IMG/VR virus record: IMGVR_UViG_3300037067_015585
Span: 128,001-192,000 of that record
Source: a virus
Lineage: Duplodnaviria > Caudoviricetes
Reading direction: 5' to 3' (one strand)
DNA length: 64,000 nucleotides
Made by a program: the position numbers and the translations under genes. The notes beneath the pieces were generated by a model, which saw only the letters and a program-made list of their open reading frames with translations, searched no databases and was not told the origin of the DNA. Below, one piece after another: positions 1-64,000 of this stretch (position 1 is its first letter; each line of letters opens with the position of its first letter).

Positions 1-93
1 ACATTTATTGTGTGTAAAATCGACTGCTGTTGGTCCCGATCCAACAATAGCAATTGCTGCGCCTTTGTGAACGTCATATAACGATTTTATCAT
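1..93 (-). CDS. 5' part of a DUF115/MAF-like (GxGP Rossmann-type) protein, runs off the window
   Basis: Manual translation from ATG 93: MIKSLYDVHKGAAIAIVGSGPTAVDF; ATGA overlap with the upstream stop; same IVGxGP motif as 43190..44122. Confidence 0.55.
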   Translation of the reverse strand, partial: MIKSLYDVHKGAAIAIVGSGPTAVDFTHNKC

Positions 94-1094
94 AGTTTAT
101 CTTGATAAATTCTTTTGCAATGTGTACTAATACGGCGTAATGAAGTTAATACTAAATCAACAATTCTATTCATATCGAATTGTTCTAAGGCGATCGTCCT
201 AACCAAATTACGATCTATCCCCTGCGCAATATTTATTGCATCGATGAAATTTTTTAATACTGGTTCATCACGTTTTAACCCAGACGGAATACTATCGACC
301 ATAAAACCAGTAATCCCATGTAGTACGTATGGTGCACCAGTTCGAACTCCAATAGTCGGACATCCAGCTAGAAGAATCTCTTGAAGTGCTTTTGGCCCGT
401 GATCATCACTAGCTAGATAAGCACAAGCACGTGATTTACGAGCAGCATCATAAAGCTCTTCTCGTTTATATTTACCATATTTAATTCTTATATTTCTTGG
501 AAACGCTTCTGCTAAATATTCTGGAAGTTGTGGATGATGGCCATTTTTATCATAAATAAGCAAATCGTACTTAACCGGTAGTGGTCCATGTGGACATGGG
601 TTAATTGGATAAGGCCATATTACGACACTAGATTTATTCGCTGGTCCTCGACTTTTATAGATTAAATCGCGGTACCATTCGCTATGACAAAACATCATTT
701 GGCAATTAGCGGCATCCAAAAGAGCGCATTCTTTTTTGTCGATCCTAGGTTCACCTGAATATATAAAGAGCGTATTCGGGCCTTGTATGAACGGTCTACC
801 AGCTAGATCGCATTCTATTGCATAATCACAATCAGTCCAACACCAAAACCACGGTATTGTGCCGCTTTTAGATGGTTTTGATTTAATTGATAACCAACTG
901 AGACCACCATCAATCATTTTTCGAAATTCTTTTTGAAGAGCATATATACCATTATTAGGACCGAAGCCATTTGGCGAATCTATTTGTCTAATTAATTCGA
1001 TCGGAATTACGTCTTTATCGTCAGCTGGTAATTCTATAGCATACGATCGATCTCCAATACCTTCGATCGATAGATTTTCGTGTTCTCTAGACAT
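90..1094 (-). CDS. Putative glycosyltransferase (GT-B/GT4-like)
   Basis: C-terminal DDHGPKALQEILLAGCPTI...HGITGF resembles the GT4 E-x7-E region. Confidence 0.55.
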   Translation of the reverse strand: MSREHENLSIEGIGDRSYAIELPADDKDVIPIELIRQIDSPNGFGPNNGIYALQKEFRKMIDGGLSWLSIKSKPSKSGTIPWFWCWTDCDYAIECDLAGRPFIQGPNTLFIYSGEPRIDKKECALLDAANCQMMFCHSEWYRDLIYKSRGPANKSSVVIWPYPINPCPHGPLPVKYDLLIYDKNGHHPQLPEYLAEAFPRNIRIKYGKYKREELYDAARKSRACAYLASDDHGPKALQEILLAGCPTIGVRTGAPYVLHGITGFMVDSIPSGLKRDEPVLKNFIDAINIAQGIDRNLVRTIALEQFDMNRIVDLVLTSLRRISTHCKRIYQDKL

Positions 1095-1096
1095 TT

Positions 1097-1810
1097 CTAA
1101 GTACTAAAAATATTGAATATCTTCTCTGTTTCTTTGTCCATCTTTGGTGTTAATATGTCGATATGGCCTGGCTCCGTAATTGGAGTATCAGTATACCATA
1201 TTGTGTCGTCCGGATGAACACTACGAGCAGAACAATGATTTGCACGTGTACTTCCCCATCTCATAACAAAAGATGATGGACGTTTTGTATCTGGTCGCCC
1301 AGGATTAGATAATTGGCTTAACTTTTTTATTATTTCTTGATCATAATCACAACGTGTAGAAGTCCCCCAATATCCAATCTGCTCCGCAAAATCTTTGCGA
1401 ATAGCTATAGCCGCATGAAATCTGCCTATAGAAGGTTCCTGCACCAATTCTCCAGTATATAAGCTAAACACGTTCTTAGGATGTGACCAGCCACTTGATT
1501 TAAGTGCTTCTGCGTGTGCACTTAAATGCCATCGCAAATAAATGTCATCATCATCCCATGCACAATAGGCATCAGCACCCCATTCATTAGCACGCTCAAC
1601 TAAAAATGCGTATTTAGAAGTTAAACTTGGAAATTTTGATGTAGAATAAACATGCCAATTTTCACCGCTTTGCTCGGTGATCTGTTTGGCATCGTCTAAA
1701 ACTAAAAATCTTGACTTATCAGCCTGATAATCCTGTGCAAAAAAACACGCTAGCGCATTAGAGACTAATCGTGGGCGACCATATGTAGGACAAAGACAAG
1801 CTATTTTCAT
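1097..1810 (-). CDS. Glycosyltransferase family 2 (GT-A)
   Basis: IACLCPTYGR, LVLDD, WDDDD motifs. Confidence 0.8.
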   Translation of the reverse strand: MKIACLCPTYGRPRLVSNALACFFAQDYQADKSRFLVLDDAKQITEQSGENWHVYSTSKFPSLTSKYAFLVERANEWGADAYCAWDDDDIYLRWHLSAHAEALKSSGWSHPKNVFSLYTGELVQEPSIGRFHAAIAIRKDFAEQIGYWGTSTRCDYDQEIIKKLSQLSNPGRPDTKRPSSFVMRWGSTRANHCSARSVHPDDTIWYTDTPITEPGHIDILTPKMDKETEKIFNIFST

Positions 1811-1812
1811 GG

Positions 1813-3453
1813 CTAATTCCATAATCCGAATGAAGGTGACATCTTTTTATCTCTTTCATTCTGAATACAACTTAATAAAGTGTAGCCCCATTGTTCGTTT
1901 GAATGCTCGATAACAAACCATTTAGAATTTTTGTTTATATATCGTTTAATAGCATCAAACATACCTGCGCCACCATCTTCGCCTATGTTGCCAAATGCAC
2001 CGGTAGAACGAATTAAAATATAATGGTGTACTCTATTAGCAAATCTTGATAGTTCTGCGTACAATCGGCTTGCATTATGAACAGTATGAAGTACTAACAT
2101 ATCGGTTCCATCAATATCTATAATATCTAATGAATCAGACACTATAGATCTATAATTAACATCTCTAACAGTTTGTTTCAATACTTGGTGAACTTGATCT
2201 GGTTCAGTGGTATAGATAGTAAGCACTTTCGGTTTACCAGATAATAACACCACATCCCACTCCTTACGCTTAACCATCGCAGTTATGCGATTGCATCTTG
2301 AAGCGATATCTCGGAAGTGATCCATATGTTTTTCCATATCACGCGGTTGTGATTTCGTCTGGTTATATATCTGCTCTAGTGTCTGGCCAACAACTGGTTG
2401 TGTATATTTATGCCCAATCGGGTCTGTTATTAAATAATCCCAATCCTTTTGGCTTATACCGTGTCCTTTCTTACCATTTTCATCAATAGACGACTCACAA
2501 AATTCTTGGTATATATCGTCTATTGATAAGTTCAATTCTTGATGGCCAACTACATAATTGCGAATTCTATCATAATATATGCATGGATATTTAACACCAT
2601 TTACTCGGTCAAAGCGATGCATCCAACCAAGGAATGGCAAGAGCAAACAGCGATGCCCAGCCTGTCGATACTTTATATGGATATAGCCTTCTTCGCCACC
2701 AAAACCATTAAAATTCTTGTTAAATCCAAGCCAAGCATCCTTATTACAACTAAATAAACCAAGTCCTTGTGCGGGAATCTCAAAAGGCGGATCGTCTCCA
2801 TCTCTTGCTAATATTTTAAATCCTGCGTCTAATAGTCGTTTGCTACATCCGGCATAATTAATATGCGGAAAAGGCGAACCGCATGTACAATTGTCGCCAA
2901 GTAAATCAAAACTTAAAAGATCATGGTATGCTGCTTTGCTCTTATTATCTTGGACTGTAAAATGTTGTCCGCATTTGCATGACCATGCTCCGCCCCATGT
3001 CCCCCACATACCATCGTTCCATACTAAATCAAAATGTGTATGGAAATTGTGCGTATCATCGCTTATGAGTGGACCAGTTAATAAATCTTTGTTGTTTGGA
3101 TTATGATCGTACCATTCTAGTAGTCTGTTGATTGCGTTAGGAACAAGCAAAACGTGACAGTCAACACACATAACGGCTTTACCAGCTGCTTCTCGAAACA
3201 CAAGATCTCTTGGGGCTGACGTGCCATGTGTATCATCATATTTAATATATCTCCCATTACTAACACTACTAGTTATAAAATCTTTAATAACATTGCGCTC
3301 TCTACCTTCTTCTTTCTTAATAATTGGCTTATTGTCTACGACAAGAAATTCTATATCTGGCGAATTATGGTAGAGCTGTAACGCTTGTATTGTGAAATAT
3401 ACACCATCGAAATCATCATAATGAGCCATACCTATAGTTAGTTTCTTCGTCAT
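1813..3453 (-). CDS. GT2-like glycosyltransferase with CxC/CxxC insertion and a C-terminal methyltransferase-like domain
   Basis: LTIGMAHYDD, LVVDN, CVDCH, FNGFGGEEGY; C-terminus resembles a degenerate class I MTase. Confidence 0.65.
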   Translation of the reverse strand: MTKKLTIGMAHYDDFDGVYFTIQALQLYHNSPDIEFLVVDNKPIIKKEEGRERNVIKDFITSSVSNGRYIKYDDTHGTSAPRDLVFREAAGKAVMCVDCHVLLVPNAINRLLEWYDHNPNNKDLLTGPLISDDTHNFHTHFDLVWNDGMWGTWGGAWSCKCGQHFTVQDNKSKAAYHDLLSFDLLGDNCTCGSPFPHINYAGCSKRLLDAGFKILARDGDDPPFEIPAQGLGLFSCNKDAWLGFNKNFNGFGGEEGYIHIKYRQAGHRCLLLPFLGWMHRFDRVNGVKYPCIYYDRIRNYVVGHQELNLSIDDIYQEFCESSIDENGKKGHGISQKDWDYLITDPIGHKYTQPVVGQTLEQIYNQTKSQPRDMEKHMDHFRDIASRCNRITAMVKRKEWDVVLLSGKPKVLTIYTTEPDQVHQVLKQTVRDVNYRSIVSDSLDIIDIDGTDMLVLHTVHNASRLYAELSRFANRVHHYILIRSTGAFGNIGEDGGAGMFDAIKRYINKNSKWFVIEHSNEQWGYTLLSCIQNERDKKMSPSFGLWN

Positions 3454-3520
3454 AGTTTTATATACTCCATCTATCCGATCACGCTTTTGTTATGCAGTTT
3501 GATAACGCGATTAGAGACTA

Positions 3521-6500
3521 CTAAGGAATAGTCCACAAGCTTGGACCAATATATTCATAGCCATCAGCTTCCAATTCTGAGACAGCTTCTCGTAGAGACT
3601 GTCCAATGGTGTCACCTGCTGTAGTCACTCTAACTACCCAGTAATAAGTCCAGTGACCTGGGTTAGTACCACGCCATGCGTTGGCTGCAGCAAAAGTATC
3701 AAATGCTGCTACTTGGTCACAGAACTGATGAAATTGTCCATAATAATCTGTCCAATCATATAGCCGACAACCAACATATAATGTAGCGTATGGATCGACA
3801 AAAATCTTGAGTTTAGATAATAATGTTGAGTCGATGTACTCTAGCGACACCTCGTAAGTGATATTATATGTAATTCCAAGTAATTTAACTTGTCGTTCTG
3901 TATATTTCGATTTAACAATATGCGTCAGGCGTTCGTTTTGTTCATTCTCACCTTCTAAGTCAGCCGACTTACCAAAACCTTGTGCAAACGGACATCCGTC
4001 TAACCAATCAGCATTATGATAATAACCGGTCGCGATAGTTGATGCGATAGTATTGTCTACACTTGTTTTAACACACTCAACTTTATATACTGCTACTTCT
4101 ACCTTGGTTATGCAGAATGAAAATGAAACAGCTACACATTCATAATCTGGATAACTATTTGATATCCAGAAGCATAAGTAATCTCCACCAAGTGTTTCAA
4201 ATGTTACACTAGGACAAACTTCATTTTGCTCGGCTTGTGCTATTGACGTATATTTCGTGCGATCGGCCGGTAGATCACTTACTGTGTTCGATTTGTCGGC
4301 CGTACTCGAACCGGTCTGTACTCTGAAAATACCACCACCAGGAGCATATCGACCATATAATTTTGGACTACTAAATACTGTAATACCATCTACATATTGA
4401 ACCGTATACTTGCCACATGGGGCTGATGCACCAAGCTCGAATATAGCCGATCGATTATTAGCGGTATTGTTTGCTGCCAGATATGCAGTATAAGCAGCAT
4501 TCGTTGGTGTAGCCATCCATGCTTCATAGAGTGGTAAAAGCTCGCTTTGATCATCTTCAACGGTTAAATCATCTAAACAGTCGTCACATGGTGAAGGTGC
4601 GGCTGTGGTAGGTGCTGGTGTAGTCGGTTCTGGCGTAGTTTCTGGTGGATTTCCTTTTCGCCGTGTCGTTGGAAGTGTTGCAGGATATGATGGGAAAGGT
4701 GCTGGTGTTGTTGTAGTAGTTGTTGTGGTTGACGATCCAAGTGGCGGCAATGTAGTCGTTGTTGTAGATGGCGACGGTGTTGTCGGTGCTGGTGTAGTCG
4801 TTGTTGTAGTTGGTGCTCCGACACATGGTGATATTGTGTATCCCAAACAACAATTAACACCAGTAGTGTTTATAACCATCATAAACAATAGTGACACATC
4901 ACTTTGTCCAGAATATGTAAACGATATGTCTGATCCGATTGTTGAATGTTGTAAACCACCAATAACGCCGCTATCTGAACACTTTACTGACCATAATACA
5001 TTGCAAGTACTAGGATATCTGCATGTATATTTATTGATCAATTTAGCTTCATCGCAGATCGTATTAAATTTACTACTAAATGTGATAGTTACTTTAACAG
5101 TATCAGTTGTCGTTTTTGGTATGTTGACTGTCGTATCATAATACCGCACAGAACCATTCGCAACACAATCGAATGGAATGCATTTTTTAATAGTCAAATC
5201 TGGTGTCAGATCTATTTCTATACTAGTATCTAAATGGCTGGGACAATCACACGGACAACATTGTCTAGCGCGTCCGCCGCCACCACCACCAGGCTCTGAT
5301 ACAACAATTGGCTCAACTACTAATACAGGGCAAGAACCAGTAACATCATTTACATTAGAACAGAAAAAGAAATCTTCTTGGCAACATCTCTGTCCGGGAT
5401 ATTGAGGTTCAATGATAGTCCATGGATATCGCGAATCAACATTTTTACTAGAATTAGCTTGTCTCCATTTTACGACAGATGATTGTGTATAACTCTCCCA
5501 GTCAAACTGATTGTATGTATGTTGTGTCCAGCACGCTCCAACTGGCGTCCATTCAGCAAATTGTAGCGTAGGTGCTGTCGTAGCAATTTTTGTATCCTCT
5601 TTATATTGATACCTCGTAATGTTTTTGCAAGTATTGATGGTAGCTTGGACAGCAGCAAACGATAAATCACTGATATTACTGATAGTACTAACGTTACTTA
5701 ACACGCAATTACGCAAAATGGCGAGTTTTGATACGCAGCTTTTTTTAAACAAAGTATCAGAGTAATAGTAAATATTCGACTTTAAACTGTTATATCGCAG
5801 TGAAATAATTGCCTTTGTAGCGGCAACAGTACTATCTATCAAATCGTTTTTTACTACCGTGAAAAATCCAGAACCATCTGGACCTTGCATACCGGTGCGA
5901 CCAATTTCACTGGCTTTGTAATACCATCTTCCAGACCAATTAGATATCAATACTCCCGATAATCTCGATGTTGCGCGATCATAATTCAAAAACGAATCGC
6001 TACTAATATCAAAATCTGCGTGTTCTATGGTATATTGGTCGCCATTAATTGATTGTAATATCGTAAGTGAGCTTTTATTAGAATTGCCCTTAAACAACCT
6101 AAATGATATTGGTGTACCTATTGTTGATAGTACTATAGCATCAACAATTAATGAAGTACTGTCAATTTTTGCAGCATATCTATGTTCATCGGCTCCTGCA
6201 GCCCCGTTAATCCCTGTCGCACCTTGCGGTCCCGTTATTCCTTGTGCGCCGGGGCACCTCAATTGTGCTAATAATGCTAATAGTCTCGATCTATTGACTT
6301 CTATCCTTAGGTCGCTTTCAGATTCAGGCTCGAATGTTATAGTGTGATTTGTTGATTGAAATAAGTAATAATATCCACTAGTGTGTGGATATATCTTGAG
6401 ATAATCAAAGTTTAAGCCGTTCTTTACTTGTGTTGTTATGGCATTTAAACGAGCAAAGACGGCCGGAGGCATCAAACCATCTGATGTCTCAGTAACAACA

Positions 6501-6634
6501 GGCACTGCATCGAACACGCCAATACGAGACCAGATATTCAATTTACTATTGTACTGCCATTTGCTGCCGTCACCATCTATCACAATGGTGCCATCTGCAA
6601 CATTCGTACCATCGGTTAGTAAATTATAAGCCAA
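3521..6634 (-). CDS. Large Cys-rich putative virion/fibre protein with short collagen-like G-X-Y runs and Thr/Pro-rich linker
   Basis: TTG start behind AAGGAG; GAQGITGPQGATGING; poly-Thr/Pro tract; paralog of 6736..8685. Confidence 0.55.
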   Translation of the reverse strand: MAYNLLTDGTNVADGTIVIDGDGSKWQYNSKLNIWSRIGVFDAVPVVTETSDGLMPPAVFARLNAITTQVKNGLNFDYLKIYPHTSGYYYLFQSTNHTITFEPESESDLRIEVNRSRLLALLAQLRCPGAQGITGPQGATGINGAAGADEHRYAAKIDSTSLIVDAIVLSTIGTPISFRLFKGNSNKSSLTILQSINGDQYTIEHADFDISSDSFLNYDRATSRLSGVLISNWSGRWYYKASEIGRTGMQGPDGSGFFTVVKNDLIDSTVAATKAIISLRYNSLKSNIYYYSDTLFKKSCVSKLAILRNCVLSNVSTISNISDLSFAAVQATINTCKNITRYQYKEDTKIATTAPTLQFAEWTPVGACWTQHTYNQFDWESYTQSSVVKWRQANSSKNVDSRYPWTIIEPQYPGQRCCQEDFFFCSNVNDVTGSCPVLVVEPIVVSEPGGGGGGRARQCCPCDCPSHLDTSIEIDLTPDLTIKKCIPFDCVANGSVRYYDTTVNIPKTTTDTVKVTITFSSKFNTICDEAKLINKYTCRYPSTCNVLWSVKCSDSGVIGGLQHSTIGSDISFTYSGQSDVSLLFMMVINTTGVNCCLGYTISPCVGAPTTTTTTPAPTTPSPSTTTTTLPPLGSSTTTTTTTTPAPFPSYPATLPTTRRKGNPPETTPEPTTPAPTTAAPSPCDDCLDDLTVEDDQSELLPLYEAWMATPTNAAYTAYLAANNTANNRSAIFELGASAPCGKYTVQYVDGITVFSSPKLYGRYAPGGGIFRVQTGSSTADKSNTVSDLPADRTKYTSIAQAEQNEVCPSVTFETLGGDYLCFWISNSYPDYECVAVSFSFCITKVEVAVYKVECVKTSVDNTIASTIATGYYHNADWLDGCPFAQGFGKSADLEGENEQNERLTHIVKSKYTERQVKLLGITYNITYEVSLEYIDSTLLSKLKIFVDPYATLYVGCRLYDWTDYYGQFHQFCDQVAAFDTFAAANAWRGTNPGHWTYYWVVRVTTAGDTIGQSLREAVSELEADGYEYIGPSLWTIP
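6258..6501. repeat. High-identity repeat copy A (partner 8312..8555)
   Basis: Collinear at a constant 2054-nt offset; differences mostly synonymous. Confidence 0.85.
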
Positions 6635-6735
6635 TACAAACTCCTTTAATTGCTGTCATATATTTGCAATGCAGTCGAAGTATTAGGTACGGTTTCGTTG
6701 TGATTATATTTCATACTATTCGCGTTGTATGAGCA

Positions 6736-8685
6736 CTATGGATATACTGGGAAAGGTGTAGTTGGTGGCAATGTGGTTGTTGTTGTAGTCGTTGTTGGCT
6801 TGGCTGTTGTCGTCGGCGCTGGTGTTGTGGTTGTGGTTGTGGTTGTGGTTGTGGTTGTTGTGGTCGTCAATGTGCTTCCGACACACGGCGATATTGTATA
6901 TCCAAGACAGCAATTGGCACCAGTATAATTTATTATCATTGCAAATGATAACGACACATCGCTTGGGCCGGAATATGTAAACGATATATCTGATCCGATT
7001 GTTGAATATATCTTGCCTCCCACTACGCCACTATCAGAACACGCCACTGACCATGATACCGGACAAACATCTGGGTAGTTGGGACACGAAGCGCTGCTGA
7101 TTGATTTAGCTTCATCACAAATTGTATTGAATTTACTACTAAATATAATAGCAACTGCAGCTAGGCCAGTAGCAGTTTGGGGGATATTAACTGTTGCATC
7201 GTAATGTTGTACTACTCCATTCACTACACAATCGAATGGGGTGCATTTTTTGATGGTTAAATCTGATGTCAGATCTATTTCAATGCTCGTATCTAAACGA
7301 CTTGGGCAATCACATGGGCAACATATATTATCGCCTGGGCTACCTTCGTTCGCCAATATGTTAATCGGTTCAACTACGAGTACTGGACAAGCCCCAGTAA
7401 CATCATTCACATTAGAACAGAAAAAGAAGTCTTCTTGGCAACACAACTGACCTGGATTTTGCGGTTCAATGATGTTCCAAGGATAGCTTGGGCTCGTAGC
7501 GGTGCTGTTATTTGCTTGCCGCCATGGTACCAGAGCACCAACATTGGTGAAATCAGTCCAAGAAAATTGCCCTTGTTCTAGATACCTTTGTCTTAAACAT
7601 GTACCGACTGGCGTCCATTCTGCAAAAGAAAGATCTGGTATATCGGAAGTTATGTTATTAATAACTGTAGATATGTCATATCTTGTGATATTTTTACAAC
7701 TATTGATAGTCTCTTGCAATGATGCAAAAGAGCTAGCACTAGATGCGACTGGAGTTGCAGAACATTTTTTACTTATAGCTAACTTCGATACACAATTAGT
7801 GCTAAATAAAGTATCTGTAAGATAATTAATTGTATTAGCGCTATCACCCTTCCTCAACAAAACAATAGCGTCGTCTGATGTTAAATTCGAATCATTAACT
7901 GTATCTGGTATGACTTTTATAAAATTGCTACCAGCCGATCCGATAACACCCTTCTTACCAATTTGCAAAGCCTTATAAAACCATGCTTTCGAACCCCATT
8001 GAGTGCTTGTTATATATCCAATAAGTTGTCCGTCAGAATACTCCAATAATGTTGCTGTTGAATCTATCGTGATTGAAGATTGTATGACCTCGAATGTCGA
8101 ACCAATTATCTTTATTATTATCGCAGGTACGATTGATGTGCCAGAAAAAATTCTAAGTAATATTGGAGTGCCCAATGAGTTATCTATGGTAGCATTTATT
8201 AATAATCGTGAGTCGGATATTGTAGCGGTATGTTTCAACTCGTTAGCACCTGCCGCCCCATTAATTCCAGTGGCACCTTGCGTACCTGTTATACCCTGCG
8301 GACCTGGACATCTCAATTGTGCTAATAATGCTAGTAGTCTCGGCCTGTTGACCTCAATTCTTAAATTGCTTTCAGACTCCGGTTCGAATGTGATAGTATG
8401 GTTGGTTGATTGAAATAAGTAATAATATCCACTGGTGTGGGGGTATATCTTGAGATAATCGAAATTCAGACCATTCTTTACTTGTGTTGTTATGGCGTTT
8501 AAACGAGTAAAAACGGCCGGAGGCATCAAGCCGTCTGATGTCTCAGTAACAACAGATGAACTCATTGTTTTGCCAACTCTAGACCATGAATTCACCTGCG
8601 CATCATATCGCCAAATCGTACCGTAGGTATCTAACACCTCCATACCATCTACTGCAGTTTTCGGAAGTCGTGAGATGTTAGACAT
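6736..8685 (-). CDS. Paralogous Cys-rich putative virion/fibre protein ending in a poly-Thr tail
   Basis: Shares VVTETSDGLMPPAVF...LLAQLRCPG and CCQEDFFFCSNVNDVTG with 3521..6634. Confidence 0.55.
   Translation of the reverse strand: MSNISRLPKTAVDGMEVLDTYGTIWRYDAQVNSWSRVGKTMSSSVVTETSDGLMPPAVFTRLNAITTQVKNGLNFDYLKIYPHTSGYYYLFQSTNHTITFEPESESNLRIEVNRPRLLALLAQLRCPGPQGITGTQGATGINGAAGANELKHTATISDSRLLINATIDNSLGTPILLRIFSGTSIVPAIIIKIIGSTFEVIQSSITIDSTATLLEYSDGQLIGYITSTQWGSKAWFYKALQIGKKGVIGSAGSNFIKVIPDTVNDSNLTSDDAIVLLRKGDSANTINYLTDTLFSTNCVSKLAISKKCSATPVASSASSFASLQETINSCKNITRYDISTVINNITSDIPDLSFAEWTPVGTCLRQRYLEQGQFSWTDFTNVGALVPWRQANNSTATSPSYPWNIIEPQNPGQLCCQEDFFFCSNVNDVTGACPVLVVEPINILANEGSPGDNICCPCDCPSRLDTSIEIDLTSDLTIKKCTPFDCVVNGVVQHYDATVNIPQTATGLAAVAIIFSSKFNTICDEAKSISSASCPNYPDVCPVSWSVACSDSGVVGGKIYSTIGSDISFTYSGPSDVSLSFAMIINYTGANCCLGYTISPCVGSTLTTTTTTTTTTTTTTTPAPTTTAKPTTTTTTTTLPPTTPFPVYP
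6824..6853 (+). repeat. (GTTGTG)5 microsatellite encoding poly-Thr on the minus strand
   Basis: Direct reading. Confidence 0.9.
8312..8555. repeat. High-identity repeat copy B (partner 6258..6501)
   Basis: As for copy A. Confidence 0.85.
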
Positions 8686-8687
8686 AT

Positions 8688-8909
8688 TTAATCGTCAGAC
8701 GATATTGTATTCAGCAATTCACTTGGATCGTAGTCGATCAATGGAACAACTCGATCCACTCCACCATCACGCTCGGACTCTGCGGCACATCGTACACATA
8801 GAACTGTATCAGGAATGACCTTCAACCGCTCCTTTGGTATTTTTCGTCCGCACTGCTCGCAAACTACAGATATGTCTTGTTTGTCTTTTTCTGGTTGCTT
8901 ATCTTTCAT
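8688..8909 (-). CDS. DksA/TraR C4-type zinc finger protein
   Basis: CEQCGRKIPKERLKVIPDTVLCVRC; AAGGAG before ATG 8909. Confidence 0.8.
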   Translation of the reverse strand: MKDKQPEKDKQDISVVCEQCGRKIPKERLKVIPDTVLCVRCAAESERDGGVDRVVPLIDYDPSELLNTISSDD

Positions 8910-8997
8910 GTTGCTCCTTTTGGTGCGATAATAGTTGGCAAAATTAAAACTAAATACATTGGTACGGTACCTCTTGCAAGCATTCAAATTTAATTAT

Positions 8998-9636
8998 ATG
9001 GATATTTGCATTACCAGTTTTGAAAATAAATTATCTACTGTATTGTTGTTGAACGAGTCGATGACAAGGGGTGGAATAATACATACTATAAATAAGCAAC
9101 GTAGGCTAAAACATCTAGATCCAGTAATTCATAATAGTACTATAGATATAGCTGCAAGCATACAAGCTAAACAGATGGCACGTGTAAAGCAATTAGGACA
9201 TAATCTAAAGGGTGTGAAATATCCAAATCTTGGTGATAGAATGCGAGTTTCTGAGCATGCTTATTCTAGGGCTGGTGAAGTATTATATTCTGGATCAGAC
9301 GATTCTAATGCAGCAGTGCAAGCTTGGATGAATTCGCCGAAGCATCGTGCGGCAATATTACATCCAGATGTTAAAGAAATTGGTGCGTCGGTCCAATATT
9401 CGGACGATGGCACACCTTATGCTTGCGCTGTCGTGTGCATACCGCCGCAAGAACACCAAAAAAAGCGAGACTCAGACGAAGTAGTTGCCGATGTTGCTGA
9501 TCGAGTATGGCAACTTGCAAAAAAACACGGCAAAAGTATTGGAAAGAAAGCACTATCCAAGATTGCAAAATCAGATCGGATGAAAGATATTATTAATTCC
9601 CCAATAATTCAAAAAATTATAGCGGCGTTGAAATAG
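8998..9636 (+). CDS. CAP (SCP/PR-1) domain protein
   Basis: AGEVLY, AVQAWMNSPKHRAAIL, EIGAS. Confidence 0.8.
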   Translation: MDICITSFENKLSTVLLLNESMTRGGIIHTINKQRRLKHLDPVIHNSTIDIAASIQAKQMARVKQLGHNLKGVKYPNLGDRMRVSEHAYSRAGEVLYSGSDDSNAAVQAWMNSPKHRAAILHPDVKEIGASVQYSDDGTPYACAVVCIPPQEHQKKRDSDEVVADVADRVWQLAKKHGKSIGKKALSKIAKSDRMKDIINSPIIQKIIAALK

Positions 9637-9643
9637 TGCAAGT

Positions 9644-10018
9644 TCAGTATGATGAAATCGCATCGCCGGGATCGATAAACTTCGCCATCTCTTCTGTCGT
9701 TGCATGTTTGTCGCAAAACAATTTATAAAGAAAACGACCTGGTTCATTCTTGGTCGATCCAGTCATTGTAGCTTGTTCATTACAACCTTCAACTTGGCAT
9801 TTTTCTTTTGGCCATTCTTGTGTTATTTTACTAAACTGAATGCCCTGTATTAGATATTCTCTCCAATGTTCTCTAGCTTCATCTGGTGTTGCATGTCCAG
9901 TGCAGCCTTCGGCACATAAGCCGACTGGCCACACAACATTATCATTCTTACAAGTGTAGTGAAATAAGCCTGATTGTTTACCGTCTTTCAAAAGCTCTCG
10001 TGGTTGGTAGTAATTCAT
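9644..10018 (-). CDS. Hypothetical Cys/His-rich protein
   Basis: ORF with CxxxCxxH and CxxxxC...CxxH. Confidence 0.55.
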   Translation of the reverse strand: MNYYQPRELLKDGKQSGLFHYTCKNDNVVWPVGLCAEGCTGHATPDEAREHWREYLIQGIQFSKITQEWPKEKCQVEGCNEQATMTGSTKNEPGRFLYKLFCDKHATTEEMAKFIDPGDAISSY

Positions 10019-10019
10019 T

Positions 10020-11798
10020 TTAATCAAGCTCTATTGAGCGTTCAATTTCAATTGGTTGAAGTTTTGGTCGCTTCGGTCTCACTACGCTTTTATATGTAGA
10101 TGGATGCGATTCCCCATATTCAACGGAATCTTTGAACCACGATGGTATCATTGTCCTAGCATCACGTAAAAAAGAAGTAAAGACCTCATCTAAAACATAT
10201 GTGTGCGCCCAATCATTTTCACTTCGAATCGATCGACCAGATGATTGGATGAGCTTTAGTGCAGTCAACCACAAATAATATCTGCGATCTAGTTCTAATC
10301 TGCGAGCCAATTGTTTGTTGTCAACGAAGTTTGGCCACGGCACTTTGCAAATTATTTGAAGTCTGCTTAAATCGCCATAAAGATCAAGCCCTTCATGCAT
10401 AGCTGGTGCGACGATAACGCTATTATCGCTTTCGCCATGCACTTTTAACATTGCCTCTTTTGTCGGAAAATTACGCTGGTATAAAAAACGACAACTATGT
10501 CGCGATTTTGCCATCAACAAATTAGCAATCGCAAAATTGTGTGTGTGGATGATACCACGATCGTGCTTATATTTGTCGAGTATCTCATCTGTTCTCGCAA
10601 CAATTTTTGGCCCCCACTCATTCATTCTACCATTACCACCAGTTATCCTACCAGCACTATGCATGTATATTGGGCGATTTTTTACGGGGAATCGGTTCTT
10701 CATCCTGTATGCAGCCACCTGGCTTCTTGGTATGCCTAATGAAGAACAAAATATATCAACTTCAAGAATCGTGGCACTCATCAATAACACGTTCTTGCCG
10801 TAATCAAATAACAGTTTGTGTGCCTTCGAATGGACATAAATCGGTTTTAATGTAACTGTTCTAAATCCATTATCAGCCTTGAATTCTGCAACCCACTCTT
10901 CCTCGTTTTGGATAGCTTCATAAAATGATTCTAGTCTTATTGCCAATCTGTGGTAGTCGTCAGCAATTCTTAAGTCTTCCGGTTCTCCCGCCTCTTCTGC
11001 TTCTTCTGCTATCTGCCGAACTTTTGATACTAAATCGTTTTCGATAAATGAGATGCAATAATCTCTTGGTAATTCAAGCTCTTTCAATGTATAGCCGAGT
11101 TTGCATAATCGCTTGTCATTCAACGTAATAGAGATATAATCAAGCAATTGCGGTTCTGAATTATGGCTTTCATCAACGATCAAAAGATCTCTTGGGCCAA
11201 ACCGATTTGGTATTGCCATTTGATATAAAAAGCTGCTATAATTCATCACAACCGTTTTGGCCATAACAGCTTTGGCCATTTGTTTATAATAAGGACACAG
11301 GCTTGTTGCACAGTTGTTTATGAAATTCCCTTTTTCATTATTGGGGAAGCATAATTCACTCCGGCGTGTTTTGTTTTTGCGCCGGCAATATCCATTATCA
11401 CAAGTCGGAGGTGTAGTAAGAAATTTGTCTAAATCTTTCTGCAACAAACCTTTTCTTCCAACTGCGCCAGCACCAAAGTTCTTGTAAAAATCACAATAAT
11501 AGGCCGATCTACCCTTCAAATCGACAATTTCACCACTACCAAAATCCTTCATTAATTGCGACTGAAGAATTTTCTGTACGGTAAGGTAATAACTATTTGT
11601 AAAAAACTTGGCAACGGCCATTCCGATTGCAGATTTTCCACTCCCAGTTGGGCCTTCGATGACAACGAACCGTTTCCCTGATTCGAACGATTTAAGGATA
11701 AACTCAATGCATTCACACTGACCTTCTCTAAAATCATCGAACGGAAAACACTCTGGTATCCTATCAAGATCAAATGGCATTGTTCCTAGATCTTTCAA
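10020..11798 (-). CDS. DinG/Rad3-like SF2 helicase
   Basis: GPTGSGKS, DESH, Cys cluster, SAT, EGLD, QSSGRSIRSEND. Confidence 0.88.
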   Translation of the reverse strand: MKDLGTMPFDLDRIPECFPFDDFREGQCECIEFILKSFESGKRFVVIEGPTGSGKSAIGMAVAKFFTNSYYLTVQKILQSQLMKDFGSGEIVDLKGRSAYYCDFYKNFGAGAVGRKGLLQKDLDKFLTTPPTCDNGYCRRKNKTRRSELCFPNNEKGNFINNCATSLCPYYKQMAKAVMAKTVVMNYSSFLYQMAIPNRFGPRDLLIVDESHNSEPQLLDYISITLNDKRLCKLGYTLKELELPRDYCISFIENDLVSKVRQIAEEAEEAGEPEDLRIADDYHRLAIRLESFYEAIQNEEEWVAEFKADNGFRTVTLKPIYVHSKAHKLLFDYGKNVLLMSATILEVDIFCSSLGIPRSQVAAYRMKNRFPVKNRPIYMHSAGRITGGNGRMNEWGPKIVARTDEILDKYKHDRGIIHTHNFAIANLLMAKSRHSCRFLYQRNFPTKEAMLKVHGESDNSVIVAPAMHEGLDLYGDLSRLQIICKVPWPNFVDNKQLARRLELDRRYYLWLTALKLIQSSGRSIRSENDWAHTYVLDEVFTSFLRDARTMIPSWFKDSVEYGESHPSTYKSVVRPKRPKLQPIEIERSIELD

Positions 11799-11842
11799 AG
11801 TAGAACTTGACTCTAAATAGATATATCTAAAATACTGGTTAT

Positions 11843-14005
11843 TTAAATTATTACCAAAATTTCATCACGTAACATCATATCGAGCTTCGACTTCTTCGAT
11901 AGTCGCTGAAATATTCTAATAACATTGTCACGTATATTTACTGGTATCTTTTTGAATGGCATATTCAAAAGATCGTTCTCCAATATTCTACCTCGTCCTT
12001 GACCTCTTGAATTCGATTGAATAAAGCGGATTGCATCGGTATCGAAATTTATACACCACCAGATATCTATCAGATCGTTTTTATCATTAGGTCTTATGAT
12101 ATAATTTTCATTTGTGCAGCCAGCACCAGCATATATGTCATCGACAACCCCACAACATGGTGGGTGCTCTTCTGATACCAGTCTACTCATAAGAATACAC
12201 CCATTGTATAGAGTCAACGCCTTCTTTTTGGGCCTCAAATGTGTATTAGTTATAATGCGATATGTCCTGTCGATCGTTGGATTTAATTCATTTGCTCCGC
12301 TCCATGGCTCTTGCACTAGATTAGCAATATCACCAAGTTTTACGTAATCCTTACTTCTGCATTCATGCGGTCCATAGTGCCAATCGCCAGTCTCTAGTAT
12401 ATTCTTATATGGCACCTCATGTAGCGGAAATTCGCCATTTAGTATTTTGGGCCAATCACTACACTCCCAACTATAATCTTCTAAATGTGGTGCAAAGCCT
12501 ACATCTCTGCCATCCTCTTGTAATGGATTACTATTAGCATCTATAAGTCCTTTATTAGAGTATCCGATATTATTTATTTTTATGAATTTTGTTATTGATA
12601 TTTCACGTTTTGTGAAAAATAATAAATATGTCGGGAATGTCGTCCCGGCAAAATGATCAAATGCATATGTTGGCAATTCAACGACAAGTTCTAAAAAGGC
12701 CATCGACGAAAGCAGCTTTCTGGCATTTTTGAGTTGTTCGTTAGTGACAACACCCTTATCAACGACGGTTGCAAATCTACCAGTATCGCTTAATTGATCT
12801 ATACATTTTTCTATAAATAACACCTGGCTAAGAACACTTTTCTTTTGTTTCTCGCCATTCATAGCTGTTTTATATTGTTTGAGAATTTCTACATCGCTTA
12901 TTTTCACACCAAAAGGTACATTGGTATAAATAACATCCATATATTGTTTACCACTACAATTGGGAGTCTCCCATGGACCATTAAGCGAATCTTGTTTTTT
13001 CTTATCTATACCATCTAATGTCTTGCCAGTTTTAGGGTGACGATACATAATAAATGCTTGACTAGCCGATTTAAATGCTCTCAGCCCATCAATTTCATAA
13101 TAATGTATAAGTGATGGTGTACAGTCGTCAGATATATCAAGCGATTGAAGTAAAAAACTACCGGTTCCACCACATGGATCGCATATGTGATCGCCTGGTT
13201 TAGCCTTGTAATATGAGCACATAAATCTTCTTATTAAAGGTGGTGTATAATATTGTCCCTGTTCTTTGTTAGCGCTATGATTTTGCCAAGCATTATGTAT
13301 ATAATGCACAATTTCACTATTACTCGCAACATCATAATTATTAATATATTCGACTACAGTATCAAGCCTGTTATCTGGATATCTGGCAATCTCACCATAT
13401 TGAGCGCCAGATGCATTAAATTCAATTCTAGCGTTACTCCAAATATTATGGAGATCTAACGATGTAAATGCTATATGTTCTCTCTCAGCATACCATTTAC
13501 ATAATAATATCTTAGCTAATTCATCATAAATCAGATCATACGACTGACCACTCCACAATTTATTCCGCAACGTTGCTAAAAAACGTGGAATATCGGAGAT
13601 TTTTTGTAAATGTTTACCGCTCCCAGTCATATCTGGCAAATAAATAGGTTTCCCATCCCAGCCATTCTTTTCAACGGCTTCAAAATATTTACCGATATCA
13701 TCATAATCAAAGTCGTCTGGTAAAACTAAAAGACACGAGCCATATCTATTAGGTATGGCTGATAGATAACCAGGGGCTTGGTATCTATCACCATCCTTTG
13801 TGTTGCTCTCAAATTTAACCTCGCACACAAATGCACCATGTGGTGTCATTATTATTAAGTCAGCTCTACCAACAATACCCGCTTTCTTCTCACACGTCAT
13901 TTCTCCACATTTTAATTCTGCTATAGGTTTATTAACATATTTATAGCCATATTCTCTAGTAATATATGGGGCGATCACTTCTCTGACAATTTCTACTTCA
14001 TTCAT
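11843..14005 (-). CDS. Fused restriction-modification protein: PD-(D/E)xK nuclease, N6-adenine methyltransferase and TRD-like C-terminus
   Basis: GRADLII...EVK; GQYYTP; DPCGGTGSF; TNVPF (NPPF variant). Confidence 0.75.
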   Translation of the reverse strand: MNEVEIVREVIAPYITREYGYKYVNKPIAELKCGEMTCEKKAGIVGRADLIIMTPHGAFVCEVKFESNTKDGDRYQAPGYLSAIPNRYGSCLLVLPDDFDYDDIGKYFEAVEKNGWDGKPIYLPDMTGSGKHLQKISDIPRFLATLRNKLWSGQSYDLIYDELAKILLCKWYAEREHIAFTSLDLHNIWSNARIEFNASGAQYGEIARYPDNRLDTVVEYINNYDVASNSEIVHYIHNAWQNHSANKEQGQYYTPPLIRRFMCSYYKAKPGDHICDPCGGTGSFLLQSLDISDDCTPSLIHYYEIDGLRAFKSASQAFIMYRHPKTGKTLDGIDKKKQDSLNGPWETPNCSGKQYMDVIYTNVPFGVKISDVEILKQYKTAMNGEKQKKSVLSQVLFIEKCIDQLSDTGRFATVVDKGVVTNEQLKNARKLLSSMAFLELVVELPTYAFDHFAGTTFPTYLLFFTKREISITKFIKINNIGYSNKGLIDANSNPLQEDGRDVGFAPHLEDYSWECSDWPKILNGEFPLHEVPYKNILETGDWHYGPHECRSKDYVKLGDIANLVQEPWSGANELNPTIDRTYRIITNTHLRPKKKALTLYNGCILMSRLVSEEHPPCCGVVDDIYAGAGCTNENYIIRPNDKNDLIDIWWCINFDTDAIRFIQSNSRGQGRGRILENDLLNMPFKKIPVNIRDNVIRIFQRLSKKSKLDMMLRDEILVII

Positions 14006-14055
14006 TTTATCATCCTATGATTTGTTAGTTACAAGATGATAAAATACCATACAAA

Positions 14056-14307
14056 TTATTTTCTAGCCATATCAGCTTCTACAGCTTTGTTCCATTTAAT
14101 CCACAAATCTTTCATTGATTCTAAGTATTTCAATGGCAGTTCAATATCAGCGTTCTTCTCAAATTCAGAGAAATCGTTGTATTTAATTAGTTTTTTGATA
14201 TTGACGTCATGAAATGAATGAATCCATTCGCAAAACCTGATCCAAGTGGACCTATCGGTGTTTGGATCAACATCGTCAAGCACACGATCTAAACTTTCAG
14301 TAAGCAT
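14056..14307 (-). CDS. Hypothetical protein
   Basis: ORF with GGAGG ribosome binding site. Confidence 0.55.
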   Translation of the reverse strand: MLTESLDRVLDDVDPNTDRSTWIRFCEWIHSFHDVNIKKLIKYNDFSEFEKNADIELPLKYLESMKDLWIKWNKAVEADMARK

Positions 14308-14343
14308 AGTGCACCTCCAACCTAATTACTAAAAAGATTTGAC

Positions 14344-15447
14344 ATGTCAAAGATAGCGATTCTTGCTGACGTCCATCTTGGATATTCAGGACGCATTAAT
14401 GATATTTTATGGGCTTTGCGAGTCGTCAGAAATTATTGCCGCGAGCACGGTATTAGTGTAATTGTTGTGCTTGGTGATCTTTTCCATGATAGACAACATC
14501 TATCTATAGAAATATTATGCGCTGCTTATGACTTCTTTAAAGAAGCAAAAGAAGATTATGGCCAAGAATGGGTTGCATTTCCAGGCAACCATGATATGTT
14601 TCTTAAGCATAGTTGGAAGGTCAATAGTTTAAGACCGCTCGGCGAGCTATTGACAATCGTTGATACCGTTAAAATATTGGAAATTGATGGAAAGAGATAT
14701 TGGATATTGCCATTTGTTTATTCAGAATCAGCGTATATGGAAATTCTGAAGAGAGTAGAAAAACAAGCAAGTAAGGAAGATGTATTATTAACACATATCG
14801 GCGTTAACAATGCTGTACAGAATATATGTTTTCTACTTCAGAAATGGTCGATGGTATCATTTATTCAAAGCAAATTCGACCGAGTGTATGCTGGGCATTT
14901 CCATTTGTGTCAACAGGTATCGACGAATTTGTGGTATCCTGGAAGTCTAATACCATTCAAGTATGACGAGGGAGATTGTGATCACGGCTTTTTCGTCTAT
15001 GATCAAGATTCAAACGAACACGAGTTTATAAATGTCTTATCTGAAGGACGATTACTAGAACCAGACACAATTGCACCCCCGCAATTTCATACTTTCGACG
15101 TAGAGTTGCTTAATGATAAAACTGAAGCCGAAGTATCTGGTAATATTATTAGGGTTGCAACAACTAGAGATTATACACCGAACGAAAGCCAGGATATTCG
15201 TGATCGTCTAATGGCGATGGGCGCTAGAAAGATAACGTTTATTAATTTATCTGATGATGAGACACCAAATGCCAAATTAATAGAGGTCGAACCAATTAAG
15301 ATAGAAGATTTGTTCACCAAGTGGTTTGATCAAGATGAACGCGGTACAAAAGGATTGCGACGTAATCTAGCAATAAGACTAAACCATGAAATCATCGATG
15401 AAGGTAATGAATTATATGCTAAACGCTCGGACCCGGATGCGATCTAA
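14344..15447 (+). CDS. SbcD/Mre11/gp47-like metallophosphoesterase nuclease
   Basis: DVH, GDLFH, GNHD, TH, GHFH motifs. Confidence 0.88.
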   Translation: MSKIAILADVHLGYSGRINDILWALRVVRNYCREHGISVIVVLGDLFHDRQHLSIEILCAAYDFFKEAKEDYGQEWVAFPGNHDMFLKHSWKVNSLRPLGELLTIVDTVKILEIDGKRYWILPFVYSESAYMEILKRVEKQASKEDVLLTHIGVNNAVQNICFLLQKWSMVSFIQSKFDRVYAGHFHLCQQVSTNLWYPGSLIPFKYDEGDCDHGFFVYDQDSNEHEFINVLSEGRLLEPDTIAPPQFHTFDVELLNDKTEAEVSGNIIRVATTRDYTPNESQDIRDRLMAMGARKITFINLSDDETPNAKLIEVEPIKIEDLFTKWFDQDERGTKGLRRNLAIRLNHEIIDEGNELYAKRSDPDAI

Positions 15448-15649
15448 AGCAGATACTAAATGTTTCACGTTCGGTACGGTTTGTATGGGCACTATCAAAG
15501 TCCCGGCACGTTTTATTGTGAAGATAGAAGAACAAACATTCTATGATGTAATAAAGGTAGAATTAATTGATGGTACTATCTTATTCATAAAATCGATTTC
15601 AGATATTGAAATAAAGAAGAAACGCAAAATATCATGGCGTCATTGTTGA
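15386..15649 (+). CDS. Hypothetical protein (start uncertain)
   Basis: ORF fills the gap after sbcD. Confidence 0.4.
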   Translation: MKSSMKVMNYMLNARTRMRSKADTKCFTFGTVCMGTIKVPARFIVKIEEQTFYDVIKVELIDGTILFIKSISDIEIKKKRKISWRHC

Positions 15650-16045
15650 TTTGCCAGCTCTTTCAACTTCACTGGTAACTATCTTTTCAATCTCGTCCAT
15701 ATTATAACAGAATTCGTGTAAACAAGCGGATTCACCAGACATATGTTCTTCATTCAATCGTTCTACTTGTCCTAGTGGTATATTCTTGTTGTGTCTATGC
15801 TTACACATAAGTGTGTGCGTGTGCCCAAATAACTTACATGTATATGGTCTCACTGGATAGATAGCACACGTTCTTGGTGAACCGATCGATCCAAGCAGAA
15901 ATGGGCAATCAGCCTCTTGGGCTTTCGGCGTAATATTATTATTCTTCTCGATATAAGTTTTAATAGCTTTATATTCATCAACCGAGCACATCACAATACC
16001 GCAGCAATGGCCACACTGCTCACACTTCATCTTTGGTAGCTTCAT
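15632..16045 (-). CDS. YkgJ-family cysteine-cluster (CxxCxxCC) protein
   Basis: CEQCGHCC, CPFL, CAIYPVRPYTC. Confidence 0.8.
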   Translation of the reverse strand: MKLPKMKCEQCGHCCGIVMCSVDEYKAIKTYIEKNNNITPKAQEADCPFLLGSIGSPRTCAIYPVRPYTCKLFGHTHTLMCKHRHNKNIPLGQVERLNEEHMSGESACLHEFCYNMDEIEKIVTSEVERAGKSTMTP

Positions 16046-17187
16046 TATTTCTCTATTTTTATATCTGGATAGAATTTTTTGTTGAACATTAAATCTGTCC
16101 GTTCTGGCTTCGGCTCATACCATCCTTTTTTCCCATAGATGTCGAGTATCGATTCAAAGAATTCCTCGTACATCCCAGCAACTCTTTCCATAGAAAAATT
16201 GTTGAGTGCCCATTGTCTACATGCATGCGGATCGATTTTATTGATGTTCTTTGCAGCCCACACAAACTGTTCAAATGTATGACAACGATAGCCAGTAATG
16301 CCATGTAGATTATTCTCTGTAAACGCACCCCAATCCGTCGTAATCGTCGGTGTTCCAGAGAACAAACATTCGATTTGAACGCCACCGAAAGGTTCGTTAT
16401 ATTGACTTGCCAGAAAAGCACCCTTAGCACGAGACATAAGCTTTTTGCGCGTTTCGACATCGGCATATCCAACAAACTCAACGTGCCCATCATCATCAAG
16501 CTTGTAATCGTCATCTCTTTGTCCGGCGACAATCAATTTAGCGCCGATTGCTTTAGTAACCTGTTCTGCTATGTGTATGCCTTTACCAACATAAACTCGA
16601 CCGCAGAATAGAAAGTAATCGTCTTTATCGGCAGAAAATTCAAAATCGGCTGGGTCAAAATAATTTGGAATTACGCAATCATACCAATTTTGCATACACG
16701 TTCCGACAGAATTGAGACCGTAATACGCATGATAAATAGCATATGATTCGAATATTTTAAATCTAGCCCAATGTCCACCAGCATAACCAATACCTGGCTC
16801 GACACATATCATATCTTGGTGTGCATCACAAATTGCGCGATGACCTGCGCCCCAGAATGGCAAAATGAAATCATTCTTCTGTTTGCGCTTACCAATCTCT
16901 TCTATTGCGTTCTTATAGAATGTTTGGTATGCATGATCATTGGTATCGAACTTAAAGAAATGCTTACGCCAGTCGTGATCTCCGTAAGTTTTCTTCCAAT
17001 CATCATTTGATAAAACAGTTACATGCTCTGTGCATTGCAGATCTGAATCCTCGTGGCCATAATGAATTACCGTATGGCCACGATCTGTCATCATTTTTGC
17101 AAATTTCACAACCTTTTGTGTATATGCACAAGCAACATATTCTCTTGATGAAACGGTATGTGGCAATCCAAGAATATGAAATCTGAT
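16045..17187 (-). CDS. GT4 glycosyltransferase (probable non-AUG start)
   Basis: [19 protein letters not shown]; frame extends upstream as [11 protein letters not shown] behind AAGGAG. Confidence 0.8.
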
Positions 17188-17228
17188 AATTATGCTCCTT
17201 ATTTAAGTCATTTTAAATACTGATTTTG

Positions 17229-18827
17229 TCAATATCGTTTCAATGTTTGTAAGAAATGTTTGATGTCACCAGTTGGCATTTCTACTCTACGGAACAAATC
17301 TGGTCGTAAGACGCTTAATATTGTGTAAATTGCTTCTTCTGTCCCAATGCATCCGTTCTTTATAGCAAGATCAATTTCAGGATAAAACAAGTTAGTTATT
17401 TGCTGGATCTGCTGTTTCGTACCGCCAAATAAAGTTGCGCGGCACACATAATACGGATTTCTTGTGCATCGCTCAATCATTTGTCCTATATTATAGCCAT
17501 GAATTTCGGAATTCGTATAGTACGGATATGACGTCATAAAGAATTTGTCTTTTGGTATACGTGTAAAATAATAGTCATCTAATGGCCCTTCAACATGGAA
17601 ACTATTATAAACACCAGAATCAAGCCAATAGAAATAACTACTGTTATTCATTTTACTGGCTTCGTTAAGCATGTGCTGCTTCATTAGCGTCATAGCGATG
17701 TAATAACGAGATCCAATAACGCTATCCTTCATCCAACCAGATTGGTTAATCCAATTATGTGTTGATATTATGTTTTGGATACCATCGAAGTAGCTACATT
17801 TTTCAATATCGGCGATACTAAATGGGATGAGCGTTAAATCGCGATTTCCACGAATCTTTTCAATTAAATCGAAGTATTTCTCATCACAATATAATATCAT
17901 TCGGTGTCTTGTATCTAAAAGCTTCTTGACACCCTCTAAATAGTGAGTCTCGAAAGCTCTATCATCCCTATTCAAATCGACCATCATTGACACAATAGTA
18001 ATATCATGGGGATGGCGACAATTTTTATCAAGCCAACGATAATTGAGCTGTGGATAAATCCTGTCGTGTCTTAATTCGACCGGTATGAAATCATATGGTG
18101 TTTTAGAATCATCTGGTCTTCTGCCAGCAATGGCACTGCAATGATCGCCAAGGTGTACGACATATTGTCCATTTAAGAAAACCGCTTTATATCCAAGTGC
18201 TAAAAACTTCCTGTCAATATTCCATTCATTATGCCACTTCTCGACACGACCAAGCCATATCAAGTCATCGCGGCGTTTCAAATTAGGGCTACCAACCCAT
18301 CCATACCAATGTAAATGGTAATCAGTAATAGTAAATGCTTTTTTGTCATAATAAGTAACTGTCGTTCCGTCATCAGCTTTAAATTCCTTTAGTTTCTTAT
18401 CATAACTGTCGATTCCTTCGTTTTCAAATGTTCTCCATGAAATATCGATGACGCCGACATTTCGAAACTTCTGTAATATCTTCTTAGAATCATTTAGATA
18501 TCCTGATTTTAGGAATTTCCAATCATCCTCAAGATAGAAGATATATTCAGTATCGCAATATGACACCATAAAATCCATTGCCCACCACTGGCTTCGATTG
18601 CGTGGGAAACAGATAATATCACACCAGTCGCCGTATACAAACTTAAGATGTTCGAAGACATCTTCAACACCGCTATCATCGACTATGACCATCTTAGTTT
18701 GATAGTCTCTTGTTTCTTTGAACGACTGCATCGTCTCGGCTAAAACCTCAAGTCTATTACAACTCAAGACGAATGTAGTTGTATCTGAATCTGGTTGCTC
18801 TATTGTGTGGAATTTTACTTTATTCAT
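17229..18827 (-). CDS. GT2 domain fused to HtrL/WlaTC-like domain
   Basis: IVDDS, YLEDDW; YWLDSG, LFGG, GTEE. Confidence 0.7.
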   Translation of the reverse strand: MNKVKFHTIEQPDSDTTTFVLSCNRLEVLAETMQSFKETRDYQTKMVIVDDSGVEDVFEHLKFVYGDWCDIICFPRNRSQWWAMDFMVSYCDTEYIFYLEDDWKFLKSGYLNDSKKILQKFRNVGVIDISWRTFENEGIDSYDKKLKEFKADDGTTVTYYDKKAFTITDYHLHWYGWVGSPNLKRRDDLIWLGRVEKWHNEWNIDRKFLALGYKAVFLNGQYVVHLGDHCSAIAGRRPDDSKTPYDFIPVELRHDRIYPQLNYRWLDKNCRHPHDITIVSMMVDLNRDDRAFETHYLEGVKKLLDTRHRMILYCDEKYFDLIEKIRGNRDLTLIPFSIADIEKCSYFDGIQNIISTHNWINQSGWMKDSVIGSRYYIAMTLMKQHMLNEASKMNNSSYFYWLDSGVYNSFHVEGPLDDYYFTRIPKDKFFMTSYPYYTNSEIHGYNIGQMIERCTRNPYYVCRATLFGGTKQQIQQITNLFYPEIDLAIKNGCIGTEEAIYTILSVLRPDLFRRVEMPTGDIKHFLQTLKRY

Positions 18828-19150
18828 TTTATTTCTTCGTTCTTTAGTATTATGAATCCCTTTAAACAATTATACGGATTATCGTCAGATTTTTCAAATG
18901 TTGCTGCTATAGCACCCCAGCCCTTTTTAGGACCATCGTCATATACGCCACATATACCATTCAACAAACCCAGAACGCCAACATGGAAACCACCATTCTG
19001 GGCTGAAGATTGGCAAGTTGGATGGTCTGAGAAAGCTTTATTGCATGGAATACGATTTGCAATTAATGCTGCTACACATGGTTTGTCGAGTGCGACTAAA
19101 CCATTCATATAGTCAACAATGCGCTCAGCTAAAACGAGATCTACTGCCAT
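18824..19150 (-). CDS. Hypothetical protein
   Basis: ORF with AAGGA RBS, coupled to the next gene. Confidence 0.6.
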   Translation of the reverse strand: MAVDLVLAERIVDYMNGLVALDKPCVAALIANRIPCNKAFSDHPTCQSSAQNGGFHVGVLGLLNGICGVYDDGPKKGWGAIAATFEKSDDNPYNCLKGFIILKNEEIK

Positions 19151-19155
19151 GATTA

Positions 19156-19195
19156 TTCCTTATTTAGATGTTTTATATACCATCTAAATAAGGAA
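19156..19195 (-). promoter_or_regulatory. Perfect 15-bp inverted repeat that sequesters the RBS of the 19150 gene
   Basis: TTCCTTATTTAGATG-N10-CATCTAAATAAGGAA. Confidence 0.65.
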
Positions 19196-19214
19196 ATATG
19201 ACATTTAGAAGAGA

Positions 19215-19466
19215 CTAGAATCCAGAATGGCCACGCTCCGGCCTATCACTAATAGCAGCCTTATAATGGTCTTTTGCCATATCAAAATAGTGCAGTGGAA
19301 TATTGACATCCTCTTCAATCTTTTCTGCCATATTTCTAAGAAATGCTGCTGCACTTCGCAACGCTTGTCGTCTTGACATTCGTCCAAACCCATTGACGTT
19401 GACGAATGATTCATCAACGTCTTCAGAAATCATGTGAGATATTTGTTTTATGCTTGGTTGAGACAT
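19215..19466 (-). CDS. Small hypothetical protein, tandem paralog 1
   Basis: QPSIxQISxMISE...VNVxGFG...QALRSA shared with next ORF. Confidence 0.75.
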   Translation of the reverse strand: MSQPSIKQISHMISEDVDESFVNVNGFGRMSRRQALRSAAAFLRNMAEKIEEDVNIPLHYFDMAKDHYKAAISDRPERGHSGF

Positions 19467-19473
19467 ATTTTAC

Positions 19474-19737
19474 TCAAATGTCTATTTTATAATTACCAGT
19501 ATTGTTAGTACGTTCTGTATTACTAACAGCCGATAAATAATGATTTTTTGCTAAATCGAAAAAATGTGGTGGAACATTATCACCATCTTCAATTTTATCA
19601 GCAATCTGTCTAAGGTACGTGACAGCACTACGTAATGCTTGTTTCTTAGTCATATTGCCGAAACCGCTAACATTTACATGCTCATTAATATTCTCAGAAA
19701 TCATACGAGATATTTGATCTATACTTGGTTGAGTCAT
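19474..19737 (-). CDS. Small hypothetical protein, tandem paralog 2
   Basis: As above. Confidence 0.75.
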   Translation of the reverse strand: MTQPSIDQISRMISENINEHVNVSGFGNMTKKQALRSAVTYLRQIADKIEDGDNVPPHFFDLAKNHYLSAVSNTERTNNTGNYKIDI

Positions 19738-19773
19738 TTTATATCCAATCAGTTTTACAATATATCTTTGCTG

Positions 19774-20136
19774 TTATTGCTGATTGAAAACAATTATGCC
19801 ATAATCATTATCTGAGATCGAATAATAAGCACGTCGTATACCTCTAAGCCGCATAGTCGTCTGACAATTGATACATGGGTGTGCGTTTCCAAGTTCTCCA
19901 TTACGCAACACTCTTACAACGAAAACTTCTGAGCTATGGTTTAATTTCCGGACTAATCTTGCCTCGGCGTGTGATCCAGCATTTTGCTGTCTACATGGTA
20001 TATTGCTAGCTGATACGACAGTACCATCTCTGCGTATACCAACAGCCCCAAGACGGTGACGCCTGGCAGCATCACATGAATCACCTTTCATAGCAACTTG
20101 TTTTGCTATACGAAAATATTTATCGATTTTAGACAT
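19774..20136 (-). CDS. Zn-dependent cytidine/dCMP deaminase-like protein
   Basis: HAE...PCINC. Confidence 0.8.
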   Translation of the reverse strand: MSKIDKYFRIAKQVAMKGDSCDAARRHRLGAVGIRRDGTVVSASNIPCRQQNAGSHAEARLVRKLNHSSEVFVVRVLRNGELGNAHPCINCQTTMRLRGIRRAYYSISDNDYGIIVFNQQ

Positions 20137-20140
20137 TTTA

Positions 20141-20692
20141 TTATAGCGGCTTCTTAATCACCCAAGAAGGCCAATCAACAGGAATATCATTTGTTAATAT
20201 GAGTGGTAGATTATTTTCTTTAATGAATCTATTAACATCAGGTTCTACATTCGACCACGTTTTGTATGTGTAGTCGTGTCCACATAAATATCCACCAGCT
20301 TTAATTTTGGGCCACCACGCGATAATATCGTCGTATGCTTTTGTGTGGTCTGCGTCTATATAAACAACATCTAGTACATCGTCGTCAAACCTTGCTGCCG
20401 CGACCACAGATGATTCTCTTACAACTAATACATTGTTAAATGGTGTAAATTTTTCTAACGTATACAAATAGTTGGCTAAATGATCTGATTTAGCTGCACC
20501 ATCATTTTCTTGCCATGTTGTTCCGGGATGCTCACACCATGAGTCTATCAAATAGAGCCTATATGGTTTATTTTCTAGTAGTATGATCTCCGAAAAGCCT
20601 CCGCGAAATACGCCAACCTCCACAAATATTCCGTTATGTGGCAATGTTCTTACAAGACTAGTTCGATTTGTCAGATCAAGTTCTGTTTTCAT
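20141..20692 (-). CDS. Class I SAM methyltransferase (Methyltransf_24-like)
   Basis: VEVGVFRG, YIDADH, GGYLCGHDY. Confidence 0.85.
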   Translation of the reverse strand: MKTELDLTNRTSLVRTLPHNGIFVEVGVFRGGFSEIILLENKPYRLYLIDSWCEHPGTTWQENDGAAKSDHLANYLYTLEKFTPFNNVLVVRESSVVAAARFDDDVLDVVYIDADHTKAYDDIIAWWPKIKAGGYLCGHDYTYKTWSNVEPDVNRFIKENNLPLILTNDIPVDWPSWVIKKPL

Positions 20693-20711
20693 GATGTTAT
20701 ATTTACCAATA

Positions 20712-20747
20712 AAAATGCCCCAGTGGAATTTTCCGATCCACCGGGGC
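20712..20747 (-). terminator. Intrinsic terminator
   Basis: GCCCCGGTGGA/TCCACTGGGGC stem followed by ATTTTT on the minus strand. Confidence 0.75.
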
Positions 20748-20955
20748 GATTGTAATGGGGTCGTTAAAACCCAATTGTGTACCGAATTACACGAACCAAC
20801 TTTTCCGTTTAACTCCAGTTTTTAGTTTAAGTCCCATGTGTAATGCGATTATACAACGACCGCTTAATTTTTCTGCCCGAGAGCGGTCGGCCTGAATTGC
20901 ACAGGCATCCATGGTTGTTTTTTCTGGAGACTCGATTTGGTCCTCGGTACGATGC

Positions 20956-21120
20956 TGAAATTGTAGCGGCAATCTAAATCTTTTCGAGTGAAACTGCCTC
21001 TGCCGTTGGGCTACCCCCGCGTGTTTTCTTTAAAAGTGCGGGGATCAGGAGTCGAACCTAAACTGTCATTTCAACTCTGGTCTAAACATGAGTTTGAGAT
21101 TGAAACTACGCTACAATTCA
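20956..21120 (-). ncRNA. Circularly permuted tRNA-mimic RNA (Y RNA/YrlA-like architecture)
   Basis: Order T-arm (UUAGG UUCGACU CCUGA), loop-closed acceptor stem (UCCCCGC/GCGGGGG), UA-GCC D-arm, on a long stem closed by AAUUGUAGCG/CGCUACAAUU. Confidence 0.72.
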
Positions 21121-21168
21121 CTCTGGCGGCTAGTTAATCTATAACCTTATAAACCGCCCGAATGATTC

Positions 21169-21906
21169 CTAGTTATCGAAAACATAGCTAAGGAATTTCT
21201 TAGCTATTGAAATGTTCTTCACATCGATGCTATTCGCTTCACCTCGTGCCGTCTGCACTGCTTCTTGAAGCTTGATGATTCGGGCAAGTATTGCACGGCG
21301 ATCAGAATCAAGGATACCACCAGAAAACTTGGTGGTTGACCAATATCCAACCGCGACATCTTCCATCCAGGTTTCAACCTGTGCTGGGTGTTTGTCCGTA
21401 GCATCGTATTTCACGTTATTACGTGGAATCTTCTTGGTGCGAATAGTTTCGGCTGATTCGTTCGCATAGCAATCAGTCGCGTCATCGTGATGCCACGATT
21501 CAGAAGGATCAAGCGTCGGAAGCTTCGAGACGAACGTGTGCAAATCGACGAGTTGCTTCTCAAGGAACAAAAGATGAGTTGCCGGAACGTGTTCAATAAC
21601 TACGTTGCCGTCAACGACAACATCTGCGAATGCTTCGGTATTCGCAACGTCTTGAGTAGCAACGATATCAATTACATCCGTTAAAATCGCCTTGGCTTTT
21701 TCAATCGACTCTGAAACACGCAATTGTACCTTCTTCGACTCAGAAGGTAATTTTTCAGCATCGTCGTCCTTGATCGGACGATATGTTCTTGCGATTCCGT
21801 CGAGTAGTGCGGTTTTCTGATGAAGCTTGTGCAATTCGGTCAGACCGGATATTGCACGCGCCTTTTTGCCTTTTGCGAGCGCGATAATTTGATGCAATTT
21901 GGCCAT
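21169..21906 (-). CDS. Conserved alpha-helical hypothetical protein directly upstream of the tRNA-mimic RNA
   Basis: 245-aa ORF with GGAGG RBS, MAKLHQIIA...TYRP...LLFLEKQL...LPTLDPSE. Confidence 0.75.
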   Translation of the reverse strand: MAKLHQIIALAKGKKARAISGLTELHKLHQKTALLDGIARTYRPIKDDDAEKLPSESKKVQLRVSESIEKAKAILTDVIDIVATQDVANTEAFADVVVDGNVVIEHVPATHLLFLEKQLVDLHTFVSKLPTLDPSESWHHDDATDCYANESAETIRTKKIPRNNVKYDATDKHPAQVETWMEDVAVGYWSTTKFSGGILDSDRRAILARIIKLQEAVQTARGEANSIDVKNISIAKKFLSYVFDN

Positions 21907-21949
21907 TTGGCCCTCCTAATGTTAATTTGAAACTGATAGCGTTCGTTTA

Positions 21950-22222
21950 TTAATGCTGATAAGACGTTGGTGGTGCATCAGATCGAGGACCACCAGGACG
22001 AATTTCCGGCTCTACAACTGAAATACCTGCATCGACTATTTCTAATTGAATCGTGTCGATCCAACGACCGTCAACAACCTTGCCCTCTTTATCGACAGGT
22101 GGTGAAACAAGCCATTGGATACAACCGTTAATATATTCCGTTTTACCGGTAATAATACCAACAAGTCCAGTGACACGGCACTTGACACGCACACCCATCT
22201 TCAATTTGAGATCTGGCATCAT
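21950..22222 (-). CDS. Small phage hypothetical protein
   Basis: GVRVKCRVTGLVGIITGKTEYINGCIQW. Confidence 0.65.
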   Translation of the reverse strand: MMPDLKLKMGVRVKCRVTGLVGIITGKTEYINGCIQWLVSPPVDKEGKVVDGRWIDTIQLEIVDAGISVVEPEIRPGGPRSDAPPTSYQH

Positions 22223-22247
22223 ACTTCTTTCTTAAAAAGAAAATAAT

Positions 22248-22282
22248 TCCACGTACGCCGGAGACTATTCGGCGTACGTGGA
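22248..22282 (-). terminator. 13-bp hairpin, probable terminator
   Basis: TCCACGTACGCCG/CGGCGTACGTGGA with U-rich tail on the minus strand. Confidence 0.7.
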
Positions 22283-22312
22283 TTGTGCGTGTAAGAGGAG
22301 TTCAATACACGC

Positions 22313-22801
22313 TTAATTGGTAAACTGCTGGCACCAATATATCACCCCACCTTCAGTCGGATATGCTGCGAGCCCGACTTTGGTGTAGTTGGGATTGAGG
22401 ATATTGGCACGATGACCGCTACTATTCATCCAGGCTTCCATAACCGAGTCAACGTCTGGTTGCCCCATTGCGATGTTCTCGGCATGGTGCCCAGCTTGAT
22501 GAATCAAGCTGAATGTTTTTGCCATCCAACCGCAATGTTGTCTTGCAGTACGGTGCAGTTGCTTGTCAAGAATCAAAGCTTTCAAGCCATATTTCTCTCT
22601 GATAGCATTGAGAGCTTTTAATAACTTGTGTTCACGTTCGTAGACTGGTGCATCATCAATCGGAGCATCTAGTGATGCAGTTGTAGTCTCCGATCCTCTG
22701 TGGCGAAAAATGCCACGGCCACCATGGCCAGCGTTTGCCGTGGAAGCGGCCACGGAAGCAATTAGCAAGCCTAACACACATGCATACAGCTTCATAGTCA
22801 T
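22313..22801 (-). CDS. Secreted CAP domain protein
   Basis: N-terminal signal peptide; AENIA, WMNSSGHRANILN, YWCQQF. Confidence 0.85.
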   Translation of the reverse strand: MTMKLYACVLGLLIASVAASTANAGHGGRGIFRHRGSETTTASLDAPIDDAPVYEREHKLLKALNAIREKYGLKALILDKQLHRTARQHCGWMAKTFSLIHQAGHHAENIAMGQPDVDSVMEAWMNSSGHRANILNPNYTKVGLAAYPTEGGVIYWCQQFTN

Positions 22802-22854
22802 ACTCCTTTGGTAAAGGTTAGAAAGAAAGAATATTCTAAGAGGCGATGTGCCTA

Positions 22855-23313
22855 TTAGTCTGTTTGAGGGTTATATTGTTGTTTGTATGCGGGCTTATCG
22901 GACGAGCCGTAGCCCTTATTTCCGCGTTCGGTCTCATCAAGTGACTGAACTTCAACTATGGATAATTCAGGAACCGTTATTACTAACCCCTGAATTATGT
23001 TGTCTCCCTCGTTAATAATGTGCGTATTCTTGCTGAGGTTTACGAGGCAGACTCCCCATTCTCCACGATAGTCGCTATCAATTACACCAGCTAAGCGGTG
23101 AATATTTTTCTTTGCACCCATACCAGATCTGTCGAACAGAACGACACAATAACCTTCATCAATGCTGGCAGATAATCCAGTTTTGAAAAGGTGGCTCTCT
23201 CCTGGTACAAGTTCATATCTCTCTGTACTAGCAATATCAAATCCAGCGGCAAAATCTGTCGCCTTTGTCGGAATTTTCGCCCGGTCCGATAATTTCATGA
23301 ATTTGATTTGCAT
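22855..23313 (-). CDS. dut: Trimeric dUTPase
   Basis: AGFDI, RSG, GVIDSDYRGE, RGNKGYGSS. Confidence 0.93.
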   Translation of the reverse strand: MQIKFMKLSDRAKIPTKATDFAAGFDIASTERYELVPGESHLFKTGLSASIDEGYCVVLFDRSGMGAKKNIHRLAGVIDSDYRGEWGVCLVNLSKNTHIINEGDNIIQGLVITVPELSIVEVQSLDETERGNKGYGSSDKPAYKQQYNPQTD

Positions 23314-23394
23314 AATAACTGAAATACATCAGTGATTGGCTGCATCATTAGAATCTAATTGCATCAGCTTGTCAAGTAGTATCTAATGGTATTT

Positions 23395-23620
23395 CAGAAG
23401 TGACGGCTTTCAGTGAGGTTGGTATTAGCAGTGGTATCAGTAGGTGACGGCGGATAAAGTGATGAGCACGCTGGACCTGAATTGACAGGGCAACTTGAAA
23501 CATCAGAAACGAATAGTTGGTAAGATTAAGACCTAAGTGTGATGCGACGAAGACGGCTCTGATACGTCGCAGATAAAATCCGAATAATTGACACAAAAGT
23601 CCGCTTTGCCGTCTTCTTTT
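23395..23620 (+). ncRNA. Candidate structured RNA or leader (unassigned)
   Basis: Terminal pairing GACGGC/GCCGTC, GCGGAT/GTCCGC, TGCGACG/CGTCGCA hairpin, 3' U-tract. Confidence 0.3.
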
Positions 23621-23624
23621 AATT

Positions 23625-23804
23625 ATGATTAGATCTTGTGAAGATTGTGGTGATAAGATACCAGAAGAACGATTAGAGTTCTTACCTGATACACATTATT
23701 GTGTAAAATGCTCAGTTAATCACCCATTACCAACACCAGATCCTGATGTTCTCTGCGCTAAATCTGCTGGATCAGCCAGAAATGGTTTTGGGAAGAGTGA
23801 GTAG
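23625..23804 (+). CDS. Second DksA/TraR C4-type zinc finger protein (59 aa, not in the ORF track)
   Basis: MIRSCEDCGDKIPEERLEFLPDTHYCVKC. Confidence 0.8.
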   Translation: MIRSCEDCGDKIPEERLEFLPDTHYCVKCSVNHPLPTPDPDVLCAKSAGSARNGFGKSE

Positions 23805-24269
23805 GATTTCTTTGAATTCTGGTATTGGACAGCGGTTTCTTCCAGTATTAACCCATTGGCATGTTAATACTATGTTATTCTGTAAATAACCTTTACTCGA
23901 TTCGATTCTATCAATGCTCGCTGAGCAGACATTACAATATTCAGTCTTTAATCCTGTAACATAACATTTCCCTAATTGCTTTGTCCAAAGATCTAATAAG
24001 AATTCAATTGTGAGATCATTCTCTTTTAATTTATAGTGTCTTTCTTGTCTTGATTTACTACAATGTCTTGTAGAATTCAGACATTGTAGTAACCATGCTC
24101 TAGTTGTCATCACTCTTGGTCGTATTCTATATTTTGTCTTATAATGTTTACCGTGAATTTCTTGACATTTTCTGCAAGTTCTACTTAAATAATCACCACA
24201 CGATCTACAGAAATTCTCTTCATTTAATTCTTTAGATACTTGGCAGATTTTGCAAATTCTAGTATTCAT
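23772..24269 (-). CDS. Free-standing HNH-like (beta-beta-alpha-Me) endonuclease with zinc finger
   Basis: CKIC...CRKC; CYVTG...SIDRIESSKGYLQNNIVLTCQWVN. Confidence 0.7.
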   Translation of the reverse strand: MNTRICKICQVSKELNEENFCRSCGDYLSRTCRKCQEIHGKHYKTKYRIRPRVMTTRAWLLQCLNSTRHCSKSRQERHYKLKENDLTIEFLLDLWTKQLGKCYVTGLKTEYCNVCSASIDRIESSKGYLQNNIVLTCQWVNTGRNRCPIPEFKEILLTLPKTISG

Positions 24270-24333
24270 GTATCTATCTACGAAACGAGATTTTCGATAA
24301 GTAAATAGACGTATTTGAGCAAATGACCTATTA

Positions 24334-24510
24334 GATCGCAGCCATACAAGGTCGTCTCCATTGAACTACGGCTAGTATGGTTAGATTAACTGTCACACTG
24401 CAACTCTGCAACTCGGAAACTCATTTTACTGCAACTCGGAAACTCATTCTCACACTTGATCGCAGCCATACAAGGTCGTCTCCATTGAACTACGGCTAGT
24501 ATGGTTAGAT
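24334..24510 (+). repeat. Two exact 53-bp direct repeats (24334..24386, 24458..24510) flanking two 20-bp repeats (24406..24425, 24429..24448)
   Basis: GATCGCAGCCATACAAGG...GTATGGTTAGAT twice; CTGCAACTCGGAAACTCATT twice. Confidence 0.92.
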
Positions 24511-24537
24511 CGCTTCGAGACACATCACTTTAAGTAA

Positions 24538-24998
24538 GTCATCATAGCGTACTGATCACACGCTATGATGACGAACTTTTCTTTGAAGTTATGGCACGTA
24601 TCTTACGTGCATGCGTGTTTTTATCAGGAATGTTCTGTAATAGAACCTAATTATCGTGGTTCTCGTGAAGATAGAGCCGAGTGTTGAGTCGCAAGGCGTC
24701 AAAAGTACAAATTGCGATGATTTCAACCAGATTGGCGACGGGAAAAGCGGGGCCGGTAAATCCGGAACAGGACCCGCTAGCGGAGCGTAAGAAGCTATTA
24801 AAAATACCAGGCAACCTCAAACCCTATGACCTGGACCGAGCGGGGATATGAAAGCTTCCATGAACTCCAATTTTCACGTTACTGAGTACTGATAAAAAAG
24901 CGTGAGATGATTTGGCCCATATCCCTGCCGGGAAAAGGGTCCTGGTCTATTTAGTACTTAGTATATAATTAAAATTAAATTTTCACTAGGACCAGGAC
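24538..24998 (+). ncRNA. Hairpin-rich non-coding region, candidate large structured RNA
   Basis: 13-bp hairpin 24538..24572, many further stems with G-U pairs on the plus strand, no ORF. Confidence 0.45.
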
Positions 24999-25023
24999 AT
25001 GTAAGTGGAAGAAGAAACTTCTA

Positions 25024-26886
25024 ATGAAAATTGCTAAGGTTATAGATCAGTTTGGATGGGCATATTATTTTCTTGATAAAGAACAACAAAGATATTCAAA
25101 ACATGAATTAGTCATTCAGAAATATAATAATATTGATTTAACTGGACTAAATGCTATCTATATTCATGGTCCAGATATTTGTCCTGAAGCACGCGATATT
25201 TGTTTACAAGCCAAAAAATTAGACATAACGGTTATTGGCGGTCATGCTGGTCCCACTAAAAATATGCCAGTATTTCCATACCTCGATCTTGCTGTCGGCA
25301 TTTCTCCACAAACATTTGATTTCTGTAAAGAACATTACGACTGCCCAACTGTCTTTTTACCAGAGGGTGTTGATACTGAATTTTTCAAACCTGTAAAGAG
25401 ACAACTAATGTCAACTTGGACAGGTGGTCGTGGTCAATGGCATGTCGATAACGAAAAATTACCAATACCGTCACTAATAAAAAGAAACAATAAATATGTA
25501 GTTAGTCCTGTTGTTGGCTGGGCTGGAAGAAAACACGAAGTTAAGCGGATGCACCTATTAGACCAGCTTAATTATCGTGTCGAAATACAATCACAACATG
25601 GTGACAAGTTCTTTGTTGAAAAATCGCACGACCACATGTTGCGATTTTATAATCATATTGATATTCTCGTCATGACAAGTTTATGTGAGTGTATGCCGAG
25701 AGTTGTATTAGAAGCTTGCTCGTGTGGTATTCCAGTTGTATGCACTGATGTCGGTTCTATAAGAATGATTCTAGATCCAGAATGGATTGTTCCAGTCAAT
25801 CCAGAGCATACAGTCGTAGAAGAGATGAATAAAAAGCTGTGCAGACTTGAAGATGTAGGTCTACGACAGATAGTTGGGTATGACAATAGATGTAGAGCTG
25901 AAAAAACATTGAGCTGGAAGGTTTTATCGCCATATTGGGATCAAGCCTTCGTGGCTGGGGTTACAAGAAATGTTGAAAGCATCAATATGATTAATAGACA
26001 TTTTGGAATGGCGGAGAACAAACAGCCATTCCAATCTACAATGAATATTGTTCAGAAATCACAACCGAATAGACCTGGAGTTCGTTCAGCTAGAAGTGAG
26101 GTTAAAAGTGAAATAGAAAAACGACCCGTTTTAGATCTATCGCAACAAATAACAGCATTCGTTATAAGCGCTGGTGAGAATCCGAATTATCAAGCATGTA
26201 TAGAAGCCTTAAGTAACCAGACTGTTAAAGTTACTGTTGATATTATTAAAGACTATAGCCCGATGTCTGCTGCCTTCCAACAAATGCTCATCAGGTGCAA
26301 AACACCATATTATATCGAAGTTGATGAAGATATGATATTGAATACTGACGCAATAGAGACGATGTATAAATATGTCGTCACAGAAGAAAAACGAGATCCA
26401 AAAGTAGCAATGTGCGCTTTTCGTCTTTTAGACATACATATTAATTTCGCTATCTTTGGAATTAAGATATATAGATCTGATATTTTTAAGAGCTACCCAT
26501 ACAATCTGAAAAGCATGTCTTGTGAAGTTGAGCAGCTTGATAGAATTAAAGCAGATGGATATTGCTATTTATCACCATTAACTATTGTTGGAAAGCACTC
26601 TCCATTATGGACTAATGAGCTCATATTTGAGCGATACCTGAATTTGATGGAGAAATATAAAGAATTTAAATATGAGTGGATGGAAGAACTCCCAAGGAAG
26701 TTATTTGAAATCTTCCAGAAAGATCCGACAGAGTTGAACTTATACGCATTACTTGGTGCACATACAAGTATTGCCAATGCTAGAAAATTACAACTCGGGG
26801 AGAAGGATTTTACTAAAAAGCGGCCGGAATATAAAAAATTACAAACTCTATTTGAACACCCAATTGTAATGATAAAAGCACCATGA
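25024..26886 (+). CDS. Two-domain glycosyltransferase (GT4 plus GT2-like)
   Basis: GVDTEFFKP, ECMPRVVLEACSCGIPVVCTDVG; YIEVDED. Confidence 0.8.
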   Translation: MKIAKVIDQFGWAYYFLDKEQQRYSKHELVIQKYNNIDLTGLNAIYIHGPDICPEARDICLQAKKLDITVIGGHAGPTKNMPVFPYLDLAVGISPQTFDFCKEHYDCPTVFLPEGVDTEFFKPVKRQLMSTWTGGRGQWHVDNEKLPIPSLIKRNNKYVVSPVVGWAGRKHEVKRMHLLDQLNYRVEIQSQHGDKFFVEKSHDHMLRFYNHIDILVMTSLCECMPRVVLEACSCGIPVVCTDVGSIRMILDPEWIVPVNPEHTVVEEMNKKLCRLEDVGLRQIVGYDNRCRAEKTLSWKVLSPYWDQAFVAGVTRNVESINMINRHFGMAENKQPFQSTMNIVQKSQPNRPGVRSARSEVKSEIEKRPVLDLSQQITAFVISAGENPNYQACIEALSNQTVKVTVDIIKDYSPMSAAFQQMLIRCKTPYYIEVDEDMILNTDAIETMYKYVVTEEKRDPKVAMCAFRLLDIHINFAIFGIKIYRSDIFKSYPYNLKSMSCEVEQLDRIKADGYCYLSPLTIVGKHSPLWTNELIFERYLNLMEKYKEFKYEWMEELPRKLFEIFQKDPTELNLYALLGAHTSIANARKLQLGEKDFTKKRPEYKKLQTLFEHPIVMIKAP

Positions 26887-27998
26887 TAGACATTCATTGG
26901 GTACATCCAAATAGAATAAGATGTAGTACACAAGAATATTTTAATCTATCTTGGCAGTTTTCAATCCTCGATGGCGATTGGGACCATGATGTCATTCCTA
27001 TAGAAGATATGCTGATATATGCTTGCCATCGCGAATTGTTTGTCGATAAGAAGCCATGGATAGGAAATTCTTTACGCAAACACGCCAGAATACAACTATC
27101 ACAGGGTATACCACAATGGGATCATCGTACGCTAGATGACTTTGAGAAGCGTGAGGCAGAACTCAGAAACCTATACAATAGCATCGCGCAATATGGAGTT
27201 CGTAGCCAAAGAGAACTGTTATCTGATATGCCATGCTGCAATCTTGATGGTAAGTTCAGCGACGAAATAACCGTTGGTATTGGTAGACATGGAAATTTGA
27301 TATTATTTAATGGCTACAATCGCATTTGTATTGCAAAGATTCTAAAACTTGACAAAATTCCAGTCAGAATTATTAGAGTACACAAGATATGGGATGAATT
27401 TTATAAGCAAACATTGTCTGGATGCGCAAGTATTTGGGGAGAAGGCGTTTGCTATCATCAGATCGATCACATATCATTCGACTTACTTGTAAATAACTGG
27501 TCCAGTGGTAGAGCAGATTTAATAAAGAAGAATATAAATCGACAATATAAAACAGTTCTAGATATCGGATCTTTATTCGGTTATTTTTGTACTCAATTGG
27601 AAGATACTGGATTTTGTTGTACGGCTGTCGAAAATCACAAACCCTTTTTAGAAATATTATTAAAAATCAAAGAAGCCGGATATTTCAATTTCGACGTTAT
27701 AGAACAATCGGTTTTTGATTTGAATGATCCAAAATTTGATGTTGTATTGGCTTTTAATATCTTTCATCATTTCCTAAAGACGCAAGCTGTTTACGAGGCT
27801 TTTAAAGCATTTCTAAAAAGACTCAAGACCAGAGAAATGTTTGTGCAACTACACGACAAGAACGAAAGGCAGATGGATGGTGCCTACAAAAACTATGATA
27901 ACGGCGAGTTTTTACGTTTTATTAGCAGCAACGTCGGGCTTACTAATGTTCACGAATTAGATGAAGAAAACGGTAGGAAGATATTCAAACTAACATGA
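26883..27998 (+). CDS. ParB/Srx-like N-terminal domain fused to a SAM methyltransferase
   Basis: LFNGYNRICIAK; VLDIGSLFGYF. Confidence 0.65.
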   Translation: MIDIHWVHPNRIRCSTQEYFNLSWQFSILDGDWDHDVIPIEDMLIYACHRELFVDKKPWIGNSLRKHARIQLSQGIPQWDHRTLDDFEKREAELRNLYNSIAQYGVRSQRELLSDMPCCNLDGKFSDEITVGIGRHGNLILFNGYNRICIAKILKLDKIPVRIIRVHKIWDEFYKQTLSGCASIWGEGVCYHQIDHISFDLLVNNWSSGRADLIKKNINRQYKTVLDIGSLFGYFCTQLEDTGFCCTAVENHKPFLEILLKIKEAGYFNFDVIEQSVFDLNDPKFDVVLAFNIFHHFLKTQAVYEAFKAFLKRLKTREMFVQLHDKNERQMDGAYKNYDNGEFLRFISSNVGLTNVHELDEENGRKIFKLT

Positions 27999-28879
27999 AC
28001 AATAAACCATATACACTAACTTTATTTTCTCCTAGCAAGCCTGATGGTCCAGATAAGATTTTTAGTTCTGCGGATATGATTAGTTATGAATTGTGGGCAG
28101 AATTTACTAATCTGCCGCACATAACGATGCAATATATGTCAGCAGCAGACGACACCAGCATAATACCAGCATGCGATTTTGCATTAATCCATTGTTATTT
28201 CAATTATCCAATTTTTAAACGTCTGCCGGAAATCAGGGTGAATACTCGCCATAAAATCATATTAGTGATGGAGTTCAAATATGGTGGTCTCAATGCGGAT
28301 TTGATAGATCGTTCATTTACATTTTTAGCTTGTCCGGATGCTGAGCATATACGATTACCATATTACAAACCATTGCTTGATAACTCGGCATTAAAAACTC
28401 CTGGTACTATATTATTAGATCATCAGTGGAGTGGTACAGAGGCGATTGAAGATATATGTCATTCACTTTACGAATGGTTCAAACCACCATACAATCGTCC
28501 TATGGCACAATTGCGCCGACCGGCAGTTGAAGCTATTGAAATTCCAATATGGATTCATTCAATCCCATTAACTAATTATTACGATTATTTAGTACAAACA
28601 AAATCGTATGAAACCTTCATCGTAACGCATCGCGGCAGCTATGAACACAGTATTATTGATATGGCTGCTAGAGGGACGCGAGTGCTGGTACCAATAAAGG
28701 ATGGTCGCACTTTCTGTCATCCATCAATTATTGAAGATCTGAACTTGGAAACCTTTTCAAATCGAGAAGAATTATTCACATTATTAGAACAACCACATCT
28801 GACATATCAACAGATGAAATTTACTGATATGTCAGATGTGGTTGCAAAAATTGACGCATATTGCCAGACGGTCAAATAA
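27995..28879 (+). CDS. Hypothetical, possibly GT-B-like protein
   Basis: GSYEHSIIDMAARG; operon context. Confidence 0.45.
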   Translation: MNNKPYTLTLFSPSKPDGPDKIFSSADMISYELWAEFTNLPHITMQYMSAADDTSIIPACDFALIHCYFNYPIFKRLPEIRVNTRHKIILVMEFKYGGLNADLIDRSFTFLACPDAEHIRLPYYKPLLDNSALKTPGTILLDHQWSGTEAIEDICHSLYEWFKPPYNRPMAQLRRPAVEAIEIPIWIHSIPLTNYYDYLVQTKSYETFIVTHRGSYEHSIIDMAARGTRVLVPIKDGRTFCHPSIIEDLNLETFSNREELFTLLEQPHLTYQQMKFTDMSDVVAKIDAYCQTVK

Positions 28880-29550
28880 TCGAGGTACAAATGGACGCAG
28901 TTCTAGAATATAACGCAAAGCAAGTAATCGTCTGCGATTGTGACCCAGTAGATTGTGTGCAAAGTTGGCTTTTAGCTGGTAACTGGTATGAATTAGACTT
29001 ACTACAAATGCTCGACAAATTACAGATTTGTGGTAATTATCTGGATATTGGCGCTTACGTCGGTACATTTTCATTATTTTCTTCATTATTTTGTCCATCA
29101 GATAATATCTATGCAATTGAGCCGCAACTAGACATCTATAGTAAATTGGTGCGTAACATCGAAGCGAACAATATTAATAAATGTAAAACATTCAATATTG
29201 CTATATCGGATTATAATGGTCGAGGCCAGATGACGCACAGCGACACGAATCATGGAGGTTCAAGATTGGTTGCTGGTGTAGAAGTCGAAGTAGCCACTCT
29301 TGATTCACTACAAATCCCGAACATAAAAGTCGTTAAGATTGACGTAGAAAACGGTGAATTAGATGTCTTACGTGGCGGACAAAACACTATTTCTAATGCC
29401 AATCATCTGTTTATAGAAGTGTGGCCAGAAAGTACATGTCAACGTTACAATGTGCCATACGTAGGAAAACAGGTAGCAGATCTTTTGGCTAGTATGGGGT
29501 TTTCACATCAGTGTGAATTATCAGGTGACAACCACTATTGGAAGAAATGA
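28861..29550 (+). CDS. FkbM-family methyltransferase
   Basis: LDIGAYVG, AIEP, KIDVENGE. Confidence 0.85.
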   Translation: MPDGQIIEVQMDAVLEYNAKQVIVCDCDPVDCVQSWLLAGNWYELDLLQMLDKLQICGNYLDIGAYVGTFSLFSSLFCPSDNIYAIEPQLDIYSKLVRNIEANNINKCKTFNIAISDYNGRGQMTHSDTNHGGSRLVAGVEVEVATLDSLQIPNIKVVKIDVENGELDVLRGGQNTISNANHLFIEVWPESTCQRYNVPYVGKQVADLLASMGFSHQCELSGDNHYWKK

Positions 29551-30179
29551 TGATATATAGCTTTGCTGGTTGTGTTATGGAAGGGGCTAGATTTTTACAG
29601 CCTTTTCTACCGGGCAGCGAAACCAGTACACGAGGGATGTCAACTGAAGGTGTACTACGGCTATTAAATGGAGAAACGCTATCAATTGATGAAGATCAAT
29701 TGCAACAAATACTGAACAATAATCCAAATTCGCCAAAAGGGACGTATTTTGGAATTACTAAAATTACTGGTATTATTTGGACACCAGTGTCAGATGCAAT
29801 ATATCTAACACCACTAGCACGATGTCAAGACAAAACGACATATCCTTTTCATGATGGTGCATTAAATAGTATACTAGGCACAACTGGTGCAAGTTTGTCT
29901 TTTGCGGCTATAAAAGCACTATGGGCACAATTGTATAAAGAGACAACCAAAATAAGCAGACGCGCAGTTGTGTATTATCCGACAGATCATTTACATAGTG
30001 GTGCCTGGAAAGAACGAATTGAAAGATTGCAACGATTAGCAAGGGATCTATTCAATGATTGGCAATATTATACAGTAAGACCAGAGTTAGCTGAACCTAA
30101 TGGTTATTGGGCACATTATTCGCAATCAGCCAGAGAAGAGCTATGGGAACAAATTGGCGAAGGATTTAAGATAAACTAA
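29538..30179 (+). CDS. Hypothetical protein
   Basis: ORF coupled to the FkbM gene. Confidence 0.55.
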   Translation: MEEMMIYSFAGCVMEGARFLQPFLPGSETSTRGMSTEGVLRLLNGETLSIDEDQLQQILNNNPNSPKGTYFGITKITGIIWTPVSDAIYLTPLARCQDKTTYPFHDGALNSILGTTGASLSFAAIKALWAQLYKETTKISRRAVVYYPTDHLHSGAWKERIERLQRLARDLFNDWQYYTVRPELAEPNGYWAHYSQSAREELWEQIGEGFKIN

Positions 30180-31543
30180 CCACGCCAATCTTCTTCTGGT
30201 TCATCTTCTTCTGGCCTATATTCATCAGGTTCATATTCACCAATATCAAATTCTTCTGGTTCAACCATTAAATCATTTAATAGTTGTTTGGCGTTTTCTG
30301 GATCATCAACAACCGCAGCGATAATCTTCTGTAAATCGTCTGGTGGCTGCTTTGAGAGGGCTACATAGAGATCTGATAGAGACAATTCACGCGGCTTGAT
30401 TTTCAAGAATCTACGCCACATCTCTGGGCCGACCTGCATTAAATATGGCTCGTGCTTGATATCATCAGCATGTTTTAGAACTGTCTTAGTAGTCGGCTCA
30501 TCAAGATCTGCTAATCCGTGATGGCTAAGTAATTCAGCAACACCTTTATTCATTTCTTGTGCTAATACTGGGAAAACAATACCGCGAGCTTGAACAGTGG
30601 GTTCACCGCCTTCCTCTTCAGGATATTCGACCTTTGCAGAGCCCACAGCCATAGCACCCAAATTCGCAAACATCGCTGGAATATCAATCAACCAATACAT
30701 TCCATGCGACCCAGAAGATATCTGATCATACAATCTGAGCAATCGTGGATCTATTGCCTCTATTTCTTTATCAATAGCATGATGCATAGATAGCATAGCG
30801 TGAATTGCCGATCCATGAGTCATAGCGTTCAAAGTCAAGCGCTTGTTGATATGCTTACGAGTCATATCGTCAATTTCTTCCTGGCCTTCTTCTTCAGCAC
30901 CAAGATCCTCGTCGGCCTCATTCTCTTCAACGTCGCCAGTCAGACGACCATTCAACATCTCCTCTGGAATATGCCAAATCTTACATGTAATTGTCTTGGC
31001 TAGTTCTACCAATTCATCTTCATGTGTCGCTTCGATACGCATGATTTGCTGAACAACGCGCATCATATTCCCCATATTTGCGCCAGAAGCCTTAGAACGC
31101 TGATCAGTGTGTTCCCACGATTTGCGTGACAAGTCATCGCCAGACATAGCGAAAATTGGATGTTTTCCTAATGTATGCTCGCGATTTTGACGCAAGCCAC
31201 GCCAAAAATCTTGGGTACCAGGCTCTACTTCATCCTCGTAGGCTTCCGTCATAAGTTGTGCAAGTAGATTTGGTGCAGTATAGTTTTTAGGCTGTGGTAA
31301 TTGCTTTGGCCTAGGAGGATTCCAGGGTTTGTGCTCTGGGGGCTGCTTGGGCTTTGGTATTGTGCCTGGTTTAACAGGCGTAGTAGTCTGATTTTTAGGC
31401 TGTGGTAATTGCTTTGGCCTAGGAGGATTCCAGGGTTTGTGCTCTGGGGGCTGCTTGGGCCTTACTGGGGTCTTGACAGGGGGTGCAACTGGCGATGCAG
31501 TACCTTCTAAGATCTTCGATAGTGTTTTGTCGAAATATACCAT
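30176..31543 (-). CDS. Phage hypothetical (putative virion) protein with Pro-rich duplicated N-terminus and acidic tail
   Basis: 455-aa ORF; MVYFDKTLSKILEG N-terminus. Confidence 0.7.
   Translation of the reverse strand: MVYFDKTLSKILEGTASPVAPPVKTPVRPKQPPEHKPWNPPRPKQLPQPKNQTTTPVKPGTIPKPKQPPEHKPWNPPRPKQLPQPKNYTAPNLLAQLMTEAYEDEVEPGTQDFWRGLRQNREHTLGKHPIFAMSGDDLSRKSWEHTDQRSKASGANMGNMMRVVQQIMRIEATHEDELVELAKTITCKIWHIPEEMLNGRLTGDVEENEADEDLGAEEEGQEEIDDMTRKHINKRLTLNAMTHGSAIHAMLSMHHAIDKEIEAIDPRLLRLYDQISSGSHGMYWLIDIPAMFANLGAMAVGSAKVEYPEEEGGEPTVQARGIVFPVLAQEMNKGVAELLSHHGLADLDEPTTKTVLKHADDIKHEPYLMQVGPEMWRRFLKIKPRELSLSDLYVALSKQPPDDLQKIIAAVVDDPENAKQLLNDLMVEPEEFDIGEYEPDEYRPEEDEPEEDWRG
31284..31460. repeat. 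Exact 69-bp intragenic direct repeat (31284..31352, 31392..31460)
   Basis: Encodes PKQPPEHKPWNPPRPKQLPQPKN twice. Confidence 0.92.
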
Positions 31544-31591
31544 GGATGTTCCTAGCTAGAGACAAATTTCCCATAAAAAGATTTGCACATA

Positions 31592-33466
31592 ATGCTACTC
31601 AGCAATTTGTACTTATTAGAAGCACTTGATCCTGTCGCTAACGCTTTCGCGAAATTTGGTAAGAATGCTGTAAACATTGCCAAGAAGGTACATGACAATC
31701 ACCCCAATCTAGATTACGAAGAGCTTGCTAAGCAGTTATTGCAACAGGCTATAGAGACTGATCCAGACCCAAAGAAGAAGAGCGTAGGATGGATATTGAA
31801 GCAAGTTGGAAATAAAGCAATCATTCTACCAGACGACGCACATGCAATAAACGAGCTGTTGAGGCGGTTTGTCGAACAGAAGAGAGTTGGTCGATTGCCA
31901 GAACCAGATCTTAATAAACATACGGTCGATAGCGCGAGAGATATGCTTGATCAGCTTGGTGATGTCGAGAGCAAACGACAAGGCGGTTTGGGCTTCGATC
32001 CATCTAAAAAGCCTGGTGTTAAAGTTTATGCGAGTAGTGGTCCTTATGTCATCTTGCGGTCTACCAATGCAGAATCGCTCGCCGAAATAGGAGAAGGTAG
32101 TATTTGGTGTACGCGTAAAAGTTATGGTAGTGGTTCGATGGCACCATCATATCTTAATAGATTCGGTGCTATCTACACCATTTTCAAAGATGGTAAGCAA
32201 CTTGCACAATATACTCCAAACTATGCAGAGGTTCAAGGAGCTAAAACGACATCTCGATTTGCGCCAACAAAAGAATTGGCTAAACTAATGGCTCCAGATC
32301 CCGACATATTATCAGGCAAGATTCAAGGTACAGGTCTAAATCTAGTTGATGTTCGTACAAATTATTCTGCGTTGACGGGAATAACAGATCCCGAAACCGA
32401 AAAATTATTGCTAAAAGAGCTGAAAGCAGCAAAGCCAGATGGGCGTATAGATTCAGCACGAGGGTCGATTTCAGTTAGCATCTATCATTGTACCAATTAT
32501 ATATCAAAGTTCGGCGATGATATACCATTTATCAAAGAGTTTATAGATACAGTACGATCAACCCATCCGCGTGCAATTGGCCAGATGGTTACGTCATTAG
32601 TTACCCATATTGCAGGTCGAGAGAAAATTCCGGATGCATTAATAGATATTATTGCAGAAACACACGATAATAAAGCTGCCATAATGCTAGCAAAGAGTTC
32701 GAAGAAGCGTTACCCGCAATTTGAGCAGGATTGGTTATTAGACGATCTCGATAACGCTATAAGCTATACCGCCGCGACAGCATTAGTTATTCCGGGGCTA
32801 TTAAATAGAATAATTAAAGAAGGTACCATAGGCCAAATGTTGGCCTATGGTATACCGCTATATAAAGCACGCAAACTAGATGTTGATGCATTAGATAAGG
32901 TGTTGTCTACTAAAATCAATAATCAAGACGACGCTAATCTGGTGAGCAAGTTTGCGAGTGAGATAGGAATGACGCCACACATCGCAAAGCGTATAATGAC
33001 TAGTCAAAACCCTGGTTTTATTATAGTTTATTGTGGTGCTATTGGTAAAGCGTTACCAGGAGCAGATGAAGACATTCTTCGGTTTGGAGAAGCAGCAGAT
33101 GTTTGGAAGTGGATGCAATTTGTAAAAAAATATAACTGGCCCGAAGCAGAGGCAATACTAGCACATGATGCGCGATATGCCAATAAGTTTGTGCGAGCCA
33201 CTGGTCGAAAACCAAGGAACAAAGGAGATGAAAGAGATGTAAAGCCAAAGACACCAAAAGAAGCTTTGCATTTCGCATTGGCAACCGGCGATGAATATCC
33301 AGATGGTGAAAGCCTTATACTTCAAGATTTGGATGTCGCTATAGATTACGCAGAACACATAATTGGACCATGGGCAGAATTAGAACAGAAATTACGAGAA
33401 GAAGGCACACCAGAGCAAAAAGCAAACTACCTACATAAAGTGCTGTATGATATAGAACCAGATTAG
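31592..33466 (+). CDS. Large phage hypothetical protein with helical repeats (putative virion protein)
   Basis: MLLSNLYLLEA start, DPDP...WI, GSIWCT; repeated WPEAE-like units. Confidence 0.65.
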   Translation: MLLSNLYLLEALDPVANAFAKFGKNAVNIAKKVHDNHPNLDYEELAKQLLQQAIETDPDPKKKSVGWILKQVGNKAIILPDDAHAINELLRRFVEQKRVGRLPEPDLNKHTVDSARDMLDQLGDVESKRQGGLGFDPSKKPGVKVYASSGPYVILRSTNAESLAEIGEGSIWCTRKSYGSGSMAPSYLNRFGAIYTIFKDGKQLAQYTPNYAEVQGAKTTSRFAPTKELAKLMAPDPDILSGKIQGTGLNLVDVRTNYSALTGITDPETEKLLLKELKAAKPDGRIDSARGSISVSIYHCTNYISKFGDDIPFIKEFIDTVRSTHPRAIGQMVTSLVTHIAGREKIPDALIDIIAETHDNKAAIMLAKSSKKRYPQFEQDWLLDDLDNAISYTAATALVIPGLLNRIIKEGTIGQMLAYGIPLYKARKLDVDALDKVLSTKINNQDDANLVSKFASEIGMTPHIAKRIMTSQNPGFIIVYCGAIGKALPGADEDILRFGEAADVWKWMQFVKKYNWPEAEAILAHDARYANKFVRATGRKPRNKGDERDVKPKTPKEALHFALATGDEYPDGESLILQDLDVAIDYAEHIIGPWAELEQKLREEGTPEQKANYLHKVLYDIEPD

Positions 33467-33470
33467 ACTA

Positions 33471-33920
33471 TCAAATCTCACGTATAGACTCAATATTTTC
33501 TGGTCTTATTGTTATTATTTTTCTGAATAACGGATAGGTCACTAGATTGCGGTGTAGATCATAATAATACGATGGGCTCTCGCACGGCTGATTCATACAT
33601 TCGACATAATGTCTGTTGCAATTTTCGCATATTCCTTCTAGATCAACGCCAGTTGCCGGATCTTGATGTGATGTTGGTACATAGCGAGGTGGACCATAGA
33701 AATCTCGCAACTTCTTAACAATACCAGCCGGATTATTATTTTTGTGTACTTTCTCATATCGCCCAGGCCCTATACCGACTACTACGACAGTTTTCCCAGT
33801 TTTGGTCTTCACCGTCCTTATATGGTCAGCCTCTATGACTGTACCACGTTTCATAGTTATAATTGATCTCTTCGAAATGCGCGTTTCCAATATTGCGGAT
33901 AGTCGATCGTTGAACTTCAT
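33471..33920 (-). CDS. RT-locus small protein A (paralog of 34106..34489, with Cys-rich insertion)
   Basis: Shared ADH, GxxPG, RDFYxPxR, F(R/Q)KIITIxxEN. Confidence 0.8.
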   Translation of the reverse strand: MKFNDRLSAILETRISKRSIITMKRGTVIEADHIRTVKTKTGKTVVVVGIGPGRYEKVHKNNNPAGIVKKLRDFYGPPRYVPTSHQDPATGVDLEGICENCNRHYVECMNQPCESPSYYYDLHRNLVTYPLFRKIITIRPENIESIREI

Positions 33921-33927
33921 AATAAAA

Positions 33928-34081
33928 AAGACTGTCGTAAATTTGGCAGTGCAAAACTAGGACTACGGCTAAAACCGTCAGGTTTTAGATGACATGTGCT
34001 TCTGCACCATTGAACACCTCCCCAAGGCGTGACACGGACATCAATAGCTTCGAAGCGTCAGGGAAAATTTACGACAGTCTT
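33928..34081 (-). ncRNA. RT-associated structured element, copy 1 (154 nt)
   Basis: Perfect 17-bp terminal inverted repeat 33928..33944/34065..34081; core shared with copy 2; U-tract after the stem on the minus strand. Confidence 0.75.
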
Positions 34082-34105
34082 GTCTCCTTGTTTTTGTGAA
34101 TAAAT

Positions 34106-34489
34106 TTAGAGCCACTTAAACGCTCGAACATTCTCTTTGTGAATGGTGATAATCTTCTGAAATTTTGGTCTAATTATTGGCAACGTTTTGGCATTATACA
34201 TACCATTTTTATCTGGCTCATCCCACCCATCTTTACCAAACTGGGTATGGCGCGTAGGTGCATAGAAATCACGCATTTCAAGCATAGGACCACGAGCACT
34301 TCTACCGGAGCGAACATATTCAGTTCCACCAGGTCTCAAACCAATAGCCAAATAAATGCTCCCGTTTTCTCTTTTTATCCACCGAGCATGATCTGCTCTA
34401 ATTTCAACACCACGCGCAGTCATTACCAACGCCGGACGCATTCTATTAGTATTTTCAAAAATAGCAGATAGTTGCTGATCGAAATTCAT
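34106..34489 (-). CDS. RT-locus small protein B (paralog of 33471..33920)
   Basis: As for protein A. Confidence 0.8.
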   Translation of the reverse strand: MNFDQQLSAIFENTNRMRPALVMTARGVEIRADHARWIKRENGSIYLAIGLRPGGTEYVRSGRSARGPMLEMRDFYAPTRHTQFGKDGWDEPDKNGMYNAKTLPIIRPKFQKIITIHKENVRAFKWL

Positions 34490-34526
34490 GTTGGTAGTCG
34501 CAGTATTGTAGATAACTTATGAAAAA

Positions 34527-34676
34527 GGGCATTACAAGTTTGGCAGTTCGAAAACTAGTATTACGGCATGAATCGTTAGATCCATACTGGCATGAATCTC
34601 TATACCATCAACGGCCTCCCCAAGGCGTGGCACGGTGTCGATAGCTTCGAGACAACGGGGAAAACTCATAACACCC
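34527..34676 (-). ncRNA. RT-associated structured element, copy 2 (150 nt)
   Basis: 15-bp terminal stem 34527..34541/34662..34676 whose four mismatches are all G-U on the minus strand; covarying inner stems; U-tract. Confidence 0.75.
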
Positions 34677-34691
34677 AAAATAATTTTTCCA

Positions 34692-36062
34692 ATGATTACT
34701 ATTAACGATTGTTTCAAGCAACTACCGTTTGACCGTGCGGCCATTTTTGTCATGTCTAAGGTGGCTTTCGACAAGAATAGAGGATTCACAAAATCATTAG
34801 ATGGTGAAACTTTTTGGCAGTTCGCACGCAAGTTAGACCGTACATTAGATTCCTTAAATCGTGATATTGTCTCTAATAATTATGTGTTCAATCCCTACAG
34901 AGAATATATACGTGTTCGCTCTGGCAAAGAACGCAAAATCTATATCTCAACGTGGTCCGACAAGATTGTAGAACGCTGGTTGGCGACGGCCATTGGCCAA
35001 TCACTGAGCAAATGGTTCTCAACAAGTTCTTATGCCTACAGAGCAGGTGCCCTTGGTGTTGATCAATGTCAATCCAAGGTAGCAAAAACAGTCAAACAAT
35101 GTAAGTTCTTTGCAAAGCGTGATATTACACAATTTTTCTATAATATTAATCACGATATTCTACTAGAGCAGCTACAAAGATTATTCGACAAGAATATGTT
35201 ACGACTATTAGAACAGCGCGTTAAATTCAATTATGGTACAGACTTAAATAATATTAAATGTGCTGATCTAGGGGTTCCTTTTGGTAGTCCATTAGCGTGC
35301 GTCTTAGCCAACATCCATCTGACAGATTTAGATAAGGATATGTGTCTACCAGGTATTCATTATTTTCGATATGCAGACGACTTTCTTGTAGCTGGCGATG
35401 ACCCAGAAGTAGTCTTACAAGCAGCAGTTCGTATGGACTCGGAAATAGAGAGACTCGGGCTAACGTTCAAAGCGTCTCACACTCAGAACTTCTCGTTTAT
35501 ACCGTATGATGGATTTGATACCGTCAAGCGATTCAAGTTCTTGGGATTAGAGTTTTCAGATAAAGCAGTTAAGCTGCCAATAGAGAAACAACGTAAAATT
35601 ATCAATTTCTTTAAACGTGGTTTAAAATCTGATAAATATAGCATTAGAAATGCAAAAGACAAGGTTGCTGAATCAGTTGCATCCACTAATCGAGTCGTTT
35701 CGAAACGTATCCGTTCTGTAGCAATCATCGATTACTATCTAAAACATACAACCGACGAGCAGCAATTGAAGAATATGGACAGAATAATTGCAGAACTTGT
35801 AGTCTCTGCTGCTCTAGATAAAAAATTTCGGAAGAGCGATTTTAGAAAAGTACCATACGAACGACTTAGACAGCTTGGTTTAGTGTTATTGGTACACCGG
35901 CATAAGTTACATGCACACAAACATATCAAAATACCATTCTTATCATTATATGACAGCCTATTATTGGAACGCATGGAATTACTAGCCATCAGAAACCGAG
36001 ATCGCATTAATAAGATCAAATTATCTCGAAAACTCCAAAAAATTGAGCGTGATAAGAAATGA
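34692..36062 (+). CDS. Stand-alone group II intron-like reverse transcriptase
   Basis: RT0-like SLDGETF, KERKIYI..W.DKIV, SYAYR, RDITQFFYNINH, GVPFGSP...LANIHL, YADD (35370..35381), FKFLG, maturase-X-like thumb; ATG 34692 preferred over GTG 34635, which lies inside the element. Confidence 0.92.
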   Translation: MITINDCFKQLPFDRAAIFVMSKVAFDKNRGFTKSLDGETFWQFARKLDRTLDSLNRDIVSNNYVFNPYREYIRVRSGKERKIYISTWSDKIVERWLATAIGQSLSKWFSTSSYAYRAGALGVDQCQSKVAKTVKQCKFFAKRDITQFFYNINHDILLEQLQRLFDKNMLRLLEQRVKFNYGTDLNNIKCADLGVPFGSPLACVLANIHLTDLDKDMCLPGIHYFRYADDFLVAGDDPEVVLQAAVRMDSEIERLGLTFKASHTQNFSFIPYDGFDTVKRFKFLGLEFSDKAVKLPIEKQRKIINFFKRGLKSDKYSIRNAKDKVAESVASTNRVVSKRIRSVAIIDYYLKHTTDEQQLKNMDRIIAELVVSAALDKKFRKSDFRKVPYERLRQLGLVLLVHRHKLHAHKHIKIPFLSLYDSLLLERMELLAIRNRDRINKIKLSRKLQKIERDKK

Positions 36063-36063
36063 T

Positions 36064-36858
36064 ATGAATAAGCAGATATCAATAATCATACCAATTGGGA
36101 GACAATTTAGCGGCCTACCAATGCCAGAACGTGAAAAATCGTTCATATTCTCTATAGAGAATTTTTATAAAAAACATGTAAATTCTGAGATCATAGTTGT
36201 AGCACAAGACTACCAACTACCAGCAATTGATGGTATTAAGATAATCAAAATAAGCAGCCCAATATTTAATAAGGGCTGGTGTATCAATGTTGGAGTAAAA
36301 GCAGCGAAAAATGAATATGTTTATATATGTGAATCTGAAATGTATTCATCTGAACCATATCTAAATAATGTTAGCGACTTTATGTTCGAAAAGAATCTCA
36401 AATGGTGCTTCGCTTGGAATACATTATGTTATACTTCAGAACAGCAGCGAAACCAAATAATGCAAAATATGCCATGCATTAGAGAATATAATAGAGAACC
36501 ACATATAATGAAAACAGAAGGTGGAATAGTAGCGTTTGATAAAGACTTTTTCTTAAATATTGGTGGTTTTAATGAATGGTTCGAATTACTTGGGGGAATC
36601 GACAATGAAATCGCATATCGAGCATTTATGAGATCTGGTACATACCAAAGGTACAAACACGCCATAGATCATTTATGGCATCCTAGAAGTGAGAGTAAGA
36701 ATGTGAAACCATATTTTACTAAAAATGTAAAATTATGTAGTTTCACGATTAGATATGTAAAAGAAGTAAATGCATTTCTAGCAAAACAAGATTTTGGTAA
36801 TCCTATGCATCCATTATGCATAACAAAAACGTTTGAAGAGGCGTGGGGAAATGCGTAG
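36064..36858 (+). CDS. GT2/GT7-like glycosyltransferase
   Basis: ISIIIP, FNKGWCINVG, IGGFNEWF..LGGID, HLWHP. Confidence 0.8.
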   Translation: MNKQISIIIPIGRQFSGLPMPEREKSFIFSIENFYKKHVNSEIIVVAQDYQLPAIDGIKIIKISSPIFNKGWCINVGVKAAKNEYVYICESEMYSSEPYLNNVSDFMFEKNLKWCFAWNTLCYTSEQQRNQIMQNMPCIREYNREPHIMKTEGGIVAFDKDFFLNIGGFNEWFELLGGIDNEIAYRAFMRSGTYQRYKHAIDHLWHPRSESKNVKPYFTKNVKLCSFTIRYVKEVNAFLAKQDFGNPMHPLCITKTFEEAWGNA

Positions 36859-37099
36859 TATATTGCCACAAAACGAAGAAAAAGCAATAAAAGCAGCTTG
36901 GTCTATTGTTGTTTGGATCGATGGTTGTTTAAATAGTGGATGTAAATGTGACTGTAATAAGCCACTTGACGAAGCTAAGCTTGTGCTGGCGACCTTAGAG
37001 CAATATAAATCCGAACTACATGATTGTGATATAAAAATCGCAGAATTAGGAATTGAGAACGAGAAACTAAAAAAGATTAAGAAGATACTCGACGGCTAA
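36851..37099 (+). CDS. Small hypothetical coiled-coil protein
   Basis: ORF coupled to the upstream gene. Confidence 0.5.
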   Translation: MRSILPQNEEKAIKAAWSIVVWIDGCLNSGCKCDCNKPLDEAKLVLATLEQYKSELHDCDIKIAELGIENEKLKKIKKILDG

Positions 37100-37142
37100 C
37101 AAGTTCGTATTTGAGATGTGAATTCTCCAATATAGGACTACC

Positions 37143-39329
37143 ATGATTGATCTTGAATCTGTTGACGTAGAAGGCTTCGTAAGCTGGGGACCATATAACA
37201 CAACGCTTAAGTTGTCGGGGATGGAACAATGCTTCATTTTAGGTAATGTATCTGATTCAACAAGCGTGGCATATGGGAAATCTAACGGTGCCGGAAAAAG
37301 CTCTCTGATGCAAGCCGTCTTGTGGTGCTTGTCTGGTAAAACGGTATATAACCAAAATCCGGGGGATAAAGTATTAAATTGGTTCTCTGGTGGCAATGCA
37401 AGAGTAAAGCTAAGATTAAAAAATGGCGATGAGCTTACTAGAGTCAGAACACGACAGGGTGATACAGAGCTGTTGTTTAGACGTGGTACTCAAGAAATTA
37501 TCAATTGCACTCTATCGACAACAGGCAATCAACAGCGATTATTAGACAAAGAATTGAAATTCGATTACGGACTATTTTGCGGATCTGTATTCTTTTCTCA
37601 ATATCGACAACCATGGCTTGCAATGCAAGACCAGACAAGGCGACAAGCTTTTGAACGTATAATGGGTATTGATAGATTGTCTATTTATGCCGAGGTCGCA
37701 AAAGCTAGGTATGATAAGGTCATACAAGAGCAAGAAAAACGTAAAGTCAAGGTAGACAGTTTAAACACAAGCATACAGAATTTAACACAACAGCTTGAAT
37801 TAACGCAAAAGTCTTCAATATTATTTGAAAATAGCCGCTCGAGCCGTCACATAGCTAAATTACAATATATCTCTGAATGTGAAGAAAAAATAAGCAAGTT
37901 TATTCAGATAGATATTAAAGCCTTAGCCCAAAAATGGGCGATTGTTACGAAGATAAACGCTAAGATAAGTGAAATAGAGTCTCAAATTTCAGAGGCAGAT
38001 ACGAATATATCGAACGCCGAAAACGCAAGATTAAAAGCAATAATGCATCTGAGGGAGGATGCACAAACAGACCGCAACAAAATATCGAAATCAATAATCG
38101 CAGAACAAAACATCGTTACAAAGACCGGTAATGACGCCGTTAAGACGAAAGAGAGTGAGGTAGAAGCCTATAATAAAAAGATTTTAGCGTTGCGTGGCCA
38201 GATATCAGATCAAAATAGCATTGTCAGTAATCAAAATAATATCATCAAGAAATGGCAATCTAAGTCTGGAAAGATATGTTTAGAATGTGAGCGTGAATTG
38301 CCTGTCGAATACGCTAATAGCAAAATTGATGGACCAAGAAAAACAAAAGAAGACGCCGAAAAAGAAGTCGCTCGATTAAATAATATCGTTATATCATTAG
38401 AAGCAGAAATCAAGAAAATCATTAAACAAATTACTGAATTAAGATCAGGAACATCTGCATCTATTATTGAATTATCAGCAAAGTCAACAAATATGACTGC
38501 TGAAATCGACGCGCAGTTAGAATGTGCAATAGCGACAGCCAACGGAACTGCAAAAAGCATCAAAGATAAAAATCAAGATAAGAAAACACAATTGGAGAAT
38601 CTGGTCATAAGCACAAAAGACAAATTATCTAGTGTAAAACCTGATATGACTGTCAACGAAGCTAACTCTAAGAACGCACAACGTGACACTATTTATGATT
38701 CACTGCGTCGCGCTAAAGAAGATGCCAACAATATATTGATTGAGAAGAATACGCATACTGAATCAATTATCCAACTAGGACAAAGCATCAAAAAGCAAGA
38801 AGATCAAGTAAAAATTGAATCTAAAGACCTTACTACATATGATATTATTTTATCTCATTTGCAGTATATACAAAAAGCATATAGTGATCGAAGAAAAATT
38901 AAGAGCTACCTAATAAGCAAACATCAACCATATTTTAATTCAAGGCTTCATCATTATCTCGACCTATTCGATTTAGACATAAGAGTATCGTTGACCGATT
39001 CATTGGGCATAGACAGTAATCTATGGGGGTATGATTTCCAAAGCGGTGGAGAGCGTGGCAGAACAGACCTGGCATTTATGTTTGCCGTTTTTGACTTGCA
39101 TCAAGGGATTCACGGACCACAAAGCAATATTCTTGTTCTAGATGAACCAGAAAAAGCGTTAGATGAAGCTGGGCGTCAAATGTTAATAAGTGTGATCAAA
39201 GATGACCTAGCAACTAGGTTCGAATCAATCTTTATAATATCACATAGCGATTGTTTTCACGACGTTTTTCCACACCAAATCGCTGTCGAAAGAACTGACA
39301 GATTCTCACATATCACAGACGTCAGATAG
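37143..39329 (+). CDS. SbcC/Rad50/gp46-like ATPase
   Basis: NGAGKSS, FFSQ, coiled coil with CLEC hook, QSGGE, LVLDEP, IISH. Confidence 0.9.
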   Translation: MIDLESVDVEGFVSWGPYNTTLKLSGMEQCFILGNVSDSTSVAYGKSNGAGKSSLMQAVLWCLSGKTVYNQNPGDKVLNWFSGGNARVKLRLKNGDELTRVRTRQGDTELLFRRGTQEIINCTLSTTGNQQRLLDKELKFDYGLFCGSVFFSQYRQPWLAMQDQTRRQAFERIMGIDRLSIYAEVAKARYDKVIQEQEKRKVKVDSLNTSIQNLTQQLELTQKSSILFENSRSSRHIAKLQYISECEEKISKFIQIDIKALAQKWAIVTKINAKISEIESQISEADTNISNAENARLKAIMHLREDAQTDRNKISKSIIAEQNIVTKTGNDAVKTKESEVEAYNKKILALRGQISDQNSIVSNQNNIIKKWQSKSGKICLECERELPVEYANSKIDGPRKTKEDAEKEVARLNNIVISLEAEIKKIIKQITELRSGTSASIIELSAKSTNMTAEIDAQLECAIATANGTAKSIKDKNQDKKTQLENLVISTKDKLSSVKPDMTVNEANSKNAQRDTIYDSLRRAKEDANNILIEKNTHTESIIQLGQSIKKQEDQVKIESKDLTTYDIILSHLQYIQKAYSDRRKIKSYLISKHQPYFNSRLHHYLDLFDLDIRVSLTDSLGIDSNLWGYDFQSGGERGRTDLAFMFAVFDLHQGIHGPQSNILVLDEPEKALDEAGRQMLISVIKDDLATRFESIFIISHSDCFHDVFPHQIAVERTDRFSHITDVR

Positions 39330-39344
39330 CAGGAGCGTTTGAGC

Positions 39345-40523
39345 ATGGGTAACACAGAAGGCCAATCGGCAATTAAAGAAGCCGAGCCACCGAGTTCACA
39401 AAGTAAAACAGACGCTTTTAGAGAACATTACTTTCCAGATACAGATGATAGTGAGTGGAATAGCTGGCATTGGCAATTCTGCAACAGATATGTCACCAAA
39501 GACCAGATATCTGAAGTAATTCAGCTTAGTCAGGACGAGAAAAATGCAATGGATGCATTAAAAAAATCCGGCAGGGTGGCCATAAATATAACACCATATT
39601 ACCTAAGTCTGATATCTCAAACAGACATCAATCAGCCACTACGAAAAACAGTTATTCCAACGATGGCGGAGCTTGATGTTTCTGATAGCGAATATGAGGA
39701 CCCGTTAAACGAAGATGATGACAGCCCTGTACCTGGTATCGTTCACAGATATGACGATAGGGTATTAATGTTGGTATCGAATTCCTGTTCTAGTTATTGC
39801 AGGTATTGTACTCGTTCTAGAATGATTGGAACACCAAAAGCCTGTCCAACGATTACTCAGCATTATATAGATGGTGCTATCGATTACATAAAAAACACCA
39901 ATTGCGTTCGAGATGTTTTGCTGTCTGGTGGGGACCCATTATTGCTACCAGACAGCACATTAGATATCATATTGAAGAGATTACGCGATATACCTCACGT
40001 CGAAATCATCAGAATCGGCACTAAAGTGCCCGTAGTACTACCACAACGCATAACACAGTCATTATGTGATATGCTCGAAAAATATCATCCATTGTTGATG
40101 AGCATTCATTTTACACACCCTGACGAATTAACTAAAGAATGTGTATTGGCATGCTCAAAATTAGCTAAGGCTGGAATTCCACTTGGATCGCAAACAGTGT
40201 TATTATCTGGCGTCAATGACGACATAGAAACAATGAAGTCGCTGATGCACAAATTATTAATCGCAAGAGTTCGGCCATACTATTTATATCAATGCGATCC
40301 TGTTATTGGAACAAAGCACTTTCGGACACCAGTTTCGAAGGGAGTAGAAATTATTGCTGGCTTGCGTGGTCATACGACAGGATATGCTGTACCGACTTTT
40401 GTAATAGATGCTCCTGGTGGAGGAGGAAAAGTCCCATTGCAACAAAATTATGTAGTAGCAAGCGATGAAAGCCAAACAATATTGCGAAATTATGCTGGGC
40501 AAATTTATCACTACCCACGATAA
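39345..40523 (+). CDS. kamA: KamA-family radical SAM enzyme (lysine 2,3-aminomutase-like)
   Basis: HRY, CSSYCRYCTR, LSGGDPL, QTVLLSGVND, PYYLYQCD, DAPGGGGKVP. Confidence 0.85.
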   Translation: MGNTEGQSAIKEAEPPSSQSKTDAFREHYFPDTDDSEWNSWHWQFCNRYVTKDQISEVIQLSQDEKNAMDALKKSGRVAINITPYYLSLISQTDINQPLRKTVIPTMAELDVSDSEYEDPLNEDDDSPVPGIVHRYDDRVLMLVSNSCSSYCRYCTRSRMIGTPKACPTITQHYIDGAIDYIKNTNCVRDVLLSGGDPLLLPDSTLDIILKRLRDIPHVEIIRIGTKVPVVLPQRITQSLCDMLEKYHPLLMSIHFTHPDELTKECVLACSKLAKAGIPLGSQTVLLSGVNDDIETMKSLMHKLLIARVRPYYLYQCDPVIGTKHFRTPVSKGVEIIAGLRGHTTGYAVPTFVIDAPGGGGKVPLQQNYVVASDESQTILRNYAGQIYHYPR

Positions 40524-40539
40524 GTGTCAAAAATAATTT

Positions 40540-41070
40540 ATGGATGCTTTCTCTGACAAACTGCGGACTGCACTAAATAATGATGTAGCTGAAAGGCTTA
40601 TCGTTCGTTATTTTACTAGCAAGGGATTTGATAAGACCAAAATGGATCAGCTGATTTATCCTCCAATTATGCAGGATATGCAGTTCGCCATAACGGAAAT
40701 GTCAGACAAATTAGAAGTCGTCCCACATGTTAGAAATATCGATCCGCTTGGAGACACAGCACGACTTGGGTGGAATCTATTTGTGCTTGGCAATCAACGA
40801 TGCTATCTTGGTGAAACATTCCATATGGGACTGAAGAAACTTACCATGCAATTGCAGCATGGTCAGATTTTATCAGAAGACCAGTCTGCAACAAGACAAA
40901 CAACACCGAGACGAGTAATTAAATTCATCTCTAGGGTATTCCAAGCTCACGAAGACGGTTATATCAACCTGACGCCACGTATTATACCGCTACCATATCA
41001 ACACCCAAGATCATCTGGTCTTGGTATGGCACAGCAATTCTGGAGCAGACCTGGTGGTCCGACGTGGTAA
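40540..41070 (+). CDS. Hypothetical protein
   Basis: 176-aa ORF. Confidence 0.6.
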   Translation: MDAFSDKLRTALNNDVAERLIVRYFTSKGFDKTKMDQLIYPPIMQDMQFAITEMSDKLEVVPHVRNIDPLGDTARLGWNLFVLGNQRCYLGETFHMGLKKLTMQLQHGQILSEDQSATRQTTPRRVIKFISRVFQAHEDGYINLTPRIIPLPYQHPRSSGLGMAQQFWSRPGGPTW

Positions 41071-42420
41071 CTAGCGTGCAATTCCAGCAGACATACCATG
41101 TGCGATCATTTGTAGGCCGATTGTCTGCTCGCACTGCTTGATATCCTTAGACGTACATCCAAGGAATTTCGCCATTCTGTTCTTGTGCGGAATTCCCTGA
41201 TTAACACGTGGTGTATCGGGGAATTGTTTAACAAAATCTTGATAGATTGGCCCTGTCCCAATCAATAACTGAAAAACCGCTTGGCAAGTACCGTCTGGGA
41301 GACAGTCTTGTACGTGGCCTATTATTTCGCGTGCATCCAATGTGCTTGTGTTTTCTTCCAGCATATGCTGATCCTCTAATTGTGAGATAACATCGATCGG
41401 ATCGCCATCATCGTCGCGGCGACCAACGACATTGTTTACAATTTGAACTTCCGAATTTACTGACGCTGTAAATTCAGTGTACGAAGATTGCCCTTGCATA
41501 TTGCGCACTATTATTCGGTTCGAATCAATAACAACTTCACCACCAAGGGACACTAAGTGCTCCTTAATTTCCCAAAAACGTGGATAGAAGTCAGATGGTG
41601 ATATTAGCATTGGATCACAAGTTATAACATAGCAAGAGCAATTCAATGCTAATGAGTCGTTATGTTCTGGGTATCCATTATAAGTATGAAAAGCCTTCAA
41701 ATCAGATAATAGCAGATTGATTGCGTCTGCTGCAGTCTTATCAACGGGGCCAAACAATCCAACTGTATGCTTTTGATGCTTAGTTATTGGGTTTTCTAAT
41801 AATATCTGTCTGAAATAATTCCATATAAATGAGCCAAAGAATTTCTTCAATTGCTCTGGATCATTAAGTATTCTCTCTGGGTCTTCGATTTTCGCCGCAC
41901 CATGAGTCGCTATTATGCAGCTCTTTGTTGTCGGAGGATATTTGCACTCTCTTTGGAGACGCTCGACAACAAGCATGTATTCGTCTTGTGTTAACGGCGC
42001 ATTCTCTGTAAAAGTGCTATCACAAGGATCTGATATTAAGCAGCAATTGCAGACGGGACAGAAGTCAAAACATCTATTGAATTGAGTGACTCGACCGCTT
42101 TGACTTAGGAATGAAGTACTATGGCACAAAGAGCACTCAAAGGTATAATCAGTATGATATAGAAGATGTACCAAACCACGCCAAACCGCTATTTGAAATT
42201 CCTCTTGTGCCGCATTATTACTATCTCTGTAATCTGCGGCGATTGTCGATCCTAATTGGTAGATGAATTCTTGCTTGTGTCCAGCAAGAACCTCATGTTC
42301 TCCAACAGTAATCATTAATTCTTCTATTCTGGCCCGTTCCTCTTTTGTCAGATTTTTCATCGTGACATTGGCAAGCGATCCTCGCAAGAAGACTTCCGAA
42401 AGCTGTCTTACTTTTGGCAT
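41071..42420 (-). CDS. Putative divergent sigma-70-like factor with zinc-ribbon insertion
   Basis: Region 2-like AQEEFQIAVWRGL...IWNYFRQIL; CxxC...CxxC; C-terminal HTH-like NRMAKFLGCTSKDI. Confidence 0.4.
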   Translation of the reverse strand: MPKVRQLSEVFLRGSLANVTMKNLTKEERARIEELMITVGEHEVLAGHKQEFIYQLGSTIAADYRDSNNAAQEEFQIAVWRGLVHLLYHTDYTFECSLCHSTSFLSQSGRVTQFNRCFDFCPVCNCCLISDPCDSTFTENAPLTQDEYMLVVERLQRECKYPPTTKSCIIATHGAAKIEDPERILNDPEQLKKFFGSFIWNYFRQILLENPITKHQKHTVGLFGPVDKTAADAINLLLSDLKAFHTYNGYPEHNDSLALNCSCYVITCDPMLISPSDFYPRFWEIKEHLVSLGGEVVIDSNRIIVRNMQGQSSYTEFTASVNSEVQIVNNVVGRRDDDGDPIDVISQLEDQHMLEENTSTLDAREIIGHVQDCLPDGTCQAVFQLLIGTGPIYQDFVKQFPDTPRVNQGIPHKNRMAKFLGCTSKDIKQCEQTIGLQMIAHGMSAGIAR

Positions 42421-42473
42421 ACAAACATTCCTTCGTGTGTATTAAAAAATCAGAAAATGAAAGGTAATTATTT

Positions 42474-43115
42474 ATGGCGAAATACTGCGACACACAAGTG
42501 CTAGAACGCAATTGGTTTGAATGGCTCGTTTCTAGCAATACTCCAGGCATTGAATCTCTACGTGCAAAAGGTGTGCTGTGGACTCTCATCATAGGAATGA
42601 TACCGAACAGTAAAATACAAGATCCGTGTTTCGAAACGCGACTCCATCGCATCATTCCTGGTAATATCCAATTTTGCACCGTTGGTGATGATGTAAGTTG
42701 GATAATGACAGGCAATTTTAACACAGAGCAAACGAAAGATCAAGGATATTATCTTGAACCTACAACATCCCAGTCTTGGCAAAATATGTTGCAAGACATT
42801 GCGAAGATGTGCAATGGTGTTGCTAGCAAGTTCAACCAGCAATCTGTAGAAGAAACAAACAATCTTGCTAGTGAGGCACTTGTTCAGGTTATAAGCAAGA
42901 TCGCTCGTGGCAAGCTGAAGTACACTCCAGGACGAGCACCTGTGTTCAATTTGTTGACTACAACAATCCATCGTTGTATCTATAGTGTGCTAAGTAAGGA
43001 TGCAAGGCAAAAAAAGAATTTCATCGCCTTTGCTGACAATCTGATCATCGAAGACTGCGATCGCCTGCTCACAAATAGAACAGGTTTGAGGTCTCGTGTC
43101 AATATAGATCATTAA
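42474..43115 (+). CDS. Phage sigma factor region 2-like protein (T4 gp55-like)
   Basis: NLASEALVQVISKI...YTPGRAPVFNLLTTTIHRCIY. Confidence 0.55.
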   Translation: MAKYCDTQVLERNWFEWLVSSNTPGIESLRAKGVLWTLIIGMIPNSKIQDPCFETRLHRIIPGNIQFCTVGDDVSWIMTGNFNTEQTKDQGYYLEPTTSQSWQNMLQDIAKMCNGVASKFNQQSVEETNNLASEALVQVISKIARGKLKYTPGRAPVFNLLTTTIHRCIYSVLSKDARQKKNFIAFADNLIIEDCDRLLTNRTGLRSRVNIDH

Positions 43116-43189
43116 AAGAGCGATATATTGCCACATTCGCCACTGGAAAATATTTTAGATTTATTCCTATCTGGTGGGGATTAGCAACA

Positions 43190-44122
43190 ATGAATGTAAG
43201 TTTAAGAGTTAGACCGATCAATACCGTCAAGCACGAAATAGTTTTACCACGTGCTGCTCGATCTGTCGTTGTCAAACAGCAACGTTCTGTGACGAAGACT
43301 TTACGCGCAGTAATGCGAGCTAAGCCTACAATACAGATGCCGCAGCAGGTATACAAACAACCAGCAGTTACCCCAAAGAAGGGTGGTGTCGCAAGACAAT
43401 CGGTCGGCGTAAAGCCAACCGTCAAAATCATAACACGTGATCCGCCAGAAGCAAGCGTGAAAAAGATACGTGAACTACGTAATTCGTGTGTCGGAAGAAC
43501 ATTAGTTATTATAGGAAACGGCCCTAGCATTTTAGAAATCGATACGGCTTTGTTAGTTGGTAAACCATATATAGATATTATGTCTATAAATAAACCAGAC
43601 ATGAGGGTATGGCCCACAAAATATTGGTTGTTCTGTGATATTTCTCAATTGAAACGCCACCACGATTTATGGGATAATTATAATGGCTGCATCTTCAATT
43701 CTACTATGATTGCTGATTCCAGACCAGGCACTATATTTATAAAGAACAAACCTGGATTTGGATTTAGTTTAGATCTAACAAGCGGTTTTCATATTGGTAG
43801 GTCTAGTGTATATGCAGCAATGCAAGTATCTAATTGGCTTGGTTATGACAAAACCTATATTCTTGGTATCGATATGGGTGCTGTCAAAATAGATGGAAAA
43901 GAAACACTACATTTCTACGGTGTGAATCCAGATTGCCCAGTTGATAACCGAAAAAAGAGGTTCGAAGATGAAGTGAAATATTATGATGATGCAGCACACT
44001 CTTTGCCAGAAGAGATTAGGAAGAAATTCTATTTCTGCAGTTCATATAATAAATTCAGATTTCTAGATAGTTTTCACAGACTAGATCACAAACAAGCTAT
44101 CCAAGAGATTTGTAGTATTTGA
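43190..44122 (+). CDS. DUF115/MAF-like protein with basic N-terminal extension
   Basis: VIIGNGPS, SSVYAAMQ, YILGIDM. Confidence 0.7.
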   Translation: MNVSLRVRPINTVKHEIVLPRAARSVVVKQQRSVTKTLRAVMRAKPTIQMPQQVYKQPAVTPKKGGVARQSVGVKPTVKIITRDPPEASVKKIRELRNSCVGRTLVIIGNGPSILEIDTALLVGKPYIDIMSINKPDMRVWPTKYWLFCDISQLKRHHDLWDNYNGCIFNSTMIADSRPGTIFIKNKPGFGFSLDLTSGFHIGRSSVYAAMQVSNWLGYDKTYILGIDMGAVKIDGKETLHFYGVNPDCPVDNRKKRFEDEVKYYDDAAHSLPEEIRKKFYFCSSYNKFRFLDSFHRLDHKQAIQEICSI

Positions 44123-44146
44123 GCTAAATTGAGGCGTAAATAATTT

Positions 44147-44764
44147 ATGCTGACTCAAGAAATAACTTGTCCATATTGCAATTCAGATTTCACAGCGGCC
44201 GTATGGGTCGATGGCAGTTGCGAGAAATGTGGTGGTAATTATTATTGGTCTATGGAATTCAATAATGATTTAACTGATGGATGGCACGCTATTGAGTGGG
44301 ATAGAAGTAGATCGATTTATATAGCTTCAACATTATCAAACTGGAAACGAGCCAGATCATTTATTGACTACTTTAAATCGTTTGATATACCAATAGCTTT
44401 TGATTGGACAATTTGGGGTGAAGAAATTTTTGCTACAAAAGCACCACGTGATCTAGACCCCGACTCATTGCGTGAGAAGGCTTTATGTGAATATAGTGGT
44501 GTATCAACTGCGTCTTATGTTCTCGTAATTATACCAACAGGATGTGGTACAAACTTTGAATATGGTGTTGCATATCAGAGATTGAAAGATGTTAATGCAC
44601 CCATAATTACTATATTAGATGAGACAGAGCCTACTACACCAATTAGCTTTCATTATCTTCCGGGCGTTCGAAGATTAGATAATGTCAAAATGGTTATATC
44701 AGACATCTTTAAACATTTTGACATTGACAGCAAAGATATAAATGTCGATCAATTAACGTGCTAA
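44147..44764 (+). CDS. Nucleoside 2-deoxyribosyltransferase-like protein with N-terminal zinc ribbon
   Basis: CPYC...CEKC; IYIAS, DWT, GTNFEYGVA. Confidence 0.6.
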   Translation: MLTQEITCPYCNSDFTAAVWVDGSCEKCGGNYYWSMEFNNDLTDGWHAIEWDRSRSIYIASTLSNWKRARSFIDYFKSFDIPIAFDWTIWGEEIFATKAPRDLDPDSLREKALCEYSGVSTASYVLVIIPTGCGTNFEYGVAYQRLKDVNAPIITILDETEPTTPISFHYLPGVRRLDNVKMVISDIFKHFDIDSKDINVDQLTC

Positions 44765-44780
44765 ACACAGTCTAACTACT

Positions 44781-44996
44781 GTGAAAGCAGCCAACGAGGT
44801 GCCTATGTTAGAACAGAACAAAATGCCATCAAAGCCGATAACGCCAGATGGTACAAAAAGCAAAAAGACATTTGCTGGCCCACACGGTGGTGGAACCGCT
44901 TATAATCAGCTTTCAGTTGGCAATAGCTTTGCCGTCCATGATTCGATTCCTGGGCACACCCAGAAGAAAAACGTCGAAATCATAAAGCCAAAATAG
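44781..44996 (+). CDS. Small hypothetical protein
   Basis: ORF followed by a strong hairpin. Confidence 0.45.
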   Translation: MKAANEVPMLEQNKMPSKPITPDGTKSKKTFAGPHGGGTAYNQLSVGNSFAVHDSIPGHTQKKNVEIIKPK

Positions 44997-45018
44997 TGTT
45001 AGAGATAAGACGAGTAAA

Positions 45019-45057
45019 AACAAGAGCCGTCAGGTTCAAAGTCTGACGGCTCTTGTT
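45019..45057. terminator. 15-bp hairpin, probable terminator
   Basis: AACAAGAGCCGTCAG/CTGACGGCTCTTGTT. Confidence 0.75.
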
Positions 45058-45120
45058 GTATAAACTACGAAGATAACGTTATGTATTTAAATAACGTCAT
45101 CTTCAAATAAAGGACATGCG

Positions 45121-45810
45121 ATGCTATACTATATAAGCCAAAAACTTGAATTAGATGTGATGCAGGCCAGCGAATTAAACGAAGCTATGGAAATGGCTCA
45201 CGTTTATAAGATGGGTGCTATTGTTGTTCATCCCGATTTAGTCTCAGACGCAGCAGTACAGCGTGCCAAAAGACAGGCAAAATGTCAAATCTTGACAACT
45301 GTTGATTGGCCGAAAGGAGACAAAACAGGAATAGCTAAGCTTCACAATATGTCCATCCATTCTCTATCATGTGATGGATTTGAAATAGCACTTGGCACAA
45401 AAACACAGGGCGAAACAAAGGCAGAAACGCTAGCTATTACAGAATTTATTAGGAAGCATCTACCACAAGTGCAAGAAATTAGGTTTGTGTTGGGTTGCCT
45501 GTCTAAAGAGCAAACCGATATAAACAATTTATGTTTGGCGATCAAAGAAATACCAGCGCCAAATTTGTTACGCACCGACATTAATTTGCGGTGTGCACAA
45601 GCGAAAGCGAATATTAGCGCACACAATGCATTATTAGATGCGATACATGTATGTATTAATAGACCAATTAAACTATGTGGCAATATTAATTCTGCTAAGA
45701 TAATAGCATCATGCAAGGCGCATAGGTATGGTGTCAGTTTAAAGCAAGCTCAAACTATAATAAAAGAGCTAAGAGAAAATCCAGCAAAAATCGAAAAGAT
45801 TTTCAAATGA
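45121..45810 (+). CDS. Degenerate DeoC-like TIM-barrel protein
   Basis: VVHP, TTVDWPKG, IKLCGNI, RYGVS echo DeoC; LLRT replaces FIKT. Confidence 0.5.
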   Translation: MLYYISQKLELDVMQASELNEAMEMAHVYKMGAIVVHPDLVSDAAVQRAKRQAKCQILTTVDWPKGDKTGIAKLHNMSIHSLSCDGFEIALGTKTQGETKAETLAITEFIRKHLPQVQEIRFVLGCLSKEQTDINNLCLAIKEIPAPNLLRTDINLRCAQAKANISAHNALLDAIHVCINRPIKLCGNINSAKIIASCKAHRYGVSLKQAQTIIKELRENPAKIEKIFK

Positions 45811-46013
45811 ATAGTAGTGCTATCAAAATTGGGATGTTGGTACGCATCTACAATCAAGAGCACATCTGGCACGACGAAATAGGTATTATTCGTGCTATTG
45901 GTAATGGATTTTGCAGGATTGAATTATTAGGTAAGCTTGTGTGGATGCCTAACCATTGGCTATTAGAAATAGAAGAGACTGAGAGTAATAGGTCCAATGA
46001 CGGGGAGAAATAA
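45807..46013 (+). CDS. Small SH3/KOW-like hypothetical protein
   Basis: IGMLVRI...GII. Confidence 0.45.
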   Translation: MNSSAIKIGMLVRIYNQEHIWHDEIGIIRAIGNGFCRIELLGKLVWMPNHWLLEIEETESNRSNDGEK

Positions 46014-46359
46014 AATGATCGAATTCGACATCATTGACGAATTGGGTGATAACGCTGATTTATTAACAAAATCTGATACTTGGCTGTCGATATTGGAATC
46101 AAGACTAGGGCAGAAACTGACCTTTTTGCTGCATGACTTAGAACAGGTCCAGACAGCAATCAAAATTAAACAACGCCTACAACAAAATAATAGAGTCGCA
46201 GTGAAACGCCCTGCTCATAATGGCGCAATGTTAGGCGAAACCATCGAGATTATGTCGCTCCCAAAGGCGGTTAAGGTGGCCAACCAAACTAATTGCAATG
46301 ACCAGATCAATATATGGGCCGCTGATGGTTATGATATTGCAACTGTCCAAATGGTCTAA
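45997..46359 (+). CDS. Hypothetical protein
   Basis: ORF in operon. Confidence 0.5.
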   Translation: MTGRNKMIEFDIIDELGDNADLLTKSDTWLSILESRLGQKLTFLLHDLEQVQTAIKIKQRLQQNNRVAVKRPAHNGAMLGETIEIMSLPKAVKVANQTNCNDQINIWAADGYDIATVQMV

Positions 46360-46436
46360 TCCGTATTGTAAATAATGAATTAATAATTACGGCGGCAGCA
46401 TCGTCGTGCTATAATATTCAACACACAGGAGATAGT

Positions 46437-47588
46437 ATGAGGAGTTTTCAAACAAATGCGACTGGTGGTATGGTCGTCGTCACAACAGATGGTGGGGCTG
46501 GTTCATCTGGCAAGGGATCTCTAAATTCTTGGCTAGCCGACAAACACGGCTTTCACCTGGCCACCAACAATTGGATGACAAATGCCGGACATTACACAGA
46601 GCTTGATGATGGCACTAGGATACTAGTCCAGCACATCCCATCTGCGTTTATTAATCCGAATACGCAACTATACATCAATGCTGGTGCAGCAATTGACTTG
46701 AAAACACTATTTAGCGAGGTCGCTAACCTAGAATCACTAGGATTCACTATTAGAGATAGGCTTACGATACACCCGCTCGCAAATGTGATTACTGAAGAGA
46801 ATAAACAGTATGAAAGAGAGACGATAAAAACTGGCAGTACATTCAAGGGTTGTGGTGCAGCAATAGCAGCCAAGGCTATGCGCCTTGAAAAACAAAGACT
46901 AGCAAGAGATTATGAAGAATTACATACATTCTGTACAATTAAAGATTTAACTATGGAGTTGAATCTTGGTGTTGCCCAAAGGGGAATGCGGGTATTAGTA
47001 GAGGGATCGCAAGGTATCGATCTCGACCTCAATTTTGCAGAATATCCATATTGCACATCACGCCAGACGCATCCGACGCAGCTTGTCGCTGATGCAGGGT
47101 TGCCTTGTCAAGCTGTTACAAATGTTATCATCAATCTGCGAACCAATCCAATTCGTATTAGCAATGAATCAGCGGCTACCGGCGAACAGTGCTATACTGG
47201 GAATTATTGGGAAGCTAAAGAGATCGGCTGGGAAGCCGTAGCAAAACAAGCGGGCTACGACAATTTTGACGAGTTTGTCGAAGAATACAAATACGCAATG
47301 ATGACATCTGTTACTAAGAAGGTCAGACGCATATTTGAATTCCCAGTAGAAAGAGTGAAATATGTCAACGCATTAGCTGGTGGTCTTTTACCTGCCAGCA
47401 ATCTGTTATATAGCCTTAATTTCATAAACTTTGTTGATCGAACTGTGAAGGGTGCTACGACAGTAAGAGAGGTAATGACGCCTAAGGTAAGACAATGGTT
47501 GGCCGATAACATTTTCGATGCAATTGATTATAGACAATTGCAATGGATAAGAACCGGCGCAAAACATAGCCAGATTGTTGAGTTATGA
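46437..47588 (+). CDS. purZ: Adenylosuccinate synthetase paralog with PurZ signatures
   Basis: GSSGKG (Ser for PurA Asp), NAGH, EGSQG, YPYCTSR, SVTKKVRRIF, LNFINF (instead of TKLD). Confidence 0.72.
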   Translation: MRSFQTNATGGMVVVTTDGGAGSSGKGSLNSWLADKHGFHLATNNWMTNAGHYTELDDGTRILVQHIPSAFINPNTQLYINAGAAIDLKTLFSEVANLESLGFTIRDRLTIHPLANVITEENKQYERETIKTGSTFKGCGAAIAAKAMRLEKQRLARDYEELHTFCTIKDLTMELNLGVAQRGMRVLVEGSQGIDLDLNFAEYPYCTSRQTHPTQLVADAGLPCQAVTNVIINLRTNPIRISNESAATGEQCYTGNYWEAKEIGWEAVAKQAGYDNFDEFVEEYKYAMMTSVTKKVRRIFEFPVERVKYVNALAGGLLPASNLLYSLNFINFVDRTVKGATTVREVMTPKVRQWLADNIFDAIDYRQLQWIRTGAKHSQIVEL

Positions 47589-48394
47589 GCATTAAATTAG
47601 CTGCCTATCTTGACGAAATTCACGACGATCCAGATAAAGCTGGTGAGGTGCTAGTATCAAAGAAGATCACTGGTGTCTGCTTACGTCGTGCCTGGTGCCG
47701 CGATATATCTAGTATGCCAGATAATGCAATAGGTATACTGGGCGGTATATTGTCGAAACACAACTTGACACCCGTTTTATTGCATACTGATATTGGTTGT
47801 GTCGATCCAGAAAAACTAGCTGCAGAAGAGCCAAAAATTGTAAGAGCTATGCAGATTTGCAAGTTCTTAAAATGCAGATCTATTCGTGTAGGATTTGGTA
47901 TATCAACAACAAAGAATGTCATAGAGCAAGTCCAATCATGGTCTTCTGCCGTTTCTAGACTTAGCATATCATATGATATGATGGTGCTCTTTGAACCAGA
48001 CAATAACAGCTATTATAATCAACCAGCTGCAGTTGCTATATTTCTTAATAAGCACAAACGAATCAATTTATTGTTCGATCCAGCGATGTTAGTAATGCAA
48101 TCGAAAATAAATCCATTTGTTAAATTCTGGTCACTTTTGAAATCGAGGGTCGATTCTATCGATATCCACGATTTCAAAAGTAGAGTCTCGGCGAAACCAG
48201 CTGGGATTGGCGATGCTCAACTTGATATTATTGTAGCTGATGCTATATCCTCAAATTTTACGGGGTGGTTTTGTTTAGAGCCTGGGCTCGGCAGACGCTA
48301 TGGTGATGCCACAACAAAAGAAAAAACATTCGAATGTGCTTTCGATGCATTCGAATCGCTATTAAAAAGAGTACAATTACCTAAGATACTTTAA
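47585..48394 (+). CDS. Sugar phosphate isomerase/AP endonuclease 2-like TIM barrel
   Basis: LFEP, LLFDPA, IDIHD, AGIGD, FTGWFCLEP. Confidence 0.65.
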   Translation: MSIKLAAYLDEIHDDPDKAGEVLVSKKITGVCLRRAWCRDISSMPDNAIGILGGILSKHNLTPVLLHTDIGCVDPEKLAAEEPKIVRAMQICKFLKCRSIRVGFGISTTKNVIEQVQSWSSAVSRLSISYDMMVLFEPDNNSYYNQPAAVAIFLNKHKRINLLFDPAMLVMQSKINPFVKFWSLLKSRVDSIDIHDFKSRVSAKPAGIGDAQLDIIVADAISSNFTGWFCLEPGLGRRYGDATTKEKTFECAFDAFESLLKRVQLPKIL

Positions 48395-48403
48395 AGGATC
48401 GTT

Positions 48404-48622
48404 ATGGCAATAAATATCTCAGAAGCGATAATGGCTATGCGTAAAGCTGGTCCAAGGGGCATAAGAACGATGCCGATGCCAGGGCAGGATATCAATTCGG
48501 GGATGTATAAAATCGAAATTTTTCGTGGTGTTGGTCAATGGGATTGTCTGTTAGAAGGACTTCCAAAATCAACAGCGGAGAGCTTGATTAGTCAGGCAAC
48601 TTCTAGGGTGCTAATGGAATAG
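48404..48622 (+). CDS. Hypothetical protein
   Basis: AAGGA RBS. Confidence 0.55.
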   Translation: MAINISEAIMAMRKAGPRGIRTMPMPGQDINSGMYKIEIFRGVGQWDCLLEGLPKSTAESLISQATSRVLME

Positions 48623-48979
48623 ATGAGTGAACAAACTGATGCTAGAATAGTGTGGCTTCGCGAAAGACTCGCTAAGAACTCATCGATCCCAGATTGCTTA
48701 GCCGAACTTGTTGGCGTATATGATTTTACTTCTAGAACTATAACAATATCTCTCGTCATCACAATAGACGGCACTGAATATAGAGCCGTCAGATGTCACG
48801 AACAAGTAGCTTTAGGGCAAGTCGACGATGAAATAGCCGAATTACGCATTATGCATCGCAATATGATTGCATACATGATACAGACCTACGGCAACGAAGA
48901 ATGGTCTGTTATTATTAGAAAATTTCTAAAATGGTCAACAAATCCGACGCACAAAGCAGTCATGCAGCGATGGGTTTAA
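48623..48979 (+). CDS. Hypothetical protein
   Basis: Abuts the previous stop. Confidence 0.55.
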   Translation: MSEQTDARIVWLRERLAKNSSIPDCLAELVGVYDFTSRTITISLVITIDGTEYRAVRCHEQVALGQVDDEIAELRIMHRNMIAYMIQTYGNEEWSVIIRKFLKWSTNPTHKAVMQRWV

Positions 48980-49241
48980 CTTTTACGAGATTTTCTAACA
49001 GCTTTTGTAGCTTTCTTCTCTGATACTGGCTTAACTTGGTTGATTGTCTTGTTAACGACAATCCTCTGCTGTGCTGGCGAGCCAATAAAACCAGATCCAA
49101 ATAAAACGTTTGCAGGTCTCATAATTCAGTTCCGTCAGTTTGTTTATCACTACTTAAGAATGCTATTACACCACACTACAGTAAGGGGTTGTTGCAAAAA
49201 GAGTTCTGTGGTAAAATTTGTAGCAACGTATTTAATTCATC

Positions 49242-49625
49242 ATGCCAAAAACATCGTTAAAAACACCATTTTTCACTGTAACCTACAGTACAAAGAAATT
49301 GTTGTCTGTAGACGACGAAAACGGAATAAGTACATTGCCACTTTTTACGAAAGCTGAGACAGCAGAAAAGTATCGACGATATTTCGCGAGGCATTTTGAT
49401 TTGAAGTTGCAGGTCTGTATTGTCGACAAATTAATCAATGGGTTCAATTTGCTTGAATGTGCCTCTCTAGCTTGCAAGGATCTACAATATGTTGCTATCG
49501 ATCCGCAACCATCTCCAGAAGATATAAAATCGAAAGCGGTCCCAATTAAAACAGTAATCATGTCTCTTCTGAATCGGTGTCGGCGTCAAAAGGGGCATAA
49601 TCGTCAGAATCTTCGTAAGAAATAG
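49242..49625 (+). CDS. Hypothetical protein
   Basis: 127-aa ORF. Confidence 0.5.
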   Translation: MPKTSLKTPFFTVTYSTKKLLSVDDENGISTLPLFTKAETAEKYRRYFARHFDLKLQVCIVDKLINGFNLLECASLACKDLQYVAIDPQPSPEDIKSKAVPIKTVIMSLLNRCRRQKGHNRQNLRKK

Positions 49626-49702
49626 GTACTTTCGGTGTGTTTTTTGGTTGGTCGTCAATCTCATCATCGAGAGGTATTTCCTCTTCTTCACCAATATAAT
49701 CC

Positions 49703-49948
49703 ATGCCTAATACTCCTTATCCAAGCTATCCACCTAATATGTCGGTTGTCACTAAAGTGGGTGGATTCGATCGCACTTGTCTTGTAGTTGATTTATATAC
49801 AGCTGAACCGTTAACGTCGGCACAGATAGCACTTATTGAGGACCAAATTGGATTGGTATTATCTAAAATGCAAATAATATATCGATCTGATGTCGTTGGC
49901 CCCAATAGGTTTATCACACCATTAAAAGCTGCTCTACGATTAAAATAA
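49703..49948 (+). CDS. Hypothetical protein
   Basis: 81-aa ORF. Confidence 0.45.
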   Translation: MPNTPYPSYPPNMSVVTKVGGFDRTCLVVDLYTAEPLTSAQIALIEDQIGLVLSKMQIIYRSDVVGPNRFITPLKAALRLK

Positions 49949-49983
49949 TTATTTCATAGTATTTAACAAAAAGAAGGAACGAC

Positions 49984-50670
49984 ATGCAAGTACGGCTAAT
50001 GACACCAAATGGAGATGTTTCGAGTGATACCTATGAAATAGTTGGGCCTGCAGACAGAAAAAATTGTGTTTTTGTGTCTGCGACGGATGGCGCAAATAAA
50101 GGTAAGCAGCTAAGAGTACATAAAGAACGGATATTACCAGAAAATGCACTTGGTAAATCTGTCGCAGTTGTGATCGGTGGCAAACTGAAAACGGTTTGCC
50201 CTACTTGCTCTAGATTTTTGATTGTAGATAAAAATATTGCCGAGTGCCCAGTTCACGGCAGAATAAAAATAACAAGTCACGAGCACTTAAACAATCCGGA
50301 CAGCACGTCCATAGTACAGCAGGAAACTAAAATGTCAAAGACAGACACGATTACCATGGTAGATTTCACAGTTGTCGCACAATACGGTGAATTGTGGACA
50401 AAGCAGCAGTTGAAATTCAGCGATCCGCACACTGACGTACAATCACACGTCTTGCTCGCAGACAATCCTTCACGTAAGTTGTGCTTCAATACTTACAACG
50501 GAGCACTCGGCAAGAAAAAATCGAATACAGACGAAGTGTTTATATCGCAGCTAGAAGCATTCAAGAATAATGTTGCCCCTGCTGTATCGGGGGCATCAGT
50601 CTATTCGTTGAAGGGCACTCTTGATGACGCCCGCAAGCGATTAGAGAAATCTGGCTACGCCAAGAAATAA
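49984..50670 (+). CDS. Hypothetical protein with CxxC...CxxH zinc motif
   Basis: AAGGA RBS; CPTC...CPVH. Confidence 0.6.
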   Translation: MQVRLMTPNGDVSSDTYEIVGPADRKNCVFVSATDGANKGKQLRVHKERILPENALGKSVAVVIGGKLKTVCPTCSRFLIVDKNIAECPVHGRIKITSHEHLNNPDSTSIVQQETKMSKTDTITMVDFTVVAQYGELWTKQQLKFSDPHTDVQSHVLLADNPSRKLCFNTYNGALGKKKSNTDEVFISQLEAFKNNVAPAVSGASVYSLKGTLDDARKRLEKSGYAKK

Positions 50671-50718
50671 TACACTACTAATAGTGCATTTGGTGCCAAT
50701 ACGACAAGGATTGTTATT

Positions 50719-50949
50719 ATGTTAGTATTATCTCGTAAGAAGAACGAGACTATTGTTATCGGAGATGACATCACCATCACCGTTGTAGAACTGCGTGGTG
50801 ATAAGGTGCGCCTTGGTATAGAGGCACCAAAAGATGTACCAGTTCATCGCCGCGAGATCTTCGACGCAATACATCGCGGAGACCCAAAGCCAGACTCAAA
50901 GCCAGATCCACAATTAGCAGTGATGGATAAGTGCATATTTGAAAATTAA
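50719..50949 (+). CDS. csrA: Carbon storage regulator CsrA/RsmA
   Basis: MLVLSRKKNETIVIGDDI...VRLGIEAPKDVPVHRREI. Confidence 0.95.
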   Translation: MLVLSRKKNETIVIGDDITITVVELRGDKVRLGIEAPKDVPVHRREIFDAIHRGDPKPDSKPDPQLAVMDKCIFEN

Positions 50950-51536
50950 GCATTTATCTGCCAATTCTCCCACACAAATTCGTAATCATACGTCAAGTGG
51001 TGTGTTTGCTGTAGAGAGGTTCTAATATTTTCACGCCTCTCTGCAGCATGATCCACAAACTGGTGAAACTGAATTTGTATGTCATCGATCATGCTTACGA
51101 TCGATGAGTTCAGCATATGATCCAATAAATCATATTCGGCACCTTCAATATTAATCTTCATAAGACGTATGTGGGATAATGAGTTGTCCCTAATCATATC
51201 GTCAATAGACACAATATTGACTTGCTCGACAGATTCAGAATGTTTTATTATACTAGATGCGCAGCCGTTCACAGATATATTACATGCTTCGTTAAACGGT
51301 CCAATTCCGACGTTAAAAACTAGTGCACCAGTATGAACTAATGCTTGTTTTGCGATTTTATAATATGCTTCTATTGGTTCAAATGCTAGTATTCTACAAT
51401 GGTATCGATCATATATACTACGACTCCAAGACCCATAGTAGGCACCGCAATCGACAACAATATCTTGTTTATCGATTTGATAATCTAATCTTAATGTCTC
51501 ATCACCATGATCGGCAAACCAACGATCAAATTCCAT
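50946..51536 (-). CDS. FkbM-family methyltransferase
   Basis: VDCGAYYG, AFEP, KINIEGAEY. Confidence 0.85.
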   Translation of the reverse strand: MEFDRWFADHGDETLRLDYQIDKQDIVVDCGAYYGSWSRSIYDRYHCRILAFEPIEAYYKIAKQALVHTGALVFNVGIGPFNEACNISVNGCASSIIKHSESVEQVNIVSIDDMIRDNSLSHIRLMKINIEGAEYDLLDHMLNSSIVSMIDDIQIQFHQFVDHAAERRENIRTSLQQTHHLTYDYEFVWENWQINA

Positions 51537-51538
51537 CT

Positions 51539-52273
51539 TCAATCTTTCAAGTGTAAATCTGTAATATTTGTTCCGCAATTGGTTTTGTCTACTAATCTTG
51601 GCCAGTTGCCTTCAACAAAATCAACATCTTGCATTCCAAGTCGATTTTCTACTACCGGACTGAAAGCTTTGCCGTCGCCTAATACATTAGCCCACCAGCT
51701 AAATGACGAGTTGGCACGTAAAATATTGTTAGCGTTCACTAACAACATAAAATCTTCTAAGAACGGTACACCAAGATCAAGCAGATCTTGCGATTGTTTA
51801 CGAGATCCCTCTTTAATCCAATGAATATTATTCGGATCTAAACCAAATTTCCCGCATGCAACAACATATGAGGCTTCACTGACTAAACAATATATATTAC
51901 TAAAATTGGCATAATCTCCACGTCGCAGATGTGCTGCGATATGAAAGTTGGTATTAAACCTTGCCCTCCACTTATTCTTAAAACAAAACCACGTTTTCAG
52001 CTTAGCCCTAGATAAAAAATTAATAGCGTCTTGGAATTGGAAATATCCGTTTAAAATGATGTTAACTCTGCCGTTCGGAATCTCATCAAAACCAGATCGT
52101 GGTAAATCATGATTCAATGGCTGGTCGGATATTGAAAATATTTTTTGTCCAATCCAATCTGGAGTTAATAATGTGGCGTTGTGTGATTCCGCATAAGCAC
52201 GTGCAAATGCATATTGAAAGAGTTGATTTCCAAAGCCACCAGAAAATGTTACGCCTATTGTTGGACGACTCAT
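51539..52273 (-). CDS. GT11 alpha-1,2-fucosyltransferase-like
   Basis: GGFGNQLFQYA, HLRRGDY, NSSFSWW. Confidence 0.88.
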   Translation of the reverse strand: MSRPTIGVTFSGGFGNQLFQYAFARAYAESHNATLLTPDWIGQKIFSISDQPLNHDLPRSGFDEIPNGRVNIILNGYFQFQDAINFLSRAKLKTWFCFKNKWRARFNTNFHIAAHLRRGDYANFSNIYCLVSEASYVVACGKFGLDPNNIHWIKEGSRKQSQDLLDLGVPFLEDFMLLVNANNILRANSSFSWWANVLGDGKAFSPVVENRLGMQDVDFVEGNWPRLVDKTNCGTNITDLHLKD

Positions 52274-52899
52274 TATCTACCTAGTACTCTATCAATATTC
52301 GGCCTCAAATCGAAACTACATTTACACCCAAGTATATCAGACATACCACTCGATTGCCGAAAAAGCATAGGATAAATACCATACGCTTTAATGTTTGATA
52401 GCTGCCTGGCATATACGACATCTATCGGTATACCAGAGCCGATAGATGCTTTTACACTTTGTATTAAACTTTCAAGATATTTTCCATTAACGGCGTATGC
52501 ATGTGTAGTCAATGCATCGTTTAGCTGCAATATGTTCGGAGTAATAAAGATTGGTGCTATACAAGAGAGCGGATCGAGATTATATCCAAGATATAGCATA
52601 TCCCAGTCATCTTTTAATTGCCCGTTACCGACAGCGCTTTGCCATATTGATTGCCAATCATGATAAAGCTCTGCATCATCTTCCATAATAAGGATGTTTC
52701 TGACATTAGATTCAAGTGCTTTTTGTAACATGGCTAGATGTGACTCATAACATCCAACCCATCCTGGAGTTTTTTCTATAGCTGGAAATCTAACAGCTTT
52801 CGTTATACACACTTGTTGTAACTGAGTCTGTATACTAGTCCATCTATCGCGGCGTCTATCCAAATTTAGTATATATATGTGGTCGAAAAAACTTTGCAT
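52273..52899 (-). CDS. GT25-family glycosyltransferase
   Basis: YILNLDRRRDR, GCYESH, IMEDD, THAY, PID. Confidence 0.85.
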   Translation of the reverse strand: MQSFFDHIYILNLDRRRDRWTSIQTQLQQVCITKAVRFPAIEKTPGWVGCYESHLAMLQKALESNVRNILIMEDDAELYHDWQSIWQSAVGNGQLKDDWDMLYLGYNLDPLSCIAPIFITPNILQLNDALTTHAYAVNGKYLESLIQSVKASIGSGIPIDVVYARQLSNIKAYGIYPMLFRQSSGMSDILGCKCSFDLRPNIDRVLGR

Positions 52900-52922
52900 G
52901 TTGTTAATAGATTTTTTAAACC

Positions 52923-53531
52923 ATGATTGACAAACTGTCTGCCAGGACGAAATTTCCATTAATAGTTACCGCCTATACTACAACAAGCCATCTGGGTGAT
53001 TATTACAAAAGATGTGTCACAAGATTGGTGCATAGCTGTATTAAATTCGATTTGTCCCATCTAGTTTTACCGCTAGAAAAACAAGACGGTTGGGATGCTG
53101 GATGTGCTACAAAAATAATAGTTATTCAGCAATTATTGCAACAACTACACAGGCCATTATTGTGGTTGGATGCAGATGCTGAAATCTTCCAATACCCAAG
53201 CATATTTGAAACAATTGATTGTGAAATGGCATTAGCATCAGTGACGGGGCATTGGTTAACCGGCACGTTATATTTTACACCTAGTGCTTTACCATTTATA
53301 GAGCTTTGGAAGCAACGTACTGGGCCGGTCGTTGACGAAGTAGCATTATCGCAGCTCTATCATGCTTCATTACATAATAGACCACGCCTAACAATGTTGC
53401 CTGATTCATATAATACTGCAATTTATGCGTCGAGCAACATGGCTAATGTTGTAATAGGTCACCATATGCGTCCAGACATAGCGCCGACAAGAGGTGTAGT
53501 GGCTAATCCGATTCCAGAATGCAATTTTTAA
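52923..53531 (+). CDS. GT-A-like nucleotide-diphospho-sugar transferase
   Basis: LLWLDADA, GTLYF, DEVAL, LPDSYN. Confidence 0.65.
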   Translation: MIDKLSARTKFPLIVTAYTTTSHLGDYYKRCVTRLVHSCIKFDLSHLVLPLEKQDGWDAGCATKIIVIQQLLQQLHRPLLWLDADAEIFQYPSIFETIDCEMALASVTGHWLTGTLYFTPSALPFIELWKQRTGPVVDEVALSQLYHASLHNRPRLTMLPDSYNTAIYASSNMANVVIGHHMRPDIAPTRGVVANPIPECNF

Positions 53532-53791
53532 TTACTAACTTGCTTCCAATAAGCAACTACTACTGGTTTATTTGAAACAATCATCTTACGCTTCAGTATA
53601 TTACTAGAGGTGTTATAGTAATACCAATTACGATATGTGGACGCATCAGGCTCAAACGGAGTCATTTCTACAACGTGTCCACCATACATTTCTATACCAA
53701 AGCGATTTGCGTTTCCGGACACAGTTATAGCCCCACGACGGATCATAAGATCTTCAAGGAACGCATTTGTGTTTTGTAGGTTACCTAACAT
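53528..53791 (-). CDS. Hypothetical protein
   Basis: 87-aa ORF. Confidence 0.5.
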   Translation of the reverse strand: MLGNLQNTNAFLEDLMIRRGAITVSGNANRFGIEMYGGHVVEMTPFEPDASTYRNWYYYNTSSNILKRKMIVSNKPVVVAYWKQVSN

Positions 53792-53860
53792 TATTTTATT
53801 ATTGCTATTATATGTTTGTAAAAGATACTATGTAACTTCGCTTGGATTGGGAGATATATT

Positions 53861-54574
53861 TTGAATACGAAAGTTATTGCGTCGTTGACTGCGGACAATA
53901 TGGATGTTTCCATAGAACAGCTGCTACAGCAATTTATATCAAACAACGAAAATATTTACTATGAATCGTTTGACAAATTCTGCAGAGAGAATGGCGTTAT
54001 CATCGAATATAACGAATTCATAGATTTACTTAGCATTAATCAAACGCACGTGTTCAACGAATACTCTGATAAAACCGGCCACTATTGGGTGCCATCGATA
54101 TTTGAAGGATATGTATCTAATTCGTTGCCAGGAGATTGGGATGATTTTGGAGACGACCAGATTGAGGGAATAACAAATCCATCACTTGGCGATGGCGATC
54201 AACAACAACCCATAGACTTCGCACCATTATCAAATAATCAGATATTAGATGAACCTGAATCAGATGCTGAAGAAATTCCAGATGTGGGAATAGAAGAGCC
54301 AGATTTGCCAGATTTTGATATGAGAGAACGACATAGACCAAGTAGAAGTGTTAAAGAATTAGAAGGCAAAGAACCAGATACCGGGTTAATAACCGAAGGC
54401 GTAATACACACCAATCAATTGGCAATAATTCTAAATTCATGTCATTCACGGATGACGATTGCCACAGAAATCAGCCGTAAGATGGAGCCACATGAAGCAC
54501 GTGAGTTCCTGAGAACTGTATTCGGAGATAGTGTAGATTACAGAATAGCATTAACATCATTACAAGATAAATAG
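53861..54574 (+). CDS. Acidic hypothetical protein
   Basis: TTG start after GGAG. Confidence 0.55.
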   Translation: MNTKVIASLTADNMDVSIEQLLQQFISNNENIYYESFDKFCRENGVIIEYNEFIDLLSINQTHVFNEYSDKTGHYWVPSIFEGYVSNSLPGDWDDFGDDQIEGITNPSLGDGDQQQPIDFAPLSNNQILDEPESDAEEIPDVGIEEPDLPDFDMRERHRPSRSVKELEGKEPDTGLITEGVIHTNQLAIILNSCHSRMTIATEISRKMEPHEAREFLRTVFGDSVDYRIALTSLQDK

Positions 54575-54581
54575 CACCAAG

Positions 54582-54803
54582 TTGACAACCATGGATCAAT
54601 ATGGTCAGGCCAACGATTCGTTACTTTCTAAGTTATATGGAATAGTTAATTCGTGGCAAAATGGAGTAATAGATCGATCAACTTTCGAACAAGAAATACA
54701 CAAAATGTCATCCGAACCAACGCTTAAAAATAGTGATATAGATATTTGGGCGATGGTACAAAAAATTCTAGCAATCAGAGCTCTAAGATCACTTCCCAAT
54801 TAA
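54582..54803 (+). CDS. Hypothetical protein
   Basis: 73-aa ORF. Confidence 0.45.
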   Translation: MTTMDQYGQANDSLLSKLYGIVNSWQNGVIDRSTFEQEIHKMSSEPTLKNSDIDIWAMVQKILAIRALRSLPN

Positions 54804-55559
54804 TTTTAGTGCCTCTTGATGCCTGCGATCATCCGACGTTTTTAACATATCGAGCATCATATCTTGTCTCGCAGACAATTTCGAACTATTCTCAACCGTT
54901 TTCGACACGAATTCTAATCGCCATGTGCGAAACTCTTTTAAAATTTCGGCGATTTTTTCATTGTAGTCGCTCGTATTTTTATCTAGCATAGCTACCTTAG
55001 CATCAGTAGTTTGCTGCATTAACGTCATTTCCCGCTGCAGACTCTTTTCAATTGTAGTTAAATGGGTACTTGTCTCTGCTGCAAAAGCGTCCGATTTGCC
55101 CTTTTCGTATTGGCTTTGAAACATGCGCTCCGTGATGACCGCAGTATCTCTTTTCAAATTTGCCACATTCTCTGATTGTCCAGACATTATCAATGCAACA
55201 ACGGCACCTGCCATACCTAGTAATGTTATTGCAAGAGCAGCAAAGGCGCTAATCGTCTGCCATTGTGGTTTTGCCGATTGAGTTAATCTATCGGTAACTA
55301 AGTTTAATTGGTTAGTAGAATCATCTCGCATTCTTGCGAGAGCATTACCTATTGTTTCCCTAAAATCGCCCAATTCCTTATTCATCATGCCGATATTCTG
55401 TGATACTTCCTGAATATCGTGCGTCAATGATTCTACTACACCTTCCAGCCGCCCGACACGTGTGTCTATCATACGATCACGTTCGTTAGTCTTTTCAGAC
55501 TTCTCTGGGAAAACGATATCTCTGAAAGGACAATCGTCGTGTTTATTGATTGGCGGCAT
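54789..55559 (-). CDS. Coiled-coil protein with a single transmembrane helix
   Basis: ISAFAALAITLLGMAGAVVALIM flanked by heptads. Confidence 0.65.
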   Translation of the reverse strand: MPPINKHDDCPFRDIVFPEKSEKTNERDRMIDTRVGRLEGVVESLTHDIQEVSQNIGMMNKELGDFRETIGNALARMRDDSTNQLNLVTDRLTQSAKPQWQTISAFAALAITLLGMAGAVVALIMSGQSENVANLKRDTAVITERMFQSQYEKGKSDAFAAETSTHLTTIEKSLQREMTLMQQTTDAKVAMLDKNTSDYNEKIAEILKEFRTWRLEFVSKTVENSSKLSARQDMMLDMLKTSDDRRHQEALKLIGK

Positions 55560-55657
55560 TGCTTAACCCCATATTGCGTGTCTATGACGGACCACAATAT
55601 AATTTTAATTGGAAATGTGGGATTAAGAAACATCTGCCACCCGATAAATAGCAGACA

Positions 55658-55963
55658 CTATGCTACAATATTGATTGCCGCAAGAAGTAATTCTGGCCCG
55701 TCTGCGTACCAGTTGTGCTCGGCAATTAAGAGTGCTAAATCTTCAATATCTTGTGACGAAGCAATAACGAACCCCGTCTTCGATCTCAATATTATCGTCG
55801 TTTTCTCTTTGAATGCGCCTAGTGTACCAGAAAGTTGATTGGGAGTATAGATTTCAACCTCTGTTCCTTGCGGCACACGAGCGATATTGCGCTCAATGAC
55901 GTAGAATGATGTCTCAGGACGGACTAACTGTCTGTTGGTCGGTTTGGTGTCGTACTGTATCAT
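55658..55963 (-). CDS. Hypothetical protein
   Basis: 101-aa ORF. Confidence 0.5.
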   Translation of the reverse strand: MIQYDTKPTNRQLVRPETSFYVIERNIARVPQGTEVEIYTPNQLSGTLGAFKEKTTIILRSKTGFVIASSQDIEDLALLIAEHNWYADGPELLLAAINIVA

Positions 55964-56162
55964 TTATCGCTTCTTTCTTGACGTGCTCAACCATATAGGC
56001 ACAAGGTGCATCACCATCTAGGGGGGTGAATTTAATCCCGATCTTCCTCTTCTTTCGCCGAGATTCGATCTTGGACAATGCCTTTTGTCTTTTTGCACAT
56101 CTATCGAGATATTCCTGCTTCTCTGGCGTGATCGGTTTGATTGTTTTCTGCAATTTGCTCAT
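55914..56162 (-). CDS. Basic hypothetical protein
   Basis: AGGA RBS before MSKLQK. Confidence 0.45.
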   Translation of the reverse strand: MSKLQKTIKPITPEKQEYLDRCAKRQKALSKIESRRKKRKIGIKFTPLDGDAPCAYMVEHVKKEAINDTVRHQTDQQTVSPS

Positions 56163-56392
56163 TATTATTCCTGATGGTAAGAAGTATCGGTAAACATTTA
56201 ATACTATCAGGAATTCCTGACTATCATAGCACCAATTGGTATACCAGTTAATTATGTATTTTATTGATGCTAACATACCAAATGAGGTCGTAGACGCTTT
56301 CCTTGGTATTTTCCTTGTCATCTCGGCAGAATTTAGGGTGACAAAAGGTGTGCTAAGAGAACAAACAAAGAAATATAAAGGGACGCAAGAAA

Positions 56393-56674
56393 ATGCAATC
56401 TTTCGATAACAAGGAATTTATGCAATGGGCGAAAGACAAGAAATTATCTTTCATATCTCAAGTAAGCTGGCCCAATGCTATTAGTCTACTCCCCGCTGAC
56501 GAAGTGGCTACTAAGGTTGCTACATCAGCAGAGGCGACATCAAATACGATGTCGAACGCCAACCTTTATATCAATCCGAAGAAGGAATTATTTCTGACTA
56601 TAAATATCACGTCAGATGGTAACGCATCAAATTCACTAATTCTTGTATTTAAGCAGTTAACCGTCCTGAAATAA
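56393..56674 (+). CDS. Hypothetical protein
   Basis: 93-aa ORF. Confidence 0.5.
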   Translation: MQSFDNKEFMQWAKDKKLSFISQVSWPNAISLLPADEVATKVATSAEATSNTMSNANLYINPKKELFLTINITSDGNASNSLILVFKQLTVLK

Positions 56675-56858
56675 CAACTACAAAGGAATGTGCTATGTCT
56701 GATTCAGAACAAATTGAGAAGTGCCATACATTATTAGATAATATTAATATTCCCCAAGATACCGATGGTGAAACAAGAGCAGAGGAATTATTCAACCGGC
56801 TTTCGACATATATTGGAATAGAACACATGATCAACGATTTAGTAACACATACGCATTA

Positions 56859-57062
56859 ATGATCGATCATTTGCCATCACAAAAGGCCGAAGTCTGCAGC
56901 CGCTGGTTGAGTTCAGATAAAGCCAATTTTATGAGTGTATTAGAGTTAGGGCGATTTTTAATTGCTCTAGATGACGTAGAGACACAAGAGCAATTAAAAG
57001 ATTTAGAAACCAGATGGTTAAAATCGAACGATCTAAAGTCGGCAAATATGACTGGGAGATAG
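56859..57062 (+). CDS. Hypothetical protein
   Basis: TAATG coupling to a short upstream ORF. Confidence 0.45.
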   Translation: MIDHLPSQKAEVCSRWLSSDKANFMSVLELGRFLIALDDVETQEQLKDLETRWLKSNDLKSANMTGR

Positions 57063-57242
57063 ATGTATTTCAACAGCACTGCATCGCACCATTCTTATCT
57101 TTCTGTGCTATAGCAGAGCGTTCAGAACCTGGTAAGAGATGGGTAATTAACGCTGAAGGAAGAACATCAGAAGAAGCCTTAAACAATTTACGTGTTCGTA
57201 TTAAGGGATCGAGGTTCAATCAATAATTATTGGAGGTGTATC

Positions 57243-57437
57243 ATGCCTGTGCGAGATATCGAGAACGAACTTGTTGATGAAGATTTAGACGAAGACGAAT
57301 TCGACGACGAAGATGACGATGAATTCGACGACGACGATTGGGACGACGACGAAGACGAAGACGAATTCGACGATGATTGGGACGACGACGACGAGTTCGA
57401 CGACGACGACGAACTCGACGATGAAGATTTAGATTGA
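57243..57437 (+). CDS. 64-aa extremely acidic (Asp/Glu) protein
   Basis: GGAGG RBS; MPVRDIENELVDEDLDEDEFDD... Confidence 0.7.
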   Translation: MPVRDIENELVDEDLDEDEFDDEDDDEFDDDDWDDDEDEDEFDDDWDDDDEFDDDDELDDEDLD

Positions 57438-57464
57438 CGCCATGGTCAAAAATAGCTTTCAATC

Positions 57465-57629
57465 ATGAAAAAGCTATGGCGTATTTGGGCTAAGGCATTA
57501 GGCGAAAAAGCTGGCAAATCAGACTTTGAATCTGATGTTATTGCGACCGTACGATCGGTAATAGTAATAACTTACCTAATTACCAACCTAATTATAATGG
57601 CTGGTATTTTTCGTCACTGGAACGATTAA
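57465..57629 (+). CDS. 54-aa membrane protein of a type recalled from T4-like phages (not in the ORF track)
   Basis: MKKLWRIWAKALGEKAG...ITNLIIMAGIFRHWND. Confidence 0.7.
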   Translation: MKKLWRIWAKALGEKAGKSDFESDVIATVRSVIVITYLITNLIIMAGIFRHWND

Positions 57630-58366
57630 CGTCTGCTAGAGAGGTATTCAGAAATTTCTCTAGCCAATCGTTTCTGATATGTCTCAGCTGTGAACACGCC
57701 CTTTGGAATATTCTTCATTGTACGGTTCAATGGCTTCAGCCTGCCTTCACAAATGTGAAGAATTGCGCCGGTCACACTTGGCTCAGCGACTGCATCCCAT
57801 GTAACAAATCGATAACCTTCTGTTACATAATATGTCTCTTGACCGCCTTGGTCTCGAACATCCATATCACCAATACCACGTGAAGAAATACCGATAGTTC
57901 CGCGTTTGATTAGAGTCTTCAATTGATGGCCGAATGGAAGCTCATCAATGATTTCTGCTTCACCATAAACATTCTTGCCTTCCATCCATATCTTGGTTAG
58001 AAGGTGCGAGATTCTATCAAGGTGAATTTTGGCGTCTGCTGGGTGATCAAATTCACCCCAAACAGATCGACCAGCTAAATCCTCCTGGATAGCCTCAACT
58101 GCCTCTCTGACAACTGGCCGTGGGTAGATTCGGCCATTCGCATTCATATCATCGGCGACTTGGAAAATACCAGTGATTCGTGTTATTGGGGCTCCACCAA
58201 GAGCACCTTCACCAATGACCTGTTTAGTGTCAAGAATCTTAAGTGGCCAAACATCCTGTAGTAATTGCTGACCCTCTGGCATAAAACCAGTTTGTGCAAC
58301 AAGACCACGGTTAAAGCTCGTTCTCGGATTATATCGGCCAATTCTGTTTGCTCTTGTCACTAACAT
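57626..58366 (-). CDS. Prohead core protease (T4 gp21-like)
   Basis: NANGRIYP, GEFDHP, ISHL, GISSRGIG, WDAVAEPS. Confidence 0.88.
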   Translation of the reverse strand: MLVTRANRIGRYNPRTSFNRGLVAQTGFMPEGQQLLQDVWPLKILDTKQVIGEGALGGAPITRITGIFQVADDMNANGRIYPRPVVREAVEAIQEDLAGRSVWGEFDHPADAKIHLDRISHLLTKIWMEGKNVYGEAEIIDELPFGHQLKTLIKRGTIGISSRGIGDMDVRDQGGQETYYVTEGYRFVTWDAVAEPSVTGAILHICEGRLKPLNRTMKNIPKGVFTAETYQKRLAREISEYLSSRR

Positions 58367-58422
58367 AGCATACTCCAGTTCTAGTACTAATACTACTATA
58401 TATCTTTGATGACAGACATAAG

Positions 58423-58458
58423 CAAACGGGTAGTTCTATTGCTAGAACTACCCGTTTG
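58423..58458 (-). terminator. 16-bp hairpin with GCAA tetraloop on the minus strand
   Basis: CAAACGGGTAGTTCTA/TAGAACTACCCGTTTG. Confidence 0.7.
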
Positions 58459-58479
58459 TGAGTATGCTAAACAGTAACA

Positions 58480-59748
58480 TTATTGCGGTGCCGGTGTTGG
58501 CTGACCCTTAATCTTCATTTTTGGATTCATATCGAGCGATAAATCCTTAGCAGCCTTAATTGTCAACAGACTAATGAGATCTGTCGCACCGCTACCAGAA
58601 GCCTGTTGAGCGTTGCCGCCCATAATGATCGATGGGACCCAAGCACCCTCATGCTTGGCGATAGCATCAGCATAGAATTTATTGACTTCAATATATGCCT
58701 CAATTTTCTTCTCTAAGGCACCATCGGCCTCCATTACGAGCTTACGGCGAGCGGCTTCACCTTCTCCCTTAAGAGTTTCAGCGAGCTTGAATTGCTCTGC
58801 AGCTTTCGTATCAAGTGTTGCAACAGCTAGTCTTTGCTGAGCAAGAGTTTCCGCAACTTTCTTGTCCTGTTCAGCCTTCGTTACTTCTTTAGCCATAATG
58901 GTCTTTTGTTCCCATTCGGCGCGTGCCGCATTGGCCTCACCTTGTTTTTTGGAAGTCAACGCATCTTGCTCAGCCTTTTTAGCGTCAGCCATTGCAATTT
59001 GCACTTGCATAGTTAGCTGCTGCTGCTGGTTGATTTGATCTTCAACTTGTTTGTCGTATACGACGTCATTTATGCTCAAGTTAAAGACTTTAATACCGAA
59101 TTCCTTTAGCGGGCTTTCTTCTGCTCTCTTTGGTGCGCCAGTTTTGTCGAGAACAAGCTCAACCCTTGCAATCGTCTTTTCTTGGCCGGTTAAAGAATCG
59201 ACAGTTTTATCCTGAACTGTACGTGTGAGATATACGCCATTCTGGATTTGATCCTCAATCAGATTTAGCAGTTCATTGCGTCGTTCAGCATACGATTCCT
59301 TAGAACTCATTGTTGGACCGGTCATATAGATCGACTTCTGTACGATCGTTTTCACCAGCTGTTGTTCAACAGCCAAAGTGCTTCCAAATTTCTGGTGTAT
59401 CGCGGTTAAATGCTCATTATCTAATGGCATTTCCCAACTAATACCGCCAGAAATTGTGGCGTGTCCGCCATCGTTGAATCTGATTTTTATTGATTCGTCG
59501 GCACTCGTCCCCTGGTCCTTTTTCGAAGAGAACCAAAATTGTGATCGGCGTTCGTACTTTGTGACCTTACCGAACATCTGTACCTTAACACCAGATGTCA
59601 CATACCAATCATAATTGCCACTAACAGGAGCCTGGATCACCATAATTTGACTGGCATCCAAATTTTCGAACAGGCTGTTCAGAGACAGCAGCAGGCTTAT
59701 TAGTACAATGCCCGCTAACACAAGCGCGATGATTCTTTTGTTAGTCAT
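58480..59748 (-). CDS. SPFH/Band 7-like membrane protein
   Basis: N-terminal TM helix, IRFNDGG, AE-rich coiled coil. Confidence 0.75.
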   Translation of the reverse strand: MTNKRIIALVLAGIVLISLLLSLNSLFENLDASQIMVIQAPVSGNYDWYVTSGVKVQMFGKVTKYERRSQFWFSSKKDQGTSADESIKIRFNDGGHATISGGISWEMPLDNEHLTAIHQKFGSTLAVEQQLVKTIVQKSIYMTGPTMSSKESYAERRNELLNLIEDQIQNGVYLTRTVQDKTVDSLTGQEKTIARVELVLDKTGAPKRAEESPLKEFGIKVFNLSINDVVYDKQVEDQINQQQQLTMQVQIAMADAKKAEQDALTSKKQGEANAARAEWEQKTIMAKEVTKAEQDKKVAETLAQQRLAVATLDTKAAEQFKLAETLKGEGEAARRKLVMEADGALEKKIEAYIEVNKFYADAIAKHEGAWVPSIIMGGNAQQASGSGATDLISLLTIKAAKDLSLDMNPKMKIKGQPTPAPQ

Positions 59749-59989
59749 CTTTTTCACTTTCTTCTTTTAGGGTTTTAGCTGTTTTCTTTAAACTCTTCAA
59801 TTTACGTTTAGCGGTATTAATAACCACTTCTTCACGAACTTCTGATAATTCCTCTTCCACTCTAACCAGTTTCTTACGAAATATTGGGAATATTCTATCT
59901 CCTTTCCATAGTGGCATGAATATTTGTGTTGCAAATACTAATATGATTATGGCTGCAATAAGCCATTGCATTACCTCAAGGAAGACCAT
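59741..59989 (-). CDS. Small membrane protein coupled to the SPFH gene
   Basis: TM helix plus basic coiled tail. Confidence 0.6.
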   Translation of the reverse strand: MVFLEVMQWLIAAIIILVFATQIFMPLWKGDRIFPIFRKKLVRVEEELSEVREEVVINTAKRKLKSLKKTAKTLKEESEKDD

Positions 59990-60222
59990 AGTAATTCTCC
60001 ATCATCAGATTGTGTTGTATGGACATTATTAGCGTCTGAAACTGGGATACTCACGTCTGCATCCCAACCACCCCAGCTATTGCAATACGATTCAGATGTT
60101 CCCTTAATTTCGTGCAATTTATTGGCGATTAGTGATTTATCTGTAGCGTGCCCCCACCAATAGAACCCATGTAATTCGCAGGTCATAGCTTCGTTTAAAT
60201 TATTCAGTTCAACTAACATCAC
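59971..60222 (-). CDS. Hypothetical protein
   Basis: 83-aa ORF. Confidence 0.45.
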   Translation of the reverse strand: MMLVELNNLNEAMTCELHGFYWWGHATDKSLIANKLHEIKGTSESYCNSWGGWDADVSIPVSDANNVHTTQSDDGELLWSSLR

Positions 60223-60265
60223 CTATAAAATACAGCAATGCCGATATGGTATTTAACACAATATT

Positions 60266-60445
60266 ATGAGTAATAAATGGACACCAGAATTTGAAGAAAT
60301 GTGGCGGTGCAGACTTAGAGAGATGAATGACGACAAACAGCCGTTTCGGAAATTTATCGAAGCATTAGTGGAGTCTGAAATATTAGACGCATTCAAATTA
60401 GCTCTTGACGAAATAGAGCGTCTACGTAGAGTGTCGCCAACTTGA
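60266..60445 (+). CDS. 59-aa hypothetical protein (not in the ORF track)
   Basis: MSNKWTPEFEEMWRCRLREM...; GTATTT motif upstream. Confidence 0.45.
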   Translation: MSNKWTPEFEEMWRCRLREMNDDKQPFRKFIEALVESEILDAFKLALDEIERLRRVSPT

Positions 60446-60706
60446 TCACTTGGCAGTCGGCCCTGTAGCTCCAGTTGCGCCAGTAGTAGTTGTTTTCTGA
60501 AATCTTGTTATTAAATCCTGAACCAATACTGTTCCGACTGAGAAGACAGAGAAAAACCATACGGCACTAAGGCCAAACGCCTTCAATATATTCCTAATTG
60601 GTTGATTAGGATTAGCTACCTTAGTCGTCGTATAAAATGGCGCAGCTGATGCTACCCAGCCACCGAAGTACGCGGCAATTAATAATCTTAGCATAATATC
60701 CCTCAC
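60446..60706 (-). CDS. Small two-TM membrane protein
   Basis: Two hydrophobic segments; GAGG RBS. Confidence 0.55.
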   Translation of the reverse strand: MRDIMLRLLIAAYFGGWVASAAPFYTTTKVANPNQPIRNILKAFGLSAVWFFSVFSVGTVLVQDLITRFQKTTTTGATGATGPTAK

Positions 60707-60743
60707 TTTCTACTTTATATTTCACCGGCAACGTACGTAGATT

Positions 60744-61562
60744 ATGCTTGAATTTCCACCAGTAATACGAATCGAAACAACTAATGCGTGCAATGCAAAA
60801 TGCATTATATGTCCGCATAGTAATATGCAGCGACAGGTACGTATTATGCCTGATATACTACTTGAGAAAATAGTAGAGGAATGTGCAATAAACAGACCAA
60901 GAGAGATACATTTGCACAACTTTGGTGAACCGTTATTGGATGCTGATTTGGAAGACAGAATTAGATTTATAAAGAAAAAGTGTAGAGTTTATGTTAAAAT
61001 CTTCACAAATGGCTCCCTGCTAACTACCGACAGAATAGAAAAACTATTAGCTAGTGGTATAAACGAAATCAAAATAAGTGTCGATGGATCGACACCAAAA
61101 GAATACGAGAGAATTAGACCTCCACTAAAATGGGATGAGATCTTAAACAATATTAAAAATCTCATAAAAGCACGTGACACATTAAAGTCAAGAACTAAAA
61201 TTTATGTTACATGTTGCACAGACAAAAGCGCATCGTTGTTATTAAGCGATCTTCCAATACAATCAATACAATATGCAATGGGGCCAAAGCATAATTGGGG
61301 CGGGCAACATGGCAATAAAGTGAAGGGTAAGTTCATAAAATGTAATCGATTATGGCGAACTTTCACAATTTTAGTCGATGGCATGGTAGTTCAATGCCAT
61401 GCTGATGTTCATGGGAAATATAACCTTGGCAATATTTATACACAAACCATTAAAGAGATTTGGAATAGCCCAGAATATAATACTATAAGAGCTATGCACG
61501 AGCAGTCAAAACAAGCTGATTTAAATTTATGTCGCGATTGTTCTCAATGCAGAAGATTATAG
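60744..61562 (+). CDS. Radical SAM protein with SPASM/twitch domain
   Basis: CNAKCIIC, GEPLL, TNG, SVDG, C-terminal CRDC. Confidence 0.88.
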   Translation: MLEFPPVIRIETTNACNAKCIICPHSNMQRQVRIMPDILLEKIVEECAINRPREIHLHNFGEPLLDADLEDRIRFIKKKCRVYVKIFTNGSLLTTDRIEKLLASGINEIKISVDGSTPKEYERIRPPLKWDEILNNIKNLIKARDTLKSRTKIYVTCCTDKSASLLLSDLPIQSIQYAMGPKHNWGGQHGNKVKGKFIKCNRLWRTFTILVDGMVVQCHADVHGKYNLGNIYTQTIKEIWNSPEYNTIRAMHEQSKQADLNLCRDCSQCRRL

Positions 61563-61988
61563 ATTAGCTACTGATAGTTTAAACTCTGGCTTGTTAAATT
61601 TGTGACGCATTCCACTTTCTCTATGACCCATGAAATATTCAATTCTTGGGTGTAATTTTGCTATTTGAGCGAGTAGCTGTCTTAAGTTTGTATGGCCTGG
61701 AGACGGAGCATTACTGTTTCGGCGATTTGAACCTTTGCCAATCCAGTCTATCCATGCTATGCCAGTTGAATTGTTGATTATTAACTCTACTCTAGCATCA
61801 ATTCCAAATTTCGAACCAGTTTCGCGTGTTGACTCTAAGAACGCTAAATATGTGATAAATTCAAGCTCATTGCCCTTTTTGGCATTAGTCTCACTATGCA
61901 TATAAGTATCGTTAGGCGACATCTCTTTATACGATTCAATAACGTCTAATTTCCAATCAGTTGATTCTGATATTAGTGATAATCGCAT
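61557..61988 (-). CDS. Hypothetical (putative virion) protein
   Basis: MRLSLISES N-terminus. Confidence 0.55.
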   Translation of the reverse strand: MRLSLISESTDWKLDVIESYKEMSPNDTYMHSETNAKKGNELEFITYLAFLESTRETGSKFGIDARVELIINNSTGIAWIDWIGKGSNRRNSNAPSPGHTNLRQLLAQIAKLHPRIEYFMGHRESGMRHKFNKPEFKLSVANL

Positions 61989-61991
61989 GCA

Positions 61992-62426
61992 CTATTTTTG
62001 CACATCTACCATAGCCGATCTAATGCGGTCTTCAACATCATAGATACGTGTGAATGACGATTCTGACCAATTAGCACCACGTGTGTTTTTGCGTCTAGCA
62101 GATATAATTTGTTGGTCATTATCGCGATCGTTTCTCAGCCAATATAGACCTGGCAGGCCAATAATGGTATAAATGTTGCGACCAACAAAAGTCATCGCTG
62201 TGTTTTCAGCAACCGGTAAATTAGATATATCGGTTTTGTCTTTTGTCTTGACCATACTTCTCAGACTTATTATTTCATCGGATGCACCGATCATCAGATT
62301 ATAGATCAAACACATCTCACATATATGGCCAACTGAAATATCACATTTGCACCCATATTTATTTGAAAAGAGTTTTGCCATCTCTTTTAAATCTTCTGGA
62401 AGCTGTTCTTTATTGTTGCCAAGCAT
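61992..62426 (-). CDS. Hypothetical protein
   Basis: 144-aa ORF. Confidence 0.5.
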   Translation of the reverse strand: MLGNNKEQLPEDLKEMAKLFSNKYGCKCDISVGHICEMCLIYNLMIGASDEIISLRSMVKTKDKTDISNLPVAENTAMTFVGRNIYTIIGLPGLYWLRNDRDNDQQIISARRKNTRGANWSESSFTRIYDVEDRIRSAMVDVQK

Positions 62427-62436
62427 AATCGTGATC

Positions 62437-62793
62437 CTATAGATTTAAATTTAGTAATCCGATGCCGACGAGTAGATGTATTAACTGATCTATTGCAATG
62501 CGATTCCAAAACTGCTTCTCATCATATGGATTTTCGGTTTTCGGCTTGAATGTACTCCATACAATATGATCTTGACCACCATGTAACATGCCATATACGA
62601 CAGCGACAATGACTGCTTGATTTATATTGTAAACACACATACTAGCTATTATAAATCCAAATGTTACTATGAAAGCGTGAAAAAGCAATGCAAACAAATT
62701 ATGCGATTTATTAACAGCTATCCATCTAGGCTGTAAAATCCAATCGAACACAAAATGCTGTGTAATTAAAACTGCAACACTAACTGTTGTCAT
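62437..62793 (-). CDS. DUF3307-like membrane protein
   Basis: HFVFDWILQ...K...H...HxxxD...DQLIH. Confidence 0.75.
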   Translation of the reverse strand: MTTVSVAVLITQHFVFDWILQPRWIAVNKSHNLFALLFHAFIVTFGFIIASMCVYNINQAVIVAVVYGMLHGGQDHIVWSTFKPKTENPYDEKQFWNRIAIDQLIHLLVGIGLLNLNL

Positions 62794-63208
62794 TTGTATC
62801 GCCTAGTATTTCATCCCGCACCCAACGCGCAGCCCAATTGGTGTTTTCTTGTGTCTCAGGCTCTACTTCTTTGTCGTCTTGTCTGTAGCATCCTGCACAT
62901 ACAATATCTACTGGTTTACCATGTAACCCATCAGAAAGAACGATTCCACCACCAAGTAGCAACTCACCACACCTATCGCACTTAGGGCATGTCTTTTCTG
63001 CAAAATTGAACAACACTTGCATTATCGCCACAGCTTCATCGATGAATTCAGATTCACTTGTTGGTGCCCAGTTCATACCGTGGCCATTACCATCATCGCC
63101 GTGACAATTACATTGGCAACAAGGCTCTAAGCTGCCACATTCTGTGCAAGTGTGTTTGGCATCAGACCAAGATTTTAAACGTTCAATGAATTTTGGTATA
63201 TCCATCAC
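62780..63208 (-). CDS. Cys-rich hypothetical protein
   Basis: Multiple CxxC. Confidence 0.5.
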   Translation of the reverse strand: MMDIPKFIERLKSWSDAKHTCTECGSLEPCCQCNCHGDDGNGHGMNWAPTSESEFIDEAVAIMQVLFNFAEKTCPKCDRCGELLLGGGIVLSDGLHGKPVDIVCAGCYRQDDKEVEPETQENTNWAARWVRDEILGDTNDNS

Positions 63209-63450
63209 AGTCTTATCCTTATGAGTTCATTTAGACATATAGGTTTATCTGAATCGCGTGGCAAAACAACCCACTCATCGTGTAGGCTTTTTGATAACAG
63301 ATAGGACCGATATAAGTGCAAAGCTTTCTTAATTGTAACATCTTCATTTAGTCCTGTCAATCCACAAAGTCGTTTGATTTCCTCATCGATATCGTGGTTG
63401 GTCGTCATTTTACGCCCAATTTTCTGGGTGAAAGTACCTTTTTCGGACAC
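63205..63450 (-). CDS. Small hypothetical protein (start uncertain)
   Basis: ORF coupled to neighbours. Confidence 0.4.
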   Translation of the reverse strand: MSEKGTFTQKIGRKMTTNHDIDEEIKRLCGLTGLNEDVTIKKALHLYRSYLLSKSLHDEWVVLPRDSDKPICLNELIRIRL

Positions 63451-64000
63451 CTACGTACGCACTTTGATCTGCACCATCATGAAACTGTCCGTTGCCAAGC
63501 TTTGACGCTGAAGCGTAATGACTATCCTTCATTGATTTTGGTACTTCGACACGAATGCCATGTCTTACATCTTCGACCGCAGCACGAATCGCATCATGTG
63601 ATGTCTTATCTCGTTTACTAGTAGCAATAAGACATGTTGCTTGTGCTAGGACTAAATCGCATTCTGGACGCCCAATTTCGCATGCTGCTACATATGCCGC
63701 GTGTGCTACCGCAGTACATATCGGGTTCGAATAAGCATCTTCAGCTGCAGCGACGAGCAACCTGCGTGCTATATATCGAGGATCTTCGCCAGATTCTAAC
63801 CAAGCAGCTAAAGCATAGATTGCTCCATCAGGATCGGACGCTTGAATCGAACCCTGAAACCAGCTAGCATAGTCATACTTGTCATCTTCTGAACGTCTGT
63901 AATATTTAGATGGCGCGATTTTCTTAGCGTTCTTTAAATTTATGTCGCAGTCATAATTGTAAATGGCTTCAAGAATGGAAACAGCTTTTCTAGCATCACC
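63410..64000 (-). CDS. rarA: RarA/MgsA replication-associated AAA+ ATPase, 3' part (starts beyond the window)
   Basis: GDARKAV...SIQASDPDGAIYALAAWLESGEDPRYIARRLLVAAAED...IGRPEC...KDSHY. Confidence 0.88.
   Translation of the reverse strand, partial: GDARKAVSILEAIYNYDCDINLKNAKKIAPSKYYRRSEDDKYDYASWFQGSIQASDPDGAIYALAAWLESGEDPRYIARRLLVAAAEDAYSNPICTAVAHAAYVAACEIGRPECDLVLAQATCLIATSKRDKTSHDAIRAAVEDVRHGIRVEVPKSMKDSHYASASKLGNGQFHDGADQSAYVGVRKRYFHPENWA

What the first reader, a model, noticed from the sequence alone, without database searches (positions are those of the whole stretch)
33471..36062. Candidate new phage RT system: group II-like RT plus tandem [structured element + small protein] cassettes
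Seen: an intact RT (YADD) whose ATG lies 15 nt from a 150-nt structured element. A second, diverged copy of that element sits ~600 nt away. Each copy lies directly 5' of one of two paralogous 127-149 aa minus-strand ORFs, giving <-ORF A, element 1, <-ORF B, element 2, RT->. Known: the RT has the RT0 extension and X-like thumb of group II intron RTs. It lacks retron NAxxH/VTG and DGR GNxxSQ signatures, and its stop is 1 nt from the next gene, leaving no room for intron domains V/VI. Inference: a domesticated RT acting on more than one cognate RNA, each linked to its own partner protein, in a large phage. I do not recognise this layout as retron, DGR, RT-Cas1 or a described DRT.
Basis: partly seen in the sequence, partly recalled or inferred. 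Interest (0 to 1): 0.95.

Follow-up and report, generated by a model that had tools for sequence, protein, structure and literature searches.

The report
Phage reverse transcriptase with template RNAs
A giant uncultivated phage carries an unclassified reverse transcriptase that always travels with one to four copies of a 150-base structured RNA and, in its subclade, with small barrel-shaped proteins; the RNA looks like the template RNAs of telomerase-like bacterial defence enzymes, so this is probably a new phage-borne relative of those systems.

Summary
The parts are an intact YADD reverse transcriptase (34692-36062, +), two about 153-nt elements (33928-34081 and 34525-34678) and two paralogous small ORFs (33471-33920 and 34106-34489, -).

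The elements are a real structured RNA read from the minus strand. In 19 homologues 90% of cells pair, and 41 of 50 pairs show compensatory changes.

RT, RNA and small protein co-occur in 9 independent phage or metagenome loci. Copy numbers are uncoupled (1-4 RNAs, 1-3 proteins) and orientation varies. A weaker related RNA sits next to bacterial RT homologues too.

The RT belongs to no described family. It scores equally, at 110-145 bits, against group II intron, UG17 and UG26 models.

The RNA has two single-stranded loops, each followed by a hairpin, that carry a co-varying 5-mer UGyxA. The second loop reads xAUGyxA, an A-B-A' pattern like the DRT10 template.

My best reading (about 0.5) is a Class-2-DRT-like RT-RNA particle that makes tandem-repeat DNA. 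Its partners are new Sm/SH3-like proteins carrying a prohead-protease-type leader. No product was observed.

It is a new variant of a known kind. The scan had noted this stretch only on overlapping windows of the same genome, not on other DNA.

The parts
34692..36062 (+). Reverse transcriptase, 456 aa, YADD at residue 227, PFG motif 4, long C-terminal helix (residues 416-455 in the model)
   Evidence: ORF. RVT_1 6.7e-25. Motifs. AF2 model pLDDT 92. Fold nearest GsI-IIC RT, DRT9 and G2L4.
34525..34678 (-). ncRNA copy 2 (next to the RT, divergent from it): closing stem P1, three-part stem P2, hairpins P3 and P4
   Evidence: CM hit of 141.5 bits. Fold z -3.3 on the minus strand against +0.6 on the plus strand. 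Covariation.
34588..34594 (-). Copy 2, loop between P2 and P3: CAUGCCA, the candidate A-B-A' template (A=CA, B=UGC)
34628..34633 (-). Copy 2, unpaired loop in apical P2 ending in GUGCCA: a second copy of the 5-mer, 40 nt upstream
34106..34489 (-). Small protein B, 127 aa: leader MNFDQQLSAIFE, then a small beta-barrel core
   Evidence: AF2 pLDDT 88. Sm/Hfq-like matches at Z 6-7.
33928..34081 (-). ncRNA copy 1
   Evidence: CM hit of 166.1 bits. Fold z -3.9.
33990..33996 (-). Copy 1, loop between P2 and P3: CAUGUCA, the candidate A-B-A' template (A=CA, B=UGU)
34030..34035 (-). Copy 1, apical P2 loop ending in GUGUCA
33471..33920 (-). Small protein A, 149 aa: leader MKFNDRLSAILE, the same core, plus a Cys-rich insert

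Best explanation
This is a three-part reverse-transcriptase module of the Class-2-DRT type, carried by lytic jumbo phages.

Shown:
- The RT has an intact active site.
- A structured RNA of about 150 nt is read from the minus strand.
- RT, RNA and a family of small beta-barrel proteins travel together.

Inferred:
- The RT binds the RNA made from the opposite strand, possibly two RT molecules per RNA. It copies a short single-stranded loop that lies just 3' of the long P2 stem and 5' of hairpin P3.
- That loop reads xAUGyxA. After copying xAUGy, the new DNA end can slip back onto the second xA, so a 5-nt unit is added again and again, as in DRT10 and telomerase. The predicted products are (TGACA)n from copy 1 and (TGGCA)n from copy 2.
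- The same 5-mer in a second loop 40 nt upstream may serve a second RT active site or product re-annealing.
- The small proteins have an Sm/SH3-like fold of the kind that binds RNA or single-stranded DNA, and take the partner or effector role that SLATT has in DRT10.
- Their conserved hydrophobic-x-Glu leader, together with the phage's T4 gp21-type protease, suggests they are trimmed and packed into the head.
- The biological role is most likely in conflict: exclusion of rival phages, or counter-defence early in infection.
For: RNA structure and strand:
- 19 homologues, 90.4% of cells paired against about 40% when partners are slid, 41 of 50 pairs compensatory, and invariant G-U pairs that would be A-C on the other strand.

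Association:
- The RNA lies beside the RT in window, L001, L002, L083, L007, L085, L090, L248 and L253, and beside more distant RTs in L005, L006, L084, L089, L093, L096 and L097.
- Weak hits fall at one fixed place in 10 of 12 bacterial loci.
- The small protein family has only 68 representatives among 1.84 billion proteins. Every contig of this family that was examined and is long enough also holds the RT and the RNA.
- All loci with this partner fall in one supported RT subclade (97/89).

Template logic:
- xAUGyxA is found in 14 of 19 (shuffle P 0.0013).
- The 5-mer is repeated 40-43 nt upstream, exactly in 12 of 19 against 3.8 expected (0 of 20000 shuffles).
- Both sites are unpaired and each is followed by a hairpin.
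- This matches the two published DRT10 rules, A-A' microhomology and a template loop framed by stem-loops, and the two-loop 2:1 design (PMC12632851; 10.64898/2026.06.29.735271).
- The ncRNA ends 0-35 nt before the partner's start codon, as in DRT10 (10.64898/2026.04.29.721553).

RT:
- UG17 (DRT10) is the best specific PADLOC model (125 bits), and DRT9 is among the top fold matches.

Partner:
- Hfq/Lsm/WYL-type barrels at Z 6-7.
- The leader motif is present in 44 of 46 relatives and is internal in an 815-aa fusion.
- An S77 protease is found in this phage and in 4 of 5 related phage records, 3 of them above the family's cut-off.
Against: - No cDNA, RNA or expression data exist. Only DNA contigs were found.
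- The RT is no closer to UG17 than to group II intron RTs or UG26, so shared mechanism is argued from the RNA, not from ancestry.
- A-A' here is only 2 nt, and one of the two positions is invariant, so the covariation rests on one column and is not corrected for phylogeny.
- 5 of 19 RNAs break the pattern.
- No conserved Ser or Tyr was seen at the extreme C-terminus of the RT.
- The fold matches of the small protein are in the range that common small barrels reach by chance.
- L099 has the RT without a detectable RNA or small protein within 3.5 kb.
Confidence: 0.5

Rival explanations
1. The RT-RNA particle is the same, but the product is a concatemer of a 40-nt unit. The RT copies from the P2/P3 loop back to the apical P2 loop, then jumps between the two identical UGyxA 5-mers, a DRT2-like template jump.
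For: An exact 5-mer direct repeat 40-43 nt apart in 12 of 19 RNAs, co-varying as UGUCA, UGCCA or UGUUA. DRT2 makes concatemers by jumping between short repeats (PMC11100668).
Against: The RT would have to unwind all of P2 in each cycle, with no stable 5' boundary. In DRT10, repeat addition fails when B is 20 nt (PMC12632851). No conserved open frame exists in the 40-nt unit, so there is no Neo-like gene.
Confidence: 0.15
2. The element is mainly a cis-acting leader, a structured operator directly before a start codon. The RT or the small protein binds it to control translation, as group II intron RTs do at DIVa. It is not a template.
For: The 3' end of the element lies 0-35 nt from the next start codon (the small ORF, or the RT itself in L084, L006 and L089). 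No Shine-Dalgarno is visible and a U-run follows P1. The RT is group II intron-like.
Against: Tandem arrays of 2-4 copies with no ORF between them occur in L090, L007, L248, L253 and L097. The co-varying direct repeats have no role in an operator. The catalytic YADD is invariant across the family.
Confidence: 0.15
3. It is a retron-like element: the RNA is an msr-msd whose closing stem acts as the a1/a2 repeats, and the RT primes from a 2'-OH to make msDNA.
For: A long closing stem formed by the 5' and 3' ends, next to an RT with a small partner gene.
Against: No NAxxH or VTG motifs. The retron model scores 65 bits against a cut-off of 235. Retron RTs rank below group II and DRT9 in sequence and fold. 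The RNA is often on the other strand.
Confidence: 0.05
4. It is a decayed group II intron or a DGR.
For: The RT fold and sequence are nearest to group II intron RTs.
Against: No intron RNA domains in Rfam at E up to 10. The next gene starts 1 nt after the stop. TIGR04416 scores 145.6 bits against a cut-off of 300. No TR/VR repeat. The family is conserved as a free-standing gene in phages and many bacteria.
Confidence: 0.03

Closest known systems
DRT10 (UG17 RT + ncRNA + SLATT), Tang et al. 2025 PMC12632851; 10.64898/2026.04.29.721553; 10.64898/2026.06.29.735271
   Same: Three parts. A 137-143 nt ncRNA closed by its own ends and decorated with hairpins. The ncRNA lies a few bases before the partner gene. 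A short template loop is framed by stem-loops and has A-A' microhomology. There are two loops per RNA. UG17 is the best specific HMM for this RT.
   Different: The RT is not a clear UG17 member (125 bits, level with other models). The partner is a soluble small beta-barrel, not a SLATT membrane protein. The RNA is in 1-4 copies and often on the strand opposite to the RT. The module is carried by lytic jumbo phages, not defence islands or prophages. The product is unknown.
DRT9 (UG28 RT + ncRNA), PDB 9ioa/9nlv/9vma
   Same: It is among the best fold matches of the RT (TM 0.61-0.66) and the best UG hit by profile (E 2.7e-24). It is an RT-ncRNA particle with a template loop.
   Different: DRT9 has a conserved poly-U template and makes poly-dA, with no obligatory partner. 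Here the loop is xAUGyxA.
Group II intron RTs (GsI-IIC, PDB 6ar1) and domesticated G2L4
   Same: Nearest in sequence and fold. A free-standing domesticated form exists (G2L4).
   Different: There is no intron RNA and no maturase context. G2L4 has no dedicated ncRNA and acts in DNA repair.
UG27 phage-encoded RT system (Mestre et al. 2022, PMC9226505)
   Same: An RT of the UG type found mostly in phage genomes together with two conserved partner proteins.
   Different: It is a different RT group (49 bits here), found in gut phages, with other partners and no such RNA described.
T4 internal proteins with the capsid targeting sequence, cut by the gp21 protease (my own knowledge)
   Same: A short N-terminal leader ending in Leu/Ile-x-Glu, shared by unrelated small proteins of one phage. 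The genes are variable and multi-copy. A gp21-type protease is present.
   Different: No sequence or fold relation was shown, and packaging was not tested.

Membership tests
DRT10 / UG17 | RT falls in the UG17 clade | tested here: inconclusive
   The PADLOC UG17 model scores 125 bits, the generic RT model 145 and UG26 109. Relatives score 108-135 for UG17 and 91-131 for UG26. No tree with reference RTs could be built.
DRT10 / UG17 | SLATT membrane protein encoded beside the RT | tested here: not met
   Neither small ORF nor any neighbour has a Pfam or PADLOC hit. The partner model is an all-beta barrel.
DRT10 / UG17 | Structured ncRNA directly upstream of the partner gene | tested here: met
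   The gaps to the start codons are 7 and 35 nt.
DRT10 / UG17 | Template loop with an A-B-A' pattern, framed by stem-loops | tested here: met
   xAUGyxA between P2 and P3 in 14 of 19 RNAs. A second loop carries the same 5-mer.
DRT10 / UG17 | Protein-primed tandem-repeat cDNA; C-terminal helix with a terminal Ser/Tyr | tested here: inconclusive
   A long C-terminal helix is present, but there is no conserved terminal Ser or Tyr. The product cannot be tested here.
Group II intron RT/maturase | Score above the TIGR04416 cut-off | tested here: not met
   145.6 bits against a cut-off of 300.
Group II intron RT/maturase | Intron RNA domains around the ORF | tested here: not met
   No intron family in Rfam at E up to 10 over 33000-36500. 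The next gene starts 1 nt after the stop.
Retron | Retron RT motifs and model score | tested here: not met
   No NAxxH or VTG. NF038233 scores 65 bits against a cut-off of 235.
DGR | Template/variable repeat pair and GNxxSQ-type motif | tested here: not met
   No such repeat in 30000-37500. The motif is absent.
DRT2 / UG2 | Model score, and an endless ORF in the repeated cDNA unit | tested here: not met
   NF041746 scores 71 bits against a cut-off of 390. Stops occur in the 40-nt unit in most homologues.
Sm/Hfq-like small beta-barrel (small proteins) | Shared fold | tested here: inconclusive
   VIA-align gives Z 6-7, rmsd about 2.2 over about 50 residues, to many Hfq/Lsm chains. Foldseek is not significant. 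The Atlas nearest matches are ROF, WYL and SH3-like.
T4-type head-targeted, protease-trimmed proteins | Hydrophobic-x-Glu site in a leader, plus a gp21-type protease in the phage | tested here: met
   The motif is in 44 of 46 relatives and is internal in the fusion P0145. PF03420 scores 73.6 bits in this genome and is found in 4 of 5 related phage records, 3 of them above the family's cut-off. Cleavage and packaging themselves cannot be tested here.

The most novel reading that the evidence does not exclude
Lytic jumbo phages run their own telomerase-like RT-RNA machine. Its RNA arrays encode several different short repeat DNAs. Its Sm-like partner proteins are trimmed by the head protease and packed into the capsid. 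As a result, a nucleic-acid-binding component of an RT system is injected with the genome and acts in the first minutes of the next infection, as counter-defence or exclusion. A sister clade in Acidobacteriota and other bacteria, with an RT, an RNA and a Zn-ribbon protein in conserved chromosomal positions, would be a further undescribed RT-RNA system.
Probability: 0.25. Interest if true: 0.9.

Novelty: new variant of a known kind. Interest (0 to 1): 0.78.

Why it matters
All characterised RT-ncRNA systems that make repeat DNA (DRT2, DRT3, DRT9, DRT10) are bacterial defences. A related machine in lytic phages of about 360 kb would show that phages use the same chemistry for their own ends. This one has a new RT clade, arrays of diverged template RNAs, and a new partner protein that looks head-targeted.

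It also gives a clean prediction that can be tested in E. coli with two plasmids: 5-nt repeats set by a 7-nt loop, changeable by compensatory mutation.

The RT family is compact (about 450 aa) and close to group II intron RTs. It may therefore help place the link between group II intron RTs, Class 2 UG RTs and telomerase, and may be useful as a programmable repeat-DNA synthesiser.

Tried and rejected
- Rfam: no family matches the elements.
- Pfam, PADLOC, PHROGs and NCBIfam: nothing for the small proteins.
- GenBank phages (50,697 records): no DNA match, no member of this RT family, and no small-protein homologue.
- Sequencing runs: no RNA holder is listed, only DNA contigs. Laying them showed no back-joints or repeat products. 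It showed only assembly breaks and extra depth over the conserved element, and a strain variant that skips 34075-34807.
- Complex prediction of the RT with the small protein gave no verdict.
- Endless ORF in the 40-nt unit (a Neo-like gene): rejected, because stops occur in most homologues.
- Mini-ORF starting at the conserved AUG of the loop: its length runs from 1 to more than 13 codons and there is no ribosome-binding site, so I read the AUG as part of the template motif.
- Phage 'telomere' idea: there are no tandem arrays of the predicted 5-nt units and no extra copies of the 40-nt unit in the 234-kb record.
- Homology between the phage small proteins and the bacterial Zn-ribbon partners: hhalign probability 0.1%.
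- Sigma-70 promoter and terminator scan: nothing above the shuffles, and the P1 stem plus U-run is not scored as a terminator.
- A split ribosome-binding site brought together by P1: an AAGGAG lies 5' of copy 1 only, and not in copy 2 or L007, so I dropped the idea.
- A tree with reference RT classes could not be built, because no reference sequences were on hand.
Full report
**What is there**

The window is part of a 234-kb virus record judged 64% complete. Its closest relative, L001, lies in a complete record of 363,885 bp. The host of this module is therefore a jumbo phage of about 360 kb, known only from metagenomes: groundwater, and landfill relatives.

The RT ORF is intact.
- From the ATG at 34692 it gives 456 aa, with YADD at residue 227 and PFG where most RTs have PQG.
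- It has none of the retron or DGR signature motifs.
- Its stop is followed after one base by the start of a glycosyltransferase-like gene.
- No group II intron RNA is detectable.

Upstream on the other strand lie two paralogous small ORFs (E 8e-17). Each is preceded by a copy of an element of about 153 nt.

**The element is an RNA read from the minus strand**

- Both copies fold far better as minus-strand RNA.
- A covariance model built from six copies found the element next to RT homologues in many other contigs.
- On 19 copies, 90.4% of cells form pairs, against about 40% when partners are slid. 41 of 50 pairs show changes on both sides.
- Several pairs are invariant G-U, which would be A-C on the plus strand.
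- The fold is a 17-bp closing stem (P1), a long three-part stem (P2a-c) and two hairpins (P3, P4).
- The alignment was fitted to the model, which inflates these numbers somewhat. The independent RNAalifold run on six sequences gave the same structure.

**The three parts travel together, but not one-to-one**

The small-protein family is rare, with 68 representatives in 1.84 billion proteins. Every contig of this family that I examined and that is long enough also carries the RT and the RNA:

| Locus | RNAs | Small proteins | Note |
|---|---|---|---|
| window | 2 | 2 | |
| L001 | 2 | 2 | |
| L002 | 1 | 3 | |
| L083 | 1 | 2 | |
| L007 | 3 | 3 | two RNAs in tandem |
| L085 | 1 | 1 | |
| L090 | 4 | 2 | RNAs in tandem; proteins on the far side of the RT |
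| L248 | 2 | 2 | RNAs in tandem, then two proteins |
| L253 | 2 | 1 | RNAs in tandem; the domain is fused into an 815-aa protein |

More distant phage-clade RTs have the RNA on the RT's own strand, abutting its start (L084, L089, L006, L093), or three in tandem (L097). In a family tree, all loci with the small protein fall in one supported subclade (97/89) of a phage clade. That clade is separated at 100/99 from a bacterial clade.

The bacterial clade is mostly Acidobacteriota, with Planctomycetota, Elusimicrobiota and others. There, a Zn-ribbon protein follows the RT. Weak but position-consistent hits of the RNA model lie between the two genes in 10 of 12 loci. The RNA is therefore a family-wide companion of this RT, and the partner protein changes between clades. 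L099 is an exception, with no RNA or small protein found within 3.5 kb.

**What the RT is**

| Comparison | Result |
|---|---|
| Group II intron model TIGR04416 | 145.6 bits, cut-off 300 |
| PADLOC generic RT | 145 bits |
| PADLOC UG17 | 125 bits |
| PADLOC RT-Cas1 | 112 bits |
| PADLOC UG26 | 109 bits |
| PADLOC UG4 | 98 bits |
| PADLOC DRT9 | 93 bits |

- Relatives give the same flat picture.
- A family profile against PDB sequences ranks group II intron RTs and Cas6-RT-Cas1 first (E 1e-31). DRT9 follows (3e-24), then G2L4 (4e-21), DRT2 (2e-14) and the retrons.
- The AF2 model (pLDDT 92) matches GsI-IIC RT (TM 0.66-0.73), DRT9 (0.61-0.66) and G2L4.

I therefore file it as an unclassified, group II intron-like family that borders the Class 2 UG RTs. 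It is not a member of any named group. It may correspond to one of the poorly described 'G2L' classes (PMC8934634), which I could not test.

**Why I think it makes repeat DNA**

DRT10 (UG17) was shown in 2025-2026 to be an ncRNA + SLATT + RT system. The RT copies a short loop again and again, because the first bases of the template (A) recur just downstream (A'). The loop is framed by anchoring stem-loops, and one pseudo-symmetric RNA with two loops holds two RT molecules (PMC12632851; 10.64898/2026.06.29.735271; 10.64898/2026.10.08.757509). The same framing is reported for DRT2, DRT3 and DRT9.

In the phage RNA:
- The single-stranded stretch between P2 and P3 reads xAUGyxA. The two x positions agree in 14 of 19 copies: C/C nine times, A/A four times, U/U once (shuffle P 0.0013).
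- The 5-mer UGyxA recurs 40-43 nt upstream, exactly in 12 of 19 copies against 3.8 expected (0 of 20,000 shuffles).
- The upstream site sits at the end of an unpaired loop of 8-10 nt that is again followed by a hairpin, P2c.
- The two copies within one phage differ (UGUCA against UGCCA), and both sites change together.

Co-variation of direct repeats is not what base pairing produces. It is what re-annealing of a DNA end, or reading by two identical active sites, would select. An earlier first-stage note (e1-5525584) had pointed to the 40-nt repeats. I tested that here and added the 5-nt pattern.

The predicted product is a 5-nt tandem repeat. A 40-nt concatemer is the main alternative. Neither unit encodes a conserved open frame.

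None of this is direct evidence. No RNA runs hold the locus, and the DNA contigs show nothing.

**The small proteins**

- The model (pLDDT 88) is an N-terminal helix followed by a small beta-barrel with a variable insert. ORF A carries a Cys-rich insert there.
- An exhaustive structural search gives many Hfq/Lsm/Sm chains at Z 6-7 over about 50 residues. The Atlas search gives ROF, WYL and SH3-like barrels. Foldseek finds nothing significant.
- This is a common fold class that often binds RNA or ssDNA. The scores are in the grey zone.

A lead from another first-stage note (e1-5525586) held up under test.
- 44 of 46 family representatives have a hydrophobic-x-Glu motif just before the conserved core.
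- The motif is kept at the same place when the domain is internal in an 815-aa protein.
- The exact leader F(D/N)xxLSxI(L/F)E is shared in this genome only with an unrelated 455-aa Pro-rich protein 2 kb away.
- The phage encodes a T4 gp21-type protease (73.6 bits). So do 4 of 5 other RT-bearing phage records, 3 of them above the family's cut-off.
- From my own knowledge, T4 targets its internal proteins to the head with such a leader and cuts after Leu/Ile-x-Glu.

Packaging of the partner proteins is therefore plausible but untested.

**Rivals**

- A pure translational operator would explain why the RNA always abuts a start codon. It does not explain tandem arrays without ORFs, the direct-repeat covariation, or the invariant active site.
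- Retron, intron remnant and DGR each fail a defining test (see the membership table).

**Verdict**

The claim of one RNA per protein is not general. The system is best seen as a new, phage-borne variant of the Class 2 RT-ncRNA systems, not a wholly new kind. The mechanism is a prediction, at about 0.5.

Noticed in passing
window 30176-31543 (-): A 455-aa Pro-rich protein starts with MVYFDKTLSKILE, the same leader as the two small proteins, but is otherwise unrelated. It contains a 79-nt direct repeat (31277-31355 and 31385-31463, 95% identity). It may be another head-targeted protein.
   Followed up: partly
window 57626-58366 (-): A T4 gp21-type prohead protease (PF03420, 73.6 bits). This places the phage among those with T4-like head maturation.
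   Followed up: partly
L163-L242, e.g. L166:3450-5523: Bacterial sister clade of the RT (Acidobacteriota, Planctomycetota, Elusimicrobiota and others, about 35% identity). The RT is followed by a weak match to the same RNA model, then by a 130-200 aa protein with an N-terminal Zn-ribbon and a conserved C-terminal domain. Synteny is conserved in Acidobacteriota (LemA-like and TPM-like genes upstream). It has no Pfam hit and I found no description of it.
   Followed up: partly
window 36064-36858 (+): A glycosyltransferase-like gene (Glyco_transf_7C, E 2e-8) sits between the RT and the SbcC-like gene here. It is absent in L001 and L002, where the RT is followed directly by the SbcC-like gene.
   Followed up: partly
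window 34075-34807: One contig of the source-like groundwater run joins 34075 to 34807. This looks like a co-occurring strain with one RNA and no ORF B, as in L002. Word depth rises about five-fold over 33946-34036 because several related contigs share the conserved RNA core.
   Followed up: partly
window 34539-34559 and 34813-34833: A 21-nt stretch of RNA copy 2 (P4 region) recurs at 81% identity, with 12 nt exact, inside the RT coding region. It may be chance.
   Followed up: no
L006:2736-3846 (+): In this 125-kb phage record the RT and a same-strand RNA are preceded by two tandem paralogues of 186 and 187 aa. They match the small-protein profile only weakly (E 2e-4) and may be a third kind of partner.
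   Followed up: no
window 39339-40523 (+): A 394-aa ORF with a CxxxCxxC radical-SAM motif resembles lysine 2,3-aminomutase by eye. It follows the SbcC-like gene (37143-39329, PHROG 77). I did not test it.
   Followed up: no
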